Positions 1-64,000 of a DNA stretch of 64,000 nt are shown piece by piece (positions within the stretch are counted from its first letter, which is position 1; each line of letters starts with the position of its first letter). Location of the stretch: NCBI GenBank assembly GCA_051362555.1, contig CM120640.1, forward strand, positions 27,552,503 to 27,616,502, in the 5' to 3' direction. The notes under the pieces are model-generated. The model did not search any database. It saw only the letters and a program-made list of their open reading frames with translations, and had not been told where the DNA came from. Source of the DNA: Lingula anatina. Its lineage: Eukaryota > Animalia > Brachiopoda. The translations under genes were made by a program, and so were the position numbers.

Positions 1-1736
1 CTCAACTACACCAGTCAATGGGACAGAATGCATCAGTGAGTTAACAATATCTTTGTATTAGCCCAAGTAGTTAATGTACTAAACATGACAGTCATTATAC
101 AATTCTGCTTATTATGCGCATGTACAATGAATACATAGGAAATTGTAAAAAAAAATTATTTCACTCATAAAACTATTAATATCCAGTAAGGGTTTTTTGC
201 CATGAAGTGATCTTTGGTTGGGACAATGGTGCTTTTTGTTGAAAAGCTAAGAGGGGTTACGTAAACAGAGAAAGGACTGTTTTACAAAGGGCTTACCGGT
301 TTGTCAGCCAAAAATGCTTCAAATTGCTCACAATTCTTGGACAGCTTTGAGATCATTGATTTTGTTTGCCATCAACTTGGGATTTTCAATTAACCTTTTT
401 TCTGTCAGACTGCAAGAACAAAATTTAAAAACAATTAATTCAGGTTCATCAGCATGGCACAACACCTTCAACAGAAGTTACCTGTTGATAAAAACATTTG
501 CACATTTTTGGGCATCCTTAGAATAACTTTTTCAGACAAAAATGAATGCTCACATGAAAATGGTGGTTGCTCACACTCTTGTGAAGACACCGTCGGATCA
601 TATGAGTGTAAATGTCCAGCTGGATACTCTTTATCAGACAACGGCCATGACTGCATAGGTAAGTTCATTGAATAAGTACAGTGGCCTTTGGTGATGGCTT
701 CTTGATCAGCTTTAGAATAATACATTGAAGTATACAATTGAAATCTGTTATCAGCAAGGTATAGGTTGTTACATGTCATAGTTTCCTATCCTTGATTACT
801 TAAAAATTGACTGCCTTCCACCTTATGCAGGCCCGTAGCCAGGGGGGGTTCGGGGGGTTCGAAAGAACCCCCCCCTTTTTGCTGGAAAAAGGTCCACTTT
901 GGGTAAAATTTGACCTAGGTACATGGGGATTATATGGTAAAAGGTCCACTTTTTCAGAAATAGAACCCCCCCCTTTGAAATTGCTGGCTACGGGCCTGTT
1001 ATGGTTAATTGTCGTCTGTTCCTGACATTATCTTTCATTGAAAGCTCTTGCAAACTTTTATGGTATTGGCTACCTGTTAGTTTACCATATTTTTTTTACA
1101 GAAGATGTCCTCTGTTCTCAAAATTATGCTTCTTGTCAGCATGCATTCCCACTGAAACAAGGTAAGTTGAATTGGTAAACTGCCAAATTATTTAAAGCAA
1201 TGTTTACAGAAAAAACATGATACATTTGGCAAAAGTAGCAGTGTTTAAAAAATTTTTTATCGAAATTCAGTGAAAAGAACTATCTTATGCTGAGTTACTG
1301 AGAAGTGAAATGCCTGCCTCTGGTGATTCCAATGCAAACTCTTGCATTGCAAAACCCTTGCAGGAGCCATTATTACTGGTAGCTTAATAATATGTTTTAA
1401 ATTCCAGATGAACCGACTGATGCCTCCCAACTAAAGTCCTACATGTTGAATGCACTGACTGCTCTAAAAAGAAAAACTTCATCACTTTTGGTTTGGTTAG
1501 TTGTGTTGTCCATGCTCATGTTGGTGACTTTGGCTTTCTTTATTAAACAGCAGTACCTTTCATGCTGTCAACGACAAAAAACCAACAAGAGTTTTGATTC
1601 GATTCATAATAGTAAGGACAGTAACTGGTCCTTCTCTGTCGGTTCACAGACTTCTCCAGACCAATCTCAATCTGCTGTATGTAAAATGGCTGGTCATATG
1701 TCCAATCACCAAGAGATGGACAATAGGCATGTCTGA
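1..1736 (+). CDS. 3' part of a calcium-binding EGF-repeat type-I membrane protein (5' end outside the window)
   Basis: Exons <1-35, 536-658 ([41 protein letters not shown], a classic cbEGF module on a phase-1/1 123-nt exon), 1102-1161 and 1408-1736 (hydrophobic [20 protein letters not shown], then a short cytoplasmic tail and TGA). GT-AG sites are phase-consistent. AATAAA at ~1946. Confidence 0.85.
828..998. mobile_element. MITE with CAGGCCCGTAGCCAG terminal inverted repeats and 5-bp TSD
   Basis: 828 CAGGCCCGTAGCCAG ... CTGGCTACGGGCCTG 998, flanked on both sides by TTATG (823-827 and 999-1003). Internal repeated AAAAGGTCCACTTTT. Confidence 0.85.
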
Positions 1737-2697
1737 TCTTTTTCTGAGAGAAAATACTACGAAAAATTTGATTGTTAAGGCTGAACTGTTGCAATACTTA
1801 TTGTCAAGCTTTTGTTATTACTCTTAATTATAATTAATAGTGATGGAGTATCAGTTTGTTAAATGAACAGTCAATTATTTGATGATCTAATGCAATCAAT
1901 AGATGCTGATTTGTTACAGAATGTTAAACTCGTCCTGCATGCATGAATAAACTCAAGTTTGATATTACTCAGTCATGTTATTGTTTTTTTTCTTGGATTT
2001 TTTGGAATTAACTCCTCCTTTTACATGTTAACTTGGTCTCTAGAAAGTTCTTTGAAAAACAAACTGCTGCTTAAATTGTGTTTTACAAGTATTTTCCAAC
2101 AAAAAAATTATTTCTCAGTTTGAACATTAGTCTCATTTATGTAACTTGTTCTAGGTTTGTAGATTAATTTATTTTAATGTTATGTACTAAGTACCCGGTA
2201 AATAGTTCCTTTACAATTAAGAAATGGCAACTGAAGTTTGAGGACTCAAAGCTGCAAAAAGGTTTAATGCTTTTATTGTTGCTACAATTTTTCACTTCTT
2301 GCAAAAAGCAAACTTTGTGATAAGACAAATGGTGATAAATATTTGAATACTGTTCTGTGACAGAATCCACCAAATTTATTGTTACAAGCAATCTAGTTAT
2401 ATTTGACATCTTTGAAATAATTAACCCCAATTTGTATGTATCACTGAATACCCTGAGACAGTCCTCCAACAAAATATAAAAAATCATTGAGGTGAATCCA
2501 TACGTACCATAAAATGTTCATAATGAAACCAGTTCAATTTATCTATGAATTGTCTCTTTAAAATTTCTAAAGTGAATCCGTGTTTTTTTACAAAGGAACA
2601 TGTGCTGAAAAATAGTAATGGGTTACTAATAAATTACAAAACGTAACAAGTGTGATCACTCAAAGAAAAATCTAGAGGGGAACAGATGAAGCCCATT

Positions 2698-3806
2698 TTA
2701 ATAATCTTCCTGTGCTTTACAAGTGGGAATCAATTTCTCCATTCTTGGTTTTACTTTCTCTTTCACTTCTTTCACTCTTTCTAAGTTCATTTTTAGTTTG
2801 TGTTCTTTCTTTTCTAATTCATGGAGTGTTTCTGGAGCAAAAAGAGTTCTTATAACATAATCTATGCCCCTGTTAGTCTCGGGTATACGGGATTTGCACC
2901 TGCCAAATAAATAACTTTCAGATCCTAGTTTAGAAAACCTTGCTGATACCCAGTGACTGCGGTCTATTTGGGTCTTCTGTGACACTTCTTCGTCTTCCTT
3001 GTATACAACTTTTTCAACAACATCCTACAAAAAATAAATAAATAAATAAAATAAAAATAAATAAATAAATAAATAAATAAAAATAATCACTTTAAGTTTA
3101 GTACAGAATGGTCTATGACAATAACTTATGGAGTACTCAACACACTTACAAGCAAATAAGTTGTTCTGTATGAGCCTTTTTTATAACATTTTCAAAATAC
3201 ACAATGCCGATATGACGTTAATCATAACTTGAGTAAACCTTAAGATACTTTGATCAACTGACTTACTGCATAAGTAAGCATGTCTACATTTCTTGTGTAA
3301 GTGGTGCATTTTCTTGTTTCAAGATCCACCTCCGATTCCTCCAGCACAAAACAGGTGTCCTTGCCTCGAGTAGCCCAGTGCACAACCCCACGCAGGAATG
3401 AAGGGATAGATTTTAGTTGGACCTTTTTTATAAGCTTCTTGGAATAGAGTTTACCATTCTTGATTTCCCTGTGAATTACATCTTCAGAAAGTATGTGTGG
3501 GCTAAAAAAAATAATTAAAAAGTTCTACAGAAATAATTACGTGACAAACATAATTTTATGACTTCTTTTCTAATACAATATTCCTACAAACAATAATGTC
3601 ACACATACTGTGTCTAAACTTAAAAAAAAATCACTGCCAGCAGTTCTAGTTAGACCTAAGCCTCTCAGTCTAGCTATCTAGAGCTTTATCGATTAAGCTG
3701 TACTCTAGAAGTCTTACCTATAAGGATTTGGATACTTTTTCAATACTGCGGTCACAACCTGGTCCCACCGAAAGGAAAATGTTCCAAAGTCTTTTCCGAA
3801 CTTCAT
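2698..3806 (-). CDS. PRELID1: PRELI-domain mitochondrial intermembrane lipid-transfer protein, PRELID1/Ups1-like (~216 aa)
   Basis: Exons 3806-3718, 3501-3267 and 3024-2698 splice in frame: MKFGKDFGTFSFRWDQVVTAVLKKYPNPYSPHILSEDVIHREIKNGKLYSKKLI...CFVLEESEVDLETRKCTTYTRNV...VVEKVVY. WDQV..YPNPYS..H.L.ED is the PRELI signature. A likely non-coding first exon ends at 5739 (GTAAGT donor). Confidence 0.88.
3031..3085. repeat. (AAAT)n microsatellite
   Basis: Direct reading; it forms the polypyrimidine tract of the last PRELID1 intron on the minus strand. Confidence 0.9.
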
Positions 3807-4350
3807 AGCAAGTTTGCTGTGATAATCTGTATCATGGATGTAAACTGAAATAAGTAACGAAGTAAAAATTAACTAGATACTAGATTCAAGTTAAATTTTT
3901 CACATAGAAAAAAATTGTATAAGATAATAAGTACATTAATATACACAAACACACACACACACAAACATGGAAATACATATTTTCCTAATTTCATAGTGAG
4001 TTAAATTGACTAAAACTGAAATCCTCTCTTTCATCATTTTAATTTCAAGAAAGCAAACTGGAAATACCCTGATGCGTGTAAAAGTATTCCTGACAATCAC
4101 ATTCAAGAATATAAACCATAAATGCAGAACCTTGACTTGAAACAAACATTCATTAAAATTCTAGAACATAAAGCACTCCATTTCTATTACAAACATATTT
4201 CATATATATATAAAGCATCTTTTGTTGGAAAAATAGTGTGATCTAAGCCGATTTTTAAACTCGATCTGTATGTGTATTTTTGAACATGCATCACTTCTCA
4301 AAGTTTGAGGACAATAAGTGAAATAGTTTTTCACTTATGGTGTTTCAGTG

Positions 4351-5236
4351 CGGGTATGCCATATATTCCAAGGGTTTTATTGTTTCAAGGGTCTGACATT
4401 TTGAAGATTGAAGGAGCCAAGTACAAAAATCAACTGCTGTTCCAAGGGTTCGATATCCCTAAGGTTAGAGAGCCCGATATTCCATATGATTCTTAGTCAG
4501 AAGGTCTGCTGTTCTGAAAAAGGACAGCTGCACTTAAACGCAGTGTTATTACTTACATGTGCAGACAGGCGATTTAAACTGTAAATTTCGCAATGTGTGT
4601 GTTAGTATATTGGGTATATAGAGCAAATTCTTGATAGCAGTATATGTACTGCATGTTCAATTCCTATGGCTTCTGAATAGCAGACCTTCGGAGCAAAAGT
4701 CCCTCTGAACAAAAAACCTTCGGAGCAAAACCGGTGTGACTGAAATGCGCAATACACCGCAATACAGCGCAACACAGTGCAATACACTTCAAAAAATCAA
4801 ATCCAGTTGCAATTACACAAAAGAAATGACCGTTCCCAGCAAAGTAGGGTGATATAAAAACAACCTATATTACTAGGTAAGTAATATCGTTGAAATAACT
4901 TAACAAATCAGCAAGACTTTTATATTGTCGTGTTGGCAGCCATGTTGGCGAGTGGCTCTTCTTGGATATATTACTGGCCAAGAAGAGCTTTTCGCCAACA
5001 TGGCGGCTGACCAAACAGTGAAAAAATTGTCAAGTTGTATCAGCAATATTAATTACTATGTACTATATTTTGCTTTTATATCACCCTATTTTATTTGAGA
5101 TTACCCTTTCCTGTGTTTACTTGCAACTGGACTTGTGTTATCAAGTGTATTGCGCTGTGTTGCGCTGTATTGCAGTGTATTGCGCATTTCAGTCACACCC
5201 GAGCAAAAGTCCCGTCGGAGTAATAGATATGCACCT
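4351..5236. mobile_element. Degenerate MITE with subterminal repeats and candidate 8-bp TSD, host of a nested foldback element
   Basis: TTTCAGTG at 4343-4350 and 5237-5244. Left-arm repeats (TTCCAAGGGTT, CAGAAGGTCTGCT) mirror right-arm repeats (AGCAGACCTTCGGAG). Confidence 0.55.
4731..5200. mobile_element. Foldback MITE, near-palindromic over ~470 bp, with 8-bp TSD
   Basis: GGTGTGACTGAAATGCGCAATACACCGCAATACAGCGCAACACAG at 4733 is inverted at ~5143-5199. Further inner inverted pairs are present. GAGCAAAA is duplicated at 4723-4730 and 5201-5208. Confidence 0.85.
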
Positions 5237-5738
5237 TTTCAGTGTATCTCTGAAAGTGCACGGTAACGACAGCGACGACTGACATCGGGGACTGATATGT
5301 GTACAGAAAAGATATATATCTACGTAAAAATATAATTATTTTGCAATATAAATTAACTTACAATGTCAAAATACTTCTAATGCCTAATCACTTCCTTCAT
5401 GCAGTTTCACTTTCACAAACAACCCTAAAAACTGAGGTCGCGATCTTAAACACATATTAAACAAAGATACATTTTTTTTTTAAAATCCCATAAGGCGAAC
5501 CATTAATATTACAGTAAGGCGAAAAGTGCAAATTTTGGTCGGCTTTTTTTTGCAAAAAACGGGCTTCACGTGCATCTTTAGGCACGTGCACCGACCGCGT
5601 ACATGAAAGTAGTGGTACATTTAAAATTTGAAATTTCTGTACAGTGCAACGCGAGGTGGAACCAAAGACTTTTCAAGCTATTGAAAAAGAACATAGTTTT
5701 GTGTTAGACGTATCATTCAAAATGTATCTTGTACTTAC

Positions 5739-5930
5739 GACCTCTTAATTTTACCTTGCAATGAAACTCGGTTGATCGCCACCCAAGCTTCTTCCAGCTT
5801 GCGTTACGATCTCTTTTTCAAAAAATACAGCACTTTATAACATTTTCTAAACTGAGGCATTTATGCGGAGTATGTGAAGTCAAGGTCAAATTGTAACTAC
5901 GCAGCAAAAGAATTTGGACAAATGATTGGT
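5739..5930 (-). promoter_or_regulatory. Probable promoter and non-coding first exon of the PRELID1-like gene
   Basis: CpG-enriched stretch, GTAAGT donor at 5738-5733 and CCAAT box (GATTGG at ~5924). Splices to the acceptor before 3844. Confidence 0.55.
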
Positions 5931-7000
5931 CTAAATTAGCAAATTTCTCTTGTTTACAGTTTGGCATTTTCTAGGTGTGACACTGAAGTTCCATGGGCAT
6001 GAAGACCTTTGCTTATCACATTTACTAGTCACATTTTTTAAATATCCATGGTAGCTCTTCTGGAAGCAATGCAGTTCTTTATGAAATTTTCATTTTTCAC
6101 ATATTGGCATTTTCAGTGTGGGACTTGGGACTCCCACAAATGGTCATCAAATTTTCCAAATATTCATGTTACATACAGTACTAGTAGATAATTAAAATTG
6201 GGTGATTATGTTGTTAATTAATATGTAATATTGCATCAAAATTGACAAAAAAAAAAAAAAAAAAAAAAAACAAACAAACAATTTGTGCACTACCACCACA
6301 AACCCAGCGGGCAAATTATGTTGTTTTAACGTTGAAACAACGTTGAACCATAACGTTGATAATACGTTGGATAAACATTGGTTGACTCAACGTCAGGTAA
6401 CAACATTGTATCAACCCCAGTTGTTAGACAACATTCTTGCATGAAAAGACATTAAAAGGACCTGAACTGTTTTTATTTTTGGTACAAAACACAGGTACAC
6501 AATTATAAGGTACACTGTAAAAACATCCAAGTGCCTGCTTTGTCTGATTTTTTCAACGCATTTAGCTCCTAAGCATGGTACACCCTTTTAGCCTGGATGT
6601 GCTTAGCAGTAGGACATGTTTGATGGCTAAATATATGTAGGGTGTATATGTATGGTCTTTAAGTTAAAATTTCCAAGGTTTATATATATATATATATATA
6701 ACAAAGTCACAGTCACCTCAACCTGTCTATCTATTATAACAGGGTACCGAGAGCTGTCAACTTTATTAAACTCACTCCATCACATTTACAGCAACTTATT
6801 CATCCTAGTGTTAGCTGACCTTGCAAGGAATTCAGTTTATTGGAATGTATTTCTGAATAACAAGTTAAGAAAATTCACTAGTTCACTAAAGACACAAAAC
6901 AACTGTCACTTTTACTTTAAAACACTTTTTTTATTATTTTGATAAAGTTAATTACAGTATTGATAAACAAAGTATCACTTTTTCAATAAGTAATATTTTA

Positions 7001-9600
7001 AACTAGAGGATCAGAGAGGCGATACCGCCTCCAAATATTGTACCACCAGCTGGAGCAAGCTCATTCATGTAGACCCCCACATACACAAAATAAGGGACAC
7101 AGCCACCAGTTTTGTGCTTGACAAGCTGTAAAAATGCAATCAACAAGAATTTTTAAACTATTGCAAAAAATATATATGGTACAATCAAATTTAAGTTCTT
7201 CGTAAGGTAGGTCAAGGGTCAATTTCTCTGCCAGTTTTGGAGATAAAAGGGAAGCAAAATTTGCAAAGTTCAGTTTATGGTGAAAAGTAGGTCAAAGGTC
7301 AATTTTAAGGTCACATTTAGATTGCCAGTATATGACTTCCTATTCAACTTCAATAGTAACTATGGACCTATCTCTGCCAGTTTTAGAGATAAAAGGGAAG
7401 AAAAATTTGCAAAGTTCAGTTCATGGTGAAAAGTAGGTCAAAGGTCAATTTTAAGGTCACATTTAGATTGCCAGTATATGACTTCCTATTCAAGTTCAAT
7501 AGTAACTACTGACCTATCTCTGCCAGTTTTGGAGATAAAAGGAAAGCAAAATTTGCAAAATTCAGTTCATGGTGTAAAGTAGGTCAAAGGTCAATTTTAA
7601 GGTCACATTTAGATTGCCAGTATATGACTTCCTATTCAAGTTCAATAGTAACTATGGACCTATCTCTGCCAGTTTTGGAGATAAAAGGGAAGAAACATTT
7701 GCAAAGTTCAGTTCATGGTGAAAAGTAGGTCAAAGGTCAATTTCAAGGTCACATTTAGATTGCCAGTATATGACTTCCTATTCAAGTTCAATAGTAACTA
7801 TGGACCTATCTCTGCCAGTTTTGGAGATATATGACTTCCTATTCAAGTTCAATAGTAACTACGGACCTATCTCAGCCAGTTTTGGAGATAAAAGGAAAGC
7901 AAAATTTGCAAAATTCAGTTCATGGTGTAAAGTAGGTCAAAGGTCAATTTTAAGGTCACATTTAGATTGCCAGTATATGACTTCCTTTTCAAGTTCAATA
8001 GTAACTATGGACCTATCTCTGCCAGTTTGAGAGATAAAAGGGAAGAAAAGTTTGCAAAGTTCAGTTCATGGTGAAAAGTAGGTCAAAGGTCAATTTCAAG
8101 GTCACATTTAGATTGCCAGTATATGACTTCCTATTCAAGTTCAATAGTAACTATGGACCTATCTCTGCCAGTTTTGGAGATAAAAGGGAAGCAAATTTTG
8201 CAAAGTTCAGTTTATGGTGAAAAGTAGGTCAAAGGTCAATTTTGAGGTCACATTTAGATTGCCAGTATATGACTTCCTATTCAAGTTCAATAGTAACTAT
8301 GGACCTATCTCTGCCAGTTTTGGAGATAAAAGGAAAGCAAAATTTGCAAAGTTCAGTTCATGGTGAAAAGTAGGTCAAAGGTCAATTTTAAGGTCACATA
8401 TAGATTGCCAGTATATGACTTCCTATTCAAGTTCAATAGTAACTATGGACCTATCTCTGCCAGTTTTGGAGATAAAAGGGAAGAAAAATTTGCAAAGTTC
8501 AGTTCATGGTGAAAAGTAGGTCAAAGGTCAATTTCAAGGTCACATATAGATTGCCAGTATATGACTTCCTATTCAACTTCAATAGTAACTATAGACCTAT
8601 CTCTGCCAGTTTTGGAGATATAAGGGACTAAATGTTATAATTTTGGAGTTACCATAATGTGCCTTAAATTTTGTACAGAAAAAATTAATTAAAATAAAGA
8701 AAATGTCATTTTGGTCAAAATTCTTGAAATAGGAGGTGCTCTGAAGTTTCAGAAGTTCAAATTTGATGAAATAATGTCATTTTTGAACACAAGTTGTCTG
8801 CTTTGCCAAGCCTAATGTTTTATTTTTCCAGAGTTCAAAATTTATTATCCATTACCGTACTGCACATTTTGCTTTTACCACCAATATGTACTTTTTGATA
8901 CAGCGTAACTCGAAAACCGTATGGAATACAAAAAAACCGAGACCACCTCCAGTGTTGGGCTTTACATGCTCTACAAAATGCAAAAAAGAATGGGTCTCTA
9001 GCATTAACGGTTCCCGAATTAGAGACAGTTTTCAGTTTCCGTATCTTATGGCCGCTACTCCCGTGAAAATGCACCGATTGACCCCAAATTCATGGAGATG
9101 AAAGATGACCTGAAGGGTAACACTTTCCAATAATATTATTGGTTAAGTCTGTGTGGTGTCTGAATAACAGGGCAAAAAAATTTTTTTTCGTAAAAAATTT
9201 CATTTTTTTGAAAATTTTGGCCCATTTGACCTTGAAGTAAAGGTCAAAGGTCAAATCCAAGGGTATATTTGAAATCTACACATATGACTTTTGGAAAGCC
9301 GTCTATAGAAATTTTTCCCATAACTCCTTCCGTAGGGTAGATAATTAGCATTTAATTTTGCCATTTTTAGACAAGGGTGCATTGCAATGAGTGCCACACC
9401 CAGACCCCAATACCGACAAAGCCCAAATTTTACGTGGAACGAGTTGAGATTATAGGTGACCTAAATCCATGAGATGGGTACGGGGGGCCTTACCGTCTAG
9501 GAGGAGAAGCGGTAACGGTAGCCGTCCGGCGGAGCCGGCGGAACGATCCGGACGGGACCGAAACCATGTGTACCGCCAGCGCTAACGCTGGTGGTACAAT
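7001..9600 (-). mobile_element. Helentron-associated non-autonomous element (HINE/DINE-like) with internal tandem array
   Basis: Perfect 14-bp subterminal inverted repeat ATTGTACCACCAGC (7037-7050) / GCTGGTGGTACAAT (9587-9600). Hairpin TGTACCGCCAGCG-CTAA-CGCTGGTGGTACA (9569-9598). Terminal palindrome GAGGCG-ATAC-CGCCTC (7016-7031). The end reads CTAGTT on the minus strand. No TSD. Confidence 0.8.
7205..8625. repeat. Tandem array of ~9.5 copies of a 146-bp unit
   Basis: GTAGGTCAAAGG recurs at 7287, 7433, 7579, 7725, 7932, 8078, 8224, 8370 and 8516. The period is 146, with one 207-bp interval caused by a 61-bp partial duplication. Confidence 0.97.
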
Positions 9601-12034
9601 TACAATCCATGTCTGTAAGGTTGTGTCAATGACCAAAATACAACGTTGAGTCAACATCACATTATGACGGTGTTTTGATGTGGCTGGATCAAAGTTGATT
9701 TTACGTTGAATTTAGGTAGATCAACAGCAATTCAACATATCAACCTGTTTTCAACGTTGATCCAACTCGACTATGCCTGCTGGGAAACGTTATGAATGGA
9801 AAACTATTACTTTTTGTTTTGTAACTTACAAGAATGATACTTAATTAGGATTGAAATACAGCTTAAATTGGAAAGCCAGCTTCATTGGATTCTTTTTTTC
9901 CTGAATTTAGTTCTAAGCACTTTTTTGTGAAAGTTTCATTTTTGTCATACTAGCATTTCAAAGTGTGAACTTGAATTCTCATGGGCCTGAAGTATTATAT
10001 GCTAGTTATACACTTTATTTACATCAACCTGTTGTGCATAATTAAATTTTGGTGTTTACTTTGCATTAGTCTTTATTGTGCATCATTTTTTTTTCTGCTG
10101 TTTGTCTGTACATTTGACAGCTTTGCTGCCTTGTTCTCTGTTGCAAGTGAAATTCACCAGTCTCAATTTGGATACTTCTAGAGCATGCAATGCACGTATC
10201 TCAGTAGTTTGTACATACATATCTGTGGAATAAAAAAAAAACACACACAAGCATGTAAGTGAGAATTTATTACATTTCAACAATAAACATATTCAAGGCA
10301 ATTGTAGAGTACAATGATATCACTTTCTGACAGAAAATAAGAGTATTAGAAAAATTATAGGTACACAAAAACAAACAAACAAACAAACAAAAATACATAA
10401 ATGTGTCTGCAAGTTTTTACTAATGTAAAGAGTCCCACAACCCTGTTTATCATAAAATATCATTATGTTTATGAAATACGTGTTTAATTTTTACAATTTG
10501 ATGTCTTTTCCTCCTAAATGATTGACTTAACTTAGTTTCATGCATCCCTACCAGCACAGGTTAGTCATTCCCTTGTCAAGAGACTGACAGATCTACAAGC
10601 AGTAGATTTGTATTCAGTGTTTCAGGCAGTGAAAAAAATGTTTTGACAGGAAAATTTGCAAATTTTGTTACTTTGTGAATAGAAGAGGATAACTTATGAG
10701 TATACAAATTCAAAGCTGCGTATACTTAAAATTATACTTAAACTATAAACTGATTATTTATTTTCTAAATGCCATTAAGTCGCAGGAAAGTCAAAAGGCA
10801 TTATGCATGAGAGAGTTAGTTCATAACAAAAATCAAATTTAACACATACTCTAAGCAATAAAGAGGCCATATAAAGATTCAATACGCATTTAATGCAATT
10901 CTAATACACTCTTTCCAATTGTAAAAGTTACAAGTGATGTATTTATATCATCATCAAACATAATTCAACCGAATTAATCTTTTAAAAAGTCAAAATACAA
11001 CCTATGTTTTTATATTTGAGTAGGGCTTATTAACAAAGACATGTCAAAATTCAAAGATAATTTTCTGCAACCCATACCAATTTTAAGTAAGATTACAAAG
11101 AGCTTCAGCCATTTATTTAAGTGGATTGACTATTGATGCATAACCAAGGTATGTATGCCAGGATTGCCTGGGCAGGCTATTTATGAGATTATTGTTTTTG
11201 CTACAATCCCACTTCTGCAATTCTGCAATTCAAATTATGTTTAATTGTGACATATGGTGCAACACAACTGACTTTATTATTACTGGCCTCTTTCAACCTA
11301 CTTAAGGCCCTAAATGCTAAAGTTCTTAGCAAGGAGACAGCAGATGCCATATTTATTATGGTCTTTGGCTTGACCTTAGTGGGGTTTATAATTGATAGAT
11401 AGATGAGGTAATGTACAGGCTTCTAATATCAGACATTAACATCTTCTGAAAATTAAATAAAATGCCCGTTTTCATAAGAAAACATGAATTTAATCTATAT
11501 TTTGTTTTGTTAAGGGCATTTAAAGAGACTGGCATTAAAAAGGGATCCTTTTGGAATGTATGCTCTCTAATATAGTGCCTGACCATCAAAAATTGAGCCA
11601 AGAAAAATCAAGTAAAATAAATAGCGATTAATTGCACATATTTGTGAAACACAGGTACCACAATGTAAATATATTTTTTGTACATGAAGTGATAGTCCTA
11701 TAATATTGCTATAGAAGTACTTGGTAAAGTTTTGCAGTCATTAGGGAATGTTAAGCAGTGGATTAAGTATAGACTGTAAGTTAACTTGTATGCCAGAGTA
11801 GAATTTGAAGTGGGGTCATGATGCTTGGACTGAAAACTACAGACTGCTCAAAGTACATAATATTCTAGTCAAAATACAAATGTTGCCATTTACATTGAAC
11901 AACTTAACTATTCAAACGGGTTAATAATTCTGAATAATTCAATAATATTTTACAGCTTGGCATGGGCAATCCAACATCACAGTGTTCAATCTCTCTATGT
12001 ACTATAACCTTCGGAAGGATGACACTTTCCAGTT

Positions 12035-35273
<23,239 letters not shown>

Positions 35274-37178
35274 TATCGTAGCTTGTTGATCAAAACATGC
35301 TGGAAAAAATTTCATGTACATTATGAGCTAAGAAAGACTAAACTATTTTTATACACGAATATAAAACAATTAAAACAATACTGGTATTCAGTATTTTTAG
35401 AACATTTACACATTTCAAAACCAATCTTTTTAAATCTGAAACAAAGGCTCCCAAAAGGCAGACACATACACCAGAAGAAAACTCTTTTGTAGGTGAATTA
35501 GTAGAGTTTCAATAGGCTTGTGTAAGGATTAATACATGTAGTATGCATGCTGTTTCGTGTACAAAAAGGTCAGACAAAGTAAAAAATATTCAACAACAAA
35601 GTTTAAAACCTTGACTTAATAAATTGGTGTTTTTTCGAAATCCTTCAGTTTGTGACAAGATGCAACACCTTCAATTTTTAAACCACATGCACAAATTCCA
35701 CTGCAGCACCTTACAACTACCTGAACATTACTATAAGTAAAAAAATAGTTTCACTTATTTTTTTCTAAAACTATCAGTTCATAAACATTTCACTTTGACA
35801 ACAATGATTTTTCTTTTCTTTCTTTCTTTTTTTGACTTCCACCACAATTATGTTAGAATGCTCAGTGCCTACCCTATACCTACTGTCAGCATCAAAACAG
35901 CAGCAACAGCATCTGTCCCCATCTACTCTAGCTGCTTATTCCATCAAAGCACAGTTTACATGTAGCATGACTTAATAAGTACTTAGCCTTGTCAGGAACT
36001 GCTTATCTGGCACCTCACAGCGATGCTACTTAACAAGACAAGTGGTTTTCGCAAGGGTCACATTTTACAAAACAACACGTAATTATCTTAACAACGTCTC
36101 TGACCCCAAACTCAAACCTAAAAAATACATACAATTATTGTTGGAAGTATGCAAATATATATTTTTTCTTGTTGCTGTTTTGAGAATGCTTAGAGCAAAG
36201 GTATGCACTTGTACTGTGTGTAAATTCCTTTTCTTGTAAACAACATTCATGTATATGTTATGACAAGTAAATTCTAAAAGCTAACCTCTAATCCAATTTG
36301 TTTATCCAAATAAACTAGGGGGCAACCTATCTAGATATGAAGGTAACTTCATTTGAAAACATGGCCACAGACACTATATGTCACTTAATATAGCCTTATT
36401 AATGTAATATATGTCTTTTCATTAGATATTCATATAAGGGCCATTCCTATCATTTTCCCATTGTGAAACATCCTCTTCCCTACATACATTTTTGCATGTC
36501 TTTAAGATACTATAAAAGACGGAAATCGCACCTTATCTTTAACTTCTTATTAATTTTTCAGTGAATAGAAGGAGAAATGTATCTTAATAAAAGAAATAAG
36601 AACATCCTGTAAAAACAAGTTCAAGACTATAAACAATCCAAAGGAACAGTTAATATAAAGAATTATTCCATGTATAAATTACCAATCTACAACTCAGACT
36701 AAAGACACATCATAATGTATACATGTACTTAGAACATATACATAATAAAGATTTACTGTACTCTTTGCAATATATAAAATATATACTGAATGCATAATGC
36801 ATACGCATACGTTTTATCTTTTCTTTGACCGAAAATGCTGTAATTTCCGTGAAAAAGCCCACATATTGATTGTTCTCATTTGCTTTACTTAAAAATGGTT
36901 ATTTTTTCCAAGCAGAACCCCTATACTTATAATACTAATGTCTACACATTGATATATACTCTCATTTACAGTATGTGTAAATATACAACTGTATAGCCTT
37001 ATGTGACCAGAATAAATCTATTTGAGAAATGCTCAGAGGGGTTTAAATGAAAACAATTTTGTTTCCAACCTTTGAAATCAAAAACTTGATTGCTACCCAC
37101 CCCCCACCTCCACCCCCACCAACAAGCTGAGCTAAGCAGCCAACATAAGCTGTTTGATAAAGGGAGGGGAATCAAGTG

Positions 37179-37654
37179 TCTACTTCCTTATGTTAAACCA
37201 TAAAAGTAGTTTTTTTCTTTGTATTAGTAAAACTATTCTGAGACAAACATACAATCAATTTTGTTTGTCATGTTTCCCAGCTGCAAGGAAGTTTCTCAAG
37301 CATATCACAAAACTGCACAAACTGAGAAAAAAACAATGCTCATGTATTTGTGGTCAATCTCTTTCAAATCATGAACAGCAGTGGAGGATAAACTTTACTT
37401 CAACAAAAATATATTAACTCTACTTCCTTATGTTAAATCAGAAAAGTTTAATTTTTTTCTTTGTCTAAGTAGAAATATTCTGAGAGAAAACAAACAATCT
37501 ATTTTGTTTGTCATGTTTCTCAAGCACATCACAAAATTGAACAAACTGAGATAAAAAACACAATACTCTTACGTGCATCATGTATTTGCGGTCAACCACC
37601 CTCAAATCATGAAAAGCAGTGGAGGATAAACTTTACTTCAAAAATATATTAACT
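37179..37654. repeat. Diverged two-copy tandem duplication, ~240-bp period
   Basis: TCTACTTCCTTATGTTAAA starts at 37179 and 37419. Both copies contain TTTTGTTTGTCATGTTTC and GCAGTGGAGGATAAACTTTACTTCAA. Confidence 0.85.
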
Positions 37655-37778
37655 CCTAATAACATACTATGCCAGATCTTAAGGTGACCCCCTTAACTGT
37701 TATTACAGTATGATTTAGAATTGAGTTCACTAGCATATATGTATATATAGCTGGGTAAATAAAGTGCTGTATACTCAC

Positions 37779-37840
37779 CCGTCTTAAAGAAAGCAGTTGA
37801 AATTCTCCTGTAGTAGTTCACTCATTGTTTGGCCTGCATA
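37779..37840 (-). other. Probable 5'UTR exon of SYTL containing short uORFs
   Basis: Acceptor TTTTCATCTTAG before 37840 and donor CGG|GTGAGT after 37779. Contains two ATGs, each closed by a stop codon. Confidence 0.5.
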
Positions 37841-39136
37841 CTAAGATGAAAAATAAAAAGATGGACACATTTTAACTGAAATTATTAACATTATAAAACC
37901 TTCTAAATAGAAATGTGGCACACCTGCATCGTGGATTACAATATATATATTTAAGGTCCCAGGGAAACATTAAGTTGATCTGAATGTTGATATTGTAGTA
38001 ATGGTAGATATATCTAGAGCAGTCATCCAAAAATATGACCCTTGTCCATGAATAAATACAACAGAGAGGGGCAACAGGAGACAGGATATATTCATCAATA
38101 GCCGAAGAAATGTTTTTCACTGTTCTACGACTTTTTTTCTCAAACCATATTTTTTTTTTGGCTTAAGTTTTCAACTAAAATAGATGAAAATGAAACTGGT
38201 AAAGGTCTCATCAAAGTGTAATAAACCTAGGACCCAAATTATGAATGTTGCATCCATAGACAAAGTAAATATAAAGCAATTTTTTTTATCAGATCTTCTC
38301 CATGGTGGCAGGTAGATCTATTCTGTCATGTCCATAAATAAATGCAGTGCTTATTCACGTTTCTTACATAGCCCCTGGTCACAATACAAGGGGTCTTTTC
38401 ATCTAAACATGCCTCCTACTTCCAAGATAATAACATGTTTATGAGCAACCATGATATATAAATCATAATACCCTCAAAACATGAGGACTAAAGACCACGA
38501 TGTCAAAGTGTACCCCAATTTTTTAAAACCTTCCTTTTTAAGACACATTTTGTGCAAAAGCAAAATTGCTTTCTTTAAATAAATGTGCTTTACTTGGGTG
38601 TATGATATATTATTTATTCATACACGTATCTAATCTTCTCGTGATTCCAAATTAATAGTAAGAGCATCAAATTGATCTTAGCTTTTTCTAAACCACTAAC
38701 ACCCTGCATAAAAACAATTATCAAGGCAGTAAAATTAAGTTTTGTTTGGAAAAAAACCCTGCTAACAACCAATTCACTACAAAAAAAAAAGCAAGGATTA
38801 GAGCATTCAACTACTGAAGTCTCTAAGAATGGGGTTCAATTTTATCAGCAAACTGCATCATCACACACTGATATAAATGAGAATTAAGCAGTCTGATAAT
38901 GTGTGGAGTGTAGCTCGAAGATGTTTTTGTCAATATTTGGCTGCAGTTCCAAGTAGCTACACGTGCTTAGTGTGCCTTTTATCAAGTGGTTTCATGTGTG
39001 CCCCACAAAAGTTGTATGTAAACAAGACTCACCCATACACTGATATTTCTTTAGGGTTAACTTCAAAACATAAACATACTGTAAAATTTAAGTTTATATT
39101 GACATCAGAATACAGCCTCATATACAGTGTGACTTA

Positions 39137-39352
39137 GAGAGCATTTCCAGAGATTTAGATTGACCTTACTAGATTGTCCTAACTCCCTGGGGGGTTCAGG
39201 CTAAATTGCAGTCAGCCGACTGTGCACGGAAGTTAATTACCCCCTTACAGCTTGTAGTAGGCGGGATGGACATTTAAGACGGATTATCTGACAGTAATCT
39301 AGTGAGACTCCCCACAGGGATAGATCGATCTAAAATCTATGGGAATGCACCC
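39137..39352. mobile_element. PIF/Harbinger-like MITE with TTA target duplication
   Basis: GAGAGCATTTCCAGAGATTTAGATTGACCT versus the reverse complement of the right end, GGGTGCATTCCCATAGATTTTAGATCGATCT. TTA at 39134-39136 and 39353-39355. Confidence 0.6.
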
Positions 39353-39513
39353 TTATACAAGCATATGAAACATCTAAAATATCCATATGACAGGAGTTTA
39401 GATCTTTTCATTAACCACATCTAATGCTATGATAAGAATTTAGATTAACAGTATAAATTTACATATTAATGATTCCCATTTGGACATATCTATGAACCTT
39501 GGTGTATGTAGAT

Positions 39514-39594
39514 AAAATTTTACCCAGGAGGGACCTTTTCCTGGCAAAAAGGGTGTTTTTTTTCACCCCCTCCTCCCCCCCGGCTACGGGCCTG
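39514..39594 (-). mobile_element. Truncated copy of the MITE family at 828-998
   Basis: The reverse complement reads CAGGCCCGTAGCCGGGGG...TTTTTGCCAGGAAAAGGTCCCTCCTGGGTAAAATTT, matching the left half of 828-998. Confidence 0.7.
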
Positions 39595-40578
39595 GAATGA
39601 CATAGCAGATGAATACACAGATGAATACAAAGATAAATTATTAAATTTCTCATTCTCTGTTCTTAACAGAAATTATTATAGTTGATTGAAAGGATGAACT
39701 ACCTTTCACAAATCTTATATGACCTAGACTGTTGAAAAATAGCTGAGACACTTTCCAAACATACCATAGCATACTGGTACTCATATATCACATAGGGAGA
39801 GTGTCAAGGTACACACACTATCATACCTACCATACCAGTACACAGTTGTCCGTGTTATTACTGTTAAAAAAATAAAGTATTGCACGAATCATCATGCATT
39901 CACACTTATTTTCCATTTTTAAAAATATCTTCTACATGTGTTAATTAGCACATTATTGGTGTTATATTTCCATGGTGCTGAATCAATGTTACTTGATTAT
40001 CCTCAAGCCAATACTGTCTTTTAATTATGCAATCCGATAATTAATTTAATAACTGACCATGTGATCCCATCTTTAAGTATATATACGTATATATATATAC
40101 TGACAGATGAATTCAAATTAAGTTTATCTTTAAAGATTTATGTAACCAGACTTCCTCTTTCTATTAAGCGAATTGCCTGAAGTAATAAAATATTCACGCC
40201 TGAAAGATAATAGACTATTTAGTATACAGCTCGTATGACCTTACCTCAGTCAAAGGAAAGCAAAATGAAATAATAGGGCATCAATTAAAACTTATTCATA
40301 TCCCCTTTTTGCAGATTATGGGGAAGGATTTTGCAATGACGGACAAGACATCAATATGGTTATTTTTATTTACAATGTACTGGTCCATATGAAAGTGACA
40401 CTAACTGATCGACATCTCCCATCGTTATTAAAACTCCATGGCATTAAATACCAAATAAGGCAATATAATTGACGTACAGAATTTCGAAAGGTCGCCTGTG
40501 CTTAAAGCCCTGATGACACCGGTTGGCGGAACAGGAGACGAGTGTCAGCCACAAACAACAGCACATATAAACACTCAC

Positions 40579-42679
40579 CGCAAGTTTACGCCACAAAATC
40601 GGACATGTCCACTGGTATTTGCACCAGAAACACTGTGCGCTTCAATTCCAAGTTTTCCACTACTTCATAGGAGATAAAACTGGTCATGAAAATGACCTGG
40701 AAAGCAAACAGATGTCTAGGCCTTTGCCTCGCGACAGCTAAAACACGCAGAGCTGGCAGTGAATGACACACAACAAGCTTGACGGTACGTGTGTGAAACG
40801 GAAATTACAGGCACTTGTTGCTTCCGCTCCCAATAGCTGGCGCCACGTGCTTGAGGCAGCAAGATGAAACGATTACCTAGGGCTCCTATTATTAGATTAG
40901 ATAAGTAGAATTTAACGTCGGTTAAAATAAAACTCCAGTATATATGTATTTCTAAAAATAAATCAGAGTTTCACATTTATTCAACTTCACTGGTAATATT
41001 CTTTTCAGGCCAATGGATGAACAAAAAAAGAATGGACTTACGTTTGCGGAGTTAACCTATTAAGATGGCAGCACGGGAAAGGGCGTGGCTCTAATGTTAA
41101 TAAAATGATAAACTTTAGCCCTGGTCGTAAACTTGGCTTCGCAGTTTCCGTTGAGTGCTATCTTAGAGTGATACGATTTAGATAGCGAATACAACATAGG
41201 CTGTTACGGGCTATCGTATTCATAGATCTGCGTAAAAATGAGTAAAGGGAAAATGTCCGATAAAATAGTTTAACATTAACGCTATTAAACTTAGGGTGAA
41301 TTTGGTCTTGTTTAACCACTGCAGGATAAGGCTAATGGTGGAGATAATTTTACAGTAAGCTCTGGTACTCGAAAAACTGGCTTTTTCGTCTGTTTATTGT
41401 TGTTCTACTTTGATCTGTTTTTAAAAAGAAAGAAAGAAAGACAGAAAGAAAGAAAAATATCAGAAAGAATTTTTCCGCAGGTAATGATACTGAATATTTT
41501 ACTTGTCTATGAACAATTTACCAAAACAATTTATTTGAAAAGGAAAATACCATTGCCCAATTTTTCTATTTTAGTATTTAATTTCTGAAGCAAACCCTAT
41601 CTGACTAAATGTTTTTCGTAAACCGCACGGAATTCCCCATGACATTCGTGGTTGATGTGTGGACAGAAAGATTCATATGTTTTGATGAAATTAGATTTAG
41701 CAAATTTCACAGCTCTGTGAGAAACTGAGCCTCGATCACAATTTGACTAATTTTTTTACTTATTACACAGTGAAATTACTTGTCATTATATCAGAAATAT
41801 CTAATGCGATATAAATATATATGCGATAAATACAACTTTTATACAAAACATGTAGAATCATAGAAGTTTTCTACTTCTATGCTAGAATCCAACAATACAG
41901 CTAGGAATTGTTGAATACAACCGGGTTGTCCAGATTAAGTGAATCATATAGTATGGAACGAGTGGATTTGTAAATGTTTTAAATGAAAATCTGCTCATCA
42001 TCGAGAATTGACGTAAAATCAGTGCAGTTTCAGCTACAAAATACATTTATACGCATCGTCGGACTTGAAATTGATTTGAAGCCTTTCATTTTTAAATTGG
42101 CAACATACAGGGGGGGAAAAGCAAAAAAGTGTTGATATCACTAGTACTCTGGTAATTTGAAAACCATTGCCCAAGTTACCGAAAAAACATCGCTTCAGAA
42201 AATGATCATGGCAAAAAAATCCACCTTGAATGAGCTATTGGAGTGCGAACAGTTTGAAGCGTTTTAATCGGGATTTTACCTAGCACTCCATATTCCACCA
42301 GGACTTAAGCCTTAAGAACCTGTTTGAAGTATTTGACGTGCTGGTTTTGATGAACCATTTTTGGCATACTGATGCCGCATCTTTGGCAATCCTATACCTG
42401 GGTGATTCATTTATCAGCGTTCTACATACGCAATGTCTCGAGTTTTGGTGTAAATTGGGTCGACCGCAAACGGGCAGATAAAGGAGTTCTTTTTGTAAAC
42501 TGTAAACCTCATCGCCTACTCAAGAGGGAGTTTATTTTGTACGCGAAGGCACAGGAAATACGACAGAACGAGAATTAATTCCAGTTCAACCGGGAGGGGC
42601 CTCAGCAGTAAGGACAGCAGAAAACACGCCGGAGTCGACGGACTACGTAAAGCAGTAAAGGGGGGCAACAGAATCTCAG
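40579..42679. promoter_or_regulatory. Head-to-head promoter region: SYTL non-coding exon 1 (-) and MOLO1-like non-coding exon 1 (+)
   Basis: Two CpG-enriched patches. Minus-strand donor CG|GTGAGT at 40579 and plus-strand donor CAG|GTGAGT at 42679/42680. YY1-like AAGATGGC at ~41062. Confidence 0.6.
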
Positions 42680-43834
42680 GTGAGTGCTTTGCTCTTGTAT
42701 TAGGCCTATATTCTTTCAACTGTCGACGGGCATATTTAACTATTAGTACTGAACACACAATATTCCAGTGTGATTAAACTGTGTTGAGTATTGGACACGT
42801 TTTTTAATCCAGTGTTTATGTCTGGTTGAGAAATCTCTGTCGCTTTAAGTTTGTCTGGCCGAGGTTTGTCCAGGTTCGTACTCCCATGGCTATAGCTTTA
42901 TCAGGATGAAGGCGAAAATTCTCATAAAGTGTCCGAATAGAAGTACTGAAGAGTAAGCTTTTTAGATAGCGGGGCTTCATGGGGATTTTTTTTCACTCCA
43001 AATGCTTTGGAACAGCCTTTTGGGATTGGCGTAATAAAAAAAGTAACCTCAGGTGAAAGATAAATTATTTGATAACTTGCAGTCTCGTCATGTTATTTGA
43101 CTTTGTATACCAAATTCAACGTCTTGGTGGATAGAAAGGGTGGTGTTATTACGTTCACACAAACAAACCGAATATTGTTGCGAGGTCTTGCTTTGCATTC
43201 ATCAACTTCTCGTTAAACCTGTTTCCTTGCCCAACATAAACATACTACTTATTCATGTAGTTGGTATATATATATGCATGCAACCTACTAGTTCATTTGA
43301 CCTACATTTAGAATCATCTGGACTTCCTTTTGCTTTCATTCATGTTCACTGACTGTGGTAAGTTAAGTATTTAAAGATATAGTTTAACTTGTACATGTAC
43401 TGGGTATATCCCGTATAGTAATCCATGTGCAATATAATTATAGTTCAAATCAGATTAGCATACCTCAATTTTTTATGTGACAGACTGATAAATGAACCAT
43501 TTATAGGCCTATGAATATGCTTGGTAGATATACAGTAAGTGAGAAAAAGTTTGGTGTATAAAGAGCATTTTGAGAATTGCTCATCCTCGGAAGTAATTAA
43601 GATACTCTCTCAGCTTGTTTTTGCCAATATTTATGACCCTGCTTCACCTTGATAGGTAATTGTTCACTGAAACCGGTCAGGTAGGATGCCCAGAATAAAC
43701 ACCAATGGTTTGAGAGCATTCTGCTTGCATACCTTGAGAAACCAATTTCAGCCAAAAGGATGCTCCTTGGCAACATTGGCACTTGTTTCTTTTTTGGACT
43801 GGTAGAGTTAATGTGTGAATGCCCCCTCACCCCC

Positions 43835-43865
<31 letters not shown>

Positions 43866-44368
43866 GCTCAACTGGTTAGCCTTAGTCATTCTAATTGCCC
43901 CAACAGAACTCTTGACTAAATATCCATGTATTCTGTCAATTTCTGTGAGTCAACGGCATAAGTGATTAACTTAGCCATTTGCTGGTGGAAGACTTAATAT
44001 TTTTGGGCTTGAGTTTAAATAATAAATGAACTGGATATTGGCACCCCATGGTTCAGAGTACTGTACTGTTTTAGACATTCCTCTGTCCATCATTGCTCAG
44101 TTGCTGAAGACAGCAGATAATAGAGTAAGGGAGCTCTTGAGCAGACTCTGAGGCTCGGTATATGTTCACGTATCGCTTCCTCACAATAAATTATGAGCAC
44201 ATTCATTTGCTGACCAGGATCATCGTACATTTTATTTCCAAGGTTATTTTGAAGCACTGATAATTATTAAAGCTACAGTACTAGTACATGCATGTTATAT
44301 AAAATATGTTCCCATAGCTTTTTTTTATAATATTAGCTAACATATATTATCATTTTTTAACAGGAAAG

Positions 44369-47152
44369 ATGTTCAGTCTGTATGTGGTGTTAGCAGCTGG
44401 GTTAGTGACGGTGGCCATTGGTCAGGCTAACCCAGACAGGTGGAGCCCTAGTGACTACCCAAACCCAAGGATGCCCAACAGTGGCTCATACAGCTGTCTA
44501 CGGAAACAAAAGAAGTCCTATATCTGTGATCCAAATACTCTTATTTCATTTGAGGATGGTAAATAATGTTTTTATCACTTGTAAAATCAGATGTTATTTG
44601 CTATGATATCATTTGCTCAATTCAATTGATAAATTATTTAGATACCTTATACTGTTCTCATTTTATCACACAAGGCATGCTTTTTTAAAATTGAATAGAT
44701 TGAATGGTGCTGCAGTTTATTGAAAGAAAAACAGCTGAGAAAAACATATAATGATGAAGTAATCATTATCACATTATATGCATGTGTTACAGGGTCATTT
44801 TTTCCAAAACTATACTAGTAATGATGTTTGTTCATGAATTCCATCATAGTCCATGGCTACATCTGCAACTTCTGTTTAAATATGCACATATACAGTAAAC
44901 TTATTTCTTATAGCCAACATGTTGGACAAAGACTTGGAGCGGATAGCAAACAATAGCCGCTGCCTGTGTTCTGCCAGTGAGTGCAATAGGAGACAGCAGA
45001 ATAAGGAACCCAGGGGAACAAGGATGGCTGTTGCTTTGATGCAGGAAATGAAAAGAGAAGTAGAGTGAGTAAAGTACTTTTTTTTCTTCTTTCATAACTT
45101 TTTAAGCAATTTTTTTAAACATTTTGGTCAAAAAATATAAGTTGTTATTATAAGCACATTTTTCACATGAGCAGAGAAAAGTCAAATTTAACATTCACAA
45201 AGTTTCAGATCCTATGTTATTGGTAATGTACGGACATTTGAAAATGAAGAACCTGTATTATATGGGGCCTGAAAAATTTTTATATGAAATCCAAGGACAT
45301 AAAAATTTATGCATTTATGCTAAAGAAACTTATGGTTTGTCACCTACTTCCAGTGGCGAGGATTCTGATGAAAAACGTATTGGGGATGCACAGTCATTTG
45401 CTCACCGACTTTATCCCAACTGGAACTTAGGAGGAGAGTGCCACGATGTTGTACTGTTAATTTATTCTAAGCATGAGAATGTAGTAAGTACACATACTTT
45501 GTTTATCAGTTGATTTATTTTTCAAAATGTTAAATTTAGATGGTTGAGTGAATATTATAGAAATGAACATATCAACTCAGAAGAATGGAAAACTTTTTGT
45601 TATAGAATCTTAGTTAGAATGTTATAAATGTTAACAACATTAAGTTGGGTGTTATGCTCATTTTCACTTACTAGTACTATAATCCAGCCTCACTTCTTTA
45701 ATAATTAATTCCTTTGAGTTTAATTTGTGTTTATTCATCTAGATCAAAGTGTAAAACAATGTTAAAAAGGCAATCTAAGATAAAGCTATTTGAGGCAAGT
45801 TTCTCAGAAAAATTAGGTAGCATAAAGTATAGAAAGCACTGACATTTATGGGTTGGTTTCAGTTGTATGTTGCCACTGGTCCAGCAGCTAGTCAAGTTGT
45901 CAGCAATATGGATCTGAACAGAATCTTGGCTGACTCACGACAATATTTCTCCAGTGGCAATGATGAAAACAGCAGAAGAAAACTTAAAGAGGGACTTCAA
46001 AGACTGATAAATGATTTCAAGTAAGCATACATTGGCTTTTTATATGAAACAACATATAAATGTTCGCTTTTTTATCTATTGCATTTTTCTTTTTGTTTTT
46101 ATTCAAAGGAATCAACATTCAAATGCTGTTGCATGTTTAGATAAAGAGGTTGCCTTTTTTGGGGGGTGAGGCGCTTTGCTTGTCAGCATTGTTTCACTTG
46201 CCAACACTGGTAAGATTTCTTTTCAGACATGTTTTTGATGAAAAATTAAATATAGCAAGAAAACCACCTTAAGACACACTTCGTTATTTTATCTTATGCT
46301 GGGTTGCTTAGGTCTTGTTTAATCACCCTTACAGAAAAGTTCCATGTTAATTTCAGCTGACTACAGCAGCAAATGCATTAAGGCACAATTTTGTTGTGCA
46401 GCACTGCCCCTTCTTTCCATTAAATATATAATTTTTTTTTTATCCCACAGCAGAAATAAGGTCATCATTTGAGAGATTTTACTTGCAAATTAATATAAAT
46501 AATGAAAAGGAGATGGCTGTCAAAGCATTGTTTTCCTTCGCATTGCAGGACTGCTTTCATTCGTGGCCAGTATATTCCACGCAAATGGCATGGGGGGAGA
46601 TCAGAGTACAGCCCAGGGTCAGCTGGCCAGTCGGGCAGAAGATCGTCTGCTTTCATGAATACTTTCAGTGGATTGTTAACAATGACAGCTCTTTTCATTT
46701 CCTTCCTTGTGATTTACTAAATTTGTTGCAAGTGAATACAAATTCAAGCGCCAGCTGGTCTATAGCTTTTACTGCTCTGCCAAAGTTTACGGGTCTATCG
46801 GTGGTTCCAAGGCATGGCCCTATTACCGTACCAAAGATACCACAAAAGTCTGTTGACGGTGCTACAGTTTATACCAAAGCAACCCAGCATTGAAAAAAAT
46901 GTTACAAATGCTCTTTTTCAAAATCTGAGAGACATTAAAATAATTCTAGTCTTTGTATTTAATGAGAATTATGTAATTTAAAGTAAATTATATGTTTTTG
47001 CCTTTGACTCTTGCAGAGAGCATTTAACCGGACAAAAAACAAATATCGAATACAGAATTGAAGCTCAGAAATCCAGTGGAAAGAGAAACACAGTACAGCC
47101 AATAATCTTGATGACTCTTGCCATAAGCTTCTTACTGCAGATATTCAAGTAA
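44369..47152 (+). CDS. MOLO-1/TPM-like secreted protein with signal peptide and C-terminal GPI-signal-like tail
   Basis: Exons 44369-44558, 44914-45064, 45354-45483 and 45863-46020, then 46549-46720 or 47017-47152. Signal peptide MFSLYVVLAAGLVTVAIG. W...YPNP...C....SYICDP..L, MAVALM and FA..L...W.LG..C...VLL are typical of the MOLO1 family. Confidence 0.8.
46549..46720 (+). CDS. Alternative terminal exon A of the MOLO1-like gene
   Basis: Acceptor TTTTCCTTCGCATTGCAG, phase 2. Encodes TAFIRGQ...SGRRSSAFMNTFSGLLTMTALFISFLVIY*. Confidence 0.65.
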
Positions 47153-47972
47153 ATATACAGACTTACCAAATGTTCACATTTTTATGTGAAAATCAGTTTC
47201 CAAGAGTTCTTTAAAGAAGTTGTGGTCCCTGTGCTCTTAGCAAAAAGGGCTTGAAAATATAAAATATTCTGTAATTAGACATTTTACAGGGCAGTGCCAA
47301 TTATATTTTAATGTTCATACAGGTGTTTATGCTCATGCACTAAGTTGAAAGTAGTGTTCACATCGTTTACAAATGTTTTTGAATACAAGTAGTTTTTCAT
47401 CATGCATAGGCTGTAATAGAATTTGCTTTTACACATATTAACTTATATAACCTAGACACTGCATTTATATCAAATATGATAATTTATTGCATTTAGGTTA
47501 AATGTATTCTGTTCTGTGCTTTTTAATACAAATAAATAAAATTAATCTTGCAGCATACGTTATAACTTTACCTGTAGAATATATAATTATGTATAAAGCT
47601 TGTTATTTTACACTTTCTTATACCAGTATTGCAAAAAGGGAAAAGTTACCAATGACACTAATATTTCACACTTAAATCAAGGATAATACATTTTACCATA
47701 TTAAGATGATTGTCATAAAAATATTGAAATTCAAATAAAAGTTACATTTAAACATTATTGATTTTTGTTTGTATAACCAATACATTAACCATAAAATTTA
47801 TTAGAAAATGTTGTGTTGTTCATTAGTCCTGTTTTGCCGCAGAATCTGATAAAAATATCTCTTAAAAACAATCCAAATAAAATGATATAAATTATAATAT
47901 ACAGCGTCAAAACAAAACGGCATTTATAAATAGTCTCTAAAATAGTAAAATCTTTTTAAATAAAAAAGCACT

Positions 47973-50100
47973 TCAAACTGCAGTATCTCTTTCTGATTTC
48001 TTTCTGTTAAGTACAGGAAAAGAAGTGCTTGTAGACGGCCGCGATACAAGTAAACTGTCCAATGCCGTTTCCTCCTCGACATTTCTTTCAGTGTGTGTAA
48101 TTCCATGTAGAACTGCAAGAGTAGGCAAGCTTTTGTACTGAAGTCCCGTATCACCTTCATTGGTAATTTCATCACGACAAGTGGCCACAATTTCTGTCAA
48201 TTAGAAAAAAAGAATTGCTGTGATCTTTTTTTATGCAAAAAAAGGCTATAAAAATATCAAAGCCATTATTTGGACAAAACAAACAGCCACATTCAAAATA
48301 GCAAAGGCCCGAAAGACTACCATATCACAAAGCACCTATACCAGGAGTACAAAGAAAATTTTGAAGGTAATATACTTCAGATCTAAAAGTAAGGACATTG
48401 AAACATATTCCAGGTAGTGTACTACAGTCGCAAATAGAAGAGCAGAAAGGTTAAATAAAAAATCAATACCTACAATAATCACATCACAGAAACTCATGCA
48501 GAGAAGGTCTCTGTAATGTTTTTAATCTTCATGTTGAGTTACAATATTTTAAATAGATGATCTTCAAATGTAAAAAAATCGCACGTTACAAATTTTAACT
48601 TACCCATTTCCAATGTACATAGATCAGCTGCCCTCAAGTTCTCTAAAGACAGTGGGGAATTTAGGAGATGTCTGTTCATCATGAAAAGCTTACTTGCAAT
48701 ATCTCTCCCAATCACATTCTCAAATATGGCACTGAGGAATGGCTCCTTTGATAGAGCATTTTTGATCCTGCTCTTGGACCAGCGAATGTAGCGACAGTCC
48801 TCCAAAGCCACTATAGTCACCTGAATAATAGGTATTCATATCTTCATCTACATAAGTTAGAAAATTTGTTTTCCATTACTTTTGAGATGATTAATTTGAA
48901 AGGGGTTTAATGAATTTCATTCTTGCAATAATGGTACATGTTTCCCCTTTTTCATTGTACATACTTCAACCAAATAAATACTTTTATCACTACTTACCGG
49001 TATCTACCAGTATCAGTTTCTAAATGAGCTACTGCATGCTGTAATATTAATACTGTGTAGATATATGGTTAAAATTATAAGTAACTGAGACTATGTTATT
49101 CTCCAACTAGCACAAACAGAGCACAACAAAATTTAGTCAAGTTCATACACTAGTAGAAAGTTTTTCACCCTGTGTACACATAATGAAATATAAGTAAGAG
49201 GAACATAATAGTGAATGAATTTTCATGCAACCAAGTACCTTAAAGCAATCATGCTCAGTGAAAGACACATACTCAGGAGAGTCAAGGAACTGAAATTCAC
49301 TGATTTCATGAGCAAACTTGCCTGTTATTGATACTGACATTCTGAAACAAGAAAGTGAGGAAGTATAGAGAAAAGGCATTTACTTAAGTTAACAGTGCTG
49401 ATTTTATTGCCTTCTGAATCTGGGTGGCATACCAGTATGTAATTATACAATACTATAAATAAACAATTACAATTAGTACCCAGTTTGAAAAAAAAAAGAT
49501 TTTTCTCAAATTTAAATGCCATCAAAAATGCACTTGCCTCCCAGAGATGAGGAGAGACAATCCACTAGTTTTAGTTGACCCTTCTGTGGCAAATAGTTCC
49601 CCTTTATTTACACTGAATATGCCATCATGGAGATCCACTGCTTTTTTGAAAAGATGCCTTGGAACTTTCAGGGGTTTAAATAACTGCTCATACATCAATT
49701 CAATCTCTGGTGGAAAAGAAAGTGGTCTAAGGTGATAGATAATGAGCACTGCTTGTACAAAGTTGATTATAGCTAAGAAAAAGTTCCATAGGAAAGTGTC
49801 AAAAGCACACAGCACGTCCCATCCCCAAACTGAAAAAAATATTGACGCTATGCAAAGAACAGTCCTCAAGAACAACAAGCCATATATTCCATTTGGCGCC
49901 AAGTAGGAAAGTAGAAGGCAAACGTTGGCCATTTGAAAGTACACATGATTTGGTGGCAGCCATTCACAACCCATCCAAGAAGTCGTGGAGATATTGTCAA
50001 GTAGAGATTCATTGGATACTGCCCCCATTATGACATAGCTTGATGGATCTGTTGTGTTTTCAAAGCTTATCTTCATTGTGGCGAGATTCTGCGTGGGCAT
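47973..50100 (-). CDS. BVES: Popeye domain-containing cAMP effector (BVES/POPDC family)
   Basis: Exons 50100-49538, 49341-49239, 48820-48604 and 48193-47973. N-glycosylated N-terminus, three TM helices (HVYFQMAN..LLSYLAP; WGW..CAFDTFLWN), Popeye domain with FLDSPE and FKVT motifs, and DIASKLF. Confidence 0.92.
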
Positions 50101-50830
50101 CTACAGGCTACAATTCAATAAAAGGCAGCATAATAAAAATGAGTGGTGTATTCAATTTCAATTAAAAACAAACTAAACGCTAAAATACTTGTGCTGAAAA
50201 AAGTATTGGGTAAAAAGAACAGTAGTGTCTAACTTAATTTTCAAAATAATGATCACTGCTATATATAAGTCATATTATTAAAATTAACTCATGCATTAGA
50301 TTCTATTGTTACTGTTATCATAGAAGTAGAGAACCGGTAACTAAATATAACCACGTAGTTAAAATGTCATTGGTTCACGATATTACATTAAAATGTTTTA
50401 CCCCCTGTTAGCTTTGTGCCAGTAGATTCGGATACGCAACGTTTAACAAAAGGCTTCTAATTCCTGGCTATAATGACATTTTCTTCTTGTCCGAAATAGC
50501 TCTGTTCAGTTTTTGTCGTGATAATAAAATTTTGCTGATTAGTTCTTCAAACTAAAGCATACTTTTAAACTCAAGGTAGCTGGTGACAAAGTCAATTGAT
50601 AAATAAGATTCTTAACATAAAAATAATTATTTTAAAGTGTACGTAATACAATTTCAAATATAGCTATAAACTTTGTAATTGGACATTTAATTATTACTGT
50701 CCGTTTTTGCCACGGTGAACTAATCGAAAAGATGTGCGTGAAGTGTGTTTGTTGAGATTGGGGGAACTTGGCGCGTGTGGGAATCAAAAACATTCCGTTT
50801 ACAATTGTGCTCACCGTGCGTTGGAGGTAT

Positions 50831-51885
50831 TTCAATTGTACCATGGCCCATAGGAGCCTACGCGTGCGTCTTTTAGACGCCCCTTTACATGCGAAAACGA
50901 CAAGGCCTATGCCGAGTTCGTCTTTTACTACAGAGCTTTGAGAGCCGAAAATGACATGGCTGTGTCTCTTTCGCCACTTACTGAACTCCACAGATGCGAG
51001 ATTGACACGACCCATGTCGCGTTCGTCTCTCAAATGACACTGTTATAAAACATGAAATAGGCATAACGTGTGATTTTCGCAGCTGAATAAGTAGACCCTT
51101 ATAAACGAAGTTGACGTAACTTGAGAGTCATGTCGCTTTCAACTCTTACAAACCTCCAACAAAATCTATCTCCACACAGACGCGCGCGACATGTACTATT
51201 GGACATGGGTCAGTTGAAACCCTATTAACCTAAAGGGCTCATGTTACTTTCAGCCAACTCTTATATGTCAAATCCAATTAATTTGAAACAGTGCTGTGCT
51301 GTCCCAAAACATTTTTTTCATTTGAATCCCATCATAATTTAGTGCTATCTAGATAACAGTGTGGCTAATTGCTTGTAATAATTATATGGCCTCATATTTT
51401 TATTTTCAAGGATTCAAATAAAAAGGGTTTTAAGACGGTCCTTCTGTTTCAAATTAATTGGCTGAAAGTAACATGAGCCATTTAGGTTAATGTCGCTTTC
51501 AACTGACCCATATCCAATAGTACATGTCGCGCGCGTCTGTGTGGAGATAGATTTTGTTGGAGGTTTGTAAAAGTTGAAAGCGACATGACTCTAAGGTCAC
51601 GTCAACTTCGTTTATAAGGGTCTACTTATTCAGCTGCGAAAATCACACGTAATGCCTATTTCATGTTTTATAACAGTGTCTTTTGAGAGACAAACGCGAC
51701 ATGGGTCGTGTCAATCTCGCATCTCTGGAGTTCAGTAAGTGGCGAAACAGACACAGCCATGCCATTTTCGGCTCTCAAAGCTCTGTAGTAAAAGACGAAC
51801 TCGGCATAGGCCTTGTCGTTTTCGCATGTAAAGGGGCGTCTAAAAGATGCACGCGTAGGCTCCTATGGGCCATGGTACAATTGAA
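50831..51885. repeat. Long inverted duplication (arms ~50831-51291 and ~51444-51885, ~150-bp spacer)
   Basis: The arms are highly similar reverse complements; the ORF track shows near-identical translations at 50632-51033(-) and 51683-51889(+). No flanking TSD is visible. Confidence 0.95.
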
Positions 51886-53184
51886 TTAATTTTGGTACAT
51901 TTCGCTTATTTGTTTTTTTTTTTTTTTTTTTTTTTTTTTTTGATGAAATTTATTAAAAAGAAGGATTTAAGTCACTAACGTAAATGCTTTTCACCAGTTA
52001 TAAAATTGATATGCATGCTTTACCTCTCAACTCACATCTGATTTATTCTTATTTCTGCACCTCGATCTTTAGGTGTGTTTATAATATTTTTACATCATCA
52101 AGAAAACCAAGTCAAAACACATCAAAGCCAAACAAACAACGATTTGAAGTCGTTAAAAGAACCCTAGCCAGAATCCGAATAGGCCTAACGATTATCTTGG
52201 GCGGTTTTTTTTTTTTACTCTGAAAGTTCTTTGATCCGAACATCTAGTGAAACGAGGCCTTTTAATTCCGAAAAGCTTTCTCCTAGAAGGCCATTTGCTC
52301 TTAATTTTTATCGCTGATAGAAACCTTATCTTTGAATAAGCAGCTACATATACGCCAGTAGCCATGTTTGGGTGTGACATATGAATAAGGCGTGGTCCTT
52401 CACTCCTAAATATCACCCTTGTTATAGACCTATAGAAAATAATGCAAAAGAGTTATGCACGCTTCATACTGACAAAAATGAACGAAAAAGATATGTATCA
52501 GTGGGAATCGTCTAAATGCTATTAAGGATATGTAAACGGTTTTTATATTCTCGATTTAGCATCAAACGGTCATGAACAGGCAAAAGTTTTCTTATCAAAG
52601 TGAATTCAGGTCATGTTCAGGCGACAGTTATTCCATTTTTTCTTATAAGTTGGTTAATACGAAAGCGAGCCTTAATGTAATTTTTATAAGCCCTTATTAA
52701 TCTAATCCTTTTTGCGGAATTGTCAAAATCATTATAACTTTAAAGTGGCATCCGTTCTCCCTTATATTTTATGGGATAATTTCGATAAGAACCAATTATT
52801 ATAGAGACACTGGAACTGGGACATTAACCTTGTTTTGCAATGTCAGCTAGTGAAATAGGACACTACTCGACATTTGTTATGCATGGTGGCCGTTAATATC
52901 CAATATTGTAAGTAAACACTTTTTCTCTTTATTCCTGTCGAGGATTCATAGCGTGCGCGGTGCCTCGTTTGTTAAAACGTCCATTGGGCAGTCTTCGTTG
53001 TCCTTTGACTCCCAACCGTGACGGAGACAAGCTAAGAGGGAAAACGTAGTGCATACAGTCACATGACTGATATATATTTATGAGTGAATACATATATATG
53101 TGTATTGCGCCTCTAGTGTACCGTCTGAAGTGGCACCGGGGACATAAGTACAATAATTGAAGCAAACTTAAGAAATTTACAGCG

Positions 53185-56100
53185 ATGGAGACGACCATTC
53201 CTGCACCCCACGAAGTTTACTTTGGCCCCCCTTACGGAAGCCACGAGCAGTGGCAAAACAGAGCATACAACATTGTCGAGGAACACTTAGGAAAGGAAGA
53301 TTTCGAGAGAAGATTAGCCAAACAGTTTCAGGTATTTTGTTTTTTACAAGATTTAGGTTAGGTGAGGTCTGTAACATTTTTACCGCGAATAGTACCGTGA
53401 ATTGTACTCTTGAAGCACCTGTGCTTTATTTAAGAAATATCATATATCGTATGCACTGAGGTTTGACAGGTTCATGCTGGCGGTTGATGCCATAAGTATA
53501 TGCCTTCCTCCGTGCTGAGATTATTATTTGTCATTATTCTTGTTGTCAAGCTTAACACGTGTAGTTTTTTTAAATGTAATTATGTGTTTGGCTTTGCACA
53601 CTTTTGTCGCGAGGCAGTTGGGTACGTCGTATAGTTGTCTTTTGTCACAGTGGATATGTTCACTGCAATAAGAACAGGTTTTGCTTGATGTAGGCCTACC
53701 TTTGCAACATCAATGCTTCATTTACTAGTCGACCCAGGCGACATTCAGTGCACGCAGGCATTCGATACACATATACAAATTTAACAAAAAAAATCCAGCC
53801 AAGTATAAAGAACCATTTCGAGCTTTTCATAAGATTATAAGATACACTATTACAAATAGATAACAAGATGCCGAGGTCACTGCCTCCATAGAATTCTTTC
53901 CTCTGACATTTCAAGAATTATTAGAACGTGTCCTCTAGGTCAGCTAAGCAAATTTCACCAGCTTCTGTTTGTTCATCTGCCTTGTAACCTTGACAGTCAT
54001 GGCGAGAAGATCATATATCGCATTTGCAGCAATTTCCCTTTAAACAATGATGCATAATGAACATAAAGAGATGTATTATAGTATTGAAAATATCAATTTA
54101 CTGCATATCATAAGGCCGTCTATATGCCTATTATGGAAAATCGAGTGCTGTAAATAAGAGGAGTATATAGTCTGATCAAATACAAATCGGAAATTAAACC
54201 TAAATCCACATTGCAGTAAGCAGGGCCCGCATTAGCTTTATTTGAAGTCTCGTGAATATTTCACGATGACATCAGACGATAGGCCAAAAGTTTACGTTCT
54301 ATCATGGCCATGCTGAAAATGATCAAATTTATGAACAAGAAATGTAACGTAAATGACAGATGTAGGCCCATTAGAAAGTTTTTTTTTTTTTTTAAATTAT
54401 GAAGGCCTTTACAAAGCACGTTGAAGGTCAGTGCATGTACCATGCATGCAAGTAATTTACTTTGTAATTACTTTATAAAGTAATTTGCAAAATGTACCTG
54501 CCTTTTCACTTGAAATATGTTTTAAACCCCATCTAAAACTTGCCCCCTGTGCCATAAGGTTCTGTTGTACCTATTCACTTTTTGTTTTTAATATTAACAG
54601 AAAACAAAGCACAAGTTTTCTTCTGTTTATATATTACAATATGAATAATATATATATAAATAAAATTGTAGGACGGTTACAATACTCCGACTTGGTTGAG
54701 CGGTTTGAAGTTGTCATGGAAGTCTACCAAGATCAGGAACCTTTTTGGTCTAGATTCCATAAAGGGGAACGGATCATTCACCTATCATTCTAGCGTTGGA
54801 GGAGCGGGGTTCGCTGTTTTATCCGAGGTAAAAATCTGTGTGTTATGGAACTAAAACTCATTCTTTCCAAGGAATATCGAAAACAATTTAGCAACGTTAT
54901 TTAAATTATTTCTAATGAAAAAACTAGTTTACATTTTTCTTTTTTTTTCCTTTCTACTACACAAAGAATCTCAATATACCAGAAAACGATTTCTTCAAAC
55001 CGGGAAAAGTGTTCCCCATACGCATGCGCCATGCAAATCTGTTCACAGACGACGATGCAAGTTGCGACTTTCGCTTGGCAAGTTTGAAGTTTGCTGATGA
55101 GGACGGCGGAGGGCCTCTTGATTTGATTTTCTCAACAGGTCGAATGCCTTTATTCTACAACTTGGCCGAATTAGAAAAGCTGGACGGAGCTCTAGGAAAA
55201 CAAGAGGACGGGTTTAGGAAATGGTTGTTTGAGCGTCCCATCAAGTGAGTTGATGCTAGATATCACTATACTTATCTTTTTTTCTGACGCTTTTTGGCGG
55301 TTTTTCATCACTTCGATATTATATCGTTTAGGGTAGATATATCGCCTTTCTGCTATATAGATTATCACAGAGTTATAAAAACATTTTGCTACTTCTATGA
55401 TATTTATATTTTTTGAAATAATGCGGATCATTTTGCTCGTAAATTAGCATTTTTTATTTCACTTGATTTTCCTTGTGTGTTTGTGTGTGTGTGTGTGTGT
55501 GTGTCAGACTTTGTTTCAAGTGCCCATACCGTACACTTCTCCTGTCATTTTTTTTTTCATGTGCGTTATATACTTTCGTGTACTCCGTATCTTTCGCATG
55601 CAGTTATTGGGCAGCTGTGGACGGTATGAGACGCGCACCGACTTCATATTCATCCCAGGTTTATTACAACCACTTCACCTATCACATGACGTTTTCTGAC
55701 GAAAGCACCGAATTGGTTCGGTTTCGACTGGTTCCCGCCGCGGATGTTTCAGAAAGTGGGCTTCTTAACGAACAGCAGCAAAAGCAAGCTTGGTAAGGTC
55801 GAATATTTCGATATTTAATCTATCGGCTTCACTCTTGTTAAAAATGTGAAATGTTATTATTTCAAACCATGTCCACCTACCTAAAACACCATAGGCTACA
55901 ATGACCCGTTCATCATTTCACAAATTTGAATTTATCTTGAAATAAGAACATGGAATTATAATAAAAGACTAATGATTTTGTTGGTTGATGTATCTTCTAA
56001 TTTGACGTTATCAAAATCATATTTTCAGCAAGCGTGATAAAAAAATCTTTAACCCCGAAGCCAAATCGATGATTTTAAAACCACTTTTCACCATTTCGAA

Positions 56101-59100
56101 ACAAATAAAAATTGCTTTTCATAATTCCCATGATTCATTTTATTGAACATTGTATATTCAGGGTCAGAGAAAGACATTCAGATATTGGTAATCGTGAGAG
56201 CTACCTGAGTGAGGAATACGAGTCTCAGGTTGAGAAGCACGGTGCTGTGAGGTGGATTCTACAGGTAGTGGTCTAAACTTTTAATTCACAAACTAAGGAG
56301 AAGGCCCACAACTTGACATTCTGAAACATTCTGTATTATATGCAAAGATTTCGGCTCAGCTGATAATTACCTTGTACGTGCAACTGAAAGAAAATGAATG
56401 TGGCAAAATTTGCATAATGAAGCTGTTCAGTAGTTGGCTGTTCAGTTATAATATTGCTCAAGTAAAGTGATAACTGCATGTGATCTGCCTTTCAATTAAG
56501 AAGATTTAAGGTATACACTTATCTACTTGTAAGCAATGATTTAAGCTGGCCGTCATTCAGTCACCCACAACTCTCAATATGTGTACAGGTACAGCTACAT
56601 GATGTGACCGAGCTTTCCGGCTACAACCCATGTGAGCTATGGGACCCCGTAACCCATCCATGGCGCAATGTGGCGGACGTCTTTGTAACAGGAATTCTCC
56701 CTGCTCAATTCACCGACAAGATGGACTTCAACATAGACAACAGGCCCGATATCCTCTCATTTCCTGAGGCGAAATCTGTTTTTGATTTCAAGTCCGCCAA
56801 CAAAGCACTTCAAATTATGTATGAATGTCACCAGACACGGATGCAGCGTCGACAAGTTCTTCAAGACCCTGAGGAGAAAGTTTCCTCTTACGTTATCACG
56901 TTGGAGTCGGGACAACAGAGCCGTTCCGGTACCCTTTCGTCAGTACAGGTAACACTGCAAGGTACGTATGGTATAAAGACACCCTTTGCGCCATTGTAAA
57001 TATATCATCTCAGGCATATTGCAGGGCCGAGTCGAATCGGTACGCCAAGTTTTTTAAAGCGGTGCCCAGCCCGTAGTTGCTTACAAAAAGCTTCCCTTTC
57101 CAGGTAAAACCAGACGCACAGGCCGACACACACTCAGCAACGTTTACCTGACGTCAGGACTTCATGTGCACCTTGTCAAAGACCGGTCGATAGGCAACTT
57201 GATTGCAATACAAGTTGACATCCGTCATCGGTTGTCCAGTGATTGGTACCTCAACCGACTTTTAGTGACTTGCTTGGAAAGGAACGAAACTTACGTTTTT
57301 CCTTGCTTTGCTTGGTTCACTGACGATAACAAAACCATGGTTCTAAGACCAGATCCGGCAGGTAAGGTATATCTTTTAAGAATACACTAATATCACGTAG
57401 AAAGATACACACACACACACACTGACAGTATACAAGTACTCTTCATCAAGATGCGATAAAGAACCATGTGGCCCCTGAACCATTGGCAACCATTGAATTT
57501 CATTTTGGGTTAATATTGGTGTTTTCATGAAATTTTCTCTTTTTTAGTGTCTCTGCCTCAGATGGAACAATACACCAAGCTTGCGGTAGTGCGCAAGTGG
57601 GAGCTTCAGAAGAAGAAAGAGCAGTATCGCTGGGCAGATTCAAAGACCGTGGTCAAAACTCAGGTGGGAAATCTAATGTCAATATTGCATGACTTCTAAA
57701 TGTATTAGTTGGAAGAAACATATTTTTTAATTGTTGTTATTATTCTCATGACAACTACGTTACCTTTGCCAGTTTTTTCGTGGGAAAGAAGGAAGAAGCT
57801 GCAAAGAATACGAATGTGTTCTTTGCGGTAAAGAAAAGCGACATTTATCCTATTGGAAATGGTGGAGGGATATATGAATGACATAAAAAGTTTACTTTAA
57901 TCAAGTTTATGTCGCTCAGGTTGAAGGGCACAATGAAGACAACCTCCCAGGGCGGATCGCTGTGAAAGAAATGAAACATCTACCTAGAGATGCCCAAATA
58001 CCTGAGGAACGCATAAAACACTTCTGGCACAACCTGAACGCTGGGTTCCTCAACCTCCAACTGGGGCGCCTGGCATCTCTGATTAGTGAATGGAAGCACA
58101 CTGACGACTTTAAAACCATGGTGAATAGGCTTTTGGAGAAGACCGATACCATGGACTATGTTATGGAGCATTGGACTGAAGATAAAGAATTTGGGCGGCA
58201 GATGTTGGATGGAACGTATCCAACCCTCATTCGTCGGTTGGCAAGTCTTCCACCTAACTTCGTTGTGCCAGATGACGCTCTTGTTGGTGTACTTGATAGG
58301 GGACGCACTTTGGGAGAAGAAATCCAGGTGAAATGTTAATTGGGTCACGATTGTACTTATCACATACACAGTTGATGTTTCGTTTAAGAAAGAAAGTTAA
58401 AACTGAGATGTCAGTATGTTTACAAAATACTAAAACTCAAAGCAATACTCGTTTCTATAAGTTTTCAAACTTACACAATTTATATTTCATCCAGGAAGGG
58501 ACTATCTTCATGGTGGAGTATCCAGACCTGCAAACAGTGCTGCGTTATCCAGACCGTTACGTAGCAGAAGCCACCTGCCTCCTGTACGTACGCTCTGACG
58601 GAGCTTTGGTTCCAATCGCAATACGTCTTATACAGTCCTCCGACAGCCATGAGCAGATTTGGACCCCTAACGACAGCCCGATGGACTGGCTGTGTGCCAA
58701 AATTTGGGTGAAGTGCGCCCACTACCAGTACCATCAAATTGTTGGCAGGATGATGTGCAGGTTAATGTTGGAACCAATTGCGGTGGCACTGAACCGTTGC
58801 TTGTCTGTGGCTCACCCCGTGTATCAGCTACTGCAGTCCCATCTTAAGACCGCCATTGGAATCAATGTGATGGATCGCCAGGTCTTTGGAGCGGGGTACA
58901 ATGAATTTCTAGCAATTGCTGCCGGGGGACACATCGCCCTGTTGAAGAAAACCTACAAGAAATTCACCTTCAAGATTTTGAACCTGCCGCTGGATCTGGA
59001 GACCCGTGGTGTTGACGACCCAGCAGCTCTACCCAATTATCACTACCGCGACGATGCCTTGGCCCTCTGGCAGGTAATCCGGCAGTTTGTAGAAAAGATG

Positions 59101-59951
59101 ATCTCACTTTTCTACCACTGCGACTCAGACGTCGCTGGGGATGAAGAAATCCAAGCTTGGATCGACGAATGCCATTCTAAGGGATTCCTCAACTGGGAAG
59201 AGAACATCGACCACGGGTTTCCAGACAAGATCAGTAGCTTGGAAGGGTTATCTGAGATACTGACCAGTGTGATCTTTACGGCAACTGGTCAGTACGCAGC
59301 TCTCAATTATTCACAGTATGATTACAATACGTTTGCTCCCAATATGCCTTCCACAATGAACAGACCACCACCTAAAGAAAAGGGTGTCGTCACCATGAAG
59401 TCGATCGTAGAAATGTTGCCAACCAGACGACAGACCGCGTTCTCCATTGCTGTTGCGTACGCGATGTCTCGGCACGAAGGGGGCGAAGTGAGTGTCAATC
59501 GTCTACTGGTACCAATTCGTGTGATCGTTTATAATAAAACGAAAGTAGCTGTTTTTAACGGTGTAGATATTGCATGACGATGGCTAATCATAAATTGATA
59601 AGACTCAAAATTACGTTTTATTAGCTCAATGTTGACGAAAACATAAATGAAGATTCCTTCACGTCCAGACTTATTACCTTTTACACGTAATTGGCCTTAT
59701 TCCCCATATTTTTAAACAACAGTTACAATTTTTGTGTTTATGATTGTTTTTTTTTCTTCTTAAAATACTAGGTGCTGCTTGGGAATTATCCAGAGTACAG
59801 TTTCACCGAGCCTGGGCCGAGAAAGGCAGTGGACAATTTCCAGGGGGATTTGAAGAAGTTATCCAGTGCTATTCATGTACGCAACAGAAAACTTGCGGTT
59901 CCGTATCGCACTCTCTTGCCTGAGAAAATCCCCCATTTCATTGCCATATGA
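53185..59951 (+). CDS. Allene oxide synthase-lipoxygenase fusion homologue (catalase-like AOS + PLAT + LOX, 1066 aa) with catalytic residues substituted
   Basis: 11 exons: 53185-53331, 54672-54827, 54967-55244, 55604-55792, 56162-56264, 56589-56961, 57104-57361, 57548-57663, 57920-58327, 58495-59487 and 59772-59951 (3201 nt, no stops). AOS motifs: FPIRMRHANL, SLKFAD..GPLD, MRRAP and LWD..THPW. PLAT motifs: DWYL and FPCFAW. LOX motifs: W.EDKEFGRQ.L.G, PIAI.L, WLCAK.WV, LPNYHYRDDAL, and C-terminal IAI. Confidence 0.93.
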
Positions 59952-62329
59952 TGAGTCTAAGGCCGTTTTGTATAACTTCATACTCGGAGCCCCGAGGTTT
60001 CATGAGGTTTAAGAGGCGGTTCTCCTCCTTATTCTTCCCAACGTCACTTTAATGACCTAGCGCACGTGATGTGTGTGACAGTTCAGAATGAGCAAGATAA
60101 ATACACAGATTCCAACGCTCCAACTACACTTTATCAAGTTTAGATGCCTAGTACTGGAACTTTTTTAACCTACGGTGATACGAATGATATTCAAGGGTTT
60201 CAAAAACCCACGTCAGCAAGTTTATACAACTTTGCTCAATATATTTTGTATATTTATATGGCGAAGGGTTTGTAAAAGTAGCAGCAGTAGCGGGGAAGGT
60301 GCACATGCTTTTAGCTTTTAGGGGACTGGTGATGGTTTTTTTCATCCTTTTAAGTCTGTTCGAGGGAGACCTACTTTTCCTTTTAAATAGAGAAAATACC
60401 AGCCCCTGCCAAAATAATGTCTACTAAGTGCGCCACAATAAAAAAATCCAATGTGTAAAAAAGCAATTATTTACTGGTCAATAGGGTGATGGTTTAAGTA
60501 GCGAGTAATTGTTAAATAATTCTTGAAAATGTGTTTGTACCAAACTGTATCCTACCGAAGACATTTCAAACTTACTGTATTAAGTTTTGCTTTTTATTTG
60601 CTTCTACAAAACATTATACAGCATTATGCTGCAGCAATAAACAAATTGTACAACATGCAGTACGTTCTCTATAACCACATGAACTATGCTAACTTCACTT
60701 TTTTTTATACAAAATTGAAACTGAGACAGATATTGACGATGAAATAACTGTTGCTTTGAACAATAAGTGTATCATTAATATAAAGTGATATACGTCTTCC
60801 AGTGCCTTTCTCCACATTCTACATTAAGCTACCTATTCAACATGGCACATTTAAGGTAAAGCTCACAGAGCTTGCCATTATGTAAATGCTTTTTATAACT
60901 TCATATGTACAACTACACAAGTGAACTACAATATCAGCAACAAGTGAGCTTTTTATATTATTTTACAATGTATGTATTATTCATCAGATGATTAAAAACA
61001 AGATGATTCAAATCTTTTAACTCTTGTGTTATTCTATAACAATTGCTGCAAATTTGTCAGTGTGAAAATTCACCCAAAGAGATGTTTATATTGCTTTTAA
61101 ATGTTCTTTATTCTCCACCACTGACTTTCACGTGCATTTAAATTATCTATATACAATATTGTCAGAAAATACTCATATATTTAAAAAAATGAAAATCTGT
61201 GAACACATTCTTCTACAAAATTATGAAGCTTGTTAATATACTCCCTGCGAATCAAATAATCATGTTACACAAACACCAGAAATAACTTACATTCAATGCA
61301 AGCATAATTATTTGGTAAATTCACCTCTTAATTACAGTTTCATTCTGAAAAGATGACATTTACAGCTTGAAAAGGTGTGATAAAAACCTAGCAAGATCAG
61401 AGAATTGCTTTAACCTATTAATGTTACATGCACATTTACGAACAGACAATAAAAAATTATATCTTGTTTATGTTTTTTTTAACACTTATTCATCATATGT
61501 ATTAGTCTTAAGGCTGTAAACATGGTGAAGAACTTTTCAGCAAATCAAGTGTTTAAAAATGTGCTGACATTTAAGGCAAATCTAGATTAGGATTACAGAA
61601 GTACAGGCCACTTTTCATTTTTACCACCAAAGAATTTTAGTAAACCATATGTAATGATCACAATTTTTATGAGCATGTTATGACAGCACAGGTCAGCAAA
61701 TGCATACTCACCGAAATAATTGTTTCTACTGCTCATCTTATTTAAAATTATACCTGACAAACCTGAAGTATCTAAATTAGCTTTTTCTTGTGTCTTAAGT
61801 TCCAGTGTTATGCTGGTCTGTGTTGTTGTTTTTACCATATAAGAGCATGCCTGTAGTATTATATGTTTCAAAACTTCTATTCATACCTGAGAAAAGCACA
61901 TGGCTGCCATCAAGCACCATTCAGCAATTTAAAATGATAGAAGTCTGAATCTTAGACCTCAGTTCTTTACAGTTCAAAAATTACAAAGCTGATCCTAAGA
62001 GTTTACAATTCAATTCATCCTGTCTTAAAACAATTTACAAACCTTGTAAACATAATTTTCATGGAGATCAATGCCCATATCCACATTTGCAGTGCCATGG
62101 GCACCTTATCAAAGCAATAACAAAGTGTATATAATATATATATTCATACTAAAAATTATAATAAACAATAACAAAAATTTAACCTTATGTATCATCTTTC
62201 TTCCTTCTTGTATATTGAACCATAATAAATATATAATCAGGCATTAAGTGAGGCAGATGTTCTATCTACAAAATTCCATGCAATAGAACACCCAATTCAC
62301 AAGAATAAGTTTGAAATAAATATGTAAAT

Positions 62330-63025
62330 TCTCAATGGTTTATTTTGAAATTGAGCGAAGAATCAGTTCTGTTGCTACAGCATTTGGCAAACTCTAAACC
62401 ACTGTGCAGAAACGACCCTCTCTATAATCAAAATGCAAGGTCTGCCATGCTGTAGAACTCACTTGTCTTCTCCACTTGTCAAAAACTAACACACTCTACA
62501 GACAGTGCATATGAAAACTCTAAAAGTGTTCAGATGCCCATCTGAGACAAATGCTTAACACCAACGTGGAAGTCAGAAAACATGCTAACATGCCAAGTGT
62601 TAAAGTTCTGCTGACCACATATCAACTCCGCCGGACAGGTCACATTATTTGTATGGATGACTCCAGATTCCTTAAAGCTGTCTTCTATGATGAACTACAG
62701 CAAGAAAAAGAAAGGTCTGACTGCCAATGCTTCGCTACAAAGACTGCATTAAATGTCACTTGTCAACTGCCAATTTTATCAATTCCTGGGAGAAAGAAGT
62801 TAAAAACTGTCCTATCTGGGCTATTGAACAATGTTTAGAGAGAGAGAGAAACAGTTCAATACAGTAACGGTGAAGTACATGGGCCTACTGCTGACAGTGG
62901 CAAGACCACTTAACATCCCTTCCATGCCAAGACCGTGGAAGATCCTGTGCTGTCCACATTGGGCTCATCCCCATGTTGCAGTTGAAATACTCTTAATGAG
63001 TGACAGCCAATGATAACGATGATGA
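62330..63025 (+). mobile_element. Decayed 3' fragment of a non-LTR retrotransposon (RTE-like)
   Basis: ANMPSV..LL..YQLRRTGHIICMDDSRFLKAVFYDEL resembles the LINE RT C-terminal LRW.GHV.RM...R.PK...YGEL motif. Frameshifted, ending in a GATGATGA-type tail. Confidence 0.7.
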
Positions 63026-63268
63026 AAACTTTGTACACAAATAGCACCCAAGTATCTCTGGCCTGGCAATACATTATTGCTTCATAACATTAAAGCTTTT
63101 ATATGATCTTCCTGTTTCAATTTCAATCATTATAGAGTTCTGGGACGCCGAAATATAATACTTTCCCCTTTGTTATATCAACATGCCTAAGCTTGGTTCA
63201 GCTTTTTCATTCCCGATGAAACTTTTGTCTTATTAACAGTTTTAAGTACCAGCTTTATGGAAGGAGTC

Positions 63269-64000
63269 TCAGCCTGGTTTCTTGCCAACTGCAGCTTGTG
63301 CCTGCTCTGGTACACGGGAGGGGTCTGACAGTATGGATGTTGATGTACTCAGCTGGCGCAATGAGTTCAGAACACCTGAGGAGATATACACAGCAGAGGT
63401 AAATTTGCAGTGAAATATTTCGTTATAGCAGTTTCAAGCCTTATTTGATACAAAAAAGTTAAAAATGACTTTCACTATGTGATTTTTAAAAAGCATTCAT
63501 TACTCATGGTGAAAAAGGATATTTTCAAATAAGCCAATAAAACATAAACAAATTTCTGTATAACTACTTATATTGACTACCCACCTGGTCTGAGAGCTAC
63601 CAGTGAACAGTGCTGGTCAAGCCAAGCCAACACAGTCCGACACAGTTCCTCAGCACTGGCTGTGGACACCATGTTATTGTAGGAGTCAAACAATGGGCGG
63701 ATTATTGTACTGAACTGAACACTATGGTTAAGGGTATATCAGATTAGACAATACTACACTTTCATTTTCTTTATTTTATAACAATACTAGTCAGTAATTT
63801 GTGTAAATATTACTTCTAGTGTTAATATCTTAACCATAAAAGACATTCGGCCTAACGCAAACATTCTAGAACCAACATTCTAGAACTGACAAATATGCAC
63901 AGACTTATTTCTAAGGTTATAACAATGAAGTAATTTAATACAATACTCCCAAGGATACAATCCAAAATTTCCAGTTCTGAAGTGTTCTACTGCGCACGTA
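63269..64000 (-). CDS. MLXIP: C-terminal exons of a Mondo/MLXIP (MondoA/ChREBP family) bHLH-ZIP transcription factor
   Basis: Exons >64000-63959, 63714-63585 and 63375-63269: YVRSRTLQNWKFWIFSTIIRPLFDSYNNMVSTASAEELCRTVLAWLDQHCSLVALRPGVLNSLRQLSTSTSILSDPSRVPEQAQAAVGKKPG*, the Mondo/MLX DCD domain. Confidence 0.9.
63715..63958 (-). other. U12-type (minor spliceosome) GT-AG intron
   Basis: Donor GTATCCTTG at 63958 and branch site CCCTTAAC at 63734-63727, close to the CAG acceptor, with no polypyrimidine tract. Confidence 0.88.

What the first reader, a model, noticed from the sequence alone, without database searches (positions are those of the whole stretch)
53185..59951. Intact AOS-PLAT-LOX fusion gene in which both catalytic centres appear dismantled: a candidate double pseudoenzyme
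Seen: 11 exons with canonical splice sites join into an uninterrupted 1066-codon frame, with fold motifs conserved in all three domains. Known: catalase-related AOS-lipoxygenase fusions are best characterised in corals (Plexaura homomalla), where a non-heme Fe LOX feeds a Tyr-ligated heme AOS. Seen against the remembered reference: the LOX Fe ligands, the AOS distal pair, the proximal Arg, the Coffa site and the PLAT Ca-binding acids are all substituted (detailed in separate findings). Inference: substitutions concentrated on catalytic positions, without any stop or frameshift across 3.2 kb, indicate selection for a non-catalytic or repurposed protein rather than a pseudogene. Possible roles include an oxylipin/lipid-binding sensor, a scaffold, or a regulator of active paralogues. 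I know of no description of such a protein, but cannot search.
Basis: partly seen in the sequence, partly recalled or inferred. Interest (0 to 1): 0.93.

Follow-up and report, generated by a model that had tools for sequence, protein, structure and literature searches.

The report
Conserved catalytically dead lipid-signal enzyme fusion
A lamp shell (Lingula) gene is spliced into a messenger for a coral-type two-enzyme fusion that has lost all three iron-holding histidines of one enzyme and key haem residues of the other, yet is kept under strong selection, so it is likely a non-catalytic protein with a new job; similarly disarmed fusions occur in a sea anemone and in lancelets.

Summary
Eleven GT-AG exons give 1066 codons, and RNA reads support all ten junctions. 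[quoted passage not shown]

In the LOX domain the three iron histidines are Arg761, Arg765 and Tyr943, and one residue is missing between the first two; Asn947, Ile1066 and the non-ligand histidines are kept. In the AOS domain His67 is Tyr, Asn137 Ser, Arg349 Leu, and two of three haem-holding arginines are lost; the proximal Tyr is kept.

It is not a decaying pseudogene. dN/dS is about 0.09 over 233 codons against a diverged haplotype with the same LOX substitutions, and the predicted fold matches both parent enzymes at about 2 A.

It is not unique. A Nematostella fusion and three amphioxus paralogues are also altered in both centres, apparently by separate losses. Ten literature searches found no description.

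Loss of LOX activity is a strong inference (about 0.92), loss of AOS activity less so (about 0.8). The new job, most likely binding lipids or oxylipins without turnover, is untested.

The parts
53185..59951 (+). AOS-PLAT-LOX fusion gene, 11 coding exons, 1066 aa (Lingula anatina XP_013388118.1 locus or allele)
53185..53331 (+). exon 1 (aa 1-49); ATG with an in-frame stop 9 codons upstream; no hydrophobic signal stretch
54672..54827 (+). exon 2 (aa 50-101): S84 (coral R64), T86 (T66, kept), Y87 at 54783-54785 (distal H67), H88
54967..55244 (+). exon 3: R122 (R102, kept), F127 (K107), S157 at 55132-55134 (distal N137)
55604..55792 (+). exon 4, AOS (catalase-fold) domain
56162..56264 (+). exon 5, AOS domain
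56589..56961 (+). exon 6: proximal helix with L365 at 56808-56810 (R349), Y369 at 56820-56822 (haem ligand Y353, kept), M376 (R360); start of PLAT
57104..57361 (+). exon 7: PLAT domain with shortened loop lacking the acidic residues of coral and fish LOX; PLAT net charge +5
57548..57663 (+). exon 8: PLAT-LOX junction
57920..58327 (+). exon 9: start of LOX domain; L579 at the position of the substrate-carboxylate Arg182 of 8R-LOX
58495..59487 (+). exon 10: LOX core; R761 (58747-58749), R765 (58759-58761), D803 (58873-58875), Y943 (59293-59295), N947 kept; non-ligand H756, H783, H792 kept
59772..59951 (+). exon 11 coding part, ending in C-terminal Ile1066 and TGA; transcript continues to at least 60400

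Best explanation
This is a spliced, transcribed AOS-PLAT-LOX fusion gene under purifying selection whose product lacks the three iron histidines and most haem-pocket residues, and it is likely a metal-free pseudoenzyme that likely binds fatty acids, oxylipins or membranes without turning them over. Shown: exon structure, transcription, the substitutions and purifying selection in the LOX exon. Predicted: all three domains keep the parent folds, and the one-residue deletion removes the helix break between the two former His ligands. Inferred: no iron is bound and no dioxygenation occurs (about 0.92); no allene oxide synthase chemistry (about 0.8); Arg761, Arg765 and Tyr943 fill the empty metal site and probably offset the buried Ile1066 carboxylate; the PLAT domain no longer responds to calcium; the protein is cytosolic. 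Least certain: the job itself, a buffer, carrier or damper in the oxylipin pathway.
For: Ligand loss: His in 133, 138 and 136 of 144 homologues at the three columns; the query has R, R, Y. A 2026 review states that three fixed histidines plus the terminal carboxylate are common to all LOX (PMC13059375, passages). The loss is selective: of 68 columns at 85% or more conservation the query keeps 60, and 3 of the 8 changes are the ligands; the median homologue differs at 5 (114 rows). Selection: 28 differences against contig X10 over 233 codons are 21 synonymous and 7 nonsynonymous, dN/dS 0.088, p about 5e-9; 11 further read variants are 9 to 2; the AOS-part rows give 10.5 to 4.5. Both Arg codons are AGG, at least two further silent changes from a His-derived CGY if they descend from the His codons (inference). 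Fold: pLDDT 86.7; Z 49.0, rmsd 1.9 A over 661 residues to 8R-LOX 3fg1, and Z 46.4, rmsd 2.0 A over 354 to cAOS 1u5u. Helix 738-778 is continuous in the model, whereas the control model of an intact LOX breaks between its second His and the conserved Glu. Parallel cases: Nematostella XP_048590066 and three amphioxus paralogues 89-97% identical between species.
Against: No biochemical test exists. Y369, T86, R122 and a neighbouring H88 are kept, so haem binding is not excluded. Canonical fatty-acid binding is not supported: the Arg182 position is Leu, the Coffa site is Asp, the clamp Leu431 is Phe807 or Val806 (alignment ambiguous), and the lid is 3 residues shorter, so the cavity may be closed or remodelled. 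The dN/dS rests on one exon and shallow divergence (pS 0.13), by simple Nei-Gojobori counting without transition correction. The AOS catalytic codons were not checked in the diverged haplotypes, because one search showed 40 of 223 rows. One database allele has T86A. Arg, Tyr, Asn and Gln are one-step mutations of His codons, so their recurrence across taxa (R 7, Y 5, N 4 of 20 changes) does not by itself show selection for Arg.
Confidence: 0.5

Rival explanations
1. A non-catalytic scaffold or regulator that works by protein contact, for example by pairing with an active AOS-LOX or LOX, or by recruiting partners through its PLAT and LOX surfaces, with no ligand in the cavity.
For: All three domains and the linker are kept together under selection. 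Cavity-entrance and lid residues are remodelled. Amphioxus holds dead paralogues next to relatives with intact LOX ligands.
Against: No other Lingula LOX was among the named hits, although most of the 150 hits were not named and no genome was held. No partner is known.
Confidence: 0.27
2. Only the LOX half is dead. The AOS half still binds haem through Tyr369, possibly with Tyr87 or His88 on the distal side, and acts as a haem store, a peroxide sensor or an altered hydroperoxide-converting enzyme fed by another LOX.
For: Y369, T86 and R122 are kept and H88 lies next to the distal site. N137 is reported not to be essential for catalysis (PMC5617202, passages). A close coral paralogue has a changed chemistry, hydroperoxide lyase.
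Against: The distal His position is Tyr in the pairwise and both multiple alignments. R349, R64 and R360 are lost; PMC5617202 lists R64 and R360 as haem-coordinating and PMC5793058 lists R349 as catalytically important. K107 is Phe. T86A occurs in one allele.
Confidence: 0.15
3. The LOX domain binds a metal through a new ligand set (Tyr943, Asn947, the Ile1066 carboxylate, Cys764, His752 or His756) and has a different chemistry.
For: N947 and I1066 are kept; Tyr and Cys can ligate metals (established knowledge); C764 and H752 lie in the same helix.
Against: Two arginines occupy the ligand positions and would repel a cation (inference). The helix break that positions the ligands is absent in the model.
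Confidence: 0.05
4. A young pseudogene or decaying duplicate that has not yet acquired stops.
For: Two near-identical RefSeq models lie on different scaffolds, and intron 1 is covered by sense reads in run X12.
Against: dN/dS 0.088 between haplotypes that both lack the LOX ligands. The nearest relative found is at most 42% identical over the LOX columns, so the gene is not a recent copy of any active gene found. No coding indels were listed in the laid reads.
Confidence: 0.03

Closest known systems
Coral catalase-related allene oxide synthase-8R-lipoxygenase fusion (Plexaura homomalla; PDB 3dy5, 1u5u, 3fg1, 4qwt)
   Same: Same domain order and length (1066 aa), E 2e-183 over residues 23-1065; predicted folds match at 1.9-2.0 A; T66, R102, Y353, N947, the C-terminal Ile and the non-ligand histidines are kept.
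   Different: H757, H762 and H943 are R, R and Y with one residue missing; H67, N137, R349, R64, R360 and K107 are replaced; the Coffa site is Asp; the PLAT acidic loop is lost.
Capnella imbricata HPL-LOX (AOS-LOXb)
   Same: A repurposed paralogue of the same fusion.
   Different: It keeps the catalytic residues and is an active enzyme (PMC3925239 and PMC5617202, passages); here the catalytic residues themselves are lost.
Stony-coral AOS-LOX and LOX sequences with altered catalytic residues (Lohelaid et al. 2018, PMC5793058)
   Same: The paper notes T66/H67 loss and Y353L in one Orbicella fusion, and the first His replaced by Lys or Tyr in two Acropora LOX sequences.
   Different: It states that all predicted fusions kept the LOX ligands, reports no fusion altered in both centres, and does not test selection.
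Uncharacterised doubly altered AOS-LOX database entries: Nematostella XP_048590066.1; Branchiostoma XP_035691859.1, XP_035681464.1, XP_035693140.1 and orthologues
   Same: Full fusions lacking one to three LOX histidines and the proximal haem Tyr, with or without the distal His. One amphioxus lineage (N,Q,Y) has the same one-residue deletion and Tyr at the third ligand.
   Different: About 34-35% identical to the Lingula protein, with different replacement residues. One clade with the amphioxus N,Q,Y lineage is rejected (p-AU 0.0025); one clade with Nematostella is not rejected (p-AU 0.07).

Membership tests
cAOS-LOX fusion family (by descent) | catalase-fold AOS domain, PLAT and LOX in one chain, in this order | tested here: met
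Active lipoxygenases | three fixed His metal ligands | tested here: not met
   R761, R765, Y943; definition from PMC13059375
Active lipoxygenases | fourth Asn/His/Ser and C-terminal Ile carboxylate | tested here: met
   N947, I1066
Active lipoxygenases | five-residue spacing with a helix break between the first two His ligands | tested here: not met
   9 residues against 10 in 139 of 144 homologues; continuous helix in the model against a break in the control model; calling the break a pi-bulge is recalled
Active lipoxygenases | Gly/Ala stereo-switch (Coffa site) | tested here: not met
   D803; 0 of 144 homologues have Asp there, 119 have Ala or Gly
Active lipoxygenases | bound Fe or Mn and fatty-acid dioxygenation | not testable with these tools
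   needs recombinant protein
Active catalase-related AOS/HPL | distal His67 | tested here: not met
   Y87, with His at 88
Active catalase-related AOS/HPL | proximal Tyr353 haem ligand | tested here: met
   Y369
Active catalase-related AOS/HPL | Arg349 and haem-coordinating Arg64, Arg102, Arg360 | tested here: not met
   L365, S84 and M376; only R122 kept
Active catalase-related AOS/HPL | bound haem and hydroperoxide turnover | not testable with these tools
   needs recombinant protein
Calcium-activated LOX PLAT domains | acidic calcium-binding loops | tested here: not met
   8 acidic residues against 11-19 in 14 compared homologues; loop shortened. Which acids bind calcium is recalled, not from a call.
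Pseudoenzymes | enzyme fold kept, catalytic residues lost, gene expressed and under purifying selection | tested here: met
Pseudoenzymes | measured absence of activity | not testable with these tools
   needs enzyme assay
Pseudogenes | frame disruption or neutral evolution | tested here: not met
   open frame; dN/dS 0.088

The most novel reading that the evidence does not exclude
Marine invertebrates have repeatedly turned the AOS-LOX oxylipin synthase into a metal-free lipid receptor or carrier. In Lingula the Arg761/Arg765/Tyr943 set that replaces the iron histidines forms a carboxylate-binding site at the bottom of the old substrate channel, making this, with the Nematostella and amphioxus proteins, an unrecognised class of pseudo-lipoxygenases that sense or damp oxylipin signals.
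Probability: 0.2. Interest if true: 0.85.

Novelty: new variant of a known kind. Interest (0 to 1): 0.62.

Why it matters
The metal ligands are described as common to all lipoxygenases (PMC13059375), and ten literature searches found no lipoxygenase or AOS-LOX pseudoenzyme. A conserved fusion altered in both centres points to a non-catalytic role for the LOX fold. The Nematostella and amphioxus counterparts make this testable in laboratory animals. In practice, databases name these proteins as enzymes, so counts of oxylipin-making capacity in invertebrate genomes are likely inflated: 11 of 141 scored rows lack at least one His ligand and 3 lack all three. Pseudoenzymes are common in other families (recalled), which tempers the surprise.

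Tried and rejected
No whole genome is held, so Lingula paralogues could not be listed.

Three protein searches and one search of 50% cluster representatives found no relative between about 44% and 98% identity. These searches have limited sensitivity, and 50% clusters can hide orthologues, so restriction to Lingula is not shown. Run X11 (organism B) gave no laid contig, which proves nothing. No RNA holder was listed in the index; expression evidence comes only from laid reads.

tblastn found no second LOX-like copy in the window. The ESM Atlas added only the family name. Earlier scan findings held nothing on this gene.

A fold of two copies of the AOS domain was not available, so dimerisation is untested.

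One origin for all ligand-less LOX was rejected: 10 changes on the tree, at least 5 forced by starred branches. Convergent Arg as proof of charge compensation was not accepted, because it matches the one-step mutation spectrum of His codons.

Literature searches: seen as listings and abstract starts. Subscription journals and supplements (for example Figure S1 of PMC5793058) were not seen and may describe such sequences. Two structural papers were not held. Two local alignments timed out.

Full report
Gene structure and identity. Joining eleven exons by their GT..AG edges gives 3201 nt, 1066 residues and one terminal stop. The best database hit is Lingula anatina XP_013388118.1, named allene oxide synthase-lipoxygenase protein, which differs at 6 residues. 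A second model, XP_013385825.1 (946 aa, starting at Met121), and an older 1066-aa entry differ at 8 and 10 residues. Whether these are alleles or recent duplicates is not settled. The first 40 hydrophobicity windows score below zero and the best window in the protein is 1.4, so a cytosolic protein is inferred.

Expression. Four runs were laid on 52900-60400. X12 gave 311 reads from about 6% of the run, X18 gave 309 from about 25%, X15 gave 18, and X5 gave one 4002-nt spliced contig. All 10 of 10 joints appear in raw RNA reads of X12 and/or X18 and in X5. X12 also shows sense-strand coverage across intron 1, which may be retention or an internal start.

LOX centre. Against the coral protein and a 145-row alignment, the iron histidines H757, H762 and H943 correspond to R761, R765 and Y943. 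His stands in 133, 138 and 136 of 144 homologues at these columns. The span from 761 to the conserved Glu769 is 9 residues against 10 in 139 of 144, so the match of R765 to H762 is by register from the Glu. N947, I1066 and the non-ligand H756, H783 and H792 are kept. Of 68 columns conserved at 85% or more, the query keeps 60; the median of 114 well-covered homologues differs at 5. The Gly/Ala switch is Asp803, seen in none of 144. Counting in the alignment, the Arg182 position is Leu579, Ala589 is Ser962, Leu431 is Phe807 or Val806, and the lid segment is 3 residues shorter; the roles of these 8R-LOX residues are from PMC13059375 (passages).

AOS centre and PLAT. PMC5617202 (passages) lists R64, R102, R360, H67, T66, N137 and Y353; PMC5793058 (passages and section 2.1.2) adds R349. 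The query has S84, R122, M376, Y87, T86, S157, Y369 and L365. The proximal Tyr is therefore kept, the distal His is replaced by Tyr with a His one residue further on, and three of four arginines are lost. The PLAT domain has 8 acidic residues against 11-19 in 14 compared homologues, and a shortened loop. That these acids bind calcium is recalled.

Selection. In 58642-59340 contig X10 differs from the window at 28 places, all listed. They are 21 synonymous and 7 nonsynonymous over 233 codons: dN/dS 0.088, pS 0.134, binomial p about 5e-9. Eleven further variants in X18 and X19 reads are 9 to 2; two rows of that table were not shown. Thirty coding rows outside this stretch, from the 40 of 223 rows shown, give 22.5 to 7.5, and those in the AOS part 10.5 to 4.5. 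No change is listed at R761, D803 or N947; R765 and Y943 vary only synonymously. Both haplotypes lack the LOX ligands, so this is selection after their loss. Limits: one exon counted in full, shallow divergence, simple counting, and AOS catalytic codons not checked in the diverged haplotypes.

Fold. AlphaFold2 on the RefSeq protein with 31 homologues gave pLDDT 86.7 and pTM 0.86. The model matches 8R-LOX at Z 49.0 (rmsd 1.9 A, 661 residues) and cAOS at Z 46.4 (rmsd 2.0 A, 354 residues) (one search agrees for the LOX part). Helix 738-778 is unbroken, while a control model of an intact LOX (P0003) breaks at 406-407 between His404 and Glu408. I read this as loss of the pi-bulge that positions the ligands; the name is recalled and only one control was folded.

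Relatives. No orthologue closer than about 44% was found outside Lingula. Of 141 rows with letters at all three columns, 11 including the query lack at least one His and 3 lack all three. Named cases are Nematostella, Branchiostoma, Ciona, Clavelina, Styela (alignment uncertain) and Tubulanus. Full fusions altered in both centres are Nematostella XP_048590066 (LOX R,H,F; AOS distal His, Arg349 and Tyr353 lost) and three amphioxus paralogues (H,H,R; N,Q,Y; L or Y,H,N; all without the proximal Tyr), 89-97% identical between species. Fusions with a degenerate AOS and intact LOX ligands occur in freshwater mussels and Pocilloporidae.

Tree. A quick LG+G4 tree used 50 of 61 aligned rows; 11 near-duplicates or truncated or aberrant rows were dropped and the ligand columns were left out. 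It needs 10 changes of state, at least 5 forced by starred branches. Lingula falls, without a star, among nemertean and bivalve sequences, with an end branch of 0.64 against a median of 0.52. AU tests reject a clade with the amphioxus N,Q,Y lineage (p 0.0025) but not with Nematostella (p 0.07). These groups were named after the tree was seen, and the simpler model rejects true clades more often. Repeated independent loss is the likelier history.

Mechanism. Shown: an expressed, conserved gene without the LOX ligands. Strongly inferred: no iron and no dioxygenase activity. Inferred with less certainty: no AOS activity, and filling of the metal site by two arginines and a tyrosine around the retained C-terminal carboxylate. 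I commit to non-catalytic lipid or oxylipin binding (0.5), ahead of a protein-contact regulator (0.27), a haem-retaining AOS half (0.15), a new metal site (0.05) and a pseudogene (0.03). Against the preferred job, the residues that hold arachidonate in 8R-LOX are changed, so any ligand would bind differently or not at all.

Prior knowledge. The gene is annotated, but as an enzyme. PMC5793058 noted single substitutions in coral LOX and AOS domains and stated that all fusions kept the LOX ligands. PMC13440314, PMC3925239 and PMC3026367 (passages) say nothing on inactive forms in the passages seen. Ten searches found no account of a LOX or AOS-LOX pseudoenzyme; subscription papers and supplements were not seen.

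Verdict. A real, conserved, probably doubly inactive member of the AOS-LOX family by descent, which fails the tests for an active LOX and most tests for an active AOS. It is a new variant of a known kind, interest 0.62.

Noticed in passing
window 53402-54656 (intron 1): Sense-strand poly(A) reads cover intron 1 in run X12 (depth about 2-12) but not in X18 or X15. This may be retention or an internal start; the 946-aa RefSeq model begins at Met121, which such a transcript would use.
   Followed up: no
window 53700: Four X12 reads on the opposite strand carry a loose end here, possibly a repeat copy or an insertion allele.
   Followed up: no
P0242 (XP_048590066.1, Nematostella vectensis): Full AOS-LOX fusion altered in both centres, in a genetically tractable animal.
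   Followed up: partly
P0054, P0056, P0061 and orthologues (Branchiostoma): Three paralogous fusions lack LOX histidines and the proximal haem Tyr and are 89-97% identical between species; P0056 shares the one-residue deletion. P0064 seems to keep the AOS residues but has Arg at the third LOX ligand.
   Followed up: partly
P0006, P0007, P0055, P0009, P0231, P0002, P0017, P0022: Fusions from freshwater mussels, pocilloporid corals and unnamed contigs with intact LOX ligands but a degenerate AOS domain.
   Followed up: partly
P0095, P0100, P0115, P0181, P0142, P0143, P0168: Tunicate, nemertean and unnamed LOX sequences lacking one to three His ligands.
   Followed up: partly
window 48539-50100, minus strand: Popeye-domain (POPDC) gene exons.
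   Followed up: no
window 12425-31899, minus strand: Exons with a FYVE-type zinc finger and a C2 domain, with long low-complexity exons at 19353-21782 and 26939-27748 between them; likely one synaptotagmin-like gene.
   Followed up: no
window 3240-3524 minus; 45154-45513 plus: A PRELI-family exon, and a weak MOLO1-like match (E 0.001, below the curated cut-off).
   Followed up: no

Follow-up and report, generated by a model that had tools for sequence, protein, structure and literature searches.

The coral Plexaura homomalla has a fusion of allene oxide synthase and lipoxygenase, the AOS-8R-LOX (PDB 3dy5, 1u5u, 3fg1, 4qwt), in which AOS, PLAT and LOX domains follow one another in a chain of 1066 amino acids. 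The heme arginines of the coral AOS are R64, R102 and R360 and its N137 has been called non-essential (PMC5617202), and in PMC13059375 Arg182 of 8R-LOX is the substrate-carboxylate residue. Degeneration of the AOS domain only has already been published for corals (PMC5793058). In such stony-coral proteins, for example Orbicella XP_020618715.1, and also in mussel and Pocillopora proteins, the AOS catalytic residues are altered or absent within a whole fusion while the LOX iron ligands are kept, and these proteins can be plain lipoxygenases. Fusions with both domains degenerate occur in amphioxus (the Branchiostoma XP_035681464.1 group, P0033, P0200, P0197 and P0037) and in Nematostella (XP_048590066.1, P0231), and a literature search found no characterisation of these copies. 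Mammalian eLOX3, a hydroperoxide isomerase, has a LOX fold without ordinary dioxygenase activity (PMC13059375), and it uses its iron.

The present study shows that a gene of Lingula anatina, contained in a window of 64,000 nucleotides (the whole stretch of DNA analysed), encodes a protein with the domain order and the length of the Plexaura fusion (E 2e-183). The gene occupies positions 53185..59951 of the forward strand, on which all features given here lie, and has 11 exons with GT-AG boundaries and a stop-free frame of 1066 aa. Exon 1 (53185..53331) carries the start codon and the AOS N-terminal helices (aa 1-49), its junction with exon 2 being seen in RNA reads. The first-pass annotation had proposed an exon at 54672..54827, and RNA reads that splice into and out of it confirm this as exon 2 (aa 50-101), in which the distal heme segment lies. 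Exon 3 (54967..55244), exon 4 (55604..55792, the AOS beta-barrel) and exon 5 (56162..56264) encode further parts of the AOS domain. Exon 6 (56589..56961) holds the proximal helix and the beginning of the PLAT/C2-like domain, which is continued in exon 7 (57104..57361). The LOX catalytic domain begins in exon 8 (57548..57663) and runs through exon 9 (57920..58327), exon 10 with the LOX core (58495..59487) and exon 11 (59772..59951), where the C-terminal Ile1066 is followed by the stop; exons 4, 5, 8 and 11 are placed by RNA junctions. Splicing of all ten introns was observed in raw RNA reads (four runs, three studies) at modest read depth. A shallow run (X15) contains two of the ten junctions, and the strand bias of another (X12) is consistent with a sense transcript. 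The junctions form a single transcript chain, AOS, PLAT and LOX stand in one polypeptide, and the protein belongs to the coral-type AOS-LOX fusion homology family.

Differences between the window and the RNA runs were used for a crude count of omega from read variants, which come from close populations, are partly polymorphism and have low read depth. The 36 coding rows among the 40 listed of 218 comprise 24 synonymous and 12 non-synonymous changes (omega 0.14-0.21), and the complete list for the AOS region has 21 and 14, respectively (omega 0.18-0.27, p <=1.3e-4). By this crude count the protein is under purifying selection, with dN/dS of about 0.14-0.27, and no coding indels are listed in the RNA runs compared with the window. 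By its structure, its splicing and its excess of synonymous change, the AOS-LOX fusion gene is shown to be whole, spliced and maintained by selection. The LOX fold (PF00305), the PLAT fold (PF01477) and a catalase-type AOS fold were all detected in the protein. Its AlphaFold2 model (mean pLDDT 90.7, pTM 0.89) aligns with 8R-LOX 3fg1 over 661 residues (Z 49.7, rmsd 1.8) and with coral AOS 1u5u over 355 residues (Z 46.8, rmsd 2.0), and both folds, superposing at about 2 A, are predicted to be intact.

The AOS half was compared with coral 3dy5 by phmmer, in which the three AOS motifs fell where the first-pass annotation had put them and aligned without gaps. A second check used a profile built from ten AOS domains whose catalytic His and Arg are intact, the window protein being excluded. 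It was found that coral His67, Arg64, Asn137 and Arg349 are replaced by Tyr, Ser, Ser and Leu, and that Tyr353 and Arg102 are kept. In the distal segment (54774..54788) Ser84 stands for Arg64, Thr86 for the retained Thr66, Tyr87 (54783) for the distal His67 and His88 for Thr68, while Lys80 just before it is the retained Lys60. The profile also puts Tyr87 in the distal-His column, with posterior class 9 across the segment, so that the reported exchange of the distal His for Tyr, with a His one residue later, is correct. The heme-contacting Arg pair had likewise been reported lost; this holds for Arg64, but Arg102 is kept as Arg122 (55027) and Arg360 is probably kept as Arg375 (56838), its counterpart in the profile alignments with a one-residue gap, Met376 being the counterpart in the gapless pairwise alignment. 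Exon 3 further contains Phe127 (55042) in place of Lys107, Ser157 (55132) in place of Asn137 and the retained Leu150 (Leu170). The Asn to Ser change had also been read correctly, but it is weak evidence because N137 is described as non-essential (PMC5617202) and because the same Ser occurs in a Tubulanus AOS whose His, Arg and Tyr are all present. Of the distal Thr66/Asn137 pair of an AOS enzyme, only the Thr is thus present. In exon 6, Leu365 (56808) replaces Arg349 and Tyr369 (56820) is the retained proximal Tyr353, again as had been noted.

Altogether 53 of 69 conserved AOS columns are kept, and the 16 lost include Arg64, His67, Gly70 and Arg349. An assembly error at the AOS motif codons was ruled out: three RNA runs (one study) have reads over them and list no change there, and in these runs 35 of 1035 coding bases do disagree with the window. 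We consider normal AOS activity to be probably absent, on fairly strong grounds. The earlier proposal of either a heme-free domain or an altered heme site stands as far as the loss of normal AOS chemistry, which is well supported; with Tyr353, Arg102 and probably Arg360 kept, neither of its two halves is singled out.

The LOX iron site lies outside the first-pass annotation, which covered the AOS half and did not mention it. With ligands defined as in PMC5793058, PMC13059375 and PMC5617202, all three iron histidines were found to be missing. Arg761 (58747), Arg765 (58759) and Tyr943 (59293), all in exon 10, replace His757, His762 and His943, with one residue deleted between the first two; compared with the coral protein there are one-residue deletions in this iron helix and near Gly800. 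Such a loss of all three histidines was seen in 4 of the 170 LOX domains surveyed. RNA reads, which carry a synonymous variant in the Tyr943 codon, rule out an assembly error there, and an error at Arg761 and Arg765 was judged against on the near-identical records P0001, P0019 and P0020. Both arginines are encoded by AGG, several changes away from His, and so the loss is not fresh. Asn947 (59305) and the C-terminal Ile1066 are retained as in Plexaura. Of the 48 LOX columns that show at least 85% conservation among His-intact homologues, 42 are retained, and the iron histidines make up three of the six lost, a concentration with a chance of 0.0012 among homologues that had been chosen for having those His. 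On this column count the loss is shown to fall selectively on catalytic positions, with the structural core kept. With the 3-His-1-carboxylate iron site lost, no lipoxygenase activity is predicted, and there is strong reason to regard it as very probably absent. Consequently a supply of hydroperoxide by the fused LOX cannot be expected. This weakens the new chemistry suggested earlier for the AOS domain, as does the fact that AOS degeneration is common in animal AOS-LOX proteins, both in the sequences compared here and in PMC5793058.

The substrate-binding residues are altered as well. The Coffa site (Gly800 of the fusion, Gly427 of 8R-LOX) is Asp803 (58873), neither Gly nor Ala, and Leu579 (58034) in exon 9 replaces the substrate-carboxylate Arg182 (fusion Arg555) by a hand count on the 3dy5 alignment. 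Together with the change of Lys107 to Phe, these replacements argue against the usual mode of arachidonate binding. In exon 7 the PLAT loop at about residues 413-416 is four residues shorter than in the coral protein and its acidic residues are replaced.

Taken together, the residues point to a maintained double pseudoenzyme as the favoured reading, and it is rather probable that the protein acts without catalysis, either binding fatty acids or oxylipins or regulating the signalling by lipid peroxides. Both halves would be non-catalytic, the LOX half through the lack of its three iron histidines and the AOS half through the lack of the distal His and the proximal Arg. Arg761 and Arg765 might occupy the iron site and hold the carboxylate of the C-terminal Ile in the place of the metal, or alternatively they might hold a fatty-acid carboxylate. 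The hydrophobic channel could persist as a binding pocket, and the shortened, less acidic PLAT loop may weaken calcium-driven membrane binding. Similar copies can persist, as the amphioxus one, which lacks every iron His as well as the proximal Tyr, recurs in the records of three Branchiostoma species, with 97% identity between two of them. Counting against the pseudoenzyme reading are the retained Tyr353, Arg102, Thr66, Lys60 and probably Arg360, which speak against a fully heme-free domain because such a domain need not keep them.

These residues give some room to a second, doubtful but possible reading, in which the LOX is dead and Tyr369 of the AOS domain still ligates heme, Tyr87 lying on the iron or close to it. 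The domain would then store heme, sense hydroperoxides or redox state, or slowly catalyse some other reaction of hydroperoxides that another LOX supplies. Among the 40 rows compared, 36 of which cover the column, the window AOS is the only one of ten His67-less domains with Tyr353; Arg102, Thr66, Leu150 and probably Arg360 are kept too, and the distal segment looks remodelled, the model being least confident, within the folded domain, at residues 81-90 (mean pLDDT 67 versus 88-90 for the corresponding segment of a homologue with the residues intact). A single kept Tyr may, however, reflect packing or recent loss, and the domain lacks Arg349, Arg64 and Gly70, which all ten reference AOS domains have. 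In catalases the residue equivalent to Arg349 stabilises the proximal tyrosinate. Milder pocket changes in coral HPL already increase the heme-free share (PMC5617202).

It is quite improbable that the gene is a duplicate that lost its function recently and is turning into a pseudogene. Simultaneous losses at many functional sites, several one-residue deletions, the modest RNA read depth and an orthologue search that matched only near-identical Lingula records would agree with this, but the frame is open over 11 exons with exact splicing, omega is about 0.14-0.27, no coding indel is listed, and the structural core is kept in spite of AGG codons so far from His. Least probable of all is that His88, the shifted His of the first-pass annotation, substitutes for the distal His and that the domain still works as an AOS or hydroperoxide lyase, its substrate coming from a separate LOX: His88 adjoins the canonical position in the part of the model with low confidence and N137 is reported non-essential (PMC5617202), yet both alignments are gapless here and match Tyr87 to the distal His, an insertion plus a deletion would be required for a shift against one transition for His to Tyr, a His one position later occurs in none of the 26 rows that have the distal His, and Arg64 and Arg349 are gone too.

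Compared with Plexaura, the Lingula protein thus shares Thr66, Arg102, Tyr353, Asn947 and Ile1066 and replaces His67, Arg64, Asn137, Arg349, Lys107, His757, His762, His943, Gly800 and Arg555. It differs from the stony-coral, mussel and Pocillopora proteins in its dead LOX and its retained proximal Tyr, and from eLOX3 in lacking the iron histidines. The literature search turned up neither a description of a Lingula AOS-LOX nor one of an AOS-LOX degenerate in both domains, though such sequences may appear in supplementary alignments (for example Fig. S1 of PMC5793058 and Figs. S1-S5 of PMC13440314), and the double loss would go beyond the published AOS-only loss in corals. In databases this protein carries the label allene oxide synthase-lipoxygenase, and genes of this type are counted as oxylipin enzymes when transcriptomes of wounded or stressed invertebrates are studied. 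An iron-free lipoxygenase kept by selection would be a natural tool to separate catalysis from binding or scaffolding by the LOX fold, and the lone kept proximal Tyr makes the question of heme binding informative.

Relatives above 45% identity in the homologue searches were only near-identical Lingula records; no orthologue at 45%-98% identity was found in the homologue and representative searches, which, being word-based or clustered, can miss some. Trees were made under LG+G4. In the fusion tree (33 fusions, with P0037 and near-duplicates left out) the window protein groups with nemertean, mussel and other rows (SH-aLRT 99), and the tree of LOX domains alone gives it no firm position. A three-His-less fragment (P0146) was considered as an orthologue and has no tree support. 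The amphioxus and Nematostella copies share about 35% identity with the window protein, and Nematostella keeps one iron His. The amphioxus group shares with Lingula the change of His943 to Tyr and the deletion of one residue between the first and second iron ligands, but its AOS keeps His67 and loses Tyr353. A single ancient dead clade uniting the window protein with amphioxus P0033 was rejected (p-AU 0.000125, Nematostella being outside this test). The disarmed amphioxus copies appear to have arisen separately from the Lingula copy, and the parallel change and deletion appear to be convergent disarming. A broader view, speculative and on balance unlikely, is that invertebrates repeatedly converted AOS-LOX into a metal-free receptor or decoy, the Lingula form combining a LOX lipid pocket free of iron with a heme of the Tyr/Tyr type in the catalase fold, which senses fatty-acid hydroperoxides, as part of a recurrent, undescribed class of oxylipin-sensing pseudoenzymes. 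Among 15 named animal AOS-LOX genes, a sample biased towards the query and with the active coral group collapsed, three keep both active sites and five look degenerate in both by eye.

The AOS-LOX gene lies on the + strand of the window at 53185-59951, has 11 exons and only GT-AG introns, and encodes a reading frame of 1066 aa with no internal stops. The stretch 54762..56830 described in the first-pass annotation corresponds to exons 2-6 of this gene. The protein differs at 6 residues from P0001 (XP_013388118.1, Lingula anatina "allene oxide synthase-lipoxygenase"), contains Pfam matches to PLAT (392-494) and Lipoxygenase (614-1053), and aligns over residues 23-1065 with the coral AOS-8R-LOX 3dy5 (E 2e-183, phmmer). 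Compared with coral, the PLAT loop at about 413-416 is four residues shorter and has acidic residues replaced; such a loop and its acidic residues serve in membrane and calcium binding. Near-identical Lingula records aside, no orthologue with >45% identity was found in the homologue searches. One of those records, P0019 (XP_013385825.1), is N-terminally short, lies on another contig and is 8 residues off the window protein; it is either a haplotype copy or a recent duplicate. At codons 722, 819 and 927 (58630-58631, 58922, 59246) the window is unlike all three Lingula database records and nearly all covering RNA reads, which reflects a private allele or an assembly error.

The first-pass annotation had dealt with the AOS half and overlooked the ligand losses in the LOX domain. 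The iron ligands of coral AOS-LOX are H757, H762, H943, N947 and I1066 (PMC5793058), and a 2026 review describes three fixed histidines as common to all LOX (PMC13059375). The counterparts in the window protein are Arg761, Arg765, Tyr943, Asn947 and Ile1066, with one residue deleted between Arg761 and Arg765 relative to coral. Among 176 proteins surveyed, a LOX match was obtained for 174, of which 170 had coverage at each of the three His positions; three iron His were found in 156 of these domains, two in 6 (of which two appear misaligned), one in 4 and zero in 4. The four without any comprise the window protein, a pair of amphioxus records and one fragment. The Coffa site Gly800 (PMC3925239) is replaced by Asp803, and the substrate Arg of 8R-LOX, Arg182 in a figure legend of PMC13059375, corresponds to Leu579 by a hand count on the phmmer alignment to 3dy5 (numbering offset 373). 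In homologue records P0146 and P0225-P0227, which come from long contigs, there is a further LOX exon in which none of the three iron His is left; it forms a separate long branch.

In coral AOS, heme is contacted by R64, R102 and R360, with T66, H67 and N137 on the distal side and Y353 as the proximal ligand (PMC5617202); a second paper lists T66, H67, R349 and Y353 (PMC5793058). The window protein has Ser84 for R64, Arg122 for R102, Arg375 or Met376 for R360, Thr86 for T66, Tyr87 for H67, Ser157 for N137, Tyr369 for Y353 and Leu365 for R349. When aligned to a profile that was made from 10 reference AOS domains and excluded the query, Tyr87 falls in the His column without a gap, and Arg375 reaches the Arg360 column through a gap of one residue following the proximal Tyr. 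Pairwise mapping and this query-free placement therefore bear out the AOS substitutions first proposed, namely distal His to Tyr, Asn to Ser, and proximal Arg to Leu with the Tyr ligand retained, yet N137 is described as not essential (PMC5617202). The proposed loss of heme-contacting Arg holds for R64 but not for R102, kept as Arg122, and probably not for R360, whose column is taken by Arg375 in the profile and by Met376 in the gapless pairwise alignment. Judged from these alignments, the heme pocket is retained to a greater extent than had been stated. Lys107, the proposed holder of the substrate carboxylate in coral, is Phe127, and Lys60 is retained. Across 40 AOS-like rows (36 covered), the His column holds His in 26 and another residue in 10; within these ten the proximal Tyr is present in the window protein only, the proximal-helix alignment being uncertain for many of the unnamed rows. 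Metagenomic AOS-LOX fusions of 880-960 aa (P0021-P0025, P0011, P0013 and similar) have the distal His and proximal Arg, and the Tyr four residues past that Arg is absent in most, which suggests a different proximal ligand or a shifted helix. P0026 and P0027 (830-850 aa) have a degenerate AOS-like domain at the C-terminal end and no LOX match.

Since iron would be absent, the LOX half is not expected to produce hydroperoxide, and the AOS half, for want of His67 and Arg349, would probably not turn it over. Arg761 and Arg765 would replace the metal opposite the retained C-terminal carboxylate. We consider it probable that the protein has a non-catalytic role, acting in fatty-acid or oxylipin signalling as a soluble regulator or binding protein, with the two arginines in the metal's place. 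The main rival is a dead LOX joined to an AOS domain with heme still bound; Tyr369, Arg122 and probably Arg375 would suit it, Ser84 and Leu365 would not, and we regard it as rather doubtful.

Reads from four raw RNA runs (three studies) were mapped over 53000-60300, about 300 in each of three runs and 16 in the other. All 10 modelled introns were present as spliced joints, and strand bias in the run X12 agrees with sense transcription. In X12, sense reads also run over intron 1 (53488-54707), with a loose end at 53700; they come from unspliced transcripts or from an alternative 5' part. Among 40 listed of the 218 RNA-read differences, 36 were coding (24 synonymous, 12 non-synonymous; omega 0.14-0.21). 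A second set, from the AOS exons in three runs of one study (34 rows, listed in full, and one further variant read at a junction), gave 21 synonymous and 14 non-synonymous variants in 1035 bases of coding sequence (omega 0.18-0.27, p ≤ 1.3e-4), with none at codons 84-88, 122, 157, 365, 369 or 375. Because these lists share entries and contain polymorphism as well as divergence, they form one crude line of evidence. The LOX domain keeps 42 of 48 highly conserved columns, the iron His being 3 of the 6 lost, and the AOS domain keeps 53 of 69; on this count the loss of conserved residues is targeted. Both folds are held by selection. Decay of the gene, which the lost active-site residues alone might suggest, is improbable beside the intact frame, the splicing and the low omega.

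An AlphaFold2 model of the protein (83-row alignment; pLDDT 90.7) superposes on 8R-LOX with Z 49.7 (rmsd 1.8, 661 aligned) and on coral AOS with Z 46.8 (rmsd 2.0, 355 aligned). The score drops to 67 over residues 81-90, whereas the equivalent segment of a residue-intact homologue, folded with the same alignment rows, reaches 88-90; the positions of Tyr87 and His88 are therefore not fixed by the model. A shifted distal His, for which His88 is at hand and against which Tyr87 occupies the His column, is like decay less likely, and very improbable.

Pseudoenzymes in general are common. In a by-eye tally of 15 distinct named animal AOS-LOX genes (species copies counted as one gene, unnamed rows excluded), both sites were intact in 3, the AOS alone was degenerate in 6, the LOX alone was degenerate or mis-modelled in 1, and both were degenerate in 5, counts which gene-model errors may inflate. 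These five are the window gene, three amphioxus genes and one Nematostella gene. One amphioxus gene (XP_035681464.1 group) shares with the window protein both His943>Tyr and the same single-residue deletion between the first two iron ligands; its dead motifs are found again in records from B. floridae, B. lanceolatum and B. belcheri. It clusters with other amphioxus paralogues (SH-aLRT 100). A tree constrained to unite it with the window protein was rejected (p-AU 0.000125) under LG+G4 with a quick search, the hypothesis being set after the first tree was viewed. Convergence between the two is the likelier explanation. AOS-only degeneration has been published for stony corals, where every fusion retained its LOX ligands (PMC5793058). 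In the mostly open-access main texts covered, neither a doubly degenerate AOS-LOX nor the Lingula gene was found to be described, and PMC13440314, PMC7693274 and PMC11999201 added nothing on this. The finding on the window gene is real and testable.

A Popeye-domain gene (PF04831) occupies 48539-50100 on the - strand, in head-to-head orientation to the AOS-LOX gene. Between the two lies an inverted repeat (50828-51257 and 51458-51888), with arms of ~430 bp that are 97% complementary around a 200-nt spacer, which resembles a foldback or MITE-type element. The region 12425-31899 (- strand) holds exons for FYVE_2 and C2 domains together with long, acidic ORFs of low complexity, probably all part of one synaptotagmin-like gene. 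A PRELI-like exon match is present at 3243-3524 (region 2698-3524, - strand), and a weak MOLO1 match, under the curated cut-off, at 45154-45513 (+ strand).

Follow-up and report, generated by a model that had tools for sequence, protein, structure and literature searches.

Judged by its residues, a gene of the brachiopod Lingula anatina encodes a fusion of allene oxide synthase with lipoxygenase (AOS-LOX), by ancestry and fold, that lacks the residues of an active LOX and those of an active AOS. The three His of a LOX are needed to hold the catalytic metal, and without its distal His a catalase-type heme domain cannot split the hydroperoxide; from this established chemistry, the Lingula protein very probably has neither dioxygenase nor allene oxide synthase activity. 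We infer, with a probability of about 0.5, that it is a metal-free pseudoenzyme, a soluble scaffold or regulator that would act through its fold and surfaces and not through lipid oxygenation.

The gene lies in a window of 64,000 nt (the whole stretch of DNA that was analyzed), positions 27,552,503 to 27,616,502 of the forward strand of contig CM120640.1 in assembly GCA_051362555.1. Its reading frame contains no internal stop, and all 10 introns of the exon model have GT..AG borders. The protein consists of a catalase-like AOS domain (residues 23-381), a PLAT domain and a LOX catalytic domain, the same three-domain order as in the AOS-8R-LOX of the coral Plexaura homomalla (PDB 3DY5, 1U5U, 2FNQ and 4QWT; length 1066, E=2e-183). 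Membership of the lipoxygenase fold family was indicated by Pfam (PF00305, E=4e-64; PLAT PF01477, E=8e-9), with the open stretch 58498-59487 identified as lipoxygenase. Two RefSeq proteins of L. anatina, XP_013388118.1 and the shorter XP_013385825.1 on another scaffold, differ from the window protein at 6 and 8 residues, respectively. The features of the gene, in window coordinates, are as follows.

53185..59951, plus strand: gene of the AOS-LOX fusion, with 1066 codons in 11 coding exons, from ATG to TGA
53185..53331, plus strand: exon 1, residues 1-49 (exon model and RNA reads)
54672..54827, plus strand: exon 2, with Ser84 (54774), Thr86 (54780) and Tyr87 (54783) at coral Arg64, Thr66 and distal His67
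54967..55244, plus strand: exon 3, with Arg122 (55027) at coral Arg102 and Ser157 (55132) at distal Asn137
55604..55792, plus strand: exon 4, AOS domain (exon model and RNA reads)
56162..56264, plus strand: exon 5, AOS domain (exon model and RNA reads)
56589..56961, plus strand: exon 6, with Leu365 (56808), Tyr369 (56820) and Met376 (56841) at coral Arg349, proximal heme Tyr353 and Arg360; PLAT begins
57104..57361, plus strand: exon 7, PLAT, without the Trp413/Phe414 loop and Tyr448/Trp449 of coral 8R-LOX
57548..57663, plus strand: exon 8 (exon model and RNA reads)
57920..58327, plus strand: exon 9, where the LOX catalytic domain begins; Arg555 (coral Arg182, substrate carboxylate) is Leu
58495..59487, plus strand: exon 10, LOX catalytic core (Pfam match and alignment)
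58747..58761, plus strand: Arg761 and Arg765 at iron ligands His757 and His762, spaced by four residues, not five
58873..58887, plus strand: stereo-switch (Coffa, Gly/Ala) position occupied by Asp803 and that of the invariant Leu by Val806/Phe807, in a region 3 residues shorter than in the coral enzyme
59293..59307, plus strand: Tyr943 at the third His ligand, with Asn947 kept (codons and alignment)
59772..59951, plus strand: exon 11, with terminal Ile1066 (59946) followed by the stop, and His1062 where most relatives have Asn

The LOX iron site was read directly from the codons: CAT (His) at 58732, the first residue of HQIVGRMMCRLMLE, AGG (Arg) at both 58747 and 58759, and TAC (Tyr) at 59293. 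Asn (AAT) follows at 59305, and the C-terminal Ile (ATA) lies in the next exon at 59946. The coral iron ligands are His757, His762 and His943 in the numbering of PMC5793058. Alignment to coral 8R-LOX placed Arg761, Arg765 and Tyr943 on these three columns, with a gap of a single residue between the first and second ligands, which bears out the original prediction that all three iron His are replaced and that the ligand segment is one residue shorter. Asn947 and Ile1066, the fourth ligand and the free C-terminus, were retained, also as predicted.

The ligand helix of LOX has a pi-helical bulge. Its longer form was present in 139 of 142 rows, a helix two residues short in one, and a helix one residue short in two, Lingula and one amphioxus protein; in the Lingula model the secondary-structure output lumps pi and alpha helix. 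Three fixed His are described as common to all LOX (PMC13059375) and as invariable across 153 sequences (PMC3840004), and two Acropora sequences carry single His changes (PMC5793058). All three were kept in 129 of the 143 relatives aligned here, and at least one was lost in the other 14. Among the replaced ligands of relatives Arg accounted for 9 of 26, no commoner than mutation alone predicts (p = 0.31).

A sequence error at these codons was ruled out, as had been argued from the several base changes involved: His to AGG takes three base changes at each of the two codons, and Arg, Arg and Tyr recur in XP_013388118.1, in XP_013385825.1 and in contigs from two other runs (X9 and X10). These contigs span the ligand stretch ungapped, and among the differences listed (25 of 25 for X10, 17 of 18 for X9) the Arg codons were without change and the Tyr943 codon had a synonymous change only. 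In the RNA runs, variants at the ligand codons could be seen only among the matches listed and are not fully excluded there.

The AOS domain is altered as well. Residues 23-381 aligned to 1U5U (E=5e-59), identifying a catalase-like domain fused to LOX. AOS requires His67, Thr66, Asn137, Tyr353 and Arg64, Arg102 and Arg360 (PMC5617202), and also Arg349 (PMC5793058). The Lingula residues at these sites, in the same order, are Tyr87, Thr86, Ser157, Tyr369, Ser84, Arg122 and Met376, with Leu365 for Arg349. The distal site was read as Tyr87 and not His88 because the flanking glycines set the register. Thr86, Tyr369 and Arg122 are the only essential residues that remain; the proximal Tyr of an active AOS or HPL is present, the distal set of His67 with Thr66 and Asn137 is broken, and one of four heme-site Arg (Arg64, Arg102, Arg349 and Arg360) is kept. 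An Arg at position 375 lies one residue before the Arg360 position. The original prediction had treated the case as a matter of the LOX site; that site is altered, but the reading proved too narrow, as the AOS domain, the stereo-switch and the membrane loops have changed too.

The LOX changes extend beyond the metal. The Gly/Ala stereo-switch of the coral enzyme is Gly427 (PMC13059375). Its Lingula counterpart is Asp803, and Asp occurred there in 1 of 132 rows. The column of the invariant Leu (coral Leu431) holds Phe807 by MAFFT and Val806 by HMMER, so that the Gly/Ala switch with an invariant Leu one turn on, as found in active LOX, is absent. Three residues are missing near the stereo-switch relative to the coral enzyme, and the equivalent of coral Arg182 (Arg555) is Leu. 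Of 75 columns that are conserved in 80% or more of the relatives, the Lingula protein kept 67, by an alignment with 143 of the 212 proteins collected; the same count in His-intact relatives gave 68/75, 69/74 and 74/75, and the iron ligands make up three of the eight changed columns. By these column counts, residue loss is concentrated at functional sites and the scaffold is ordinary.

The residues with which the PLAT domain of 8R-LOX inserts into membranes are Trp413, Phe414, Tyr448 and Trp449 (PMC1934363). In the alignment to the coral enzyme none of the four had a counterpart in the Lingula PLAT domain, and the acidic residues of the Trp413/Phe414 loop were likewise absent. Those acidic residues are calcium ligands. 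Hydropathy indicated neither a signal peptide nor a membrane helix in the Lingula protein.

The fold itself is predicted to be intact. An AlphaFold model of the whole protein, built from a 95-row alignment, had a mean pLDDT of 90.8, a TM score of 0.92 against 8R-LOX and a range of 0.92-0.95 against 8R-LOX and 5-LOX. The AOS part matched 1U5U (Z 46.2, rmsd 2.0, 354 residues aligned) and the LOX part matched 4QWT (Z 49.3, rmsd 2.0, 658 residues aligned). Because the model leans on active relatives, it informs on fold compatibility and says nothing on the site; a single-sequence fold of exon 10 had a pLDDT of 36.

These results bear on whether the protein is a non-catalytic binder of lipids or oxylipins, one that kept the hydrophobic cavities of its two folds and buffers or carries fatty acids or hydroperoxides, with the new Arg gripping the ligand carboxylate. 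Both folds are predicted to be intact, most of the cavity scaffold columns are retained, and an unpaired Arg within a LOX cavity would be a fitting partner for the carboxylate of a fatty acid. However, the stereo-switch Asp, the changed Leu, the loss of Arg182, the short arched-helix loop and the loss of the membrane-inserting aromatics together suggest a closed channel and poor access to membranes. We consider a lipid binder rather unlikely.

The favored reading of a metal-free pseudoenzyme takes the same residues as a filled site. Arg761 and Arg765 would occupy the vacated iron pocket and supply the charge of Fe2+, while the C-terminal carboxylate and Asp803 would offset the two Arg charges. 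Shortening of the helix by one residue would put both Arg on the same face of a plain helix, and the substrate channel would be shut by Asp803, Phe807 and the shorter arched-helix loop. The first proposal, that the Arg side chains may take over from the cation and form a pair with the carboxylate of the C-terminus, is plausible; the whole arrangement, in which the Arg pair fills the pocket, the C-terminus and Asp803 balance it and Phe807 with the short loop closes the channel, we hold at roughly even odds. Since the channel is likely closed, the membrane aromatics are gone and no signal peptide was found, fold and surfaces would be the remaining reason for selection. The selected role might then be to bind other proteins, of which active enzymes of oxylipin metabolism or the partners of such enzymes would be the likeliest, and this is the weakest step of the proposal. 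The coral AOS-LOX is a monomer (PMC5617202), so a scaffold would have no inherited dimer surface to build on. The retention of Tyr369, Thr86, Arg122, Asn947, Gln950 and the C-terminal Ile counts against a pseudoenzyme, as does the frequency of Arg among replaced ligands, which is no higher than expected from mutation.

Some of these retained residues could instead serve an altered chemistry. The AOS domain might bind heme as a store, a sensor or a slow peroxidase, with Tyr87 serving as the sixth ligand or His88 taking the part of a shifted base, or the LOX domain might hold a metal through Tyr943, Asn947 and the C-terminus together with His752, His756 or His1062. Tyr369, Thr86 and Arg122 are kept and His88 lies one residue off the distal position; on the LOX side, Tyr can ligate iron (PMC3840004), and His1062 replaces the Asn common at its column (82 of 135). 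Yet two of the three heme-holding Arg and the Arg beside the proximal Tyr are lost, the proximal Tyr is also gone in other relatives changed at both sites, the Arg pair would be expected to repel any cation at the iron site, and His756 is the ordinary non-ligand His of the family (107 of 140 rows). Altered heme or metal chemistry is improbable.

Raw RNA reads from four of the nine RNA runs listed (X12, X15, X18 and X19) were compared with the gene, and 311, 18, 309 and 353 reads, respectively, fell on it. X12, X18 and X19, which come from two studies, each covered all 10 splice joints, and X15 covered 2 of the 10; the last joint in X12 carries a variant letter. In X12, which is stranded, the direction of the reads agreed with the gene strand. 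Rough read densities, in reads per kb per million, were 7, 0.5, 8 and 9 (with intron-1 reads counted for X12), a spread of about 15-fold.

The gene is under purifying selection. Between the X9 and X10 contigs there were 24 synonymous and 3 non-synonymous differences over 226 codons (58660-59340), a pN/pS of 0.034 (p = 1.2e-10 against neutrality, kappa 4). Synonymous and non-synonymous differences of the window stood at 19:6 against X10 and 14:3 against X9, and pN/pS ranged from 0.03 to 0.09 over the three pairwise comparisons, all measured within one species label. Among the differences listed, from 36 coding rows within the best 40 of 221, the ratio was 12:6 for the AOS domain (p = 9e-4) and 5:2 for PLAT (p = 0.03). 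The gene thus combines lost catalytic residues with expression and conservation, as is the case for a pseudoenzyme. Together with the pLDDT of 90.8, the TM score of 0.92 and the 67 of 75 retained columns, expression and purifying selection support the earlier suggestion of a LOX fold that is metal-free and still intact.

Expression also speaks to recruitment as a bulk structural or storage protein in one tissue, in the manner of an enzyme-crystallin. Such a role would fit a fold that persists after every catalytic and targeting feature has gone, and a read density that varies from run to run (between 0.5 and 9 reads per kb per million), but density was moderate in four of four runs and below the level of a bulk protein, and we regard it as highly improbable. 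A decaying transcribed pseudogene or an assembly artefact, to which the few private changes of the window allele (6 against XP_013388118.1) and the failure to find an orthologue beyond the species label might point, is scarcely credible, because the gene is expressed, spliced and selected, with an open frame, canonical splicing, pN/pS of 0.03-0.09 (the result that largely refutes it), recurrence of the residues across independent records and contigs, and three base changes per Arg codon.

Loss of LOX ligands was also found among relatives. Those with lost LOX His include three amphioxus groups and Nematostella XP_048590066.1, along with LOX-only proteins of Ciona, Clavelina, Styela and Tubulanus. 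Among the 34 rows with an AOS region, LOX His were lost in 11, which represent about six lineages and not independent events; 10 of these 11 also lacked AOS His67 or Tyr353, and the single exception is an incomplete model. Compared across B. floridae and B. lanceolatum, the amphioxus proteins changed at both sites share 90-97% identity. Branchiostoma XP_035691859.1, XP_035681464.1 and XP_035693140.1 and the Nematostella protein have both sites changed in long open frames and are uncharacterized; they have other replacement residues than Lingula, and in the tree they cluster with the enzymes of their own phylum. The group of XP_035681464.1 has the third His replaced by Tyr and a one-residue deletion, as in Lingula. 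The AOS-LOX proteins of stony corals with a degenerate AOS (PMC5793058) and the fusions of bivalves and nemerteans resemble Lingula in having lost AOS catalytic residues, but they retain every LOX iron ligand, whereas Lingula is changed at both sites. Mammalian eLOX3 (ALOXE3), which shares the LOX fold, shows little of the ordinary dioxygenase activity and is nevertheless essential (PMC13059375); it retains iron and acts as a hydroperoxide isomerase, for which the Lingula protein has no ligands.

Trees were made with FastTree and with IQ-TREE (33 of 95 rows under LG+G4, with the ligand columns excluded). In the IQ-TREE tree, the Lingula protein grouped with a His-intact, AOS-degenerate nemertean protein (97/87). 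A common origin with the amphioxus look-alike that shares the Tyr and the deletion was considered, and the constrained clade was rejected (AU p = 1.3e-4), in a test whose pair was picked after the FastTree tree had been seen, under a simpler model, and with an outgroup that did not form one side of any branch. Because of this post hoc choice, the simple model and the unsure root, independent origin of the Lingula and amphioxus losses is likely and short of proven. Word-indexed protein searches, which are weak, and a search of 50% clusters, in which anything inside the protein's own cluster stays hidden, found no orthologue at about 44-98% identity. A metagenome scan for orthologues gave 108 pattern matches, none confirmed, and the ESM Atlas held only ordinary LOX clusters. 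No active Lingula paralogue appeared among the named protein matches, from searches weak for that purpose, and exon 2 alone, a short query, had no match among PDB sequences.

A wider proposal, which we offer tentatively and regard as less likely than not, is that AOS-LOX proteins were made inactive at both sites repeatedly (in brachiopod, amphioxus and sea anemone, with LOX-only proteins in tunicates), and that in Lingula an Arg pair stands in for Fe2+ within a closed charge network of C-terminus and stereo-switch Asp, giving a metal-independent fold that regulates oxylipin signalling. A 2015 review reportedly mentions zebrafish LOX genes without ligands, and ligand loss in LOX as such may already be in print. 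A literature search, with most subscription papers outside its reach, found no published work on the Lingula gene or on any LOX pseudoenzyme, and the accessible parts of PMC10889196 and PMC6612559 held nothing on LOX pseudoenzymes.

That a gene under such strong selection has both its active sites filled in would mean a use for the LOX and AOS folds outside catalysis, and the Lingula protein would be a clean natural case in which to identify it. Databases still label this likely non-catalytic protein an enzyme. More generally, the labels 'AOS-LOX' and 'ALOX5' in invertebrate genomes, from which eicosanoid pathways are inferred, cover proteins that probably make no oxylipin.

The AOS-LOX gene is adjoined by a POPDC gene encoded on the opposite strand, and reads from X12, a stranded RNA run, bear on the start of its transcript. 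Two minus-strand features are described here:

50107 joined to 53700, minus strand: exon junction of the POPDC gene (Popeye-domain; Pfam PF04831 and X12 reads)
19353-21752, minus strand: large, low-complexity, Ser/Glu-rich exon of 799 codons (sequence)

Four X12 reads spliced a POPDC exon to AOS-LOX intron 1, joining 50107 to 53700. The skipped segment begins with CT and ends with AC, and is therefore a minus-strand intron. These junction reads indicated that the POPDC transcript starts inside AOS-LOX intron 1, which puts POPDC and AOS-LOX in a head-to-head overlap.

Over 53588-54563, most of the same intron was also covered by plus-strand X12 reads at exon-like depth, which may reflect either a retained intron or an inner start. 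Met121 is the first residue of the RefSeq record XP_013385825.1, as would be expected of a form of AOS-LOX that lacks exon 1.

The 799-codon exon had no Pfam match, and belongs to one gene with 26939-27589. Located 1.3 kb upstream of the AOS-LOX start codon is a 1-kb imperfect palindrome (50828-51888; self-identity 86%), probably a foldback or MITE-like element. Lesser self-matches lie at 4733-5199 and 37179-37655, and 7225-8636 is a tandem array in which a repeat unit of roughly 146 bases recurs in copies up to 96% alike.

Four amino acid changes within 58630-59247 (Ile722, Ala819, Ala854 and Gly927) were private to the window allele; at each site the RefSeq records and the mapped reads or contigs agreed on a residue that differs from the window. 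Across 53100-60400, the runs X18, X19 and X10 differed from the window by approximately 4% of coding sequence and were similar to one another. This divergence suggests a distinct population or a cryptic species sharing one label.

Iron ligands were lost in further LOX-like proteins (P0065, P0068, P0073, P0245, P0108, P0113, P0128, P0193, P0155, P0181 and P0043), from sources that include amphioxus, Nematostella, tunicates and a nemertean, and several of these carry a bulky residue at the Gly/Ala stereo-switch site. Fusions of coral, bivalve and nemertean origin (P0003, P0004, P0067 and P0070) have a degenerate AOS domain with intact LOX ligands, and possibly represent an intermediate state.
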